From an uncultured Thermococci archaeon (GTDB lineage Archaea; Methanobacteriota_B; Thermococci; Methanofastidiosales; B48-G16), in NCBI GenBank assembly GCA_964595645.1, contig CAZQQT010000003.1, positions 64,001-128,000 on the forward strand: a stretch of DNA of 64,000 nucleotides, read 5' to 3'. The notes beneath the pieces are model-generated. The model did no database searches. It was not told the DNA's origin and saw only the letters and a list, made by a program, of their open reading frames with translations. Positions 1 through 64,000 of the stretch are shown here, piece by piece (position 1 is the first letter of the stretch; the number at the start of each line of letters is the position of its first letter). A program made the position numbers and the translations under genes.

Positions 1-2
1 TC

Positions 3-821
3 TCTTCAGAGGACAGGATTCAGAAGATTATAGCCCAAAGACAAGATAATGTTCCCAGAAGTGATATATTCTTTGTAGAACTTGAAGAAATAGCAGAAGG
101 GAACTATTTTGGTCATCTCGAGTTATCAAAGTTTTTTGAGAAATTATATCCTCAAAGCTCGATGCCCTTTATCCGGGAGAGAATGTACCCCTATCTTGAA
201 AAACTTGTTAATTTATTAGTAGAAAAAAATACTATTTCTCCTTTATATGGAAGGATTCTTCTATTAAGTGGATGGCTCCAACCCCATGATGTTGTTGAGT
301 ACTTATACAAACCGTTTTTATGGAAACGAGGGGAAAAAGTAACCTTTAGGAGACTCTTCCTCGATCGAGGGTTCTTGCCCTTTCTTGATTTATTTCACTA
401 CGCCTTTATCTTTGATAATGAAGACCGTGAAAAGTTTAAAGAGCGACATTCCATGATTTTCAATAATTTTGGAACAATTCTCAAAGTAATGGGATTTAGT
501 TTCAAAAATAAGTACAGAATCAACAATATGATCTTTTTATATAATTTTTCAGATCTTATGGCATCTAAACTATATGAGTATGTGGAGGAGAGACACGAAC
601 ATTGTGACTCTATAGGCATAGAGGATGACTTCTTAGTCACGAGCATAGAAAATGGTTTTCTTATTAAGAATGCCAAAGCACTTTTAGAAAGATCTGGAGG
701 CGTTACTAAGAGTTTTTACGGTCCTGTAGGTCCTTTTTTAGAAAATAACAAACTGGTCTCACGTCTCCTTGATGAGAAAAGATCAATTGAGGAAATAAAA
801 GAGGAACTACAAAGTTGTTAA
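3..821 (+). CDS. hypothetical cargo protein of integrated element (5'-truncated by window edge)
   Basis: The frame of ORF 162..821 stays open back to position 3 (SSEDRIQKII...). AT-rich, convergent with the integrase, no recognisable motif. Confidence 0.6.
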   Translation, partial: SSEDRIQKIIAQRQDNVPRSDIFFVELEEIAEGNYFGHLELSKFFEKLYPQSSMPFIRERMYPYLEKLVNLLVEKNTISPLYGRILLLSGWLQPHDVVEYLYKPFLWKRGEKVTFRRLFLDRGFLPFLDLFHYAFIFDNEDREKFKERHSMIFNNFGTILKVMGFSFKNKYRINNMIFLYNFSDLMASKLYEYVEERHEHCDSIGIEDDFLVTSIENGFLIKNAKALLERSGGVTKSFYGPVGPFLENNKLVSRLLDEKRSIEEIKEELQSC

Positions 822-823
822 GT

Positions 824-2044
824 TTATATTTCCCCTTCTCCCACTATTGCTTGCATCTTCTTGAATAGCTCCGGTTTCTTCTTAAAAAGTTCGACCATCT
901 CTATAAATTTTTTCATCTCTGGTAAAACTTCTGAGTCTTCTATAGCGATATCTGGGAAATCTCCGCCAAGTTTGGTGCTCCGCATTTGGAGTTTCACTGC
1001 TTCTTCTTCATTCAGGACCGCTCCACACCGGCCACAGAACCGATCTGTGGGTCCATTAGTGTATCCACACCGTGGACACTCTTTGGGTCCAAACTCTTCC
1101 TCCTTTTCATTCTCGTCTTTTGTCTCTATCCCGTAATGTTTGAGGAGCGTCTTATCCACATCTCGGCCACTGAGATGGACGTAGGTAGCTGGCATATCAC
1201 TCCCCTGCACCCACCCAAAGTATTCGTTCATCTCGGCCTCGGTGAGCACACCAGCCAAGTGAGTAGCCCGAGAGTGTCGGAACACGTGGGGGGTCACGTT
1301 CTTATCGATCCCGGCCTCCTTGGCGATCTTCTTAATTCTCTGAGAGATCCCTTGATAGGTGATTCCTTTTTTTTCATAATTCGTGGAGAGATTCACCCAG
1401 AGGGGAGCGTCTTTATTCTCCTTATCAGGATGCATCTCGATCCACTTCACCAATGCAGAGGAGGATGAGACCACCCGTACTCTCCTTTCTCCTGTTTTTC
1501 CTTTCACCTTAATGACCGCTCCATGATCGTCGAACTCCACATTTCTCATTCTCAAACTTGCCAACTCCCCCACTCTCAGCCCACCCTCGTACAGGACCGC
1601 GATCATGGCCTTGTTCCGTGGGTGGTCCGCCGTTTCGATCATGCTTTTTACTTCCTGTTTCGTGAGGAGGTCTTCCGGGAGCTTCTTTTTATTGTTTCGT
1701 ATTGTTGTTTTCACATCTTCTGTGAGCTCCCCCTTCCCCAGCCACCGGAAGAACCGTTTTAACACGACCTTGTAGTCTTTCTTGGTGTAGTCCGAGTACT
1801 CAGATTGTTCTAACTGAGAAAGAAATCGCACCACTTCGTCTTCATCCCATTCGGTAAATGTTTTATCCGTTTTCTCGGCGATGACCTTCAGGTGGTTCGC
1901 GTACTTCAGCACCCGTGCCTTGGTCAGGCCCTCGGCGAACAACTTCTCGAGGAACTTCATGATGAGTTCAGCGTTCTCCCCGTTCTCTATCCCCCGGATC
2001 CGCTCCCTCACATTCTCCAGCTGGTACTCAAAATCGTACAACAT
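824..2044 (-). CDS. tyrosine integrase, archaeal SNJ2-like family with C-terminal Zn ribbon
   Basis: Catalytic R (GGLRVGEL), K (KGKTG), HxxR (PHVFRH), W (YFGW), Y (ATYVHL); C-terminal CPRCG...CGRCG. Confidence 0.9.
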   Translation of the reverse strand: MLYDFEYQLENVRERIRGIENGENAELIMKFLEKLFAEGLTKARVLKYANHLKVIAEKTDKTFTEWDEDEVVRFLSQLEQSEYSDYTKKDYKVVLKRFFRWLGKGELTEDVKTTIRNNKKKLPEDLLTKQEVKSMIETADHPRNKAMIAVLYEGGLRVGELASLRMRNVEFDDHGAVIKVKGKTGERRVRVVSSSSALVKWIEMHPDKENKDAPLWVNLSTNYEKKGITYQGISQRIKKIAKEAGIDKNVTPHVFRHSRATHLAGVLTEAEMNEYFGWVQGSDMPATYVHLSGRDVDKTLLKHYGIETKDENEKEEEFGPKECPRCGYTNGPTDRFCGRCGAVLNEEEAVKLQMRSTKLGGDFPDIAIEDSEVLPEMKKFIEMVELFKKKPELFKKMQAIVGEGEI

Positions 2045-2106
2045 ACCTCTTTTCAGCCTCTCTCTTTATAAATGTTTGGGTGAGAATTAAACCCAAGATA
2101 TATAAG

Positions 2107-2120
2107 CCCGGCCGGAGCAC
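2107..2120 (+). repeat. putative att core CCCGGCCGGAGCAC (3' end of archaeal tRNA-Glu)
   Basis: GC-rich 14-mer in AT-rich DNA matching the typical archaeal tRNA-Glu 3' end (...AATCCCGGCCGGAGCACCA); about 60 bp from the integrase start. Confidence 0.7.
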
Positions 2121-2186
2121 TTTTTTATACTAAAGCTAATTGGTACCGACATCTATATACATTGAGAAATTGTATTTGAATATGCT

Positions 2187-2350
2187 ATGGTAAAAATTAT
2201 AGGGCCAGAAGCAATTGAAGATGCACTATTCGAGTATCATTCACAATTAGCGTCTACCATATTACATAAAAAAATAAAAAATAGTTCACCGCAGAGCATT
2301 GTTGAGATCGGTTCAGGACCAGGTACATTCACTATCCCACTTTTGATGGA
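2187..2350 (+). pseudogene. class I SAM methyltransferase N-terminal fragment
   Basis: Motif I IVEIGSGPG; similarity stops immediately after it and the frame then reads antisense to the next fragment. Confidence 0.6.
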
Positions 2351-2637
2351 AGACGCTCTAGTTCTTTTGTATCGATGGTTTCATCATGAAGAGCAGGAGA
2401 TTCCACCACATATCGCTGGAGCTCCTCAGGAAGTTCGGCGAGTCTATCAATGAAGGATTTCTCCGTAGTATCCAGTGCTCTATTCTCTCCCAGTACTTTC
2501 AGCGATTCCTGTATTTCTCTGGAAATTCCCTTTTCTTTTGTATATGCGATTGCAGGGTTTTCTTCTGTCTGCGTGAGACAGCCAGAAATCAGGAGTAATG
2601 AACTCACTACAACAACAATATATTTTTCATATTTCAT
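2332..2637 (-). pseudogene. lipoprotein N-terminal fragment
   Basis: Signal peptide with lipobox-like LLISGC; ends inside the methyltransferase fragment. Confidence 0.5.
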
Positions 2638-2766
2638 ACATCTTTTCTGTAGTAAATCTATAAAAATGTTATTTCTTCAGAACAATATCTACTCAACTGT
2701 GTCTGCTTGTTTCTCTAGATTTCCCCTGAATGGACTCTCTCTTCTCCTAGAAATCGTTTTTATACC

Positions 2767-3417
2767 TCAAAACTCCCCAAAGGGGAGGATGGCAACAACG
2801 ATCCAGTAGGCAATATAAGGAATCAGCACCACAAGAAAAGCTCTTTTGCTGTTTATGTTGTACCGCTCTCTCACAGCAATGACCATTAAGATGAATGCCC
2901 ATAAAAAGAATATATTGTACTCCCTGAGAAACGCTGAGGGGAGATGAGGGTGTCGGAGCTGGTACACGAACTCTTCGTATGATGGCGGCTGGTAGGTTAG
3001 TCCGTTGTATACCTCTACTACTCCTTTGAATATAAATGGCAAATACGTATAGGCCATCATGTGTATGGTAGTGAACACTCTATCTCCCTCACCACCCAAA
3101 TAACGGGAAAATACGTGGAAGACAATCGATTTTATCGTCAACGCTACTGGAATGAGGAGGACAGAAAAGATAATTCTGGTTGCTGTCACCATCCACTGCA
3201 TCTCTGCTTTGATGAGTGTATACCCCACTCCCCCTGCATACTGTCTTCTCAGACCCAGCGTTTTATGAACAACTAACCCATCCGCTATTCCAAATAGTAC
3301 TCCCACGATAAGAATAATTGCTAGAGCTACCGTCCATTTTTCTTCAGATTTTAACTCTCGGAACGTTTGTCCTGCCTTAAGTAGATTCAATAGTTGTAAC
3401 ATGGTACCATTTTTCAT
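2767..3417 (-). CDS. Yip1-family membrane protein
   Basis: About 5 hydrophobic segments; Yip1-like pattern (TF.EL at N-terminus, FSRYLGG.G, AYTYLP, W.FILMVIAVRE). Confidence 0.7.
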   Translation of the reverse strand: MKNGTMLQLLNLLKAGQTFRELKSEEKWTVALAIILIVGVLFGIADGLVVHKTLGLRRQYAGGVGYTLIKAEMQWMVTATRIIFSVLLIPVALTIKSIVFHVFSRYLGGEGDRVFTTIHMMAYTYLPFIFKGVVEVYNGLTYQPPSYEEFVYQLRHPHLPSAFLREYNIFFLWAFILMVIAVRERYNINSKRAFLVVLIPYIAYWIVVAILPFGEF

Positions 3418-3759
3418 TGTTTTTCCTAATGTGTCGATGAGTATTCTCTCATTTTACCAAGTGTGTCACCCTTCCAAGAACTTTTAGGAGTTCAATTATC
3501 GCTTAGGGAATTTCGAGTGGTATTAACAATCTGTTATTGCAATAATGACATTTGCATGGTTTATGGCTGGTTTCTTGTCCATATTTAATAGTTTTATTTT
3601 TTGTATAAAAATTTTCGGTTGAAATATGTAATATAATAAAAGTATTTTACCATATAATCTACAGAAAATATTTAAAGAACTTAAATAGAATAATCTTTTA
3701 TAGATAAAGATATACTCTTTGATAAGATACTATTTTTTGTCTATAACTTCATTAAAAAT

Positions 3760-4093
3760 ATGATTTTTGTCTACGGTATCTGTATCAGTCTCGCCGTAGT
3801 GATCGCCCTATTGTTCTATATTGTGAAGGGAACGCCTTTTATCCAGACGTATCTCGATGCATTGGGGACACTCGGAGTGGCGCTTATGATTGGAGGAGCG
3901 CTTATTTTGGCAGCATCAGCCCAATGGGGAGGGTGGTCCAGTAGAGTATGGCGGCTACGTCGATACACGATACACAGAAGAAGTAGGAAAATGGAAAAGT
4001 GGCCTTGCTTCAAGGGTGGGTCAGGGATTCTTCGTATTTGTTTACGGACTCCTTCTCGAATTTATCGTGTACGTTTCAGGACCTGGGCCATGA
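3760..4093 (+). pseudogene. small membrane protein, apparently frameshifted near 3925-3940
   Basis: Two TM helices in the 3760 frame and a third in the overlapping 3890 frame, switching at a G-rich stretch. Confidence 0.4.
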
Positions 4094-4171
4094 ACGTATC
4101 TGTTGTAATCTTTAAAGGTGTCAAATAAGAATAATTTTTTTATTTGAAAGATAAAAATACAAATAGAAAGC

Positions 4172-4179
4172 TTTATAAA
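4172..4179 (+). promoter_or_regulatory. BRE/TATA box of CxxC-x17-CxxC gene
   Basis: GAAAGC-TTTATAAA; SD AGGTGA at 4243-4248. Confidence 0.55.
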
Positions 4180-4252
4180 GGAGTCCATCATTGGTTCTTC
4201 GTGAGAATTGTATGTTTATGGATTCTCATGCAGAAAACAATAAGGTGAATAT

Positions 4253-4393
4253 ATGAATAGAAATTTTGGTACAAGAAAGATGCATAAAGCTACATGTGCT
4301 GACTGCGGCGAGGATTGTGAAGTTCCATTCAAACCTCAGGAAGGAAGACCGGTATACTGTAGAGACTGCTATCAGAAACATAGAAAGTATTGA
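4253..4393 (+). CDS. CxxC-x17-CxxC small zinc-binding protein, 46 aa (absent from ORF track)
   Basis: Manual translation MNRNFGTRKMHKATCADCGEDCEVPFKPQEGRPVYCRDCYQKHRKY; exact x17 spacing and VPFKP..GRPVYC signature. Confidence 0.92.
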   Translation: MNRNFGTRKMHKATCADCGEDCEVPFKPQEGRPVYCRDCYQKHRKY

Positions 4394-4698
4394 GTGTCAA
4401 TTCTCTTCTAAAGAGATTTAACGGTAGTGAAAGAACTATTTCTTTTTATTTTTCTTTTATTTACGGAAAAACTCTCTTGTTCTATGGTTCTCAGTCATAT
4501 ACTGTGACTTTAAATAAGCCTCTTTTGTCTTCTTTTTCCAACCTTACTACTACCTTTTTTATTCTATAAGTGTTTCTTCCTCCTTCTGAAAAATTTTTAT
4601 ATAATTTCAATGGAAATTTAATATAAATAGGAGTATTGGCTAAAATATCTCGCAAAAATCTTAGAAAAATATTTATAGATACGAAAAAGATATATTTA

Positions 4699-5379
4699 AT
4701 GACTAAAATAATAGCTGTAAATGGAAGCCCAAAAAAAGAAAAAGGGAATACTTCTATGATATTGAAACCGTTTTTACAGGGTATAAAAGAAGCCGAAGCC
4801 GAGACTGAACTTTTTTACACCCATTCCATGAATTTAAAACCATGTACAGGTAAACTTATATGTTGGAATAAGACACCTGGTGAATGCTATATCGAAGATG
4901 ACATGCAGAAATTATATCCAAAATTAAGGAAAGCTGAGATACTTGTACTTGCCACACCAGTGTATATACCTCTACCAGCGAGATTTCAGAAGTTTATGAA
5001 TAGACTCGTTCCATTGATGGATCCGGTGTTGGAACGAAGAGACGGACGTACCAGAGCTACGTTGCGTGAGGATGTAAACCTGAAAAAATTTGTTCTCGTG
5101 TCCACCTCCGGGTGGTGGGAAAAAGAGAATATGGATACTGTAGTTCGAATAGTCAAAGAGCTTGCTGAAGATGCGAGTGTAGAATTTCCTACCCCTCTGT
5201 TGAGACCTCATTCCCACCTGATGAAAAAAGAAGGAAGAGTGACTGAGGAAGGTGAAAAAATAATAAAAGCTGCAAAAAGTGCTGGATATGAACTGATCAC
5301 AAAAGGAAATATAAGTAAAGCTACTGCAGAAAAAATCAGTCGACCACTCATCTCATTTGAAGACTATCTGCGGCGATAG
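4699..5379 (+). CDS. flavodoxin family / NADPH-dependent FMN reductase (iron-sulfur flavoprotein-like)
   Basis: NGSPKKEKGNT, PCTGKLICW...C..EDDM, ATPVY. Start moved to the ATG downstream of a TATA box. Confidence 0.85.
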   Translation: MTKIIAVNGSPKKEKGNTSMILKPFLQGIKEAEAETELFYTHSMNLKPCTGKLICWNKTPGECYIEDDMQKLYPKLRKAEILVLATPVYIPLPARFQKFMNRLVPLMDPVLERRDGRTRATLREDVNLKKFVLVSTSGWWEKENMDTVVRIVKELAEDASVEFPTPLLRPHSHLMKKEGRVTEEGEKIIKAAKSAGYELITKGNISKATAEKISRPLISFEDYLRR

Positions 5380-5720
5380 TGCTCCCCATTACAGCGGCGA
5401 TGAAAGTTTCACATTTTTTTCTGGGGACAGATGAGGAGAGGAGTTATATACATTCACGCTGGATGAGAAATACTTTGTGGATGATTAATAGCAACATGAG
5501 AGCAGGTATCCCTCCTGAAAAACATGATAGTGTTCTTACACACTATGGAGACGCTTTAAAATATAGGAAAGAGCTTTCTATGGACGATAAAAATCTTGAA
5601 CATCTTTTTCTCGTTGATAAGGAAGATTTCATTAGGTTTAAAGGAAAAGGATACGCAGAAAAGAAAAAAATCAAGAAAATACTAAAAATAAGTGAGCAAG
5701 GGTGCCACAAGAAGCAGTAG
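5379..5720 (+). CDS. hypothetical protein or fragment
   Basis: 113-aa ORF with GTG start abutting the upstream stop; no motif. Confidence 0.3.
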   Translation: MLPITAAMKVSHFFLGTDEERSYIHSRWMRNTLWMINSNMRAGIPPEKHDSVLTHYGDALKYRKELSMDDKNLEHLFLVDKEDFIRFKGKGYAEKKKIKKILKISEQGCHKKQ

Positions 5721-5850
5721 ATCGATCGTCTCCATGATAGTATTGTGAGAACTCCCAACAATATATTGGCGGCAGTTCTAGATGGATGATGGCAAAAGAA
5801 ATAAAAGGGAAAGAAATCGATGGTATCCATGATCTTGGGGAGAGGAGCAC

Positions 5851-7038
5851 ATGACAGATGACACGAAACTTACCACATTAGGGACCACATATAAGGATGC
5901 AGTACGGCGATGGCAGAGTTTCCATGGCTATACAATGCCAGCCAGCTTTACTACACCCATGGACGAGGTAATGGCGGCTTTGCAAAACGTTGTTATGTTC
6001 GATATTTCTGATATGTTGTATACTGTAGTATCAGGAGAAAATGTGCTAGAGTTCGCGCATAGACTCCAGGTACGAAAGTTCAACGACACACACGATCCCA
6101 AAAGAACTCCATATGGAAGATCAAAGTACACATTTTTTCTGGACGATGGATACGTAAAAGAAGATGGCATGATGGGGTTCTATGATGGAAAGTTGGTAAT
6201 TACGACGAATGTCTGCCTCAGGGAGGAGATGCTCGCCACCTATGGCCGTATTGCAGACGAAGTAGGAGGAGTGGAGATTGCAGATTGCACAGACACTATA
6301 TCCGCTATCTCTGTACAGGGGCGTAATCTAGAGGAGGTATTACCAGAGCTTTTCGATATTCGTCTCGATCGCTTCGCATTCACTGAAACGACCATCCGAG
6401 GATTAAAGACTCATGCACTCACAGGGAATGTCCATGGGGTATCCACAACCGTGTTTGACAAGCCGCTGGTATTTAAGTTGAGTTACGGCGTGAACGGTAT
6501 TGAAATCGTTGTAGACAAAGAGGACGGCCCTCAATTGTGGAATCACTTAGAGGGATTGGGAATAACGCCAGCTGCACAGATCGCACGGGATTGGCTGAGA
6601 ATAATCAAAGGGTACCCTCTCAATGGGAATGACTTCGGTCGCGATGAAAGGAAAACACCCCATGAACTCGGGTATGGGCATCTTGTTGAAAATACGGACT
6701 GTATTGGCTATAAAGAACCAAAAGAAGAGAGAGAGCGATATAAACGTGTAAGTTTTGTAGTCGATGGCGGCATAGGGCCATTACCTAGAAAAGGACATAC
6801 CCTCTTCGATGAAAGGGGTAACGAAATAGGGCATGTGACCTCCGGAGGACTGGCTCCGTTGCCAGCACATGCACACTCTCAGATCACGAAGAAGCGGGTT
6901 GGAATAGGATACGTAAAAAAAGGCTACAACGCACAAGGGGACTCTCTGTATGTTGATATCAGAGGAAAAAAACACAAAGCTGAGATTCAGAACCCCCCAT
7001 TGATAAAAGACAAGGACCTTAAACGATTAGAGATTTGA
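5851..7038 (+). CDS. GcvT-like aminomethyltransferase family protein (divergent)
   Basis: FDISDM, ISVQG, GIEI, ARDWLR..KGYPL.GND, IGHVTSG, C-terminal VDIRGK. Confidence 0.8.
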   Translation: MTDDTKLTTLGTTYKDAVRRWQSFHGYTMPASFTTPMDEVMAALQNVVMFDISDMLYTVVSGENVLEFAHRLQVRKFNDTHDPKRTPYGRSKYTFFLDDGYVKEDGMMGFYDGKLVITTNVCLREEMLATYGRIADEVGGVEIADCTDTISAISVQGRNLEEVLPELFDIRLDRFAFTETTIRGLKTHALTGNVHGVSTTVFDKPLVFKLSYGVNGIEIVVDKEDGPQLWNHLEGLGITPAAQIARDWLRIIKGYPLNGNDFGRDERKTPHELGYGHLVENTDCIGYKEPKEERERYKRVSFVVDGGIGPLPRKGHTLFDERGNEIGHVTSGGLAPLPAHAHSQITKKRVGIGYVKKGYNAQGDSLYVDIRGKKHKAEIQNPPLIKDKDLKRLEI

Positions 7039-7060
7039 GCAGGTGTGAATGTTCCACTCG

Positions 7061-7930
7061 TTATTCTCGTACCAGAGGACGGGTGAGGCACGTGGGACCG
7101 CCCTGCCCTTTCCTACAGATCTCATTCCCTTTCATTTCCCACACTTCTGCTCCAGCATCCTCTAGTAACTGTTTCGTCCGTGGATTTCCCTCCACCATCA
7201 CGCACTGACGCGGTGCCACAGCAAGGACATTGCACCCCATGGTGTTAAACTCAGAGTCTGGAACATCAATCAGCTGAATACCTCTGTCACACAACGATTC
7301 ACGAAATGGAATGGGCATAAGTGGGGAGTAGACCACTGCGAGATCGTGGTCGATGGGACTGAAGATCGACATGAGATGAAAGACATCATCAGGGCCATAG
7401 TAGTGAGGCAGTGGAACGGTGATGACGTCAATGTTCGCGTCAAGCAGCGAACGAAGCTGGTGGATACCTTCATCGTCCGTCCGGTAGCTACGCCCCACAG
7501 CCACTGTTGTGTTGTCTATCCAGGTGACATCACCGCCTTCTAATCGGCCCGGATCATGAATTTTTCCTACTATCGATACTCCACATTCTTTAAGAGCTTC
7601 TCCATTGATTAATGGCTCGTAAATTCGTTCGTTCTTTCCCATATTGCATAGAACTACACCCGCAGGCGTCACAATTGTCGCGTCCCGGACGTACAGACTG
7701 TCGAGGCTGAGACGCTCGTCTCCAGGGAGAAAGTCGATTGTAATATTAAAGCGCTGTAACAATGTAAAAAAATCATTATATTCCTTCACAGCCTCAGTAT
7801 ACGAGGGCTTTTCCGTATACCCTAACCTATGCCATTGTGTATCAATATGTCTCTGATTCACAAACGCTTCCTGTGGTTTACGAAGCACCATGTGTGTGAT
7901 ACGCCCAACTTCAGATAACTGTCCATCCAT
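7061..7930 (-). CDS. amidinotransferase / DDAH (arginine deiminase superfamily) protein
   Basis: DSLYVRD, LEGGD, FHL, MGCN, GQGGPTCLT. Confidence 0.88.
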   Translation of the reverse strand: MDGQLSEVGRITHMVLRKPQEAFVNQRHIDTQWHRLGYTEKPSYTEAVKEYNDFFTLLQRFNITIDFLPGDERLSLDSLYVRDATIVTPAGVVLCNMGKNERIYEPLINGEALKECGVSIVGKIHDPGRLEGGDVTWIDNTTVAVGRSYRTDDEGIHQLRSLLDANIDVITVPLPHYYGPDDVFHLMSIFSPIDHDLAVVYSPLMPIPFRESLCDRGIQLIDVPDSEFNTMGCNVLAVAPRQCVMVEGNPRTKQLLEDAGAEVWEMKGNEICRKGQGGPTCLTRPLVRE

Positions 7931-7985
7931 TCGTACTCACATTACACTCATTAATTTTATATGTTTCTCATTCCTTCGAAAAGTA

Positions 7986-8369
7986 ATGGTATCCACAGAT
8001 CCTAAAACAGTTGTATTACAGTTCAATGAGTGTATCAATAACCGTGATCTGGAAAATCTCGTGGCACTCATGACAGAGGATCATACCTTTATCGATGCGT
8101 CGGGAGATGCACTCCACGGGTGTGAGGAGATGAAGAACGCGTGGAAAACTTTTTTTGAGCAGTACCCGGGTTACCGCAATATCTTCTCGTATGTTGAGTC
8201 GAGGGGCGATTTCGTGATTATGATCGGACGTTCCGAGTGTACTGAGGGATCGTTGCGCGGATCTGCTATCTGGACTGCAGTAGTAGAGAATGGGCGCGTG
8301 GCAGAATGGTGTGTTTATGAGGACAGCGAAGAGATCCGTAAGAAGTTGGAGATCGATACAGAAAAATAA
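7986..8369 (+). CDS. SnoaL/NTF2-like protein
   Basis: FNECIN.RDLE.L.ALMTEDH.FID pattern, 127 aa. Confidence 0.8.
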   Translation: MVSTDPKTVVLQFNECINNRDLENLVALMTEDHTFIDASGDALHGCEEMKNAWKTFFEQYPGYRNIFSYVESRGDFVIMIGRSECTEGSLRGSAIWTAVVENGRVAEWCVYEDSEEIRKKLEIDTEK

Positions 8370-8395
8370 AAAAAGGAGTGAAAAGTAACTATAGT

Positions 8396-9766
8396 ATGAA
8401 AGAATATGACATTCTGGTATTAGGTCATGGTTCTGCAGGATCAATTGTACAAAATGCAGTAATGCACGATATGAAAACAGCATTGGTAGACAAAGGGCCA
8501 CTGGGCGGTACCTGCTTGAATTTCGGATGCATTCCTTCTAAAATGATAATATACCCGGCAGATCGCATCGTTGAGATCCAGGAAGCCGAAAAACTCGGTA
8601 TCGATGCAGAGGTGAATGCCATAGCTTTCGAGAACATCATGGAACGGATGCGGAGAGTCATCCGTGACAGTCATGATCATATGAAAGGAATTGGGCAAGT
8701 TGAAGGTCTCGATTACCACAATGGAGAAGGACGGTTCGTCGATGAGTACACCGTAGAGGTTGGTGGTGAGACCCTTCGAGGGGAGAAAGTGTTCATTGGT
8801 ACCGGTGCACGTCCCTTAATTCCTCCAATAAACGGCATTGACGAGATTGAGTATCTGACCAATGAGACTGTATTCGATCTCACCGAACGGCCAGAGAGCA
8901 TCGCAATTGTCGGTGGCGGTTATGTTGCCGTTGAGTTTGCCCATTTCTTCTCGGCTGTTGGTACAGCAGTGACTATTCTCCAGCGGGGAAAGCGATTGAT
9001 AAAAAATGCCGAGCCCGAAATCTCAGAGCTGTTACAGAAAAAGCTGGAGGAACGAATGAATGTCTATACCAATACCGAGGTTGTTGAAGTTAAAAAAGAA
9101 GGAGACAGCATTGTTGTAGTAGGTAAGGATACGAATACCGGTGGAGAACGAACTGTCACCGTAGAAAAAGTGTTGGTTGCAGCAGGCAGGAGGTCCAACG
9201 CCGATCTCTTAAACGTAGAAAATACCGGTGTAGAGACAGATCAACGAGGATACATCAAGGTCAATGAGTATTTAGAGACGAGCAAAGCGAATATCTGGGC
9301 GTTGGGAGATGCAACGGGGCAGCATATGTTCAAACACGTTGCCAATGAAGAGGCCATGGTTGCGTGGAACAACGCTATGAACGACGAAAAAATAACGGTG
9401 AACTATAATACTGTCCCCTACGCAATTTTTACTCGCCCTCAGATTGCCGCCGTGGGAATGACAGAAGAAGACGCCAGAGGGGATCATGATATACTTGTCG
9501 GTCGTGCGTCGTACCTCGATGTGGCAAAGGGCGAGGCGATGGTAGAGAAGGACGGATTTGCAAAGGCTATCGTTGAGAGGGAATCACGGAAGATTCTCGG
9601 GTTTCATATCATCGGTCCCTATGCCCCTCTTCTCATACAGGAGGTAACTGATATCATGGCACTGAATGGAACGGTCGGCCATCTTGGCGTGGGGATGCAT
9701 ATTCACCCAGCACTCTCTGAACTTATCCTTGAGACACTCGGAAACCTTAAACCGCCTTCCGAATAA
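8396..9766 (+). CDS. dihydrolipoamide dehydrogenase-family pyridine nucleotide-disulfide oxidoreductase
   Basis: GGTCLNFGCIPSK redox disulfide, GGGYVAVE, C-terminal HPALSE. Confidence 0.88.
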   Translation: MKEYDILVLGHGSAGSIVQNAVMHDMKTALVDKGPLGGTCLNFGCIPSKMIIYPADRIVEIQEAEKLGIDAEVNAIAFENIMERMRRVIRDSHDHMKGIGQVEGLDYHNGEGRFVDEYTVEVGGETLRGEKVFIGTGARPLIPPINGIDEIEYLTNETVFDLTERPESIAIVGGGYVAVEFAHFFSAVGTAVTILQRGKRLIKNAEPEISELLQKKLEERMNVYTNTEVVEVKKEGDSIVVVGKDTNTGGERTVTVEKVLVAAGRRSNADLLNVENTGVETDQRGYIKVNEYLETSKANIWALGDATGQHMFKHVANEEAMVAWNNAMNDEKITVNYNTVPYAIFTRPQIAAVGMTEEDARGDHDILVGRASYLDVAKGEAMVEKDGFAKAIVERESRKILGFHIIGPYAPLLIQEVTDIMALNGTVGHLGVGMHIHPALSELILETLGNLKPPSE

Positions 9767-9775
9767 AGGAAGAAA

Positions 9776-11563
9776 TTAAAGGAGCGCCTCAAGCTGATCG
9801 ACGAACTCCTTGTACTGTTGCATACCGAGCTGCCAGAACTCTGGCTCTGTGAGATCGAATCCCGCGAGAGCAACTAGCTCTTTTGGCGATTTACTGCCGC
9901 CGGCAGCAAGGATTTTCTTTAGTGTCGGAACAAATTCTTCTCCTTCTTTCGTATAGATCTGGTACAGACTCCAGACTAAGAGTTGTGCGGCTACATAGGG
10001 GAAGTTGTAGTAACGGAAGTTGGGCAGATAGTAATGCGGTTTCATGGCGTACTCCCATTTCATCTCATCAAACCATTCTATCGCGTCACCATAGACCTTG
10101 TCTCGCCCCTTCATCCAGTACTGTGCTTGTGTTTCTCCATCAAGGTACTCTTCCCGTTCTATCGCATCGTACATATGCGTTTCGAACCAGTACCTCGCCG
10201 ATACTTGGAATATTGCCATTCCTGCACCATCGAGGATATGAGCTAGTATTGCCTGTTTTTTTTCTTTTTGCTCAGCCTTTTTAAGAAGGAGCTCTGTCAG
10301 CAGTAATTCTCCAAAAATACTTGCTGTTTCTGCGATTATCATGCCGCTGTGTGCACTGAGGAAGGTCTGGGCTCTTTGTGCGTAGTAATTATGGGTTGCG
10401 TGACCCAGTTCATGTGCGAGGGTGTAGAGATCTCCAAGGGACTCCCCGTAACTCTGGAGGATGTACGATGTTGTTCCTCCATACCATGAGCTGCAGAACG
10501 CACCGTTCCGTTTTCCCATACGAATACTCGCGTCGATATGATTTTTTGCAAACATTTCCTTTACTGCAGAGGCATATTCATCACCGAATTCCTCATATGC
10601 TTTTTTTATTAGTTCTTTCGCTTGTTCGTATCCTATCTTTTCTCTGGGTGCATTGGGCAATGGCGCCACGATATCCCAGCACGACAATTTTTTCACTCCA
10701 AGTATTTGTGCCTTTATTTTTAGGTACCTGCGATACAGTGCTATATTTTGTTCCACTACATTCATCAGGTTTTTAAGGGTCTCATACTCGATGTCATTTA
10801 CTATCAATGCCTTCTCCACCGGCCTCTCGTACTTTCTTCTTTCTACGATATTCATCCAATCAGCAGCGATGTTCCTCAGTGCACTTGCATACACAATTTT
10901 ATCTTCACCTAATCCTGTATATATTGCTTTATATGCTGATTCTCGTGTTTTTCTATCAGGGTGATCTAGCAGATTATTTGCCTCCCCATAGGAAATCTCT
11001 TTCTTCTCTCCTTCTACTTCAACCTCAAACGTTCTTGTGTTGAGCCATTCACTCTGTAACTGTGACCACGCTTTTATCCCATACTGATCCTTTTCTATAA
11101 TCAGTTGCTCCTCTGTTTCTGATAACTGGTGTGGAACCTCTCGCTTCAATTTCTCCAGGTAATGTCTATATGCTTCCAGCACTGGATCTTCTACCAGATC
11201 TTTCTCACTGTCTATTCGTTTTCCCAGTTCCAGATCAACGAATGCGAGTTTTTTGTTCAGTTCTGCTCCCATTTCTTTCGTTCGATTGTACAATCGTTGA
11301 TTTTCCGGTACAGTCATATTTGCTGAAAAGGAGAGATATCCAAATGTTTCTACCCTTTCAAGTGGTATTTTTATCTCTTCCAATGTTTCCAATAGTTTTT
11401 TTATTTTTTGAGGACCAAAACCCTCTTTATCAATTTCTCCTTTGCACTCTTCAACAAATTTTTCAGCTGTTTTCCTTATTTTTTCTATTTTTCCGTCTAT
11501 TTTTGAGTCTTTTGGAGATGAAAACATCTCTGTTAAGTCCCATGCTATTTCTTCTTTCTCCAT
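9776..11563 (-). CDS. pepF: oligoendopeptidase F (M3B)
   Basis: N-terminal WDL, KRNGAFC, TLAHELGH zinc motif, AETAS, PHYY, YNFPY; SD GGTGAG before ATG 11563. Confidence 0.9.
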   Translation of the reverse strand: MEKEEIAWDLTEMFSSPKDSKIDGKIEKIRKTAEKFVEECKGEIDKEGFGPQKIKKLLETLEEIKIPLERVETFGYLSFSANMTVPENQRLYNRTKEMGAELNKKLAFVDLELGKRIDSEKDLVEDPVLEAYRHYLEKLKREVPHQLSETEEQLIIEKDQYGIKAWSQLQSEWLNTRTFEVEVEGEKKEISYGEANNLLDHPDRKTRESAYKAIYTGLGEDKIVYASALRNIAADWMNIVERRKYERPVEKALIVNDIEYETLKNLMNVVEQNIALYRRYLKIKAQILGVKKLSCWDIVAPLPNAPREKIGYEQAKELIKKAYEEFGDEYASAVKEMFAKNHIDASIRMGKRNGAFCSSWYGGTTSYILQSYGESLGDLYTLAHELGHATHNYYAQRAQTFLSAHSGMIIAETASIFGELLLTELLLKKAEQKEKKQAILAHILDGAGMAIFQVSARYWFETHMYDAIEREEYLDGETQAQYWMKGRDKVYGDAIEWFDEMKWEYAMKPHYYLPNFRYYNFPYVAAQLLVWSLYQIYTKEGEEFVPTLKKILAAGGSKSPKELVALAGFDLTEPEFWQLGMQQYKEFVDQLEALL

Positions 11564-11649
11564 GCACTCACCATTTATCTGTGAGGGGATGAGAATAAAA
11601 AAATTGTCATATACCAAACCTTTTTTACGCTACTACAAAATTAGTCAAT

Positions 11650-12372
11650 ATGCCACAAAATTTCCACTATCTAAACGAGATGAGGATGGATGAGTTACGA
11701 GATCCATCTCAGTATATCTTCTTTTTGCCTGTAGGAATAAGTGAGGGCCATGGGCGGCATCTCCCCATTGGAACGGACACAATACAAGCAGAGTACGTTA
11801 CAGCGAAGGTTGCTGAGAGGCTCAGCTACATATCTGTCATTGCCCCCACATTACATTACGGCCACTGCAGAGAGACGTCTCCTCTCCCCGGCACACTCTC
11901 AATTTCCTTTGACACCCTCCAACGAGTCACCTACGACATACTCGACCATGCATGCGCACAAGGATTTGAGAGACTAGTACTCATCTCAGGACACGCTGGA
12001 AGAACGCATATGGCTGCGTTGAAACTTGCATGTGAGCGAAGTGTAGACGAGCATAATGTATCAATACTTTTATTGTCTGATTATGATTTTGCCTACGATT
12101 TCAAGGGAGATCTTGTTCCTGAAACAGACGGTCATGGAGGCGAGATAGAGACAGCCAGAGTACTAGATATCCGGGGTGATCTTGTGAGAGAAGATCGACC
12201 TTCGGCAGCAGTTGAGTACCCTCGGTTTCAAGTAATGAAGGATCCAGCCGCGTATTTTTCTGAAGGCGTTATTGGTGATCCTGGTCCGGCCACGAAGGAG
12301 GAAGGAAAGAGAATCAACGAGTATGTGATCGATAGTATTGTTGAATTACTGGAAGCAACGTGGCAACCATAA
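11650..12372 (+). CDS. creatininase family amidohydrolase
   Basis: PVG..EGHG.HLP.GTD, SGHAG, HGGEIET, GVIGDP. Confidence 0.9.
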   Translation: MPQNFHYLNEMRMDELRDPSQYIFFLPVGISEGHGRHLPIGTDTIQAEYVTAKVAERLSYISVIAPTLHYGHCRETSPLPGTLSISFDTLQRVTYDILDHACAQGFERLVLISGHAGRTHMAALKLACERSVDEHNVSILLLSDYDFAYDFKGDLVPETDGHGGEIETARVLDIRGDLVREDRPSAAVEYPRFQVMKDPAAYFSEGVIGDPGPATKEEGKRINEYVIDSIVELLEATWQP

Positions 12373-12405
12373 CATTTTAAAAGTACTCCTCGTGGACATG
12401 GGTCA

Positions 12406-13629
12406 ATGGGGCGTGTAAGAAAAGAGATCACCGATTATCTCAATCGTCTGAAGTCCTTTTCAAAAAATTCAAAACTATTCTTAGGAAGTTACGCGTTAGT
12501 ACGAATAGGGTGGGGCATTTTTCGGGTGATCTTTAATCTTTATATCCTGGAATTGGGATACTCAGGAGGATTTCTCGGCGCATTAATCTCTACAAACCTC
12601 GTTGCCTCAGCACTTTTTCTTTTTCCTGGAGGAGCAATCTCTGATCGAATTGGACGACAAAAAACCTTGTTGATTGCCACCATACTGATGTCAGGGTCGA
12701 TTCTCACGTTGGCTACAATGCAGGAGAGATATCTCCTTTTATTGGCAAACGGGGTGAGAGGAATTTCACGATCACTTTTTAGGACGACAGTAGCACCGCT
12801 TATGATGGAACAGAGTGATGATTATGAACGAATGCATCTTTTCTCTGTTACCGCCGCGTTACGAAGCTTTTCAGCGATGATTGGGAATCTTCTCGGCGGA
12901 TTTCTTCCCCCTCTTTTCGCAGCCATCATCGTGGGGGGCCTTTCAGTGCAGTACCAGTTCACTTGGGGCATGGCAGGCGCATTGATATTAGTGGCATCTA
13001 TCCCACTTATTTTTATCAAAGAAGGAAAGAAAATTAGAAAAAAAGTACAAATTTCTCCTCAAAAGCTATTTTCAGGCAAACGAAGCTTTGTACTACAGTT
13101 TACTCTCTGCAGTATTATCATCGGACTGGGTGCAGGTATTATTGTCCCATACTTCAATGTGTATTTCTCCGAGGTACTCCACGCAACATCGGGACAAATT
13201 GGGATGATGTTCTCGGCCGGTGCACTAACTATGACGATCGCTTCATTAATTCTCCCCCTCTCGGTACGACGACTGGGACGGGTACGTTCTACGGTGTTAA
13301 CACGATATCTCTCTATTCCTTTCCTTCTATTGATGATGATAGCGGTTACCCTGCCCGTTGCATTTATTGGATATTTCATGCGGATGACACTGATGAATGT
13401 CTCCCATCCTGCCCAGCGAAACTTCTATATGGATCACATCGTAGCACATGAGCGAGGGAAGGCAAATGGTGTCGCTCAGTTTGGAGCTACTATCTTCCGG
13501 GCTGCAGGCTCCAAGATAGGAGGATTCTTAATTGATACTGGGAACTTTTCCCGAGCATTCCAGTTTACAGCTGTCATGTACACAGTAGGTACAAGTGTGT
13601 TCTATTCATTTTTCAGGAAAAAAGAGTAG
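12406..13629 (+). CDS. MFS transporter
   Basis: About 12 TM segments; motif A GAISDRIGRQK. Confidence 0.9.
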   Translation: MGRVRKEITDYLNRLKSFSKNSKLFLGSYALVRIGWGIFRVIFNLYILELGYSGGFLGALISTNLVASALFLFPGGAISDRIGRQKTLLIATILMSGSILTLATMQERYLLLLANGVRGISRSLFRTTVAPLMMEQSDDYERMHLFSVTAALRSFSAMIGNLLGGFLPPLFAAIIVGGLSVQYQFTWGMAGALILVASIPLIFIKEGKKIRKKVQISPQKLFSGKRSFVLQFTLCSIIIGLGAGIIVPYFNVYFSEVLHATSGQIGMMFSAGALTMTIASLILPLSVRRLGRVRSTVLTRYLSIPFLLLMMIAVTLPVAFIGYFMRMTLMNVSHPAQRNFYMDHIVAHERGKANGVAQFGATIFRAAGSKIGGFLIDTGNFSRAFQFTAVMYTVGTSVFYSFFRKKE

Positions 13630-13664
13630 AAAAATATATAAGGTAAAAAGAAGAACAATATTAT

Positions 13665-14357
13665 ATGCAACACATAAAAAAGGCTGTTTACGTGACATTT
13701 CTGTTCATGTTCCTTTTTTTAGCATCTGCAAGAGCTTCATGGGTAGAAATATGGTTGGAAGAGGGTGAGTGTAGTGATGCAACATTTTACTCTGGTGACA
13801 CCGTGTACTTCTATTTTCAAGCTGAAAGAGATTGCAACGCTACGGTAATATTGGAGACACCCTGGGTAGAGAAGACATTAGTAGAGCGTACGGAACTAAG
13901 AGCATGCAGAATATATCGCACCTATTACGATATTGGTGTAGGAGTTACACGGTCGGACTGGTGGGAGTTACGAATTGAAGCTGAAGACGCTACAGGACAT
14001 ATAGTAGTGGCAACATGTACCTTCTACGTCCCTGTGAAAAAGCCAACAACAACGCCACCTTCTACCACGCCGCCAGAAACAACGACCCCTCCACCCACAA
14101 CAGCTCCTCCAACAACGAGTGCGCCAACGACCTCACCACCTACCACTGCACCTCCCACAACACTTGCACCCACCACCGTATCCCCGAGTTCACCAACAGA
14201 ACCTCCCCCTACGATACAACCGACAACGTTGGCTCCACGTGCGTATTCCCCTCCTACAACGGCACCGCCACGGTATACGCCCCTCCTTCTTGCAGGAGTA
14301 TTGTCAGCTGCTGTGGTCTTCATCATGCTCTACCTCCTGCTCATGAAAAGACCGTAA
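13665..14357 (+). CDS. membrane-anchored secreted protein with Pro/Thr-rich stalk
   Basis: Signal peptide, beta-rich domain, PPTT repeats, C-terminal TM and basic tail. Confidence 0.8.
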   Translation: MQHIKKAVYVTFLFMFLFLASARASWVEIWLEEGECSDATFYSGDTVYFYFQAERDCNATVILETPWVEKTLVERTELRACRIYRTYYDIGVGVTRSDWWELRIEAEDATGHIVVATCTFYVPVKKPTTTPPSTTPPETTTPPPTTAPPTTSAPTTSPPTTAPPTTLAPTTVSPSSPTEPPPTIQPTTLAPRAYSPPTTAPPRYTPLLLAGVLSAAVVFIMLYLLLMKRP

Positions 14358-14411
14358 CCTATGAGCAGCGAAAAGAATAACACAATGTATATAAATTACA
14401 CAACTGTAGGT

Positions 14412-15086
14412 ATGACAATGGTATGTAGAAAGTTGAGAATCGCAGATATTGTCGGCGGTAAATGGGACGAAGAGACACGATCTCTCAGCACAATCTTAGG
14501 GGAGACAACAGAAGTGCGGGCCTTTGGAACAGTGATGGATAAGTTTATTTCAGAGGATGAAAATTACTCTCATCTCATTCTCGATGACGGAACAGAGACG
14601 ATACGAATCAAGACGTGGCGAGACGATGTGGAGAGACTGAACGGCATCGAAAAGGGTGATATTGTAGATGTTATTGGACGGCTGAGTTACTATAATGAAG
14701 AAATTTACATATCGCCGAAGATAGTGAAGAAGATTCCCTACAATTTCTGGCTTTTACGTCATCTAGAAATAGTAGAACTCCTCGAAACACTCCCCGAAGA
14801 AGAGCGGGAAATAGAGAAAATCGACGAATCTAAAGAGCCAGAAGAAGAGATTGTGACTGAGGATGTAGCGAAAACAGAGGAAGTAGACGAGGTAGATATC
14901 CTCGATACTGACGAAACGGCAAAAACGATACTCGAGCTTCTGGATTCCGAAGAATTAAGTAGAGACGAGATCGTTGAGAGGACAGCGTTCGATGAGATCG
15001 ATGTTGAATTGGCACTTCGAGAACTTATAGATGAAGAAAAAATAGAAGAGAAAGAAGGAAAGTTTATGGCAGTATCACAGCAGTAA
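14412..15086 (+). CDS. replication protein A subunit, RPA32/Rpa2-like (OB-fold plus winged helix)
   Basis: LDDGTETIRIK OB signature, acidic linker, C-terminal wHTH. Confidence 0.8.
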   Translation: MTMVCRKLRIADIVGGKWDEETRSLSTILGETTEVRAFGTVMDKFISEDENYSHLILDDGTETIRIKTWRDDVERLNGIEKGDIVDVIGRLSYYNEEIYISPKIVKKIPYNFWLLRHLEIVELLETLPEEEREIEKIDESKEPEEEIVTEDVAKTEEVDEVDILDTDETAKTILELLDSEELSRDEIVERTAFDEIDVELALRELIDEEKIEEKEGKFMAVSQQ

Positions 15087-16320
15087 GCTCTATTTGTAGC
15101 CTGTCTGTCTCCTCGAGTTCATCCCACCAGTACGTTTTGATGGTGACATCTGCTTTGACGAGTCCTACCTCTTCAGCGTACCAGTGGTACCCTTCTTCTA
15201 TCCACGTCGTTTTTCCCCAGTCTTCGTTGTAGTGTGGCGAGAGGAACTCCACGGTGTGCTTCATATAGTACTTAACCTTCGCACAGCGATAGGTCTCACC
15301 GCCTGCCTCGATCTCCTCGAACTCTTCAGTGTAGATTCGTCGTTCATAGTTCCCTCGTCCTTCCACGTAGCCTGATCCCCCTAACCAACTAAAGCTCTCT
15401 GCATACATGCAAAACGTACCGTTATCGACCTTTTCATCTCCCTGTACAAGGGGGTAGACATTTGGTACTGCACTTCTATATTTCCCTGTACAAAAAGGCC
15501 ATTCTTCCGGTATGGAAGACCATTTGCTGTATATAATCACATATCCACTAAAGAATGCTGTTTTATGACCACCAATTGCAGTGCTTATGATTCCTTGGAG
15601 GTCCCAGTTGCTGCTATAGATGTAGGTGTAATCACCGCGCCAGTATGTGTCATCAGGATTAGTAGTCCACCAGTCGGTCACTCCCCATCTGAACCACGGT
15701 GTTCTCTTTTCTCTATAGGATTGATTGTAGGAGATGGTCGATCCCCACTCGTTGCCGCCGACGGTGATCAGGTAGTTTAGCCGTGTCCCCAGCTCGTACG
15801 CGGGACGATCGATCCTGTTCCGTTCCTCCGGTGGAGCGGTAGGTTGCGGGGTCGTTGGTGGCGCTGTGGTAGGCGCTGCCGTCGTAGTCGGCGCAGCGGT
15901 CGTCGGTGCCGGCGTTTCTTTCGGCGAGACGACAATCGTTTTCGCGAAGTTTCCCGTGGCGATCTCGATGGTCCCCTCATTCTGGAGTTCCACCTGGAAG
16001 TCCACGGTGGTGGTACTTTGTCCGTCCAGCTCAATGTTCTTGGTCTGTGAGCTGTTCCCCACGGTGATGAGGACCGTGTAGCTCCCCGAGGTCTCCCCGG
16101 TGTTCTTCACGTCGACGAGGACGGTCAGCGTGTCGCCTATCGTGGGAGTGGTGGGAGAGACACGGAGGTCCGTGATCTCGAACGCCGCAGGTGCAGTTGT
16201 GGTCGGTGCTGCCGTGGTCGGAGGCGGCGTGGTCGTTTCCGGTTGTGTACCTATACAGCCAGCGAACAATACGATGATCAGTGTGGTTTCTATCAATTTT
16301 TTAATAACAGCGTTTTTCAT
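15064..16320 (-). CDS. surface lipoprotein with CARDB/Ig-like domain and TTAAP repeats
   Basis: Lipobox LFAGC, V.NTG...G CARDB pattern, two Pro/Thr/Ala linkers, aromatic C-terminal domain (WYAEEVGLVK). Confidence 0.8.
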   Translation of the reverse strand: MKNAVIKKLIETTLIIVLFAGCIGTQPETTTPPPTTAAPTTTAPAAFEITDLRVSPTTPTIGDTLTVLVDVKNTGETSGSYTVLITVGNSSQTKNIELDGQSTTTVDFQVELQNEGTIEIATGNFAKTIVVSPKETPAPTTAAPTTTAAPTTAPPTTPQPTAPPEERNRIDRPAYELGTRLNYLITVGGNEWGSTISYNQSYREKRTPWFRWGVTDWWTTNPDDTYWRGDYTYIYSSNWDLQGIISTAIGGHKTAFFSGYVIIYSKWSSIPEEWPFCTGKYRSAVPNVYPLVQGDEKVDNGTFCMYAESFSWLGGSGYVEGRGNYERRIYTEEFEEIEAGGETYRCAKVKYYMKHTVEFLSPHYNEDWGKTTWIEEGYHWYAEEVGLVKADVTIKTYWWDELEETDRLQIELTAVILP

Positions 16321-16381
16321 ACTCAATAAACAATACGTTTCTTTACTTATAGTTTTCGGTCTCACAGAGTATACAAATAAA

Positions 16382-17305
16382 CTATATGTACTCAATAGTG
16401 CTTGGAGGCTTCGGTGTGATATCATAAACTACCTTCGTCACTTCAGGAATCGCATCTAGGATTCTATCCCTCACGCTCTCCAATTTTTTCCAGGAGATCT
16501 CGGTAGGAGATGCAGTGAGTGCATCCTTCGATTCTACACATCGTACTGCGATAATATTGCCGAATATACGTTTTCCATCCTTGACACCAGTAGCTCTATC
16601 CGTCAACAATACAGCCAACGTCTGAAAGGGATTTAGCGGCAAGAGTTCTTCTTCCACGATTTTCGTTGCTTTTCTTACCATGGAGACTCGTGCTGGTGTT
16701 ACCTCTCCGATTACCCTGCACGCGAGACCGGGACCAGGGAATGGAATTCTGTTCCATGTCTCCTCAGGAAGTCCAAGCGCCTTTCCTACCTCCCTCACCT
16801 GGTGCTTGTAGATATCCCGTAACGGCTCCACGATGGTCAGTCCATACTCCTTGGGATCGACACCTATCTGTTCCAACACATTGTGCTGTGTTTTGATTCC
16901 TCTCTTTGTCTCCTTAATGTCGGTAGCGATTGTCCCTTGTATCAGATACTCTGCATCGAGTTGTTTCAGTGTCCGTCCCAGTACAGTATAAAACGTGTTT
17001 CTAAAGGCTTTTCTTTTCTCTTCAGGATCTGTAACACCCTGCAAGTTCTCAAAAAATTCGTCTTGTGCGTTGATAAGTATCGTATCAAGGCCGTTATCCT
17101 CAAAGAATGACTTCACCTCTTCAGCTTCGTTTTCCCGCATTAATCCATCGTCAATAAATACTACAGTTAGATCTTCCAGTACAGTGTGCGCGAGAAATGT
17201 GCATACAGTACTATCTACTCCACCTGAGGCAGCAATTACGGTCTTTCCTTCTATCTCTTCTAGTTCTTGTTTTTTCTTTTCAATATACGACTCTGCGTCA
17301 AACAT
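16382..17305 (-). CDS. guaAB: GMP synthase, ATP pyrophosphatase subunit B
   Basis: SGGVDS PP-loop, IKTQHN, PFPGPGL, YDITPKPPSTIE. Confidence 0.95.
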   Translation of the reverse strand: MFDAESYIEKKKQELEEIEGKTVIAASGGVDSTVCTFLAHTVLEDLTVVFIDDGLMRENEAEEVKSFFEDNGLDTILINAQDEFFENLQGVTDPEEKRKAFRNTFYTVLGRTLKQLDAEYLIQGTIATDIKETKRGIKTQHNVLEQIGVDPKEYGLTIVEPLRDIYKHQVREVGKALGLPEETWNRIPFPGPGLACRVIGEVTPARVSMVRKATKIVEEELLPLNPFQTLAVLLTDRATGVKDGKRIFGNIIAVRCVESKDALTASPTEISWKKLESVRDRILDAIPEVTKVVYDITPKPPSTIEYI

Positions 17306-17379
17306 GCATTCTTTTCGTTGTGAAGGTTTAAAATCCTTTTGCGGGAAACAATTATAAACCGTGACTACTACTTACGAAC

Positions 17380-18396
17380 ATGAGTGACAAATTGTTTGTT
17401 CGCGCTGGAAAAACGATTGTCGAGACGTGTTCACGACTTATGCCCTCAGAACATGTGGTAATCGTCACCGATGAAGAAACAAAGAAAATTGGAAAGACTG
17501 TTGCTGTTCAAGCGGAAAAAATTGCAGATAACGTGAGTGTACATGTGTTGGAGGAATATGGAGACCGTCCTCTCTCCACCTTACCCAAGCCAATAGAAAG
17601 GGATGTGAAGGAGGGAGACGTCACCTACTTCGCTGCTCAATCGAAAGAGGGAGAGTTACCACAGTTTAGACGGCCGTTAATTGAACTGGCCACCGAGTAT
17701 GGAAGGGAGATACATATGCCCAACATCGATGAGACCATCGTGAAAACAGGATTACAGGCAGATTACTATACGATTGCATCGTTGACATACCGTATTGCAG
17801 GCATGGCGGTTCGTGCGAAAACGGTACGGGTTACTACACCTGCAGGAACTGATATTACAGCTACATTTTCGCCCAACCTAAAATGGGTTCCCGACACGGG
17901 TCTTTTATGGTATCGGGGGATGTTTGGTAACCTGCCTGCAGGAGAAGTCTTTACCTGTCCGAAGAGCGTTGAGGGCACGATGATAGTAGATGGTATTCTT
18001 GGCGATTTTTTCAACGAGAAATATGGAACCCTCGGGGACACACCACTCACTATTCCACTCCACAAAGGGAGAGCAAAAGTAGAGGATATCACATGTGAAA
18101 ATGATCAACTGCTGAATGAGTTCCAACAGTACCTCACCGAGGACGAGCACGCTAATAGAGTGGGTGAATTCGCCTGTGGGACGAACACAGCACTTGATTC
18201 TTTGGTAAGTAATCTCCTCCAGGATGAGAAGTTCCCAGGAATCCATCTTGCCTTTGGATACCCATATCCTAAGAAGACAGGCGCTAACTGGGAATCAGGA
18301 GGGCATGTGGACGGTATTCTCAAGGACTGCTCTGTATGGTTTGACGACGTACAGATTATGGAGGATGGAGCGTTTATCATAGAAGAGGGGTTCTAA
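17380..18396 (+). CDS. M29-family aminopeptidase
   Basis: GNLPAGEVF, GEFACGTN, QDEK, HLAFG, HVD. Confidence 0.85.
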   Translation: MSDKLFVRAGKTIVETCSRLMPSEHVVIVTDEETKKIGKTVAVQAEKIADNVSVHVLEEYGDRPLSTLPKPIERDVKEGDVTYFAAQSKEGELPQFRRPLIELATEYGREIHMPNIDETIVKTGLQADYYTIASLTYRIAGMAVRAKTVRVTTPAGTDITATFSPNLKWVPDTGLLWYRGMFGNLPAGEVFTCPKSVEGTMIVDGILGDFFNEKYGTLGDTPLTIPLHKGRAKVEDITCENDQLLNEFQQYLTEDEHANRVGEFACGTNTALDSLVSNLLQDEKFPGIHLAFGYPYPKKTGANWESGGHVDGILKDCSVWFDDVQIMEDGAFIIEEGF

Positions 18397-18419
18397 GAAA
18401 GAATAGAAAGGGAAAAAAA

Positions 18420-20525
18420 TTAGGAGATAAATTCCTCTGTCCATTTGGGGAGTGGAGGCTTAGCCATCTGCTGCCACTGTTCATCGGTGAGTCTGTCGTC
18501 CATTGGCCATTTAAACTCGTAGTAGGAAAACACTGGTCCCTCCGTTAAATACGTCCTTCCTTCGTTCTGAACGACTGCATAGAGTCTGAATACGTTTCCA
18601 ACAGCTTCCTCGAGAACTTTTCCAGTATTGGTATCCGTGTGAACGTCTGCAACTATCTCTACAGACTCATCCGTTTCTGATTCTTCCGCTGTTTCGAAGG
18701 TGCAGAGTGTTTCTATCGTGTCGCCAATATTCCATATTGTTCGGTATTCTTCTTCGGTGAGAGATTTATTCTCGAGTTCTTTTTCAGCGATTGTTTTTAA
18801 TGAGAGCAGCAAACTCTCTAAATTCTGGAGTTTTGTTTTGTACTCGTCGAGGAGCAGTCCTCGTGTTTCTAACCCTTGTCGGGTCATTTTGGTAAGAGAT
18901 GCGAGCCGTGCATAGACATGAGGCTGTGGTTCCACATACCCCTTTGTCAGTTCCGGTGGCGTGGGTATCGACGTGGCTTTTATTGTGTAGCTCTGTTTTG
19001 CGTAGAGTATCGTATCATGCCGCAGTTCTGTCCATGAACCCAGCGCAGTGAACAATTGTTTTCGTGTCCACGCAGTATTCTGCATAAACTCTGGGTATCC
19101 TTTCTCTTTCTCCTCAAGCAATGGACGCAGGCTGTAGAGCCAGCTCCAGTAGAGATTCTGTGTCCAGTCCTTCTCATTGAGCGAGTGAAACTCATTTTGT
19201 AGTTTTTCCATCTGTTTGTCGTAGTTGTTATACTCTGTGTCTCCTTCCTCTTCTAGGATGTTCAACGCCTCCTCCGAGTCCAAGACTGCGAGCACATCCA
19301 GTCCACGTGGAAATCCACGGATGGGTCCTGCCTGTGATGGCACAAGAGTAAAGGGTTCATTATTCCCTTGGTACTGTAAGACTTTATCGTATACCAACTG
19401 TTGGAAGATGTAGGAGTCTGGAATAAACCGCTGCCCCATAAATCTGAATCCTTTGGTCACTTCTTCAGATTTTTCCACATCGTAGACAAAGGACGACGTG
19501 ATTCGTGGATCTCGGCATGTTTTTGCTATGGATATGAACTCATCCAATTTCTCATCAATATCTGTGATAGTATCCCCGTAGACTTCTTTTATCATGGCCT
19601 TGTATTCATAGACGTTGAGATCGTCAGTTTTTCCAACAAAAAACACTGTTGGATCGTAGATTTTTTCCCAAAGTTTCATATCTTCCTCGTTCATTGCATT
19701 TACAATGAGTATCGCTTGTCTTGTTTCTTCTCGTCCCTTTTCTTTTGCTTCAGGAGTCTTACCAGGCTCTAATCTGAACATCATCCGTCCGTACCACATC
19801 ATTGCCTTGAAGTATTGTTTTAATTCTTCTGAGCGAGTATAATGTCCTCGTGGAACATACTGCGAGTAATCTCCTTTGTACTCGAAGATAGGTGATTTTG
19901 CGAAGCCCTCGTGTGATTGTATCAATGAAAGTTCCAGTTCCACTTCTGCAGCCACAATATCCGAGACATTATATGAGTCATCCAGCAGTTTCATAGCCAC
20001 TGAGAAATAGGCGAGATTTTTTTGTGCTGCTTCTTTTATTGTCCCTTCAGAAGTTTTGTACTGTTCTATCGATGCGTCAATCATTGATTTTGTCAGTGTT
20101 TGTAGATCTTCTGTGAATTTTTCCGTTTCGAGAATTCTCAGTGTATAATCGTAGAGAATGTGGTATGTGTGGAGCATGGAGTCTGTGGTGACGAATATAG
20201 GAACATTATTTTTTTTGCATCGTGTATAGATATCATAGAACTGTTTCTCATTGCTGGGAACAACAACAAATCCATTCTCATTTAAAACGTTCTTCTGTTC
20301 TTCCGTAAGCGAAAATTTTTCTATATTCTCAGGTGTAAACTCGTATGTGTCTACTTGAGGTGTAATATCTATAGCGTACTGTTCATATGGAGCGAACCCC
20401 TGTTCCACAACTATCTCTCCTGGTTTCAATGGTGTTTTTTCTGGGGTTTCTGTAGATTTTTCTCCTTCCGAGACACACCCGGAAAGTAGTATTCCTGTTA
20501 TCACTAATAGCGCTATCTTTTTCAT
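18420..20525 (-). CDS. DUF3160-domain lipoprotein
   Basis: Lipobox LLSGC; DYSQY.PRGHY, FMGQRF.PDS, SWTELRHDTILYAKQ, GYVEP, ADVHT, GPVFSYYEF. Confidence 0.88.
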   Translation of the reverse strand: MKKIALLVITGILLSGCVSEGEKSTETPEKTPLKPGEIVVEQGFAPYEQYAIDITPQVDTYEFTPENIEKFSLTEEQKNVLNENGFVVVPSNEKQFYDIYTRCKKNNVPIFVTTDSMLHTYHILYDYTLRILETEKFTEDLQTLTKSMIDASIEQYKTSEGTIKEAAQKNLAYFSVAMKLLDDSYNVSDIVAAEVELELSLIQSHEGFAKSPIFEYKGDYSQYVPRGHYTRSEELKQYFKAMMWYGRMMFRLEPGKTPEAKEKGREETRQAILIVNAMNEEDMKLWEKIYDPTVFFVGKTDDLNVYEYKAMIKEVYGDTITDIDEKLDEFISIAKTCRDPRITSSFVYDVEKSEEVTKGFRFMGQRFIPDSYIFQQLVYDKVLQYQGNNEPFTLVPSQAGPIRGFPRGLDVLAVLDSEEALNILEEEGDTEYNNYDKQMEKLQNEFHSLNEKDWTQNLYWSWLYSLRPLLEEKEKGYPEFMQNTAWTRKQLFTALGSWTELRHDTILYAKQSYTIKATSIPTPPELTKGYVEPQPHVYARLASLTKMTRQGLETRGLLLDEYKTKLQNLESLLLSLKTIAEKELENKSLTEEEYRTIWNIGDTIETLCTFETAEESETDESVEIVADVHTDTNTGKVLEEAVGNVFRLYAVVQNEGRTYLTEGPVFSYYEFKWPMDDRLTDEQWQQMAKPPLPKWTEEFIS

Positions 20526-20636
20526 ACTATCCTCATTTACATCAAAATATAAAAAGGTTTCTATAAGCTTCAATATATATTGAAGTTAAAAGTACCAATA
20601 CATTTGGGCAAAGAAGAGAAAAAATAAATAAAAGGG

Positions 20637-22829
20637 TTAACTAAAATCTGACGGTTTTGGTGGTTCCGGTTTCAGGCCTTTCCTCTCTCGCACCTGACGC
20701 ACTACTTCGGCCTGAAGGTTCTTTGGCATCTTCTCGAATCCGAGCTGTTCAGTTGTCCAGAGAGCTCTCCCCTCCGTTGCCGAACGTATATCGCTTGAGA
20801 ATCCAAACATTTCTGCCACAGGAGTTTTTGCAATTACTGTTGTAAGCTCTTCCTTCTGTTCCATGTCCAGAATCTGTCCTCTTTTCTGCTGGAGGAGTCG
20901 GGTGACAGTACCCATGTACGTATCCGGTACGGTCACAAAGACCTTCTGTACCGGTTCATAAAGCGAAACATCTGCCAGAAGCATTGCTGTGTACAACGCG
21001 CTTCTCACTGCAGGAATCACCTGTGCAGGTCCTCGATGGATTGCATCTTCATGGAGTTTGGTGTCTTGGAGTTTTACCTTCAACTTGATGGCGGGCTCGT
21101 TTGCCAGAACGCTATGATCCATTACATTGTGGAATGCTTCAAGAACGAGGTCTCTTACCTCACCCATATGCACGATACCCCGGGTCATATTCAAATAAAT
21201 GTTCCCCTGATACACATCTTCAACGTTTTTCGCTTCGTTTTTATCCATCCCCAGCTCTCTCAGTTTTTGTGCAATATCTTTCCCCTTTACTTTTCCTTCA
21301 GGGATCTCTTCGTTCTTTATCGCGTTATAAATCTCATCTTCCAGAGTTTCTACGGTAACATAAAACCTGTTGTGTTTGTTAGGCGACTTTCCTTCGATTT
21401 CCGGAGATCCTTTCTCTACACCCTCCCGATACACAACAATGGGCTCTGATGTTCTTATTAGAACTCCTTTTTTATGGACGATTCTGTGGGCTACTACCTC
21501 TAAATGTAGCTCACCCATTCCAGCGAGTAGATATTCTCCTGTTTCTTCATCTATCGTTGCTTTCAACGTGGGGTCTTCCTTCGCAACCTGCTTCATGACT
21601 TCAATGAGTTTGGGAAGATCCTGCGCATTTTCAGGCTCTATCGCTTGTGTCACCACAGGTTCGGAGTAATGTTTTATTGCTTCAAAGGGATGTATCGGTT
21701 CTTTGGTATCACAGATTGTTTCTCCAGCGATTGCCTCTTTTAATCCTGTAATCGCAACCATATTGCCAGCTGGAACTTCCTCTACGTTTTTTCTGTCTGC
21801 CCCCATGAAAATTCCTACTTGTTGAGCTCTTCTTTTCGTCTTTGCTCCTACTATCCATACCTCATCCCCAGGCTTTATTTTTCCGGAGAATATTCGTCCA
21901 GTGGCAACATCGCCGGCGTGTGGATCTGCAATGATCTTTGTCACTACCATTGCCAGTGGGCCGTCGTCGTCACATTCCACCATCGCTTTTCCAACCTTCG
22001 ACTCAATATCTCCCTTCCATATCCTGGGGAGTCTGTACTCCTGAGCAACCAATGGTGAGGGGAGATGTTTTATCACTGTATCAAGCACTATCTGATGTAT
22101 CGGTGCCTTTTTCGCAAGTTCCTTTTCTTTTTCTTCTTTGGTGTAGTTAATGATATCAGCAAAACTCACACCTGTTTCTTTCATTCTAGGGACAGAAATC
22201 GCCCAGTTATAGTACGCGGAACCAAAAGCAACGCTCCCATCATTGACACTGACTTGCCAGTTCTCTTTTCTTCCTTTAGGCGCTGCCTGCTTTATTAACT
22301 TATTTACCTCCCTGATAATTTTTGCAAATCTTTTTTGCATTTCATCAGGAGTCAACTGAAGCTCGTTTATAAGTCTATCAACTTTGTTGATAAAGAGGAC
22401 TGGTTTTACACCTTCCTTTAATGCCTGTCTCACGACAGTCTCTGTCTGCGGCATTTTTCCTTCCACAGCACAGACAACGATGATACATCCATCAATAGCC
22501 CTCATTGCCCGGGTCACGTCCCCTCCAAAATCCACATGCCCCGGCGTGTCTATCAGGTTAATAAGGTAGTCTTTCTCATCGTACTTGTGTGCAAGCGATA
22601 TGTTTGCAGCATCAATGGTAATACCTCTGTCCTGCTCCTGTTCATCGAAATCAAGCGCTAACTGTTTTCCTGCAAGCTCCTCGGACATTAATCCTGCCCC
22701 TGCGAGCAAGTTATCCGAAAGGGTGGTCTTCCCATGATCTATATGAGCTGCAATACCTATATTTCTAATATATTCTGGATTGTACATTAATTTATTGGCT
22801 AATTTGGCCATTTGTTCTTTTCTTCCCAT
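20637..22829 (-). CDS. fusA: archaeal elongation factor EF-2
   Basis: [20 protein letters not shown], diphthamide loop HEDAIHRG; SD AGGTGA before ATG 22829. Confidence 0.98.
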
Positions 22830-22834
22830 GTAAC

Positions 22835-23452
22835 TCACCTTGCTGACTTTGCAATTCTTTCTACATCCTCTCTTTTATTCACAGCAGTGCTCTTCATGTC
22901 GTGGTTTGAGGCAAGGATGATCTCCTCTGCAAGTGCTTCTGCAAACGATTGTTTGGAGTCAAACGCCTTTAAACTTGCTCCAAGAGCTATGTACTTAAGT
23001 GCAAAATCCAATCTTCTCTGCGGTGCTGTATCTACAGCCACATGATAACTCACACCACCATAGGATATCGTCGTCGTTTCTTCCATTGGCGCAGCGTTTT
23101 CGAGTGCTCTTACTAGTATCTCGAGAGGTTTTTTCTCTGTTCTCTTATGTATAACGTCAAATGCTTCTTTTAGTGTCTTATACACTTTTGTTTTTTTACC
23201 AGAATTGCCTCCCTGTCTTCGTAGGATTCTCCCCCCAACTTTCTTTTTTGCTGTTCCTGTTCTCATTAATTTATTCATGAGCCTCTCTACAATATTAATA
23301 TTCGCTTTTCCAAATCTTTTTTGTTGATATCTACCGCTTGAATGCGGAATGTAAATAGGATCTAAATTAATATACTTTTTAAGTCCGTGATCTTTTATTT
23401 CTACGTCATATTCCCATTTATTAAAAAGTTTCTCGTTCAACTTTTTTTCCAT
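22835..23452 (-). CDS. rps7: 30S ribosomal protein S7
   Basis: [28 protein letters not shown]; operon position. Confidence 0.97.
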
Positions 23453-23456
23453 CGAA

Positions 23457-23894
23457 TCACCGTATCGGTTTCTCCTTCTTTCCGGCGACCATCTCGCTCA
23501 ATGCCACTCGATTGACCTTGATGACTTTAAACCTGACACCCGGAATGTCTCCCATCGATCGTCCTTTTCTTCCGCCTATGCCCTCAATGACAACCTCATC
23601 ATGTTCGTCTATGAAATTTATTGCTCCATCACCTGGACAGAAGGCTGTCACCTGTCGTCCGTTTTTTATCAACTGAACTCTCACACATTTACGGATAGCA
23701 GAGTTGGGTTGCTTCGCTTCGACGGGCACTTTTTCGAGAACAATTCCACGCGCCTGAGGCGCCTTTTCTAGTGGATCGGTTTTTTTTTCCAGTCCTAAAG
23801 CTCTTCTTTTAAAATCTATATCTTGCCATCTAAGTTTCTTTCTCTTCTTTTTGAGGGTTCTACCTGCGAATTCTCCTCGTGCGCCTTTACTCAT
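23457..23894 (-). CDS. rps12: 30S ribosomal protein S12
   Basis: [22 protein letters not shown]. Confidence 0.98.
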
Positions 23895-23905
23895 GATTAT
23901 TCACC

Positions 23906-24328
23906 TCATTTTATTTGAACATCTGTTATATCATAATGTCTGTTGAGTAACGATCTTATTCTTTTTATATTTTTGCCAGACTTTCCTATTACAAGGCCTT
24001 TTTTTTCTCGTGGTACTTCTATTGTTGCTACCCTTTTATTGTTTTTCTTAGAAATAACGAATGAATTCAACGTTATAGGTCTCAACATATTCTTTATAAA
24101 CTCTTCGGGATCATCGGTGTATCCCACAACCTCTATATCTTTCCCTGACATCTTGGACATTCTTTTTATATTGGATCCTTTTCTACCTATGGCCAGTCCA
24201 ACATCTTTTTCTTCTACAACAAACGTGAGTTTGTCGTCCCCCTTAAGACAATCAATCACATTTGCCCCAGTTATGTTTTCAAAGATGTTTATGCACTTTA
24301 TCTCTTCCGTTCCGAGTTTTAATCCCAT
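23906..24328 (-). CDS. nusA: archaeal NusA (KH domains)
   Basis: Two GxxG KH motifs (IGRKG, IGKSG); operon position. Confidence 0.95.
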   Translation of the reverse strand: MGLKLGTEEIKCINIFENITGANVIDCLKGDDKLTFVVEEKDVGLAIGRKGSNIKRMSKMSGKDIEVVGYTDDPEEFIKNMLRPITLNSFVISKKNNKRVATIEVPREKKGLVIGKSGKNIKRIRSLLNRHYDITDVQIK

Positions 24329-24336
24329 TATTACAC

Positions 24337-24636
24337 CTAAATGGAGTCGACTGAGAGTATATTTGACTCTCCTTGGTCTATTACAGCGATAGTTGAGATC
24401 ACATATGGTTTCCCTACTGCAGTTCCCAGCTCTATCGACGAGCCTTTGAACATGAAATACGGAGTTTCCAAAAGATCACAGTAATACTTTATGTCTTCGA
24501 TAGTCCCTTTTTGGATGTTTTCTGCGTATATAATAAGTTTTACCTTTTCGTTTTTTAAAGCTTTTAAAGACTCTTCCGTTCCTATCAGGACCTTTCCTGT
24601 CTGTGCTGTTTTTCTTATTTCCTGTGCTACATCCAT
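24337..24636 (-). CDS. rpl30e: 50S ribosomal protein L30e
   Basis: TGKV.IG, ELGTAVGKP, GESNIL. Confidence 0.96.
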   Translation of the reverse strand: MDVAQEIRKTAQTGKVLIGTEESLKALKNEKVKLIIYAENIQKGTIEDIKYYCDLLETPYFMFKGSSIELGTAVGKPYVISTIAVIDQGESNILSVDSI

Positions 24637-24638
24637 AT

Positions 24639-28453
<3,815 letters not shown>

Positions 28454-28457
28454 GATA

Positions 28458-31400
28458 TTACACCTTCTCCTTTAAAATAAAGCGGGGATCCAGACCCATA
28501 GCCTCCATCTCCTTGATTAATAGTACAAAAGCATAGGAAAGTTTCACTTTATAAATTGCTGTGTTATCTTCACAGAGTGGGCAGTACCTTTTGTTCTTTA
28601 TCGCATCGTATACAGCGACGCTTCCACAGTTCTCACAGACGAGAATAGACGTCTTGTCAGATGCATCGAGAAGTCGCTCTTGGAGTAGCATCGACGCGCC
28701 ATGACCCACGAGACAGTCTCTTTCCATTTCTCCAAATCGTAGACCTCCTTCTCGTGCCTTTCCTTCTGTTGGCTGTCGTGTGAGCATCTGTCTCGGTCCC
28801 CGTGGACGGGAGTGGAGTTTATCTCCAACCATATGGTGGAGTTTCTGATAGTATGCAGGACTTATAAATATGCCTGCCTCGATTATTTCACCTGTATAAC
28901 CGTTATATAATATTTCTTTTCCAGTATTCTTAAATCCAAGCTCTTTCAGGGATTTTCTTAGGATTTCTTCTTTTTCACTATCGAATGCTGTACCATCCAC
29001 TTTTCTACCTTTCATCGCTCCCACTTTGGATCCTATCATCTCGAGAATCTGTCCTATTGTTTTTCGCGAGGGAATTGCGTGTGGATTTATAATGAGATCA
29101 GGGACAATTCCCTGCTCTGTGAAGGGCATATCTTCCTGGGGGAGGATGAATCCAATAACACCCTTCTGACCATGTCGTGAGGAGAATTTGTCTCCAAGTT
29201 CTGGGATTCTCTCCGTTCTCACCCTCACTTTAGCAAGTTTATTCCCATCTTCGTTATCTGTGAGCAGGGCAAAGTCTACAGTTCCTGATTCATTGGGTCG
29301 TAGGTCCTCTGAGGACTCTATTCTCCCGGCCATCTCTGTACCGAACTCATCCAGTTCTTTCAGGAATCGTGGAGGGCTTGTTCTTCCGACGAGAACATCT
29401 CCTCCTCCTACATCTGACTCTAGCCTCACTATGCCATCTTCATCGAGACTTCTGTAGGGTTCTGGACCTCTGTACCCCTTTGTTGTTTCTGCCGGAACTT
29501 CAAAGGCATCTACCTGACCCCCGGGATACCTTCGTTCTTCGCAAGTATATGTCCTGAAAAACGTGGATCGTGCAAGTCCCCGCTCGACGGATCCCTTGTT
29601 GATGATAAGGGCATCCTCAATGTTATACCCTGTGTAGGAGAGCACAGCCACTATGAAATTTTCCCCTGCAGGCCGTTTATCATAGTTTATCGCATCCGAA
29701 ACCTTTGTTTTTACAATTGGTTTCTGCGGGTAGTGCAGAAGATGTCCTCTGGTGTCAACTCGCCAATTATAATTTGAAAGGCCAAATCCTAAGCTCTGTT
29801 TAAACATACCTGCAGCTGTGGAATTTCGAGGTGCAGCGTTATGCTCAGGGAAGGGCACCATACCTGCGCAGACTCCTAGGATGGTAGGAGGGTATACTTC
29901 CATGTGTGTATGATCTGAATTGACTTCCTTCCTATTGATAGCGATGTAAGCATTCTCTTCCTCCTCGGAGTCTATATACTCGATAATTCCTCGTTCTACG
30001 AGATCGCTCCAGGAGAGCTCTCGATCTTTTATTTTATCGATATGATTTTTTGTGAGCTTTGGTTTTCCATCGTCCACTACAACCAATGGCCTTCGAGCTC
30101 TTGCACCATCACAGTTTATTTGGACTTCATTTATGTTATCATAGTACACAACATTAATATTATGAGAAATTTTTCCTTTCCTTCTATCTTTTCTAATATT
30201 TTCTGCCAAAGTCTCTCCATTCTCTGCTGTGCCCACGAGATTACCGTTTAAATAGACATATGCATTGACCTCTGGGCCTTCTGCTTTCTCTATTTTTCGG
30301 ATTTTAAGATTTTTATAGAGGTACTCCTTTACCTCTTCTTCATCAACACCGATAGAAACGGATGCCATTAATGCCATATTTTTTACGAGGCCACAGTTCG
30401 GACCATCCGGTGTTTCGTTTGGGCATATTCTGCCCCAGTGTGTGGCATGTAGGTCTCTCGCTTCGAAATGAGACTGACTTCGGCTGAGTGGGGACACAAC
30501 TCTTCTCAAATGAGAAAGAACAGCTACATAATTTACAGCGTCCATCAGCTGACTTACGCCCGTCCTTCCACCGGGCCACGCACCTGTAGCCATGGCGTGT
30601 CTAATTCGTTCTGTGAGCACATCTGCCCGCACGGATTTTCTCACGAACTCTTCCTCTTTCCCTTTTTCATACCTGCCTCGGGAGTGCGTTCGTTCAAGCT
30701 GATACTTTATGTCTCTATTCAGTTGTTTAAAGGATAATCTAAAAAGATCTTTTAACAGCTCTCCTGCAAGTTTCCATCTTTTATTCGCGTAATGATCTTT
30801 ATCGTCCACATCTCTAATACCTAGAGACAATTCTATAGATCTAGAGGCCATTATTCCTAAATAATACGCTTTTCTTATTCTATCTTCAGGTTCTACGCCG
30901 ATATGGGGAAGCAAGTATCTATCCACGGTGTTTTTTGCTCTTTTCAGTCTGTATTCCTTTATTTGTCCGACAGCAACCTTCTTTCCAATAACATCCAGTG
31001 CTCCTTCTTGATCGATGATATCCATTCCTTCCTCCAGGTTATCGAGTAGCTCCTTCTGTATTGTTTCATTTCCAGACACAGCGTTGACAATATTCATGTC
31101 CTTTTCCAATCCTAATGCTTTCATAAGAGTCACAAAGGGTACAGCACCCGGAACGCCCGGAAATGAAACTCGAAGTAATCCATCCCGTTTCCTTTCGACA
31201 CTTATCAGGGACCTAAAGCCATGTCGTGTGGAGAAAACCTTTGCAATACAACTTCTTTTCCTTGTATCTTCTTCCACAAGTATCCTATTTGGAGCGAGAT
31301 CCTCTATGGCGACGATCACTCTTTCGGACCCGTTAATAATGAAGTATCCTCCTGGATCGATTGGATCTTCCTTTTGATGGATGAGTTCTTCTCTGTCCAT

Positions 31401-31775
31401 TCTGCCCAGTCGACATATTTTCGATTTGATCATGATTGGGAGCTCACCTATTGTTACTTCTACGGGTCCAAACTTTTCTTCATTGAGTACAGGGTACATC
31501 TCCAAGAACAGAGGTGCTGCATAGGTCATATCTCGCAGTCTTGCTTCCATTGGATGCATGATCCTTCTGGATCCATCTGCCTCCTTCGTCCTCGGCTGTC
31601 CAATCCGTATCTTGCCAAATTCTACATGAAACTCTTCTATATCTGTTTCGATTTCTCCTATTTCGTTCACAACTTCTTGGAGGCCTCTTTCAATGAGATC
31701 ATTATACGAATCAAGATTTTGTTTAACAAATCCTTCTTCTTCGAAAAAAGATTTAATAATAGGCCATCTATCCAT
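28458..31775 (-). CDS. rpoB: RNA polymerase subunit B (unsplit Rpo2)
   Basis: [32 protein letters not shown]; single 1105-aa ORF. Confidence 0.98.
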
Positions 31776-31776
31776 T

Positions 31777-32019
31777 TTACCACCCTTTAACCACCAATCG
31801 GTAATATGTAGTTTCCCCTGCTAGTGTCTCCTTTCTTATTATCTTTAACACTTGCCCCGGTTTAGCACCTATCGACTTTGCTACCGGATCATCTGCTCTG
31901 ATCAAGGGTAACTCTCCTTTTTTAATATCATATTTCTTTAAAACTTCTTCTACCTCTTCTTCATCCAATACAATGTGTTCAGGCACCATTTCGTGTTTTA
32001 AAATATTTTTCTTACTCAT
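31777..32019 (-). CDS. rpoH: RNA polymerase subunit H (Rpo5)
   Basis: HEMVPEH, LP.I..DDP, YYRLV. Confidence 0.97.
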
Positions 32020-32112
32020 ATTAGTTTCTCCTGCAGGTCGAGTATGATCAAGGGATGTGTGAACCTGAATGATGTGAGGTTCTCTCCCTATGAGTTCATG
32101 ACGGGGATGGAA

Positions 32113-32187
32113 CGGGCCCGACGGGATTTGAACCCGCGACGCCCGGCTTAAAAGGCCGGTGCTCTCACCAGTCTGAGCTACGGGCCC
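32113..32187 (-). tRNA. tRNA-Lys(UUU)
   Basis: GGGCCCG acceptor, CCGGC-CT-TTT-AA-GCCGG anticodon arm, TTCAAATC T-loop; CCA not encoded. Confidence 0.97.
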
Positions 32188-32193
32188 CTAAAA

Positions 32194-32269
32194 CGCCCGG
32201 GCCGGGATTCGAACCCGAGTCACGGGAGTGACAGTCCCGTATGATACGACCGGACTACACCACCCGGGC
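32194..32269 (-). tRNA. tRNA-Asp(GUC)
   Basis: GCCCGGG acceptor, CGGGA-CT-GTC-AC-TCCCG anticodon arm, TTCGAATC T-loop. Confidence 0.97.
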
Positions 32270-32337
32270 ATTATTAAGGCTATTTAATGAGTATATGGGT
32301 TTTCCCCTAATTTATTCTATTTTTTTATTTTATGAAG

Positions 32338-32454
32338 AGCCGGCAGCGAATTGAAATTCCCGCCATAAGGCAGTACCACTCAAAACGTGGGAAGGCTTAA
32401 CTTCCGTGTTCGACATGGGTACGGGTGTATCCCTTCCACTGTGGCCGCCGTACA
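32338..32454 (-). rRNA. rrf: 5S rRNA (ends approximate)
   Basis: GTACGGCGGCCACAG...ACACCCGTACCCATGTCGAACACGGAAGTTAAGC...GCTGCCG; helix I pairing. Confidence 0.93.
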
Positions 32455-32474
32455 GAACGTGGTGAGATAGTGGG

Positions 32475-32488
32475 ATATAAAAAGCTTT
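32475..32488 (-). promoter_or_regulatory. BRE/TATA promoter of 5S-tRNA unit
   Basis: Minus strand AAAGC-TTTTTATAT about 25 nt upstream of the 5S 5' end. Confidence 0.7.
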
Positions 32489-32521
32489 CGGTGATTTTCA
32501 AATAAAGAAGCATTATTCGCC

Positions 32522-33475
32522 CTACGTTTCCCAAAAATCTTTTTTGGTCAGATGACCTCCGTACTCTGATTTCAAAATCGTGATAGCAGCCTGAGGAGAG
32601 ATGATACCTTTTTCTGTGATGATAAGATCGATAAGTTCAGGTGGTGTTACATCGAAGGCAGGATTTCTCACCCTTATATTTCCTATTTCTTCTTTTTTTT
32701 CCTCAGAAATTACTTCTCTCCAATTTCTCTCCTCTATTTCAATAAGTTTTCCTGCAAGAGTTTCTGGATGGAATTTATACGTTTCTGCAGCCACAATTAA
32801 ATCTACTCTAGCTTCTTCAGCTAAAACAGCTAATGCTGATGTTCCTATCTTGTTTACAACAGCTCCATTTGCAGCAACAGCATCTGCACCAATGATGGCA
32901 AGGTCCATATCGGCCATGAAGTATCGGGCAGCGCTGTCCACTATCAAACTTGTAGGTATTCCTTCATTACAGAGTGTTTTGGCTGTGAGATGTCCCTGGT
33001 ATCTCGGTCTCGTTTCTCTCACAAAGACTTCAAACTCCTTTCCTCTTTTAAAGGCTGTTGTGATTACAGAGATGGCACAACTACTGTTGCAATGGGTGAT
33101 TATTTTATCTCCCTCCTGAATCCTGTTCGCCCCTATCTTTCCTATTTCTCTTACCGCAGAGATAGAAAGCTCGATGAACTCTTGAGATCTCCGTATTATT
33201 GTGGATTGCAATGAGTCCAGATCTGTGGAAAAATCTATGTCTTTAACCACATACCTGAGAGAGTTAGCGAGAGACACAGCTGTTGGTCGAGTACTTACCA
33301 AAAACTTCGCATTATCTTTTAGTTCCTTTATAAACTCCTCCTTTGTCCCTGAAAACTTTTCACAGAACCGTTTTATTGCTTCTGCTGTTTTTCTTCCAAT
33401 CTTTGCAGCACCTCTAATCTCCATATTTTTTATTTTTTTACCGGTCTCAACAATATACTCATCCATGGGATCCAC
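32522..33475 (-). CDS. ribose-1,5-bisphosphate isomerase (eIF-2B-like family)
   Basis: MEIRGA, RPTAVSL.N, THCNS, ETRP, GADAV..NG..VNKIGT, NPAFDVTP. Confidence 0.92.
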   Translation of the reverse strand: MDPMDEYIVETGKKIKNMEIRGAAKIGRKTAEAIKRFCEKFSGTKEEFIKELKDNAKFLVSTRPTAVSLANSLRYVVKDIDFSTDLDSLQSTIIRRSQEFIELSISAVREIGKIGANRIQEGDKIITHCNSSCAISVITTAFKRGKEFEVFVRETRPRYQGHLTAKTLCNEGIPTSLIVDSAARYFMADMDLAIIGADAVAANGAVVNKIGTSALAVLAEEARVDLIVAAETYKFHPETLAGKLIEIEERNWREVISEEKKEEIGNIRVRNPAFDVTPPELIDLIITEKGIISPQAAITILKSEYGGHLTKKDFWET

Positions 33476-34124
33476 CCTTTCTTCTCTTTTTGCATTTATC
33501 TACTGCTGAGATGGCATATTGGATAGAAGGCTTAAGTTTCTGTGTTTTTGCGTACTGTGTTAAAAATCCTGCAATAAACGCGGCTCTATTTTCTTTCGTT
33601 ATCGTTACATCGAAGTTACCTTTCTCGAATGTTATTTTATCCCCCAAAATGATTCTTTTTCCCGGCCCTTCCTCCTCAGAAAAGATTATATCCGCTTTCA
33701 CATCTAATGTAGATGTTAAAAAGGGTTTTTTGTCCATGTTTACAAGTTTTTCTGCAAGCTCACGATCATCGGATATATGAATTATTTTCGTTTTTTTTAG
33801 AACGGCAGAGTCAAGTTCTAGAAGTTCATTTGCACCTTCAAAGATATACTCCTTATTAAGATGTATAATTCTTCCTGTTCTCTTTTTTGAAAGTATAAGA
33901 TCAGAGTAGTCCACTTTATAGGTTTCGAGAAGATCAGTAATTCCATACGAATCTTTTCCTACAGAGGCCATAATTCCCGTCTTTGCACCCAAAAAACTAC
34001 CATTTATTGCGGTATGCAAACACTCGCCCGTTATCCTCTCTTTTATTTTGTATATATGGTTATTTTTTACTTTATAAATCGTTTCTATATATATTTTCCC
34101 TACAGTAAGAAAATCAAGGACCAT
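33459..34124 (-). CDS. PfkB/ribokinase-fold protein with degenerate active site
   Basis: N-terminal PfkB pattern (LG..TG...SVG.D) and C-terminal AF.AGFL are present; GAGD is absent; only 221 aa. Confidence 0.65.
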   Translation of the reverse strand: MVLDFLTVGKIYIETIYKVKNNHIYKIKERITGECLHTAINGSFLGAKTGIMASVGKDSYGITDLLETYKVDYSDLILSKKRTGRIIHLNKEYIFEGANELLELDSAVLKKTKIIHISDDRELAEKLVNMDKKPFLTSTLDVKADIIFSEEEGPGKRIILGDKITFEKGNFDVTITKENRAAFIAGFLTQYAKTQKLKPSIQYAISAVDKCKKRRKGGSHG

Positions 34125-34148
34125 ATATATTGATATGGGAATTACTAT

Positions 34149-36788
34149 TTATATCTTTTCAGTTTGTTTTTTTACGAGATCATGATCTTTATAGAGGTAC
34201 TTAGCTATCTCAACTATCACGATAATGCCGATACTCGCGAGGAGAATCACGATCCAGCTCTGCAGTCCGAGAGAGGTAGTTCCTACATACTTTTGGAGGA
34301 AGGGGATATATATCACACATAACTGCATGGCAAATGACGTGAAAAACGCAGCGATGAGATACAGGTTGTTAAACAGCCCTAGTTTGAAGATAGAGTATCT
34401 CTCCGATTTACAGTTGAAGGAGTTGAAGATCTCTATCATGGTAAGGAGTGTGAAAGCCATTGTTTGAGCCTCAAGAAGACCGGCAGTCTGTTTTGTATAG
34501 TAAAATATAGGAAGTATTACTATCGTTTCATAGATTCCTACGCCTATGATAAGTGCGCTTATTCTACCTTTAAAGATGCTTTCACCCTTTTTTCTGGGGT
34601 TTCTTTGCATTATGTCCGGATCTTTTGGATCGACACTGAGTGCAATTGCAGGAAGCCCATCAGTAAGTAAATTTAAGAACAGGAGTTGGATAGCAATGAG
34701 GGGAAGACCAAGATCGAGGAACACCGCTAGTGTCATGATCAGGATCTCGCCAACATTTCCAGAAAGAAGATGTGCGAGATATTTCTTTATATTATCGTAG
34801 ATTCCTCGTCCCTCCTCTACAGCAGCCTCAATGGAAGCGAAGTTGTCATCGGTAAGAATCATGTCAGATGATTCCTTTGCTACATCTGTTCCTGTGATCC
34901 CCATAGCAATGCCGATGCTCGATTTCTTCAGCGCGGGTGCATCATTTACACCATCTCCCGTCATTGCCACAACTTCACCCTTCTTTTTAAGTGCGCTGAC
35001 AATCCTCATCTTATGTTCAGGAGAGACTCTGGCGTAGACCTTCACTCTTTCGACTATCTCTTCAAACTCTGCATCGCTCATTTCATTGAGTTCCTCCCCC
35101 ATGAGAATGAGGTCTCCTTCCTCGTAGATTCGTAACTCTTCTGCAATCGCTTTGGCTGTAAGTTTTTGATCCCCCGTGATCATCACTACCTTTATCCCTG
35201 ATTCTCCGCAGAGTTTTATAGCCCTCTCCGCCTCTTCTCTCGGCGGATCGAGCATCGCAGTAAGTGCAGTAAAAATGAGATTCTCTTCTTCGAGGGTGTC
35301 TCCTTCTTTGTATGCGAGGGCAAGTACACGGAGACCCTCAGAAGCAAACTTTTCGTTCATCTCTTGTATCTTCTTTTTGTCTTTGTTAGTTATCTCTCTT
35401 ACACCGTTTTTATCATGAATATACGAGCATTTTTCGAGAAGAATCTCTGGCGCTCCCTTTGCGTACACTTTATCATTCAGTACAGACATCATCTTTCTTT
35501 CGGAGGTAAAGCTCATCTCGTTCGTTCTTGGGAATTGTTCTTCCAATTTCGATTTTTCTAGTCCTATTTTCTTCGCGAGCACAAGAAGTGCACCTTCTGT
35601 CGGATCTCCGATAATTCCATAGCCTTTGTTGTGGGCAAGTTCAGCGTCATTACAGAGTACTGCTATTTTCCCCACAATACCTAGGGTATCAGAGTCAATT
35701 TTCTTCTTTTTCACATAGAAGTTCCCTTCCGAATCGTAGCCCACACCACTCACATCAATCACATCGTTGTGGAAGAAGAGTTTTTTGACCGTCATCTCGT
35801 TTTTGGTAAGTGTTCCAGTTTTATCAGTGCAGATGATTGTGGTGCATCCGAGCGTTTCTACTGCTGGTAATTTTCGTATGATTGCATTCCGTTTTACCAT
35901 TTTTTGTACGCCTAACGCGAGGGTAATGGTAACAACTGCCGGAAGTGCTTCAGGGACAGCAGCCACAGCGAGAGAGACTCCCCATATAAACATTTCCAGC
36001 GGCTCGTAGCCCCGTAGAATACCAATACCTGCAGCCACAAAACATATAATAAGCGCAGCGATTCCAAGAGTTTTTCCTAATCCTTCTAGATTCTTCTGGA
36101 GAGGAGTCATTTCCTTTTCCACGCCTTTAATCATCTTGGCTATCTTTCCAAATTCTGTCTCCATCCCCGTGCTGTACACGACACATTTCGCACGTCCAAA
36201 GGTTACTACGGTCCCGGAAAACACAATGTTAATTCTCTCAGCAAGAGGGAGATCCTTGGGAAGAGCTTCAGGAGATTTCGTAACAGGGACGGACTCACCT
36301 GTTAACGCGGCTTCGTCTACTCGAAGATTGTGACATGAAATGATTCTACAGTCTGCTGGGACTTTATCTCCCACATCCAAAAGAACGACGTCTCCAGGAA
36401 CAATTTCCGTTGTATCGATTGTTCTCTCGGTGCCATCTCTCACTACTCTGGCCTTGGGAGAGCTCATTTTCTTCAACGCTTCCAACGACTTTTCTGCCTT
36501 GTACTCTTGGACAAACCCCAAAATACCAGAGGCAACGAGTATAATTAATATAACAATAGCATCAGCAGTCTCACCAATAAAGAAGGAAACGATCACAGCA
36601 ATAATTAAGATGATCATGAGAAAATCCTTGAACTGACTCAGAAAGAGTGTCACTACTGAAATTCCTTTCTCTTCCTTCAGTTCATTCGGTCCATATTTCT
36701 CAAGCCGTTTTTCCACTTCTGCTTGTGTAAGTCCATGTTCTGTTGTTTCAAGTTCCTTCAGCACCTGAGATATACTCTTGGAATACAT
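34149..36788 (-). CDS. P-type ATPase, Ca2+-transporting (type IIA-like)
   Basis: [40 protein letters not shown]. Confidence 0.95.
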
Positions 36789-36885
36789 GTGTACTCGTAC
36801 TGGTACATCTACGGAGATATATAAACCCTGTGGTCTCCTCAATATATATTAGTTTAAATTAATAAAGTTATATATCCATACGCTT

Positions 36886-36915
36886 TAAATTGTGCAATAA
36901 CTTTTTGTAGTCTCA
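36886..36915 (+). repeat. left 30-bp inverted repeat of xerA cassette
   Basis: TAAATTGTGCAATAACTTTTTGTAGTCTCA; 27/30 identical to the reverse complement of 38279-38308. Confidence 0.8.
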
Positions 36916-37052
36916 TTTATGGTGATCGATTATTATACACAAAATAGTACCCTTTATTATAGATTTTTTTAAGAAATTCTTTTTTAATAAATCTTTTAAA
37001 TAAAATTCTTTTTTTAGAAATCTTTTTATAGACTTTTATTCATAAGATTTTT

Positions 37053-37883
37053 TTAAATAGCTTCTTTATTTAAGGGATGACTCTTTTTGTATGTACTTTC
37101 TTTATACTTGTTTGTTACGTGAGTATACTGCTGTGTAGTAGAGAGGTCGCTATGTCCAAGGAGATCTTTGATGACAACAATATCTGCATCATTTTGAAGT
37201 AGGTGAGTAGCAAAGGTGTGTCTCAGCGTATGGGGTGTGACGTCTTTCTCTATATTTGCCTTTTCAGCATATTTTTTTACGATACTTTGTACAGAACGCT
37301 GAGACATTCTTTCTCCATATTTATTTAGTATTAAGGCATTTTTTTCTTTTTTTCTTTCTTTTATGTATTTTTTCACTAATTTTTTTGTGTTTTCATCCAT
37401 AAATACAATTCTATCCTTTGATCCTTTCCCTAAATGTACAAAAACTTTTTCTTCTTCGATATCATTGACATTTAACTTACATAACTCGGAGACACGCAGT
37501 CCAGTAGCGTATAGAAGCTGTATTATCACTTTATCTCTCAAATTATCGGCGGCATTTAATAAAGCCTTTATCTCGCTACGATTTAGGAATACAGGAAGAG
37601 TCTTAGAGACCCGTGGAAGATCGATATCTTCAGCGATTTTCATGTTTTTTGTCTTATAAAAACATTTGATAGCACTTAAATATCTGTATAAGGTCTTTAA
37701 AGATAAATTTTTTTCCTTTTGGAGCTTGAACATGTATTTTTTTATTTCTTTAGCCTTTATTTTTTCATAAGGCTTGCCAATGTCTTCAAAAAAGTTTTTC
37801 AACGTATTTTTGTAGTTCCTTATTGTGTTATCAGAGTATCCTTTCAAGCTCATCTCCATCTCAAAGTCTTCTATCGCTTTCAT
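37053..37883 (-). CDS. xerA: XerA-like site-specific tyrosine recombinase
   Basis: N-terminal domain (S.NT..NY), ATGLRVSEL, GKG.KDR, TPHTLRHTFATHLL, LLGH, TTQQYTHV, all catalytic residues present; SD AAGGTG before ATG 37883. Confidence 0.88.
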   Translation of the reverse strand: MKAIEDFEMEMSLKGYSDNTIRNYKNTLKNFFEDIGKPYEKIKAKEIKKYMFKLQKEKNLSLKTLYRYLSAIKCFYKTKNMKIAEDIDLPRVSKTLPVFLNRSEIKALLNAADNLRDKVIIQLLYATGLRVSELCKLNVNDIEEEKVFVHLGKGSKDRIVFMDENTKKLVKKYIKERKKEKNALILNKYGERMSQRSVQSIVKKYAEKANIEKDVTPHTLRHTFATHLLQNDADIVVIKDLLGHSDLSTTQQYTHVTNKYKESTYKKSHPLNKEAI

Positions 37884-37887
37884 TCTT

Positions 37888-37921
37888 ACACCTTCGTATA
37901 ACATACATTATACGAAGTTAC
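37888..37921. promoter_or_regulatory. loxP-like / dif-like recombination site overlapping the xerA transcription start and SD
   Basis: ACACCTTCGTATA-ACATACAT-TATACGAAGTTAC; perfect 10-bp inverted arms around a 6-bp spacer; 30/34 identical to loxP. Confidence 0.85.
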
Positions 37922-37929
37922 TATTTAAA
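37922..37929 (-). promoter_or_regulatory. TATA box of xerA
   Basis: Minus strand CGAAACC-TTTAAATA; predicted TSS about 37900. Confidence 0.65.
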
Positions 37930-37974
37930 GGTTTCGGTCCAAATCAGCTCCATGTCGAAAATTGCATTTTTCAG

Positions 37975-37996
37975 TGAAATACCCCGGGGTATTTCA
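37975..37996. repeat. perfect 22-bp palindrome
   Basis: TGAAATACCCCGGGGTATTTCA equals its own reverse complement. Confidence 0.9.
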
Positions 37997-38278
37997 AGAC
38001 AAAAATACTGTTTTTCACACTTTGGCGAAAAATAGATACTTAATCCGGTATACGGCGGCGAGGATTGTGTGATTGTGTAGGAAGAAACAGTTTATAAAAA
38101 ATTTTTTTAAAAAATCGAAAAAATTTAATTAAACTTCTAGAAAGAGTATATAAAATTTAGTTCTTTTTTATAGATTTAAACTATTAAGTTTAAATTAAAG
38201 ACTCTAATTTTTAAGATTCTATTTATTATATCTTTTATAATACATATATTTTTCAGCATAATAGTTTTGTTCTATTTT

Positions 38279-38308
38279 TGAGACTTCAAAAAATTTTTGC
38301 ACAATTTA
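38279..38308 (-). repeat. right 30-bp inverted repeat of xerA cassette
   Basis: TGAGACTTCAAAAAATTTTTGCACAATTTA; partner of 36886-36915. Confidence 0.8.
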
Positions 38309-38387
38309 CAATGTTTCATTATTTAAGCATATATTTTTATCATCCGCGAACAGAAAATTTTTTATCTTTTGATAAGAAGTATTCACT

Positions 38388-38591
38388 ATGGCGAGAAAGA
38401 AAAGTGAGATTGAGAAATTGAACATGACAATGGATCTCTCTACGCTTACTACCTACTTGGATGATCTCCAAAGGAGATGGTCCTTCAGTACCATTCGTCA
38501 GGTGTCGATTCGTGAAGGACGAAGAAGAACTGTTGCAACAATTGATAAACTGTTTGAAGATCTTAGAGAAGAAATTAAGACTCTAAAGTGA
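38388..38591 (+). CDS. small hypothetical protein (67 aa)
   Basis: Clean ORF with a TATA-like element about 26 nt upstream of the ATG. Confidence 0.6.
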   Translation: MARKKSEIEKLNMTMDLSTLTTYLDDLQRRWSFSTIRQVSIREGRRRTVATIDKLFEDLREEIKTLK

Positions 38592-38676
38592 GACAAAATC
38601 TATGATGTGTCTAAATGATATTTTTTGACCTTTTAACCTAGGTTAATAAGATAAAAAAATATGAAGAAAGAACGTG

Positions 38677-40125
38677 TTATTGTTTCTTCCTTAAAACATC
38701 TACAAGATCCGCTATTTTCACCCGTTCCTGCTCCATGGAGTCCCTATCTCGTATCGTGACGGTGTCGTCTTCTAGTGTATCGTAATCGATGGTGATGCAG
38801 TATGGTGTTCCTATCTCATCCTGCCTCCTGTACCGTTTCCCGATAGATCCTGAGTCATCGTACCGTACGCGGAATTCCTTCGAAAGGATGCTGTAGACTT
38901 TCTGTGCTTTTTTTGCAAGGTTATCCTTACTCATCAGCGGGAAAACAGCACAGTAGTAAGGTGCTACTCTTTTTGGAAGTTTTAACGTTGTTCTTTTTTC
39001 AGTTTCTTCGTAACCGATATCGAGCAGTGCCCATAAGTTCCTATCTATCCCAAAACTTAACTCTAACACATGCGGAATAAACTTTTTCCCGTCTACATGC
39101 ACCGTTAAGTTTTCATTGGACAACTTCTGGTGCCTTGAAAGGTCGTGATCCGTTCTATAGTGGATCCCAGCCACTTCCTTAAATCCTCCAATGGAGTCCA
39201 TTTTTAGTTCAATATCCCAGTGGATCTTGTTGTAGAACGCTTTCTCATCTTCAGAAAGTTCTCTAAATCTAAAGATCTCTTTTGGAAGGTTTAACGTCTC
39301 GAGATAAAAATCTTGGATTTTTGCCATGTGGAATACATAAAATCTTGGCAGATCGAGATCCTTACATCTTACTTCTCTTGTTTTTTTTCCCCTATTCTCT
39401 ATAGCGCAGATTCGTAGTTTCTTCTCCTTTACCGAATCGAAATTTTCATGGGTGTCAAAGTTATCGGGATCGAAGAATATCTGAAGTTCGGCCTGATGGA
39501 ACTCTCGCAGACGGTAGAATCCTTGTCGTGGAGAAATTTCATTTCTAAACGCCTTTCCTACAATTGCGAGACCTAGCGGTATTTTATTTCTCTGTGCGAT
39601 GAAGGATCGTTTAAACGCTAAAAAAGCACCTTGGGCTGTTTCCGGTCGCAGGTACCCCTGAATAACAGAATCTCCAGCACCTATCTCTGATCCAAACATA
39701 AGATTGAAAAATTTTACACTCAATGGCCCTTTACACTGTGGACATCGCAGGTCGTGTTCATTGATGACTTCCTCTATCTCCTCTAGATTCATCCCTTCGG
39801 AGGAGATTTCTAGTTGTTCCTCGGTGAGATCATCAGCTTTGTAGCGGGAGTGGCAAGAGCTACACTCTGCAAGAATATCATTAAAGCTTTCAAGATGCCC
39901 CGATGCTTCGAACACTTCCTTGGGCAGTATATTTGACGTTGAAACTTCATGGAAGTTGGGATGCAACCCCAGAAAATGGGATCTCCAGAGGGTTTCCCAT
40001 GAATTCTTTATCTTCGTCCCCAGTGGTCCGTAGTCCCAGAATCCTTTTACACCACCGTATATTTCAGCAGAGGGAAAAAGTATTCCCCGTCTCAGACAGA
40101 GGTTCATTATTTCATCAGTTTTCAT
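38677..40125 (-). CDS. glyS: glycyl-tRNA synthetase (alpha2, archaeal/eukaryotic type)
   Basis: YLRPETAQG, FRNEISPR, REF.QAE, SFGIDR, SIGKRYRRQDEIG. Confidence 0.96.
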   Translation of the reverse strand: MKTDEIMNLCLRRGILFPSAEIYGGVKGFWDYGPLGTKIKNSWETLWRSHFLGLHPNFHEVSTSNILPKEVFEASGHLESFNDILAECSSCHSRYKADDLTEEQLEISSEGMNLEEIEEVINEHDLRCPQCKGPLSVKFFNLMFGSEIGAGDSVIQGYLRPETAQGAFLAFKRSFIAQRNKIPLGLAIVGKAFRNEISPRQGFYRLREFHQAELQIFFDPDNFDTHENFDSVKEKKLRICAIENRGKKTREVRCKDLDLPRFYVFHMAKIQDFYLETLNLPKEIFRFRELSEDEKAFYNKIHWDIELKMDSIGGFKEVAGIHYRTDHDLSRHQKLSNENLTVHVDGKKFIPHVLELSFGIDRNLWALLDIGYEETEKRTTLKLPKRVAPYYCAVFPLMSKDNLAKKAQKVYSILSKEFRVRYDDSGSIGKRYRRQDEIGTPYCITIDYDTLEDDTVTIRDRDSMEQERVKIADLVDVLRKKQ

Positions 40126-40200
40126 CTATTCACCTACATTATGAATGCTATCTATGGTACAGGGCAAACGATTTATAAAAAGATTTGCTTATACGATCAG

Positions 40201-40755
40201 ATGTATGATGTATATCCACCATCAGAAGATACGTTTTTACTGTTGGACACGTTGAAAAAAGAAGATGTAGAAGGAAAAAGTTGTTTAGAGATAGGGGTGG
40301 GATCAGGAGCGATCACCGAGTTCCTCTCACAGTACAACACTGTCGATGGCGTTGATATAAACTCAAAAGCTATTGAGGTTACGCGGAAAAAATGTGAGAA
40401 TGCGAACATCTTTTACAGCGACCTTTTTTCTCATATTGACAAAACGTATGATGTGATCGTATTTAACCCACCCTATGTACCTGAAAAACAGAGATTTGAT
40501 CATATGTACGATAGGTCGTGGTATGGTGGAGAAAATGGGAGAGTAGTAATAGATAGATTTCTCGCCGAGTTCGATGATTTTTTGAACCTGGAAGGCTGTG
40601 CGTATCTATTACAGTCCTCCCTTAGCGATCCGCTGAAGACACTGCGTATCCTAAAACAGAAGGGATTTATCAGTGAGATACTGGCACGGAAAAAATTATT
40701 TTTTGAGGAACTTACAGTTATAAAAAGTAGAAGAGAGAAGTACTACCAATGGTGA
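40201..40755 (+). CDS. HemK2/Mtq2-like N5-glutamine methyltransferase
   Basis: VYPPSEDTFLL, EIGVGSG, FNPPY, GG.NGR, FFEEL. Confidence 0.92.
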   Translation: MYDVYPPSEDTFLLLDTLKKEDVEGKSCLEIGVGSGAITEFLSQYNTVDGVDINSKAIEVTRKKCENANIFYSDLFSHIDKTYDVIVFNPPYVPEKQRFDHMYDRSWYGGENGRVVIDRFLAEFDDFLNLEGCAYLLQSSLSDPLKTLRILKQKGFISEILARKKLFFEELTVIKSRREKYYQW

Positions 40756-40759
40756 TCGA

Positions 40760-41992
40760 ATGAAGAGAGTGAAAGTCAGGAAGGATGATAATATCTATGA
40801 AGGGATCGAGATCCCCTCTGCAGAGAAAAACTTTTTCGTGTTGAAGCTCGACAATGGCTATAACATCGGATTTAGGAAGGAAGATATCCGGGTAGAGGTC
40901 GTTGAAGAGTTCGAAAAGGAATCTCCGATCGCAGAAGAAGGATCCGTAACTCACAATGAGGAGTTGGAGGATGTAGCGATAATAGGAACTGGAGGGACTA
41001 TCGCGTCGAAGATCGATTACACCACTGGAGCTGTTTATCCAGCCTTTACCCCGAAGGAACTTGAGGAAATGGTCCCAGAGATCTTCGAGATCGCCAATAT
41101 CTATCCTCGAGAGGTACTCCAGATTCTCAGTGAAAATATGGATGTAAAAAAGTGGAAGACAATTGGAAATGCTGTGATGGAGGAGATAGAAAAGGGACGA
41201 CGTATTGTAATCGGCCACGGTACTGATACCATGCACTATACTGCATCCTTCCTCTCGTTCACGCTGAAAAACCTGAATGTTCCCGTGGTGTTGACCGGAT
41301 CACAGCGATCCTCTGATAGACCATCCAGCGATTCGCGAATGAATCTCTTCTGTTCTGTAGCATTTGCCACGACGAACTACAATAACGTAGTAATCTGCAT
41401 GCACGGGACCATGGAGGACACCTTTTGCGACGTGCACAGAGGAACCAAGGTGAGAAAAAATCATACCTCCCGCCGAGACGCGTTTACAAGTATCAATACT
41501 TCTCCAGTCGCCCAGGTATATGCCAACGGCACTATCGAATTTCATGAAAAATTACCAGAGAATTCTGCAGAGAATCCATACTTTGACAAGAAACTTGAGG
41601 AGAAAGTCTTTCTTTTAAAGATATTTCCCGGCATCTCGCCGCTTATACTGGACAACCTCATCGATCAAGGGTACAAAGGTATTGTATTAGAAGGTACAGG
41701 ATTGGGGCATGTTCCCTCGTCATTGTATGACACCATTGAGAGAGGGGTTGAAGAGGATGTGATCTTCTGCATGACATCTCAGTGCATGTATGGCAGAGTG
41801 AGTATGAACGTGTACCAGACGGGAAGGAAGCTGCAGGAACTGAGAGTAATTTCCTGCGAGGATATTTTCCCTGAAGCATGCTATACGAAAATGATGCATG
41901 TTCTCGGCCACACAACTTCGTATGATGAGGTAAAGACGTTGATGAAAACAAATATTGCGGGAGAGATCACGCAGGATACGGTGGTTCAATGA
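40760..41992 (+). CDS. gatD: Glu-tRNA(Gln) amidotransferase subunit D
   Basis: KLDNGYNIG, TGGTIAS, HGTDT, GSQRSSDRPSSD. Confidence 0.96.
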   Translation: MKRVKVRKDDNIYEGIEIPSAEKNFFVLKLDNGYNIGFRKEDIRVEVVEEFEKESPIAEEGSVTHNEELEDVAIIGTGGTIASKIDYTTGAVYPAFTPKELEEMVPEIFEIANIYPREVLQILSENMDVKKWKTIGNAVMEEIEKGRRIVIGHGTDTMHYTASFLSFTLKNLNVPVVLTGSQRSSDRPSSDSRMNLFCSVAFATTNYNNVVICMHGTMEDTFCDVHRGTKVRKNHTSRRDAFTSINTSPVAQVYANGTIEFHEKLPENSAENPYFDKKLEEKVFLLKIFPGISPLILDNLIDQGYKGIVLEGTGLGHVPSSLYDTIERGVEEDVIFCMTSQCMYGRVSMNVYQTGRKLQELRVISCEDIFPEACYTKMMHVLGHTTSYDEVKTLMKTNIAGEITQDTVVQ

Positions 41993-43794
41993 AGGCAGGA
42001 CTGGAAATTCACGCGCAATTGAACACGGAGAAGTTATTTTGCAGTTGTGATACCACACTAAAAGATGATGATCCTACCAAAGAAATAGAACGAAAACTTC
42101 ATGTTACGGTGAGTGAACTAAATGAAGTGGACAGAGCTGCCTTTGAGGAGAGCTTGAAAGATAAGAAACACGTGTACGAAGCATTTGATGATTCATGTCT
42201 GGTTTATCTCGATGAAGAACCGCCGCATGATCCGAATAACGAGGCAATAGAGACAGCACTGACAGTTGCACTTTTGCTGAATGCAGATATTGTAGATCAA
42301 ATTCACTTTATGCGAAAGATCGTAATCGATGGAAGCAATGTGTCTGGATTTCAGCGAACAGCGATTATCGGACTTAATGGTATTGTTGAAACAGAGAACG
42401 GCACTGTAGAAGTTCCAACTATTTGTCTAGAGGAGGATGCTGCAAGACGAGATAAAGAAGAAAACAACACAGTATACTGGAAGATTGACAGACTCGGTAC
42501 CCCATTAATAGAGATAGCTACCTCACCTACGATAAAAAGTCCCGAACAGGGGAGAGAAGTCGCGTTGTTCATAGGAAATATTCTGAAGGCCACGGAAAGG
42601 CTCAAACATGGAATAGGAACGATACGTCAGGATCTTAATATTTCGATACCTGAGGGTGCGAGAATAGAGATCAAGGGGGTGCAGGAGCTGAACATGATCC
42701 CCATGTATATCGAAGAAGAAGTGAAACGACAAAAAGCTCTTCTCACAATAAAGGAAGAACTCCACAAGAGAAATGCACAGGTGGGAGATATATTCGATGT
42801 GACAGATCTTTTTGAGGATACGCACTCTAATATAGTAAAAAAGGCGGATAAGGTTCTTGTGTTAAAACTAAAGAATTTTTCTGGACTTTTGGGAAGAGAA
42901 ATACAGGAGAAGAGACGATTCGGATCCGAACTTGCAGATTACGCTAGCAAGTATGTTCCGGGACTGTTCCATTCGGATGAACTGCCTGCATACGGCATTA
43001 CCGAGGGAGAGAAAATAGATGTACTCGAGGAGCTTGGAACAGACAGTTTTGTGTTAGTAGCATCCACAGAAGAGAAGGCGGAAAAGGCTCTGAAAGAAGT
43101 AAAAGAGAGACTAAAAATAGCGTTTAAAGGCGTTCCCGAAGAAACGAGGAAGCCATTGGACACAGGTGCCTCGTCGTATGCCCGGCCATTGCCTGGAGAG
43201 GCAAGAATGTACCCAGAGACAGATGTTCCTCCATACCATGTCTCTCGCGATACTGTTGAAACACTGAAAGATAAGCTGCCGGAACTTCCAAAGGAGAAAA
43301 AAGAACGGTTGATGAGAGAGTACGATCTCAATGAAGAGAACACTATAAAGATAATGAATTATGATCCCGATTTCTTCGAGAAAGTAATGGAAAAGTACGA
43401 AATAAAGCCCACACTGTTCCTAAAAGCCGCAGAAACATACAGAAGTTTTGGTGCCGGGGAGTTGAAGGATCTGGATGTGGTGTTTGAGTATCTTTCTCAG
43501 GATAAGTTGGTGAAAGAAGGGATAGAGAATGTGTTGGAGGAATTTTCTAAAGGTAACAAAGATATAGATACCATTATAGAGACGTACAACCTCACTCCGC
43601 TCTCGGATAAATACGCAGAGGAAACAATACAAGAAATAGTACAAAAAAATAGAGATGTTATCGAGGAAAAGGAAGAAAGAGCTATTTCTGCATTGATGGG
43701 GGAGTGTATGAAAGCACTGAGGGGTAAAGTCGATGGAAAAACAGTGAATGAGATTCTTAGGAAAGAAATAGAAAAAATTCGCAATCATGAGTAA
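41989..43794 (+). CDS. gatE: Glu-tRNA(Gln) amidotransferase subunit E
   Basis: GLEIH.QL, DGSN.SGFQRT, GTIRQD, RMYPETD. Confidence 0.96.
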   Translation: MKAGLEIHAQLNTEKLFCSCDTTLKDDDPTKEIERKLHVTVSELNEVDRAAFEESLKDKKHVYEAFDDSCLVYLDEEPPHDPNNEAIETALTVALLLNADIVDQIHFMRKIVIDGSNVSGFQRTAIIGLNGIVETENGTVEVPTICLEEDAARRDKEENNTVYWKIDRLGTPLIEIATSPTIKSPEQGREVALFIGNILKATERLKHGIGTIRQDLNISIPEGARIEIKGVQELNMIPMYIEEEVKRQKALLTIKEELHKRNAQVGDIFDVTDLFEDTHSNIVKKADKVLVLKLKNFSGLLGREIQEKRRFGSELADYASKYVPGLFHSDELPAYGITEGEKIDVLEELGTDSFVLVASTEEKAEKALKEVKERLKIAFKGVPEETRKPLDTGASSYARPLPGEARMYPETDVPPYHVSRDTVETLKDKLPELPKEKKERLMREYDLNEENTIKIMNYDPDFFEKVMEKYEIKPTLFLKAAETYRSFGAGELKDLDVVFEYLSQDKLVKEGIENVLEEFSKGNKDIDTIIETYNLTPLSDKYAEETIQEIVQKNRDVIEEKEERAISALMGECMKALRGKVDGKTVNEILRKEIEKIRNHE

Positions 43795-43931
43795 AATACA
43801 GCAAAAAAATCTAATTGAGGATTTAAATCAGAGGAAAATCAGTTCTAAAGATATCTTAATCCGAAATATTAATAAAGTGAGCTGTATCCTTATAAGTTAG
43901 CACAAGTTGAAAGACTTTCGGTGTTTCATAT

Positions 43932-45842
43932 ATGAAAGACAAGAATAACACAGAGAATGAACTCTTGGCAGTGCATGAACAGTATCTCATCGAAAACGCA
44001 ACCGATATTATATTTATTCAGGATTTGGATCTTAATTTACATTATGTAAGTCCCTCTGTCGAATCTTTGGCAGGTTACACTGTTGAAGAAGCGTTAGAAC
44101 TCACAGTGAAAGATTTATTAACAGTCGATTCATTTGAGAAGGCCCAAAAAAGCCTTCAAAGATATGTAGAATTAGCCAAAGAGAAAAAAAATGTAAATGT
44201 TCCGCTCATGCAGTACGAGTATGTGAGAAAGGATGGCTCTACCTTCTGGGGGGAACTGCGAGTGAGATTCTTACGTGATTCCACCGGCCATCCTGTTGGT
44301 GTTCATGGGATTTTACGAGATATTACAGAGCGCAAGCGGGTAGATGAGGCGTTACGTAAGAGTAAAAATAAAATTGAAGAGCTCCATAGTATTGCAACAC
44401 AGTTGGGGGTCTGCAGTTCAGAAGAGGAGGTCTATAAGATTGCTGTAGATGCAGCCGAGAATGTTCTCGATTTTGATGTTGTTGAAGTATTAATACGAGA
44501 AGGTGACATGCTTGCAGTGAAAGCAAAATCCAGTTCCCTACCAGATATTGAAGCACAGGATATGGGAATCAATGAAGGCGTTGCGGGTAAAACCTACCAA
44601 ACAAATCAATCCTACCTTTCGGGCAATGTAAAAAAGGATAGGATAGCTAGTCCATCCTCAGATAAATATCGATCAGGTATAAGTATACCTATTGGAACAC
44701 TGGGGGTATTTCAGGCAATATCAACTGAAACAAACAGTTTTAACCAGGAAGATCTCAAAATGGGAGAACTTCTTGTTTCACATGTTCGAGAAGCCCTTGA
44801 CAGAATTCAACATGAAGAGGCACTGCGAAAAAGTGAAGAGAAGTACCGTACCTTGTTTGAACGTGTCCCTGTTGGGATCTACCGTACTACCCCTGAAGGA
44901 AAAATAATAGATACGAATCCTGCACTGATCGAGATGCTCGGTTACCCGAATCGGGATCTTCTCTTAACTCGAGAAGCAGACGATCTTTTCATAGAATCGT
45001 ATGATAGAGAACGAGAAAAAGCTTTTTTAGAAAGAAATGGAGAAATAAGAAACTTTACAAGTCAAATGCGTCGTTATGATGGTACTATCATTTGGGTGCA
45101 GGACAATGCTCGAGCTGTCCTAGATGAATATGACAATGTACTTTTTTATGAGGGCAGTCTCCAAGATATCACCCAGCGTAAGAAAGCGGAAGAGGAAGCA
45201 GAGTTTTATAATTCTCTATTGAGGCATGATATCAGTAACAAGATCCAGGTGATGATGGGCTATCTAGGAATGCTTGAAAGAACAGATCTCTCTGACAAGC
45301 AAGAGACATTTGTTAAAAAGGCAGTCTCTGCAGCAAAAAGTAGCAGTGATCTGATTCGAAAAGTAAGGGATTTGGAGAAATTAAAGGATACACAGGAACT
45401 GATAACGCTTTCTCTCGATGACGTTATCGTTGATACAATCCAAAACTTTTCTCATCACATAGAAGACAAAGGAATTAAAGTAACATACGATCTGTCAGAA
45501 ATACGAGTAAAAGCAAGTCCTCTACTCGAAGAGATATTCGTTAACCTAATACAAAATGCAGTTATACATTCTGGATGTAACGAGATTACAATCCACGCTT
45601 CATCTGGGAAGGAATACTATCTTGTTTCTATTGAAGATGATGGAAAAGGTATACCTAATGAGTACAAAAAAAGGATCTTTCAAAGAAGTGTAAAGGGAAC
45701 GGAGAGTGAAGGAAGTGGTATTGGTCTTCACCTTGTAAAAATGATTTTAGAAAGTTTTAACGGAAAAATAGAAGTAGTTGACAGGGTTGAAGGAAATTAT
45801 TCGAAAGGTACGCGCTTTAATGTCTATATTCCACGACGGTAG
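43932..45842 (+). CDS. PAS-GAF-PAS sensor histidine kinase
   Basis: Two PAS/PAC domains (DITERK, DITQRK), GAF, H-box RHDISN, N-box NL..NA, DDG.G, GSGIGL. Confidence 0.93.
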   Translation: MKDKNNTENELLAVHEQYLIENATDIIFIQDLDLNLHYVSPSVESLAGYTVEEALELTVKDLLTVDSFEKAQKSLQRYVELAKEKKNVNVPLMQYEYVRKDGSTFWGELRVRFLRDSTGHPVGVHGILRDITERKRVDEALRKSKNKIEELHSIATQLGVCSSEEEVYKIAVDAAENVLDFDVVEVLIREGDMLAVKAKSSSLPDIEAQDMGINEGVAGKTYQTNQSYLSGNVKKDRIASPSSDKYRSGISIPIGTLGVFQAISTETNSFNQEDLKMGELLVSHVREALDRIQHEEALRKSEEKYRTLFERVPVGIYRTTPEGKIIDTNPALIEMLGYPNRDLLLTREADDLFIESYDREREKAFLERNGEIRNFTSQMRRYDGTIIWVQDNARAVLDEYDNVLFYEGSLQDITQRKKAEEEAEFYNSLLRHDISNKIQVMMGYLGMLERTDLSDKQETFVKKAVSAAKSSSDLIRKVRDLEKLKDTQELITLSLDDVIVDTIQNFSHHIEDKGIKVTYDLSEIRVKASPLLEEIFVNLIQNAVIHSGCNEITIHASSGKEYYLVSIEDDGKGIPNEYKKRIFQRSVKGTESEGSGIGLHLVKMILESFNGKIEVVDRVEGNYSKGTRFNVYIPRR

Positions 45843-45895
45843 ATTTACAAAGTCTTCAATTCATTTAAAAGGGAGATAAAGAAAAAAAGTGAGTT

Positions 45896-48800
45896 TTACG
45901 TTTCTATCCATATTTCAACTGGTTCAGAGTCGACCATCCATTCTTTATGGTAGCCCTTCCCCTTTTCGAATTTCAAAGTTTCAGATCGCGTTTCCTTTTT
46001 TATGTACTCCTCATCAAGATCGAAATTGCACACGAGATAGGTCACGATATTTTCTTCGATATTTAAATCCATTTCCTTTCTCATCTGCTGGATTCTCCTC
46101 ACTAATTCTCTTGTGTAGGCTTCTTTTTTTAGGTTTTCGTCCATTTCCTTATTGAGAAAGAGATTTCCGAGATCGGACTGAACGAGCTCAAACCCTTTTG
46201 GAGGCAACACTTCAAAATCTACGTCTCCCTTTTCTATCACGAAGTCTTCCATCTTGAACTCCCCTTTCTCCAGCGCGTTGTGAAGTGTCCTACCATCTAT
46301 TTTTTCCAGCAGTGCAACTACCTTGTTGGTATCCTCTCCGAACTTTGGTCCAAGGCTCTTATAATTCGGCACTGTCTTGTACCGCATGTCCATTTGTGCC
46401 AATGTTATTTTTTTGGCGTTTGTCTGTTCGAGGAGTATCTCTTCGAACTGTTTCACTGCTTTTTCTACGTGTTGATCATCCGAATCAAGAACAATTTCCG
46501 ATACTGGCCACCGCAGTTTTATTCCTGCTTTTTGTCGTGCGAAAGCTGCGTTCTCGACGATTTTTCTCACGATGCCCATTAACTCGTTGGTTTTGGTGTC
46601 TATCAACCTATCGTCGTACTCCGGGTACGACGTGAGATGTACGCTCTCTTCCTGCTCAAGATTAGTAAAGATGTGGTCCGCGATATAGGGTGTGATTGGC
46701 GCCATCATTCTCGCCAATCTTTTCAGTACATAGCTCAACACAAAGTATGCGGCCTTTTTATTCGGATCATCCTTCTCTATCCATGTTCTACTCCGTACAA
46801 GTTTCACATACCATCGTGAGAGATCTTCGACGATAAATTTGTATATCGGTCTTGTTATTTTGTGGAAATGAAATGTGTCCCACATTTCTAATATCTCTTT
46901 TACCAACGTGTTTACTCTGGAGAGCATCCATTTGTCTTCTTCTCTGAGGTATTCCTCTACTTCATCATACGACGTATCTGGATCGAACTCATCAAGGGAC
47001 ATATAGGTTGTCGAGAACTTATAAACATTCCACAGTATTTTGAGCATTCCATTTACACTCTCTATTTTATTCCAGGAGATTCTCACGTCCTCCCAAGGCG
47101 CAACAGCCCACAGAACGTAGAATCTGAATGTGTCTCTTCCGTATTTCTCGATTACCTCTTCAGGGGGAATGACATTTCCTATGGATTTATGCATTGCATC
47201 TCCCTTTTCATCCAGGGTAAATCCGTGCATTTCCACCATTCTGTGGGGCACTGTATCGAACGTCACTACCGAGGCGGCCTGCTGAGAGTAAAACCACTTT
47301 GTTATCTGATCATGTCCCTCTACAACGTAATCTGCTGGAAAAATCTTCTCAAAGAGTTCCTTTTCAGCCGGATAGTTTAGTGATGCCCAGGGAGCGGATC
47401 CAGAGTCAAGCCAAACATCGAGAACGTCATCCACTCTTTTCATGATGCCGCCGCACTCACATCGTAGTGTGATCGGATCCACGGTCGGTCTGTGGAGATC
47501 ATCTACCTCTATATTCTCAATACTCTTCTCTTTGAGCTCTTTTATACTTCCGATTACTATCTCTTCTTCACAGTCCTCACAGACCCACACAGGAAGTGGT
47601 ACGCCCCAGTATCGCTGTCTGGATATACACCAGTCTCCTACGTTTCTCACACCGTTCACGTATCGTTTCTCAGCCCAGTCAGGAATCCATGTGACCTTCT
47701 CATTTTCCTTGACAATCTCCTCCTTTATTCTGGAGATCCGCATGAACCACTGTTCCGTGGACATGAATATCAGTGGTGACCCACATCGCCAACAGAAGGG
47801 ATATTTGTGCTCAATTTCTACAAATTTTATCAATAAGCCCTTATTCTTTAGATCCTCTACGATCTTTGGATCCGTATCCTTCACAAACATACCTTTCCAT
47901 TTTCCCTCAGTAAACCGTCCTTCGGAGTCAAGAGGGGAGTATGCAGGTAACTCGTACTCCTTTCCCACTTCAAAGTCTTCTTCTCCGTGACCCGGAGCAG
48001 TGTGGACACAGCCTGTACCTTCTTCCAGCGTGACGTGATCGCCCAAGATAACATAATGGGCGTTGTCAAATGTTTGCTGTGAGGGCATCTCTTCAAGGAA
48101 AGGATGCACGTATCTCATCCCCTCGAGTTCTTCTCCGGTCATCTCTTCAACTATCTCATAGGGAATATCAAAGGAGGAGAGTATCATGTTTGCCATATCT
48201 CTGGCCATTATCCAGTACTCTTCTTTTCCATTCACATCTACCTTCAGTTTCGCATAGGTGAACGAAGGATGAACACATACCGCGATATTTGCAGGAAGCG
48301 TCCACGGTGTGGTAGTCCAGATCACAATATACTCATTCTCCGTATTTTCCAGTCTGAACTTAACGAATACAGAGGGGTCCTTCACCATTTGATACTCTCC
48401 TCGAACTTCGTGTTCTGCCAAGGCGGTCTCACATCGCGGACACCATTGAATGACTCTCCGATCCTTTTCCAAGAGTTCTTTCTTCCATGCACGTTTAAAT
48501 GACCACCATTCAGCCTCCATATAGTTTTTCTTGATAGTCATATAAGGATTATCCCAGTCTAACCATACCCCTAAATTCATGAATTGTTCTTCCATTCTAT
48601 CCTTATTTCTGATTGCAAATTCTTTACATTTTTCGATGAAGATTTTCACGCCGATTTTATTCTCAATATCCTTCTTGTTTTTGATGTTGAGCTCACTTTC
48701 TACCTTTACCTCGATAGGAAGACCGTGCATATCCCATCCTGGTTGTCTTCTCGGTGCGTAGCCCCTCATTGTCTTATACCGCAGGACGGTGTCCTTGATC

Positions 48801-48979
48801 ACTTTGTTCAGTGCGGTTCCGATATGGACCTCACCGGATGTGAAGGGCGGTCCATCCAAAAAGTACCATTTCTTTCCATCCTTTGCCAGATACTTCTTGT
48901 ATATGTCGTTTTCTTTCCATTGTGTATCTACTTCTTTCTCCACTTTGAGCGGTTCGTATCTTCCTTCTACTGCTTTCAT
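45896..48979 (-). CDS. ileS: isoleucyl-tRNA synthetase
   Basis: DGPP, HIGT, GWDMHGLP, WTTTPWTLP, GTGCVH.APGHG, WCISRQRYWG, AMHKS. Confidence 0.97.
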   Translation of the reverse strand: MKAVEGRYEPLKVEKEVDTQWKENDIYKKYLAKDGKKWYFLDGPPFTSGEVHIGTALNKVIKDTVLRYKTMRGYAPRRQPGWDMHGLPIEVKVESELNIKNKKDIENKIGVKIFIEKCKEFAIRNKDRMEEQFMNLGVWLDWDNPYMTIKKNYMEAEWWSFKRAWKKELLEKDRRVIQWCPRCETALAEHEVRGEYQMVKDPSVFVKFRLENTENEYIVIWTTTPWTLPANIAVCVHPSFTYAKLKVDVNGKEEYWIMARDMANMILSSFDIPYEIVEEMTGEELEGMRYVHPFLEEMPSQQTFDNAHYVILGDHVTLEEGTGCVHTAPGHGEEDFEVGKEYELPAYSPLDSEGRFTEGKWKGMFVKDTDPKIVEDLKNKGLLIKFVEIEHKYPFCWRCGSPLIFMSTEQWFMRISRIKEEIVKENEKVTWIPDWAEKRYVNGVRNVGDWCISRQRYWGVPLPVWVCEDCEEEIVIGSIKELKEKSIENIEVDDLHRPTVDPITLRCECGGIMKRVDDVLDVWLDSGSAPWASLNYPAEKELFEKIFPADYVVEGHDQITKWFYSQQAASVVTFDTVPHRMVEMHGFTLDEKGDAMHKSIGNVIPPEEVIEKYGRDTFRFYVLWAVAPWEDVRISWNKIESVNGMLKILWNVYKFSTTYMSLDEFDPDTSYDEVEEYLREEDKWMLSRVNTLVKEILEMWDTFHFHKITRPIYKFIVEDLSRWYVKLVRSRTWIEKDDPNKKAAYFVLSYVLKRLARMMAPITPYIADHIFTNLEQEESVHLTSYPEYDDRLIDTKTNELMGIVRKIVENAAFARQKAGIKLRWPVSEIVLDSDDQHVEKAVKQFEEILLEQTNAKKITLAQMDMRYKTVPNYKSLGPKFGEDTNKVVALLEKIDGRTLHNALEKGEFKMEDFVIEKGDVDFEVLPPKGFELVQSDLGNLFLNKEMDENLKKEAYTRELVRRIQQMRKEMDLNIEENIVTYLVCNFDLDEEYIKKETRSETLKFEKGKGYHKEWMVDSEPVEIWIET

Positions 48980-49304
48980 CGAATCACCTTTTCCATGAAT
49001 ATCTCGATAACTTTCATTCTATTTATATATTCATGTTATACTATACCTAAATTCCTTTCACATTCGGTAACAATGCGGTAAATTTTACGAATTAAAGTAT
49101 TAAATTAAAATTATAATTATATTCTCTGTGTCCCTGTATTCTCCTATCATTTTCATGGAACACCAGCTCCTGGATACACTACCCAATTACTCACCCTTTA
49201 TATGCTTTTCGGTTACTCGTGCATACAAAGACGCGTAGAATCCGAGAAAAATGGTGCTCCCATCGTGCCAAAAGTTTTTAATATATTTTATTTACGTAAA
49301 CAGT

Positions 49305-50498
49305 ATGGGCTTGAAGAGGATCGGCGTTGCTGGGCATGTAGGTGTTGGTCATACACATGGCCATGCAGGATTCATCCAAGATGATTCAGGTGGATTTGTT
49401 ACCGTGGGTGCGCTCATACGGGATCATGTGCGTGTAGATACACACATCGCGGAGGCAGAAGCTGATGTTGATTCTAACACGATCAGGATCACAACTGTTG
49501 ATGGTGGAACAGCTACTACGTCACCCCGCAGAGGATTGACACCTGCTGAGGCTGGGAGTATACGCAGATTGCGGGGCCAGGATGCTCTTTTTTGTCAGAC
49601 TGTCACTGTTAATGCACTAGGCAGAATGTACGGACAGGGGGTGCTGGAGACGCCAGTAGCCCTTGAAGCTGCAATGGCCAATGCAGTGGTTGATACCTTC
49701 CGGGAAAATGCAGAGAGTTTTAAGATGGTTGAAGAAAGTATTGAGACCAATCATGGACTTATCGGCGGTATCTCGGCTGAATCTGATGAAGCGACAGTAT
49801 CTTATCTTCTTAGTGTTAATTATACAGCAGGAGGTCTCGGTCCAGTGGAGGATATGGAAGGAAATATCCCTCTAGGAACAAAGGGTGAACTCATGAAGGA
49901 ACTTGGAATGATGGAATGCCCCACGATCATCGTTGAAGGCAAGGCATACCTACCATCGATCTCAGATGACCTCGATCGGAATACCTTTCTTGTCCGTGCA
50001 CAAAAAGGCATCGATAATCCTATTGTCGCCTGTAGCTTGGTAGATTCGGCAAAGGAGCTGGGATACCCTGCTATCTACAGAGATGATCTTCTTCCCCATG
50101 ATGAAGGCGTAATGACACGAGAAACAACGCGTTTTGCCGAACGGATCAATGAATATGCAGAACAGCTGAAACGAGCCACGCAGGCATCGGAGAAAGTCCA
50201 AATTGTTGCAAAGATGGCTGCCCTGATAAGTCAGGATGTTGGAGGAATTACATGCATATCTAATAAGATTCATGATCTCGTGAGAGGAGCAGGGATGATG
50301 CCCGGAACTTCAGCTGTATTATCTATTGCAACCACCAAATCCTACCGAGATCACTGGAAAATACCGTTGTATGAGCAGGATGATGCTGAAAAAGCTAAAA
50401 ATATTGTGAAACTAGGAATAAAGAAAATAGCTACCAATTACGAGCGTGCCCATGATGTGCTCGAACGCCGCTATGCGCAGTGGAATCTAGACGTATAA
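49305..50498 (+). CDS. conserved hypothetical protein with His-rich N-terminal motif
   Basis: Long clean ORF, GHVGVGHTHGHAGFIQDDSGGF; start placed about 26 nt after a TATA box. Confidence 0.8.
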   Translation: MGLKRIGVAGHVGVGHTHGHAGFIQDDSGGFVTVGALIRDHVRVDTHIAEAEADVDSNTIRITTVDGGTATTSPRRGLTPAEAGSIRRLRGQDALFCQTVTVNALGRMYGQGVLETPVALEAAMANAVVDTFRENAESFKMVEESIETNHGLIGGISAESDEATVSYLLSVNYTAGGLGPVEDMEGNIPLGTKGELMKELGMMECPTIIVEGKAYLPSISDDLDRNTFLVRAQKGIDNPIVACSLVDSAKELGYPAIYRDDLLPHDEGVMTRETTRFAERINEYAEQLKRATQASEKVQIVAKMAALISQDVGGITCISNKIHDLVRGAGMMPGTSAVLSIATTKSYRDHWKIPLYEQDDAEKAKNIVKLGIKKIATNYERAHDVLERRYAQWNLDV

Positions 50499-50509
50499 AA
50501 GGATGCTGT

Positions 50510-51586
50510 TCACGACAGGAAATCCTCGTTTTCGATTTTCTCTGGGAGGTATTTCTCCGCCACGAAGCTGAGCGATTTATTTGCCAAAGCCTGCTGTTCT
50601 ATTCTCACTCCCTTCTTAAGTGCGAGCTTGAGTTGCCGTTGCCAGTCCTTTTTCTTAAACCATGGATACTCCATCTCCTCCTTTATTCTCTTTTTTCCTG
50701 AGTCTTTGAGTTTTTCTGTAACATTTTCCAGTCCGTATCGCTCTACATCATCGATAGTCATGCCAACAAACTTCGAATCTGGAACTGACAACATCTGTGA
50801 GAGATAGGCGAGGTTGATAGATCCCTGTTTTATCGTTGAGTAAATGTACCATCCGTAAGGATCACCGTCGGTGAACACGATGACAGGGAGTCCTGTTTCG
50901 TTATGCATTCTTTTTATTAGACGTCGTACTCCCCGGGGGGCCTGACCTTGGCACGCCACGATCAATGCATCGTTATCCTCAGCGAACTTCTCTTCGATCA
51001 ATCTGTCTGCCATGGCAGCGGTTTCGACGACGAGGATGTACTCGGCATTCACATCCACAAAGCCGATATCCTCTAGGTTACCAGGTACTGCCCAGCCGCC
51101 TCTACCAAGCTTTGAGCAGTTAAACTCGTCTTCTCCATCTTTTATCACGATATCGCCATACATGTAGCCCCGTCTATCAGCTGTGAGATTGAGCTCCTCC
51201 CGCAACGCGTTAAGACTGAGTTCAAGATCCTCGATGATCGGATTGGACTCATCCTGGTCGTTGAATGTGTTTTCATTTTTCCTCCCTGCGAGAGTATGCT
51301 TCAGTGCATAGTACAATTCCCTTATCCCTGCGTGTTTATTTTCTTTTATGAGCTGACGACAGTAAGAAGCAACGAGGAGTGTCTGCATAAATTTTCTCGT
51401 GTGCGCGACATTGAGGTAGTACCGTTTTGAGTACTTGTCACCCATTATCAGGTATCCTTTCTCTTCATCGTACTCTACATTACTCAAACTTCTCTGTGTT
51501 ATCTTTATGTGAGGATTCTTCCCTTTTTCTAATTGCTTCAACACATCTTCTCCAAGTTTCTCCAAGTTTTCTTCTATTTTTTTCAT
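50510..51586 (-). CDS. top6A: DNA topoisomerase VI subunit A
   Basis: RELYY catalytic Tyr, TOPRIM VET, DGDPYG, EQQAL. Confidence 0.97.
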
Positions 51587-51594
51587 ATTCTCCC

Positions 51595-53109
51595 CTATGT
51601 GTATTTTTTCTCTATAAGCTTATCGAAGAGCTCTTCGATTTTTTCCTCGTTTCCCCCAGTGAGTTTTGAAATAGCCTTACTTGTTTCGGCAGCATATCGT
51701 TCTAAAGATTTTTTCCGCTTCTTTTGACGATGAGCTTTTCTTTTTGAGCTTAAAAATCTTTTTAGACTCCTACATGCTTCCATTATTCCATAACGCAGTT
51801 CGTTATAGATCTCTTCCTCTGCAGCTATCGCCTGTTTGCCAGCAGAGGTATACGGTATATGAGTAGACGTGACATTTATAAATACCGTGAGGGGCGTCCT
51901 CTCTACATCTACTCCATATCTTCTCCAATCTATACTTTTTACAGCTTCATTTATTACTCCACCACCTCGATCGAACATCAACGGGCTTCTATTGGCATAT
52001 CGTATTACCTCTACCCCTTGATCATTCCTTCCTCCAAGAGCAAGTCCGACTTCAACGATAAATGGAAAGCCGCCTCTGTACGTTTCTGGAGATCGGGTGA
52101 TAGCAATGGAGAATTCCGGATCTATTAAGGAGAGTCCCTTTTCTATGTTCTCTTCGCCTATTGGGATTAATCCATCGCTGGAAGGCGCCATAAAATCTAT
52201 TTTTTTGAACGCGTTTACGACGTTTTCTACATCTTCCCAGGTCAGATTTTTTATCCGTTTGTCCATCGAAACTCCGCTCACTTCTTCTATTTCCTCTGTT
52301 CTGTTTCGTGAAACTCTGGCGAGTTCTGTCCTTAAAAAGCTCCCTAATTTTATCGATTTAGAATTTTTTGCCATCAACAGAAGATCATTCGTTGAAACTC
52401 CTTTTGGATGAAGTTTCATGATTTTGGGGGACTCAGGCATTTCCTTCGATGTACGAGGATATATAATTTTTCTTCCGTCGGGTTCTATAAACTCTATTCG
52501 CGCATGTGGATTTGCAATCGATGACATTTTTAGATATCTTTGTGGCGAATATCGTGATCTGTTATATTTCACATTTTTAGCTTCTATTATGATTTTTGTT
52601 CCTCTCCAACGGTCATTGTTCTCTATCTTTCTCTTGTTTATTATTGTTCCTCTATTTTTCTGGATATCAACGTTCATATCCACTTCCCACATTTCATTCC
52701 CCGTGGAAGAAATAACCGTTGCAGGCTCACCCGTGGTGACTTGTGAGTACATGACGGCACCAGAGACACCGATACCTTGCTGCCCTCGAGACTGCAGGTT
52801 CCTATGAGCCTTACTCCCTGCCAACATCTTTCCAAATACGTCAGGGATAAACTTTAATGGGATCCCCGTGGCGTTGTCTTCCACACTTATTTTGTAATGA
52901 TCTTCTCCCCTCTCATCTATTTCCACTCGTATTTCCGGAAGAATTCCTGCCTCTTCGCATGCATCCAGTGCATTTGTCACCATTTCATGGACTAATACAG
53001 TCATAGAACGTAATTTACCTGTATAACCAAGCATATCAGCGTTCTTTTTAAAAAATTCGGATACACTCAACGTTCTAAACTCTTTAAAGAGATCGTCAGC
53101 AGTCTTCAT
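51595..53109 (-). CDS. top6B: DNA topoisomerase VI subunit B
   Basis: [30 protein letters not shown]. Confidence 0.97.
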
Positions 53110-53657
53110 TTTTCATCCTTCCACAATTTAACTTTTTTGGCCTTTTTCTTTCTTTTTGCCTTTTCTAGATACTTGTAGGCTACTGAATGTGGTTTTCCGT
53201 CTAGTATCATCTCTGCAGCCTTTTTTGCATCGTATACATCCTCAAATTCACCGATAAATGAGATTGTTTTACCATAAATAGAGACATAAGCCCCTGTCAT
53301 TTCTTCTATATGTTCTCTCGTTTTCCCATTTTTACCAATTACTCTACCTTTGATTCGCATCAACTGTTTTTTTGTGTTCGCATATTTCTTTAGATCCACA
53401 GTTTCAAATATTATTCCATTTTTAAATAGGTAAAAAGCTCTCCTTGGAGAAAAACCTCTTGCAATAGCTTTGACAACATCTTTAGCTTTCCATACAGCTA
53501 GAGGATCACCTACGGCCTTTTCAGTTATCCTCACCGTGCCGTCTTCTACTACTACTTCTACATTGAGCCTTTCCTCTATTTCTTCTTTTGTTCTTCCATT
53601 TTTTCCGATTATCGTTCCGATTCTTTTTTTCGGAACCTTTATGTATTCCTCTGCCAT
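53106..53657 (-). CDS. KH-domain RNA-processing protein (aDim2/Pno1)
   Basis: Two IGKNG KH motifs, ARGFSP; conserved context. Confidence 0.92.
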   Translation of the reverse strand: MAEEYIKVPKKRIGTIIGKNGRTKEEIEERLNVEVVVEDGTVRITEKAVGDPLAVWKAKDVVKAIARGFSPRRAFYLFKNGIIFETVDLKKYANTKKQLMRIKGRVIGKNGKTREHIEEMTGAYVSIYGKTISFIGEFEDVYDAKKAAEMILDGKPHSVAYKYLEKAKRKKKAKKVKLWKDEK

Positions 53658-54403
53658 TATACCACCTTTTTATAGATTTCTTCAAATTTAGGGGTCACAA
53701 TGAAATTAGAAAAATATCGCAGCATGTTTTCAATGTCTCTTTCTAAAAAGGACAGTGCACGGGAATCCTCCAGAACGGTCCCTTGGGAAAAATCGATAAA
53801 GTACATCTTTTCATTGGTGAGGATGTTATACTCACTAAGATCACTATGAACAATTCCAACATCATACATTGTCTGTATGTTCCTTATTATCTCTTCAAAG
53901 TCCTCCTCAGGATTTCTTGGACCCACATCTTTCATTCTTGGGTACGGGATACCATTTTTTCCTATAAAGTCCATTACGAGCACATTGTTTTTTACAATAA
54001 TCGGTTCAGGAACATTAATTTCTCCATAGACCTTTTTAAGATTTTTAAATTCCCGTTTTGCCCACGCATACGTCAATTTTTTTCGATTATGTTGTATCCC
54101 TTTAAAACGTGGATCTGAAGATATATACTTCCGTATATCCCTGAAAGAAGACGTTGCCGTCCTAAAAATTTTTATTGCGACCCCTTTCTTTTTATGTAGA
54201 CCATAAAACACGTTGGCTTCCTTTCCTGTGGACACAATACCCTCCACAGAGTCTAAGTAGCCTCTATTCTGAAGTTTATATAGGGTCATGAGGGTAGAGT
54301 GATCAAAGACCCCTGACCGAATCCTAAACATCTCAGAATCCTTTTCACGTCTCTTTTCCTTTATATTCTCCCTGTACCCCAACAAGACCACCGTTAAAGC
54401 CAT
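53657..54403 (-). CDS. rio1: Rio1 serine kinase
   Basis: STGKEANV, HSDLSEYNIL, IDFSQ. Confidence 0.95.
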   Translation of the reverse strand: MALTVVLLGYRENIKEKRREKDSEMFRIRSGVFDHSTLMTLYKLQNRGYLDSVEGIVSTGKEANVFYGLHKKKGVAIKIFRTATSSFRDIRKYISSDPRFKGIQHNRKKLTYAWAKREFKNLKKVYGEINVPEPIIVKNNVLVMDFIGKNGIPYPRMKDVGPRNPEEDFEEIIRNIQTMYDVGIVHSDLSEYNILTNEKMYFIDFSQGTVLEDSRALSFLERDIENMLRYFSNFIVTPKFEEIYKKVV

Positions 54404-54693
54404 TCTTTATCGAGATAACCTTTATTCACAAGCCATTTCGCTTGGGATCTCTTATATCTCCAGATAATGTCGCCTCGCTCATCTCTACTAAGTTCCCATG
54501 GTTCAACCAGCACGATATTCCCAACTTTTATCCAGAGTCTTCGTCTAAATTTGCCAGGTATCCTACAGAGCCGTGTTTTGCCGTCTGTACATTTTACCTT
54601 CATCTTTCCATATCCCATCATCTGTTCTACTTTACCTATTACCTGACCGCTTTTGGGTATCCGTGCTCTTGTTATCTCTTCTTCTTCAGACAC
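54394..54693 (-). CDS. eif1A: translation initiation factor aIF-1A
   Basis: RLCRIPGK, WIK.G..V.V.PW, DIIWRY; GTG start with SD GGAGG. Confidence 0.95.
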   Translation of the reverse strand: MSEEEEITRARIPKSGQVIGKVEQMMGYGKMKVKCTDGKTRLCRIPGKFRRRLWIKVGNIVLVEPWELSRDERGDIIWRYKRSQAKWLVNKGYLDKEWL

Positions 54694-54750
54694 TGTGTAA
54701 CCTCCTTAATTTTTACTCTTTATAGAGATATAAAAAGCTTATTGTCAAAA

Positions 54751-54894
54751 TTAAATCTTTCTCTCCTTTGACTTAGGCCTAAGTCCCTTATACCCACATT
54801 TTCTACATTTTTTCGCGTCTCGTGGATTTCTTGCATTACACTTCATACAGATTTTCACATCAAATAATCGTTTTTCTGCAATTTCAGATCTCAT
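54751..54894 (-). CDS. rpl40e: 50S ribosomal protein L40e, 47 aa (absent from ORF track)
   Basis: Manual translation [47 protein letters not shown]; SD GGTGA. Confidence 0.95.
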
Positions 54895-55372
54895 CTATAT
54901 CACCCATAAACTCTTTTTGGATAGCTACTATCTCTCTACTGTTTTTTGCCTTCGCGTACTCTTCAAGCATCTTATGATTTAGATCAATAAAAACTCTACC
55001 CCAACCAAACTTACTGAGGATATTTAAAGCTTTCTCCTTTTTACCCAGTATGTAGAGTGCCCCTGCCAAGGCTTCCACTGTGGATAGTTTTGTAGGTTTT
55101 CCATAATTTACAGGGTTTGCAGGGACGAGGTAGGGCAATGATCGTGAATTCTTTTCGTACTTTAAAAAGATATCCTGAGATTGGTTCCATGAACAGTCCA
55201 GTGCGAGGATGTCTCCCGTATCTTCTGGTGAAAACGCTTTCTCACTGAGCGGATTTAAAATTGTACAGTTGGGTATCTTTTTTACTGGTGTGGCCAGTCC
55301 GAATCGGATGAGTTTTAATCCTGTACATTTCTTTGGATCACACTGACCTGTATGATAAATAAATAGGTTCAT
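54884..55372 (-). CDS. tsr3: 16S rRNA aminocarboxypropyltransferase Tsr3 (DUF367)
   Basis: [33 protein letters not shown]. Confidence 0.95.
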
Positions 55373-55947
55373 GTTACCACCAGATATGTTGTTGCAAGAA
55401 GGGTAGATCCCATCAAAAAGTATCCTTCTCTCCTCTTCTCGTAACAGATCTCTAGAACCGATCCCATTAAAAGTCCACCGAGGTGTACTGCGTGCGCGAT
55501 CTCTCCCACGAGATCAACATAGATCAGAAATACCGTGAATATTACATAACCCAGTGCGATGAGCAGAAAGTAATTTTTGTACTCTCCTTTGTAGATCACA
55601 AGACTCGCGCCGAGGATCCCGAATACGAAGCCTGAGAGACCTACACAGGGTGTGGAAGAGGAAGGGTAGATCAGTACATACACAACACCTGCAAATATCG
55701 TTGTGACGAAGAACAAAATGAGAAATTTCTTCGCTCCTATCCGTTCCTCGAGATAGTATCCAAAGGAGAGGAGCGCGATGAGATTGAAAGAGAGATGGGT
55801 GGAGGAAGAGTGGAAAAAGGCGTAAGTGATGAAATTCTCATAATGTAAATCTGTTGATGTCACTCCTCTAAGATCTCCTGTTTTCATTTGATAGAGAAAA
55901 ACTAAAACCGTGGTGAAGAAAAGCATAAGTGTGATCTTTCCTTTCAT
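55369..55947 (-). CDS. rhomboid family intramembrane protease
   Basis: H....HL.FN, GLSG, H..HLGG. Confidence 0.88.
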   Translation of the reverse strand: MKGKITLMLFFTTVLVFLYQMKTGDLRGVTSTDLHYENFITYAFFHSSSTHLSFNLIALLSFGYYLEERIGAKKFLILFFVTTIFAGVVYVLIYPSSSTPCVGLSGFVFGILGASLVIYKGEYKNYFLLIALGYVIFTVFLIYVDLVGEIAHAVHLGGLLMGSVLEICYEKRREGYFLMGSTLLATTYLVVT

Positions 55948-57383
55948 TCTTCTCTCCTTAACATTTTATAGGATAAAACTGGTTCTTTGGTGGCTTTCAC
56001 TACATCAAGCCGTTTTACCGCAGTGTTGTGAGGTGCAGAACTCACGATCTCAGGATTTTTGTAACATTCTTTGTATATTGTTTTCATGATATCAATGAAC
56101 TTATCTAACTCTTCCTTTGACTCTGTTTCAGTTGGTTCTATCATCAACGCTTCCTTGACGATCAATGGGAAGTAAATCGTTGGTGCGTGAATCCCAAAAT
56201 CAAGAATTCTCTTGGCAATATCCAGAGCACTAATTCCAGTGTCCTCTTTTATTTTCTTACACGAGAGTACAAGTTCATGTTTCCGCAGTTCATTACATGG
56301 GAGTTCGTAGAACTCCTTCAGATTCTGTGCAAGATAGTTGGCATTCAGTACGGCTCTTTCAGAGACTCTCTGCAGTGAATTGCCCATGGTGAGAATATAA
56401 GCGTATGCTTTGACCATCACACCAAAATTGCCGTAAAATCCCTTTATCTTCCCAATAGAGTGTTCAAGATCATAATCCAGGGAGTACGTGTCTCCATTAT
56501 ACGTGACGATGGGGTACGGGAGGTACTCCTTCAAAAACTCCTTCACGCCCACTGGTCCCGCACCGGGTCCTCCACCCCCATGAGGGGTAGAGAATGTTTT
56601 GTGGAGGTTGAAATGGACGATATCGAATCCCATCTCTCCCGGTTTTGTGATACCCATGAGTGCGTTGAGGTTTGCACCATCGTAATACAGCAGTCCGTCA
56701 GCATCATGAACAATCTCTGCAATCGCTTCAATGTTTTCCTCAAAGATGCCCAAAGTATTTGGATTTGTGAGCATTAATCCTGCGGTATTGTCGTTCACTG
56801 CTTCCTGAAGGGCATCCAGATCTACACAGCCCTTCTCATCGGAAGGGATTTCCACTACCCGCATTCCGGCCATGGCAGAGGAGGCTGGATTTGTGCCATG
56901 AGCCGAGTCTGGAACGATAATTTCATTTCTATCGATTTTTTTTGTTTTTAAATACTTTTTAATAATCTTTATTCCTGTGTATTCGCCGTGGGCACCTGCT
57001 GCAGGCTGGAGTGTGATAGCATCAACACCGCCTATCTCACACAGTGCCTCACCGAGTTTATACATTATCTCGAGAGCACCCTGGACTGTGGAGGGATCTT
57101 GGTATGGATGAATATCAGTGACCGTTCCCCATGATGCAATTTCTTCGTGCAGCTTCGGATTGTATTTCATCGTGCAGCTTCCAAGAGGGTAGAACCCTGT
57201 GTCTACACAGTAGTTCTCTTGAGAGAGTTTGAGGAAATGCCTGGCAATATCTATCTCACTCACTTCAGGTAGATTCAACTCCTTTCTTTTTAAGGTGTCA
57301 GGAAGTGATACCTCTCCATCCTCGATAGGTGGAGGGAGTGAGTACGCCTTTCTTCCTTTCTTCGATCGTTCAAAAATAAGCAT
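55944..57383 (-). CDS. gcvPB: glycine dehydrogenase (decarboxylating) subunit 2
   Basis: PLGSCTMKYNP, AGAHGE, SAHGTNPAS, NLHKTF.PHGGGGPG. Confidence 0.96.
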   Translation of the reverse strand: MLIFERSKKGRKAYSLPPPIEDGEVSLPDTLKRKELNLPEVSEIDIARHFLKLSQENYCVDTGFYPLGSCTMKYNPKLHEEIASWGTVTDIHPYQDPSTVQGALEIMYKLGEALCEIGGVDAITLQPAAGAHGEYTGIKIIKKYLKTKKIDRNEIIVPDSAHGTNPASSAMAGMRVVEIPSDEKGCVDLDALQEAVNDNTAGLMLTNPNTLGIFEENIEAIAEIVHDADGLLYYDGANLNALMGITKPGEMGFDIVHFNLHKTFSTPHGGGGPGAGPVGVKEFLKEYLPYPIVTYNGDTYSLDYDLEHSIGKIKGFYGNFGVMVKAYAYILTMGNSLQRVSERAVLNANYLAQNLKEFYELPCNELRKHELVLSCKKIKEDTGISALDIAKRILDFGIHAPTIYFPLIVKEALMIEPTETESKEELDKFIDIMKTIYKECYKNPEIVSSAPHNTAVKRLDVVKATKEPVLSYKMLRREE

Positions 57384-58690
57384 TATATCGCCTCCATTAC
57401 AGTAATAAGCTTATCAATGTCCTCTTTACTGTGTAACTCCGTGACACAGTATAGTGCAGTATTTTCGAGATCATATCCTACGTTTTCCAGGAGTAGGCCT
57501 CCTTGGATATTGTTGTGAAGAAGTTTTTTATCAACAGTTTTCATCTTCTCATGGTGTACGGTGAATTCCTTAAAATGCGGGGCATTGAACAAGGGCGCTG
57601 TGAATCCATCGATTTCGTTAATTCTATCCATTGTGGATCGTGCATTTTTCATACAGATCTCAGCAAGCTCTCTCATCCCCTGTTTTCCCATTACAGAAAG
57701 ATACACTGCAGAAGCCACGGCACAAAGCGCTTCATTTGAGCAGATGTTGCTTGTAGCTTTCTCCCTTCGTATATGCTGTTCTCTTGTTTGTAGAGCCATA
57801 ACGAATCCTTGGTTTCCTTCTTCATCTTCAGTGGCGCCGATGAGTCTCCCCGGCATTTTTCGTATCAGCTTCATCTCATCTTTTACACCAAAAATGCCCA
57901 GTAACGGGCCGCCAAAACTGGGAGAGTATCCCACAGACTCCCCAATAGCTATATCTGCGTACTCTCCTGGTGGAATGACCATGCCCAAAGAAACAGGATC
58001 TGCACCTGCAACTACTAATGTATCGTGATTGTGTGCAATTTCTTTAATTTCTTTTATTTGCTGCTCAAAAAATCCAAGAAAGGTGGGATTTTCAATATAT
58101 ACGCCGCATGCATTCTCTATATTATTCTTTAACTCCACAAGATCGATTCCTTCTTCGTTGTATCCTATTTCTATAATTTCTAAAATTCCTTCAGCATACG
58201 TTTCCAGTACTGCCTTTCTTTCAGGATGGATATTTTTGGAAACAATGAATGTAGGGTTCTTATTGACTCGATAGCACATAAGTGCTGCCTCTCCTAGGGC
58301 AGTGGCCCAGTCGTACATCGATGAGTTGACCACCCCCATACCGAGCAGCTCGCCCATGAGGGACTGATACTCGAAAAGTGCCTGCAGCATTCCCTGCGAT
58401 ACTTCTGGCTGGTATGGAGTGTATGAGGAGTAGAACTCTGTTCTTCCCACAATCTCCTTTACGATCGACGGAATATAGTGGTTGTACACCCCTGCACCAA
58501 GGAAATTGAGCATCACATCATTTTTATCAAGGATATGTTTTATCTCTCGTTTCGTCTCGAACTCGCTTTTTTCGTCCCATAATTGCAGATCACTCCGTAG
58601 GTTCTCTGGTACATCAGAGAAAAGTCTTTCTGTTGTGAGACCTATCTCTTCCAGCATTTTTTGTTCATCGTCTTCGGGGATATATCTCAT
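57383..58690 (-). CDS. gcvPA: glycine dehydrogenase (decarboxylating) subunit 1
   Basis: YTPYQPEVSQG, REQHIRREKATSNICSN; SD AGGTGA before ATG 58690. Confidence 0.96.
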   Translation of the reverse strand: MRYIPEDDEQKMLEEIGLTTERLFSDVPENLRSDLQLWDEKSEFETKREIKHILDKNDVMLNFLGAGVYNHYIPSIVKEIVGRTEFYSSYTPYQPEVSQGMLQALFEYQSLMGELLGMGVVNSSMYDWATALGEAALMCYRVNKNPTFIVSKNIHPERKAVLETYAEGILEIIEIGYNEEGIDLVELKNNIENACGVYIENPTFLGFFEQQIKEIKEIAHNHDTLVVAGADPVSLGMVIPPGEYADIAIGESVGYSPSFGGPLLGIFGVKDEMKLIRKMPGRLIGATEDEEGNQGFVMALQTREQHIRREKATSNICSNEALCAVASAVYLSVMGKQGMRELAEICMKNARSTMDRINEIDGFTAPLFNAPHFKEFTVHHEKMKTVDKKLLHNNIQGGLLLENVGYDLENTALYCVTELHSKEDIDKLITVMEAI

Positions 58691-58903
58691 CGGATCACCT
58701 TTGTACGTATTATATAGGATATTATAAATTTTTTGTGCATTAGATATTCCACTAGAAGTTATCTTCTTATTCAATCACTCTCCCCCTCGTAAATTTTACA
58801 ACAGCTTCTGATAACATTTTATATTCACGCATTTTTAGCTAATATACTATGTTATTATCATTGGATAGTAATCTTTTTAATATTACCTTTCCCATCCACT
58901 CTT

Positions 58904-59761
58904 ATGAAGATAATCGTGCATGGAGGAGCCTGGGCCATACCTGATGACGCAGTGGACGATCATCTGAAGGGTGTGACACAGGCCGTGAAAAATGGATTGA
59001 AGGAAGATACTGCAGTTGATGCTGTAGAAGCAGCAATCAACGTAATGGAAGATGATCCAACCTTTGATGCAGGTTATGGGTCTTTTCTTAATGGTAATGG
59101 GGATATAGAGTTAGATGCAGTGCTTGCAGAGGATCGTAAATTTGGTGCCGTTGCAGGGGTAAGTAGGGTGAAAAATCCCATCTCGCTTACCAAGAAAATC
59201 CTGTTTGATGAAAACGTGAACTTTATTATTGCGAGGGGAGCAGAACAGTACGCAGAAACTCATGGCATCCCTCTCTGCGATCCGAAGGAACTCATTATGG
59301 AACGAGAGAGGAAACGGTGGAAAAAGATCAATGAAGAGGGAAAAAAACCTGAGGATTTTTTCCATGATACCGTTGGTGCAGTCGCCTTTGATGATGGGGG
59401 ACGGCTTGCCGCCGGTACATCTACGGGAGGGACACCGAATAAAGTGCCGGGACGGGTAGGCGACTCCCCGCTGTTCGGTGCCGGTTGTTACGCAGATGGG
59501 AGGATCGCAGCCTCCGCTACAGGCTACGGCGAACAGATCATGCGGGTGCTCCTCACACGGACATTAGCTGAACTTTCCACGCGGATGAATCTTTCTGAAG
59601 CCTGCCGTGAGGCACTAGTTGTATTGAAGGGAATAGGAGGGCACGGCGGTATCATCTCACTGGACAAAGAAGGAAACCTCGGCTATCAATTTAACACGCC
59701 TAGAATGGCATACGCCTTTAATGAAGGCGATGAAATAAAATCATTTATACAGAAACAATGA
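58904..59761 (+). CDS. isoaspartyl peptidase / L-asparaginase (Ntn hydrolase)
   Basis: HGGAW, FDAGYGS, HD-TVGAV cleavage site, STGG, GRVGDSP, TGYGE. Confidence 0.93.
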   Translation: MKIIVHGGAWAIPDDAVDDHLKGVTQAVKNGLKEDTAVDAVEAAINVMEDDPTFDAGYGSFLNGNGDIELDAVLAEDRKFGAVAGVSRVKNPISLTKKILFDENVNFIIARGAEQYAETHGIPLCDPKELIMERERKRWKKINEEGKKPEDFFHDTVGAVAFDDGGRLAAGTSTGGTPNKVPGRVGDSPLFGAGCYADGRIAASATGYGEQIMRVLLTRTLAELSTRMNLSEACREALVVLKGIGGHGGIISLDKEGNLGYQFNTPRMAYAFNEGDEIKSFIQKQ

Positions 59762-60441
59762 AAATTTATCCCGTTGATAATAGTCCTTCGTTACTCATAG
59801 AGAACGATAAGAAGATCTTGGTAGTTGCTGATCTACATCTAGGTATCGAGTATGAATTGTACAAAAAAGGCGTAAAACTTGGCAATGTTACACGAAAAAT
59901 AAAGAGAGTACTTGAAGAGACAATTGAACGAACAGAAGCAGACGAAGTGATATTTTTAGGTGACTTGAAACATAATATTCCACAAATTTCCTTTCGAGAA
60001 GAGCGAGATGTTCCGCATTTTTTGGAACTACCGATAGAATTTAGGATTGTAAAAGGAAATCACGACGGCAATATCGAACGGTTAACTGAGGAGGATGTGT
60101 ACAAAAAGATTGTAATTAATGATATATTGCTAACTCATGGCCATCTCAAAATACCAGAACGACCTGGATACCTCATCATGGGACACTCTCATCCCGCCGT
60201 GACATTTCGAGATGAAGTGGGCAAGGCCACCAAGGAAAAATGTTTTCTCTTCGGGTCGTTAAAAGATGAGAATACGAAGGTCGTTATCCTTCCCGCCTTC
60301 TCCCCACTTATCACAGGGATATCCATTAACAAGAAACGAATTCCAGGGTATTTCTTTAATAATGAACTTATCGACATGAAGCATTTGGAGGTTTACCTCC
60401 TCGATAATACGTACCTCGGATCGTTTCCTGATCTTCCATAG
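59758..60441 (+). CDS. calcineurin-like metallophosphoesterase
   Basis: DLHLG, GD..H, GNHD, HGH, GH.HP, PAF. Confidence 0.9.
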   Translation: MKIYPVDNSPSLLIENDKKILVVADLHLGIEYELYKKGVKLGNVTRKIKRVLEETIERTEADEVIFLGDLKHNIPQISFREERDVPHFLELPIEFRIVKGNHDGNIERLTEEDVYKKIVINDILLTHGHLKIPERPGYLIMGHSHPAVTFRDEVGKATKEKCFLFGSLKDENTKVVILPAFSPLITGISINKKRIPGYFFNNELIDMKHLEVYLLDNTYLGSFPDLP

Positions 60442-60475
60442 AAAGATTTTTATTTGCCAGTATTCTCCTTCAAAC

Positions 60476-61183
60476 ATGGTCTTTCTGCCTCTTTCAGATA
60501 ACGTTCCCGGAAAAAAAACACCGTACATAGTATACGGATTGATCGCGACTAATGTTATTGTATTTCTCTATGAAGTGTACCTCCAGGCGCTTCCTTCAAA
60601 TGCATTCGATAGGTTTATTTATACGTACGCGCTTATTCCCAGACAGATCACGCAGTTTGAAGGCATGGGAACACTCGTGTCATCAATGTTTCTCCATGGA
60701 GGATTTATGCATATTTTTGCGAACATGCTGTTTCTCTATATTTTCGGTAACAATGTCGAGGACTCGATGGGCCATGGACGATTTTTGGTGTTCTATCTCC
60801 TCTGTGGATTTGCAGCGTCATTTCTTCAAATCGCCGTGGATCCGGGCTCAACAATACCAAACCTTGGTGCCTCCGGTGCGATTGCAGGCGTACTCGGTGC
60901 TTATATGATTACGTATCCCAAAGCAAAGGTACATACGCTTATATTCCTTGGATTCTTTGTAATGATACGGAGGATATCCGCGTTCTTCTTTTTAGCTGTA
61001 TGGTTTGTGATACAGTTATTTTCTGGTGTTGGATCGATCGTGGCGGTGTCTCAGGGCGGTGTTGCGTACTTCGCACACATTGGTGGATTTGTGGCGGGCG
61101 TGCTTCTCTCCTTCGTGTTCCGAAAGAAAGTGGAGGAGATTCGGGAAGATGAGTGGGACGAGCTGGTGTACGGCTATAGGTGA
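60476..61183 (+). CDS. rhomboid family intramembrane protease
   Basis: SMFLHGG..H...NM, GASGA, AHIGGF. Confidence 0.93.
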   Translation: MVFLPLSDNVPGKKTPYIVYGLIATNVIVFLYEVYLQALPSNAFDRFIYTYALIPRQITQFEGMGTLVSSMFLHGGFMHIFANMLFLYIFGNNVEDSMGHGRFLVFYLLCGFAASFLQIAVDPGSTIPNLGASGAIAGVLGAYMITYPKAKVHTLIFLGFFVMIRRISAFFFLAVWFVIQLFSGVGSIVAVSQGGVAYFAHIGGFVAGVLLSFVFRKKVEEIREDEWDELVYGYR

Positions 61184-61187
61184 AACA

Positions 61188-62198
61188 ATGAAATATCTCT
61201 TGTTCATTCTTTTCGTGCTGTCCTCCTTTCTTTCCCCATCCTTTCCTGGTGTAGAGGTAGAGGTTACACCGTGGTATCACAATGCCGAAGGCGCATTGAG
61301 TGTCACATTCGATGACTGCGATGAAACTCAGTATCTCGTTGCTGCCCCTATTATTGAAAAATATGACATTCGAGGGACCTTTGGGGTAGTTACCTCCTGG
61401 GTAGGAAAAATGGTAGAAGAACCGAAAGGTGTGCGAATTCAGAAGATGACCTGGAAACAGATACAAGAGCTTAGTGTTACTCACGAGATCGCCTCTCACA
61501 CGTGTACCCATCCTAATCTGGCCATGCTTTGTAAAGAAGCCCTTCTCACCGAGATACAGGACTCAAAAAGACTTATTGAAGAACATACCAGAAAAGAGTG
61601 TATTGCAATGCATTATCCTCTTTCACGTACGAACAATGTTGTGAAGAGAACACTGAGAGATTCAGGGTATCTCTGTGCTCGGTCGTATGAGAACAGGATC
61701 AACACTGATCCAGATCTATATGAAATTTCCTCATACGCCATTTTTAGTGATAATGATCCCTCTCTTGGAGATTTACAGGCAATGATCAGGGAGACAAGGG
61801 GCAAGAATGGATGGATGGTGCTGATGTATCATCATATAAGTAACTATCCGGAAAATTACAGCGTAAACGCCTCTGTTCCTCTCTGTGTTACACCTGAGAC
61901 ATTTGAGTTTCAGATGCAGCTTCTCTCGTCGTCGGATCTTTGGATTGCACCACTAGGAAAAGTAGCAACATACATCCAACAACGGGAGACTTGTACGATT
62001 GATGTGATTCCCTCCTTCGGCTATGTCAAAATCCGTGTAAATACTCCTTTTGATCACCCCCTCACGATTCGGGTACACCATGACTGGAAGGAGGTGAAAG
62101 TGAAAGGAAGTCTCTCCGATAGTGTCTACACCACAGATACTTTCTACCTGGATGTCCAGCCCAATACGGAGATTATCCTCTATCGGGTCTGGCCGTAA
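61188..62198 (+). CDS. secreted polysaccharide deacetylase (CE4/NodB)
   Basis: Signal peptide, TFDD, HEIASHT..H, YP, LMYH; SD AGGTGA. Confidence 0.88.
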   Translation: MKYLLFILFVLSSFLSPSFPGVEVEVTPWYHNAEGALSVTFDDCDETQYLVAAPIIEKYDIRGTFGVVTSWVGKMVEEPKGVRIQKMTWKQIQELSVTHEIASHTCTHPNLAMLCKEALLTEIQDSKRLIEEHTRKECIAMHYPLSRTNNVVKRTLRDSGYLCARSYENRINTDPDLYEISSYAIFSDNDPSLGDLQAMIRETRGKNGWMVLMYHHISNYPENYSVNASVPLCVTPETFEFQMQLLSSSDLWIAPLGKVATYIQQRETCTIDVIPSFGYVKIRVNTPFDHPLTIRVHHDWKEVKVKGSLSDSVYTTDTFYLDVQPNTEIILYRVWP

Positions 62199-62243
62199 CG
62201 ATGCATATAAAAACCTCTCAGGAAAAAAGAATATCATATACAA

Positions 62244-62328
62244 GCGGGGGTTGCCGAGCCTGGCCAAAGGTGCAGGGCTTAGGACCCTGTCTCGTAGGAG
62301 TCCGCGGGTTCAAATCCCGTCCCCCGCA
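62244..62328 (+). tRNA. tRNA-Leu(UAG)
   Basis: GCGGGGG acceptor, CAGGG-CT-TAG-GA-CCCTG anticodon arm, long variable arm, TTCAAATC. Confidence 0.97.
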
Positions 62329-62437
62329 CTCAAATCCCTTCGATTCTCCAAAGGACTGATATATGGGCTTGAAAAGAATAGAGTTTTTGCGAGATAGGGC
62401 ACTGTTCATTGGGGTGTCCTGTCTCGTAGATCTATCC

Positions 62438-62646
62438 TTACGCATACAGCACCCCATTTTCCTCATAAAGCCTATATTGCACCTTCAACTCATTAATAAT
62501 ATCATACGTTGTTTCCCACGTGAGATTATACCTTCTTCTTAGGTATGTTGCTAATGTTTTCGTTTCTATTCTCCTTTTTCCAACGACAAGACGGTTAATG
62601 TCATTAAAAATTCTTTTTTTAACATCTGTGCATTTTTTACGTCCAT
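62438..62646 (-). pseudogene. small ~69-aa protein interrupted at an A7 run
   Basis: MDVKNAQMLKK in frame 0; the -1 frame continues RIFNDINRLVVGKRRIETKTLATYLRRRYNLTW...GVLYA*. Confidence 0.35.
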
Positions 62647-62731
62647 ATTAATGTCCCCTACTTCCAGAAAAAAAGAGTGGACTGTTATTTCTCCTTCAAT
62701 TTCTACCCGCATTTTCAAGCTTTCATGAGTA

Positions 62732-63220
62732 TTATTTCATCCTACCGAAGTAGATCGTGAGAAGAAGTACCACGAACACACCAGCAGCAATGTAACATAT
62801 CATTTTGTGGGGGGATTTCGGTGTCCTAGTTGGGGTTGCGGTTGTTGTAATCGGCGCAGGTGTTTCTATCTTTTTGATGCAATAGGAATTGGAAGTTCCT
62901 CGATCTGTAGCTAGAATTACATTACATTCCTGATTCTTCCTATACTTCCCATATACCTCTACTTTGTCACCAGGTTCTATGGTCGGATCGATGTCGCCCC
63001 ATTCAATGTTGATAGCTTGGAAGGTGACTACCTTAATTCTGTCAGTACAGGGCTGTGGGCCGCTGAGAACTTCCTCTACCTGTACACGCCAATAGCTTGT
63101 TCCACCAGGTTTTACCGCCTCGTGATACTCTACTGCGGTACCTACAAATTGCATTTCTGTATCTGCTCTCACGTTTTTAAATCCGATTCCAATTCCACTC
63201 AACGCCAACGCACCAATCAC
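62732..63220 (-). CDS. membrane-anchored secreted protein (OB-like domain, Thr/Pro linker, C-terminal TM); 5' end may be degenerate
   Basis: GDKVEVYG pattern, TTTATPT linker, TM. The basic signal-peptide start (KRKLVVG) lies in another frame upstream. Confidence 0.55.
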   Translation of the reverse strand: MIGALALSGIGIGFKNVRADTEMQFVGTAVEYHEAVKPGGTSYWRVQVEEVLSGPQPCTDRIKVVTFQAINIEWGDIDPTIEPGDKVEVYGKYRKNQECNVILATDRGTSNSYCIKKIETPAPITTTATPTRTPKSPHKMICYIAAGVFVVLLLTIYFGRMK

Positions 63221-63484
63221 AAACCAACCACAAGTTTCCTCTTTATATTACCACTACTTAGCCTATGGGCAGAAATACTTAAGGTTTTGGAAAACTCCAA
63301 TAACAGCTGCTTCTACATTTCATGCATAAGATCCTCTATAGTCCATCGGAGGTACATAATTCTATGGATCTGGTTACAGCAACATTAACTTCTCCCCTAC
63401 CTATCATCTATAATGGACTGAAGACATTGGTAGAGATATAATTCAATCCGAAAAAAAGGATTATATGAGTTTCGCTCCAATGAT

Positions 63485-64000
63485 TCAATGCCTTTCAACT
63501 GCTACAATATACTCACTAAATATTTCATTAAACTCATTCTGGCTCAATACTGATTTATTTTCTTTCTCAATTTTTTGCATGGCTGGAGGATTGTTTAAGT
63601 ATCCTGGCATTTTATTCTCTATTCTTTTTTCAAATGAAGGAGTGATCGTATCCTTATAGAAGATTCCAATAGGTATTTTTTTATTCTCAGATAATTTATT
63701 CATTGCCTGATATTTCTTTTCGACTCGCTCCTCATCATCTTTTACGGTAGGATCCCAGTCATCAGCCAACTCTTCAATACGTTGCTGGTAAAACGCCGAT
63801 GTGTGTATATTATTGTACGTGACACAAGGCTGGAGTATGTCAATAAAGGCAGCGCCATCGTGTTGTATACCTTCGATAATCAGCTTCTGTAAGTGTGCAG
63901 CGCTTAATGCGTATCCTCTTGCCACGAAGGTGTATCCTGCTGTCAACGCAAGTGGAAGTGCAGGTACGGCATCCTGTATAGTGGGCGTTGAAAGCGCTTT
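63485..64000 (-). CDS. 2-oxoacid:ferredoxin oxidoreductase beta subunit, C-terminal part (runs off window)
   Basis: TFVAR, H.G.AFIDILQPCVTYN, IPIGIFY. Confidence 0.9.
   Translation of the reverse strand, partial: KALSTPTIQDAVPALPLALTAGYTFVARGYALSAAHLQKLIIEGIQHDGAAFIDILQPCVTYNNIHTSAFYQQRIEELADDWDPTVKDDEERVEKKYQAMNKLSENKKIPIGIFYKDTITPSFEKRIENKMPGYLNNPPAMQKIEKENKSVLSQNEFNEIFSEYIVAVERH

Follow-up and report, generated by a model that had tools for sequence, protein, structure and literature searches.

Within the window, a stretch of 64,000 nucleotides from the genome of an uncultured Thermococci archaeon, a recombinase gene is found with a short palindrome immediately in front of its start codon. 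Promoter elements, a second palindrome and a pair of convergent repeats surround the two. The features, in the order of their coordinates, are:

36886-36915, plus strand: left flanking repeat TAAATTGTGCAATAACTTTTTGTAGTCTCA, pointing to dif
37053-37883, minus strand: xerA coding sequence, 276 aa from the ATG at 37883, stop codon counted in
37888-37921, plus strand: 34-bp span aligned with loxP, 30/34 identical to the loxP of phage P1
37889-37893, minus strand: Shine-Dalgarno sequence AGGTG, overlapping the outer end of the gene-proximal arm, 5 nt 5′ of the ATG
37891-37918, no strand: predicted dif core of 11-6-11 architecture, unique, and kept beside xerA in relatives
37891-37901, 37902-37907 and 37908-37918: gene-proximal arm, spacer and distal arm of the predicted dif
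37922-37929 and 37930-37937, minus strand: TATA box TTTAAATA and BRE-like element CCGAAACC, directly 5′ of dif, their function predicted from archaeal promoter geometry
37975-37996, no strand: perfect 22-bp palindrome with the halves TGAAATACCCC and GGGGTATTTCA, ~45 nt 5′ of the TATA box
38279-38308, minus strand: right flanking repeat, an inverted counterpart of the left one at 36886-36915, pointing to dif

The recombinase gene is a bona fide archaeal xerA, in agreement with the initial annotation, which had described it as XerA-like. Its product passes the NCBIfam equivalog model NF040815 (XerA_Arch) with 289.2 bits against a cut-off of 220, while the XerC, XerD, XerS and integron-integrase models of the same search all score below their cut-offs. 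Pfam matches in the protein are Phage_integrase and SAM-like N-domains. The closest solved structures are the XerA proteins of P. abyssi (4A8E, E 5e-55) and T. acidophilum (E 2e-42), and the identity of the 276-aa protein to the XerA of Thermococcales is 38–42%. The catalytic residues expected of a tyrosine recombinase, R130, K153/K156, H218, R221, H244 and Y253 (276-aa numbering), are invariant in the XerA alignment and match those of P. abyssi XerA. An XerA orthologue is present in 26/26 high-quality related genomes searched. In a maximum likelihood tree of the XerA/XerC/XerD/Cre type, an analysis that the initial annotation had proposed, the protein is nested among the XerA proteins of its order, at 100/98 support, with Cre far off.

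The open frame extends beyond the gene as given above. The ORF at 37053-37904 on the minus strand amounts to 283 aa, and its in-frame upstream ATG at 37904 falls within dif. This upstream ATG is probably not the start in use. Both the XerA model and the orthologues start near residue 8–12 of the 283-aa frame, and in every orthologue the ATG lies 6–16 nt past a dif-like site. The ATG at 37883, giving 276 aa, is therefore the likely start.

The palindrome lies 7 nt 5′ of this ATG. The letters at 37888-37921 read ACACCTTCGTATA-ACATACAT-TATACGAAGTTAC, exactly as first written down, and the core at 37891-37918 divides into two 11-bp arms around a 6-bp spacer. The arms are complementary at 10/11 positions and form a perfect inverted repeat of 10 bp, which confirms the earlier reading as an 11-6-11 site with 10-bp inverted arms. 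The spacer is CATACA on the plus strand and TGTATG on the gene strand. The palindrome was matched in 0/100 shuffles of the window, and a scan for further copies, also suggested earlier, finds only this one in the 1.97-Mb genome (14 contigs). The frame TAA-N6-TTA in an 11-6-11 arrangement fits archaeal and bacterial dif (PMC11840125). The palindrome is most likely the single dif of the chromosome.

Palindromes of the same architecture lie directly 5′ of xerA in seven modules from three families, those of G000 (family f1) and of six further genomes, G003, G005 and G002 (f1), G011 and G008 (f4) and G007 (f3), in which the palindrome stands 6–16 nt 5′ of the likely xerA start codon. The proposed comparison of xerA upstream regions thus returns an equivalent palindrome in six related genomes. 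The arms are of the type CTTCGTATAA, CGTCGTATAA or GTTCGCATAA depending on the lineage, and both sides are altered alike, as expected where a homodimer binds the site. These symmetric arm changes, at the same place in independent related assemblies, make it very probable that the palindrome is the cognate dif and a native site rather than vector, as the initial annotation had argued.

Homologous sites are found in 13 related genomes. Genus g3 of family f2 has kept the site, as ACGTATAA-TATACA-TTATACGC, apart from xerA. In the complete g3 genome G006 (~1.4 Mb), its coordinate is 1,295.9 kb and that of the only cdc6 gene is 593.7 kb; the distance of 702 kb corresponds to about 180 degrees. On the contig of the source genome, the GC skew, the AT skew and all 4-mer strand skews run without a switch at the site; the cdc6 gene lies on a different contig. 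When five Thermococcales genomes were searched by pattern, four yielded a single dif-type site, ATTGGATATAA-TCGGCC-TTATATCTAAA or a relative of it, and the fifth two matches, the frame TAA-N6-TTA being common to these sites. Relatives of the same class with complete genomes of 1.8–2.2 Mb bear the Thermococcales dif. The genes neighboring the module are housekeeping genes, encoding a P-type ATPase, a class II aminoacyl-tRNA synthetase (aaRS) and GatD. The ATPase gene and a small ORF, orf67, flank the module in relatives of family f1, and the aaRS gene is likewise its neighbor in G007 and in one close relative from a metagenome. Because the neighbors are syntenic in relatives, the module is regarded as chromosomal and not mobile.

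On the gene strand, the elements in front of xerA are arranged in the order CCGAAACC, TTTAAATA, GTA, dif, TGTAAGA and ATG. The sequence cGAAAaC-TTTATAwATA occupies the same position in f1 and in G007 of f3, and an AT-rich TATA-like stretch is found in f4. With a conserved BRE/TATA element immediately 5′, the assignment of the site to the promoter region of its own gene is upheld. The centre of an archaeal TATA box usually precedes the transcription start by ~26 nt, a distance that puts the predicted start inside dif. Of the positions deviating from loxP, 2 and 4 change GAAGTTAT to GAAGGTGT on the gene strand. These two were said to create a Shine-Dalgarno sequence spaced as in nusA, and this holds: GGTG occurs 5–8 nt 5′ of the ATG in 7/7 modules, and AGGTGTAA is enriched in the window (8 observed vs 1.6 expected) and also stands 2 nt before the ATG of the 140-aa ORF at 23906-24328 on the minus strand, taken here as the nusA in question. 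An Rfam search over 36500-39000 gave no match above noise. A terminator call on the plus strand, made by a sigma-70-type scan that is unsuited to an archaeon, was discarded; the element called is the dif hairpin itself.

The locus is read here, with a probability of roughly 0.8, as the chromosomal Xer/dif dimer-resolution module of this archaeal lineage. The 276-aa XerA would bind the single dif as a homodimer, on its two near-identical 11-bp arms. Once sister chromosomes have been joined by a crossover, XerA would recombine the two dif copies across the 6-bp spacer and return the dimer to monomers. By analogy with P. abyssi XerA, which reportedly recombines dif without partners, no partner protein would be required. 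The location of dif between the TATA box and the start codon has a further consequence, in that XerA sitting on dif would mask the start of transcription and occlude its own promoter. XerA thus probably represses its own gene.

The resemblance of the site to loxP was assessed against the annotated "loxP recombination site" of phage P1 in GenBank X03453.1. The near-perfect match reported in the initial annotation is reproduced, at 30/34 identity with mismatches only at positions 2, 4, 14 and 34 and the same central 6 bp. Within the 28-bp Xer footprint, 26/28 positions are identical. A blastn comparison of a 42-nt stretch with phage DNA (2.3 Gb) retrieved the lox sites of P1, P7 and their relatives (E 3e-5). 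Among the relatives of the archaeon, the identity to loxP (of 34 positions) declines step by step:

family f1, including the source genome: 28-30
family f4: 27
family f2 (genus g3): 23-26
G007 (family f3): 22
Thermococcales: 15-19

The spacer found order-wide is TATACA/TGTATA, and the CATACA of the source genome, which equals the centre of loxP, is one substitution off. Judged from these sites, the loxP likeness is largely a property of the dif family of the order (22–30/34). Since it is common to the order and fades with distance, ordinary dif evolution accounts for it better than a special system does. The resemblance is explained by loxP being a dif-type site in its own right: it has the inner arm TCGTATA, as this dif does, and a crossover region of the TGTAT type. 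The E. coli dif, GGTGCGCATAA-TGTATA-TTATGTTAAAT, is identical to loxP at about 18/28 positions. A literature search found no paper stating that archaeal dif resembles loxP.

A residue that may read these arms can be named. Throughout the order, XerA has L/M-S-x-R in the DNA-reading helix that precedes the H-x-x-R box, where the XerA of Thermococcales has LSPKT. The motifs x-R-x (XerC) and x-K-x (XerA) were described as dif-binding by Cortez et al. (PMC2958812). The residue and the arm covary, with LS-x-R accompanying CG arms in the order and LSPKT accompanying GGATATAA arms in Thermococcales. An hhalign comparison of Xer-like and Cre-like profiles (95% probability, 18% identity) places R196 of XerA on R259 of Cre, each being invariant in its own alignment. 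In Cre-loxP structures, R259 reads the C-G pair in the TTCG step of the arm. It is thus probable that XerA in this order reads CG arms through the same arginine as Cre.

The same arms are present well outside the order. A metagenome scan for CTTCGTATAA-N6-TTATACGAAG produced 61 loci, 26 of which lie mostly ~165 nt 5′ of Cre-like open frames (40–44% identical to Cre). Another 16 of the 61 lie 0–100 nt 5′ of Xer-like genes at no fewer than four non-sister tree positions. The Xer-like genes behind such arms include XerC/D-like genes of 310–351 aa and a second XerA type on contigs of 24% GC. In viruses, the scan found exact loxP next to Cre in nearly all cases. The presence of the arms before both Cre-like and unrelated Xer-like genes indicates that such arms occur widely and are no peculiarity of this XerA. 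Such sharing would fit common ancestry, or a common reading head, of both families.

The repeats that flank the module converge on dif. The left and right copies match at 27/30 positions in inverted orientation, and over 61 nt the inverted repeat reaches 44/61 identities, against at most 38 in 30 shuffles. The strict motif TGTGCA-N2-AAyTwTTTG has two copies in the whole genome, both facing dif. Such a convergent pair also brackets the module in three relatives, G005, G011 and G008, as well as in a metagenome contig (L082); in G007 the left side bears two copies and the right side one, all directed inward. Arrays of a related repeat, TTGCAATAATTAT, are found on both sides of dif in genus g3, within a gene-poor stretch of at least 2.6 kb, and xerA is 68 kb away. 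The repeats therefore belong with dif rather than with a mobile cassette carrying xerA. Inverted repeats around the dif of M. stadtmanae were noted by Cortez et al. (PMC2958812).

The dimer-resolution module is not the only way to read the locus. The initial annotation proposed a natural Cre-like system. Taken to the full, this would mean a Cre/lox-type system in which a compact enzyme for a near-loxP sequence, either related to Cre or convergent with it, could replace Cre on loxP, and Cre could act on the site found here. The site does come near to loxP at 30/34, with the complete 6-bp crossover region included and 26/28 in the Xer footprint. The alignment of XerA R196 with Cre R259 points the same way, as do the identical arms that precede Cre-like (42–44% identical) and Xer-like genes in metagenomes. 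T. acidophilum XerA, as far as the account of Jo et al. (2017) in PMC8371274 goes, accepted arm variants in vitro. The protein, however, argues against such a system. The Cre chains in the PDB match at E 0.8–1.9, BLASTP against P1 Cre (from X03453.1) yields 18% identity over 159 aa (E 2e-5) in the N-terminal part only, and Cre with three metagenomic Cre-like proteins is separated by a branch of 5.18 substitutions per site; by PDB search, BLASTP and tree alike, the protein does not qualify as a Cre homologue. The dyad symmetry ends at 10–11 bp and not at 13, which is the Xer architecture. In place of 13-bp arms around an asymmetric 8-bp spacer, 10/13 arm positions are complementary and the outer ones vary in relatives. 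The likeness to loxP, moreover, is order-wide and grades off with distance. A protein of the XerA clade, separated from Cre by that branch, with its site offers nothing beyond any single-recombinase Xer/dif pair; the claim of a natural Cre-like system is not borne out, and this reading is considered unlikely. A historical variant supposes that loxP-type arms (CTTCGTATA) are an old, shared recognition sequence of single-recombinase Xer/dif modules ancestral to Cre/lox, in which case XerA would recombine authentic loxP and Cre would recombine this dif. A separate proposal is that the convergent repeats around dif act across the order as accessory or boundary elements. Both proposals are doubtful; a cross-reaction of XerA with loxP, taken by itself, is possible.

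Alternatively, a lox site could have been brought into the contig by vector or engineering contamination or by an assembly chimera, since lox sites are frequent in cloning vectors and the genome is a draft of 14 contigs. Nevertheless, four positions differ from loxP, we know of no lox variant that the site equals, and no exact loxP or other lox-like site occurs elsewhere in the genome. With an equivalent site bearing lineage-specific changes in six independent related assemblies and several metagenome contigs, and with flanking genes syntenic with those of relatives, an artificial origin has a negligible chance. The unit of xerA and its site might instead be mobile, as a cassette lying between the 30-bp inverted repeats, or the palindrome could be the att site of an inserted element and not the chromosomal dif. 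In favor of this are the significant inverted repeat on the two sides of the unit, the low GC content of the segment and the presence of other integrases in the genome. Yet the repeat motif is confined to this locus, the unit is single-copy, and XerA belongs to all high-quality relatives searched. The flanking ATPase, orf67 and aaRS genes are kept in relatives, the related repeats of g3 go with dif and leave xerA 68 kb distant, and phage or plasmid genes are absent from the vicinity, so a mobile origin is highly improbable. It is also very hard to view the palindrome as a purely transcriptional element, be it the operator of another regulator or an RNA or DNA hairpin, that is no recombination site. 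Its position between the TATA box and the ATG would suit this, as would the terminator-like hairpin called on the plus strand; against it stand the exact 11-6-11, TAA-N6-TTA frame of dif, the g3 site that lies away from xerA and ~180 degrees from cdc6 in G006, and the lack of a plus-strand gene for the hairpin to terminate.

The Xer/dif module proposed here has close counterparts among known systems. With the archaeal XerA/dif of P. abyssi, T. kodakarensis and T. acidophilum it shares the protein family, the single recombinase and the 28-bp 11-6-11 near-palindrome, usually one per genome, with its TAA-N6-TTA frame. The dif of Thermococcales is not adjacent to xerA (PMC2958812), whereas here dif abuts xerA inside the promoter. 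The arms differ as well, being GGATATAA with an x-K-x helix in Thermococcales and of the CG type (CTTCGTATAA) with an x-R-x helix, the XerC type, here. An individual xerA/dif module was noted in some archaea (PMC5357621), and in Haloferax and Halobacterium the xerA operon is preceded by a dif-like site (PMC11840125). Thus xerA/dif modules are already described, and the locus is no new class of recombination system. Neither PMC5357621 nor PMC11840125, as far as read, describes a dif placed between TATA box and ATG, or convergent flanking repeats. XerS/difSL of streptococci and lactococci is likewise a dimer-resolution module in which one recombinase is linked to its own site. However, difSL spans 31 bp around an 11-bp centre and XerS depends on FtsK, while the site here is a classical 28-mer in an archaeon; archaea are without an FtsK homologue (PMC8371274, PMC5357621). 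Cre/loxP of P1 is alike in having the gene beside the site, with loxP ~420 bp upstream of cre, and in resolving dimers by a single recombinase with no partner, as proposed for XerA/dif. Cre has 343 aa and XerA 276 aa, and the two are related only through the tyrosine-recombinase fold. The symmetry of loxP extends over 13 bp around an 8-bp centre, that of dif over 10–11 bp around a 6-bp centre, and the former system belongs to a phage, the latter here to an archaeal chromosome.

The study provides a confident annotation of dif and xerA for a poorly known, uncultured archaeal order. A dif inside the promoter of its own recombinase hints at a simple autoregulatory loop. The loxP arms and crossover region appear as part of a widespread dif-type family that is served by archaeal XerA, bacterial Xer-like and Cre-like enzymes, probably by way of one and the same arginine. 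Cre, if produced in such organisms, could conceivably cut their chromosomal dif, and lox sites may likewise be acted on by XerA-type enzymes. Should XerA act on loxP, a smaller enzyme, thermally and phylogenetically distinct, would be at hand for lox-type sites.

The flanking repeats and the 22-bp palindrome lie outside what a bare Xer/dif model explains. The convergent repeats that bracket dif may serve resolution selectivity or the organisation of a terminus domain. In T. kodakarensis, the intergenic DNA around dif forms an SMC-dependent domain boundary (PMC11840125), which by analogy suggests one possible role for them. The 22-bp palindrome, which lies beyond the TATA box, may act as an operator or as an accessory, second site. 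Related dif-like palindromes, CCAAATAA-CCCGTA-TTATTTGG, are found at the equivalent place in G011 and G008.

The following palindrome accompanies the dif site of xerA.

Window 37975-37996: perfect 22-bp palindrome, 5′ of the xerA promoter.

At the matching place, the two family f4 genomes carry a dif-like 11-6-11 palindrome, CCAAATAA-CCCGTA-TTATTTGG (G011), and a related but shorter palindrome, CAAATAA-CCCGCC-TTATTTG (G008). The upstream palindromes at loci L006 and L013 lie ~70-110 nt 5′ of dif, and in G006, the complete genome of genus g3, 284 bp separate dif from a second dif-like site. This arrangement is reminiscent of dif1/dif2 in T. acidophilum.

The dif region of the window is also enclosed by a convergent repeat pair, TGTGCA-N2-AAyTwTTTG (36886-36915 and 38279-38308), found nowhere else in the genome. 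The pair around the dif region is kept in three families. In genus g3, dif does not adjoin xerA, yet it is surrounded by arrays of a related repeat. Besides the window, such flanking repeats are represented by loci L004, L006, L013, L024 and L040, and they may be accessory or boundary elements. Immediately outside the right repeat lies a small open reading frame.

Window 38388-38591 (+): 67-aa ORF.

This ORF is kept next to the xerA/dif module in family f1 relatives, with 44-49% identity, and has no Pfam match.

In many MAG contigs of this archaeon's order (G004:C189, G003:C165, G002:C59, G001:C46 and G024:C47/C88), the contig end coincides with dif or is no more than a few hundred bases away, the end of G004:C189 being 6 nt from the site. 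Flanking inverted repeats or local population variation may have caused these breaks.

Two further tyrosine recombinases of this genome, each of ~410 aa with 26-29% identity to XerA, are probably mobile-element integrases.

Window 824-2044 (-): tyrosine recombinase.
G000:C6:87203-88009: tyrosine recombinase.

Palindromes of the form TCGCATAA-N6-TTATGCGA, with varying spacers, occur in genus g3 at G029:C171:521, G027:C15:25681, G024:C63:1924 and G032:C134:1521. At least two of them have further integrase-like genes 0.7-2.2 kb away and might serve Xer-like mobile elements as attachment sites.

In metagenomes, a Cre-like recombinase family with 40-44% identity to P1 Cre was observed at L071, L076, L078 and 23 other loci, where gene and site together may constitute chromosomal single-recombinase resolution systems. 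The contigs reach 180 kb with 47-57% GC, and each gene is accompanied by a lox/dif-like site, ACTTCGTATAA-TTGTTC-TTATACGAAGT, which in most loci lies ~165 nt 5′ of the open frame.
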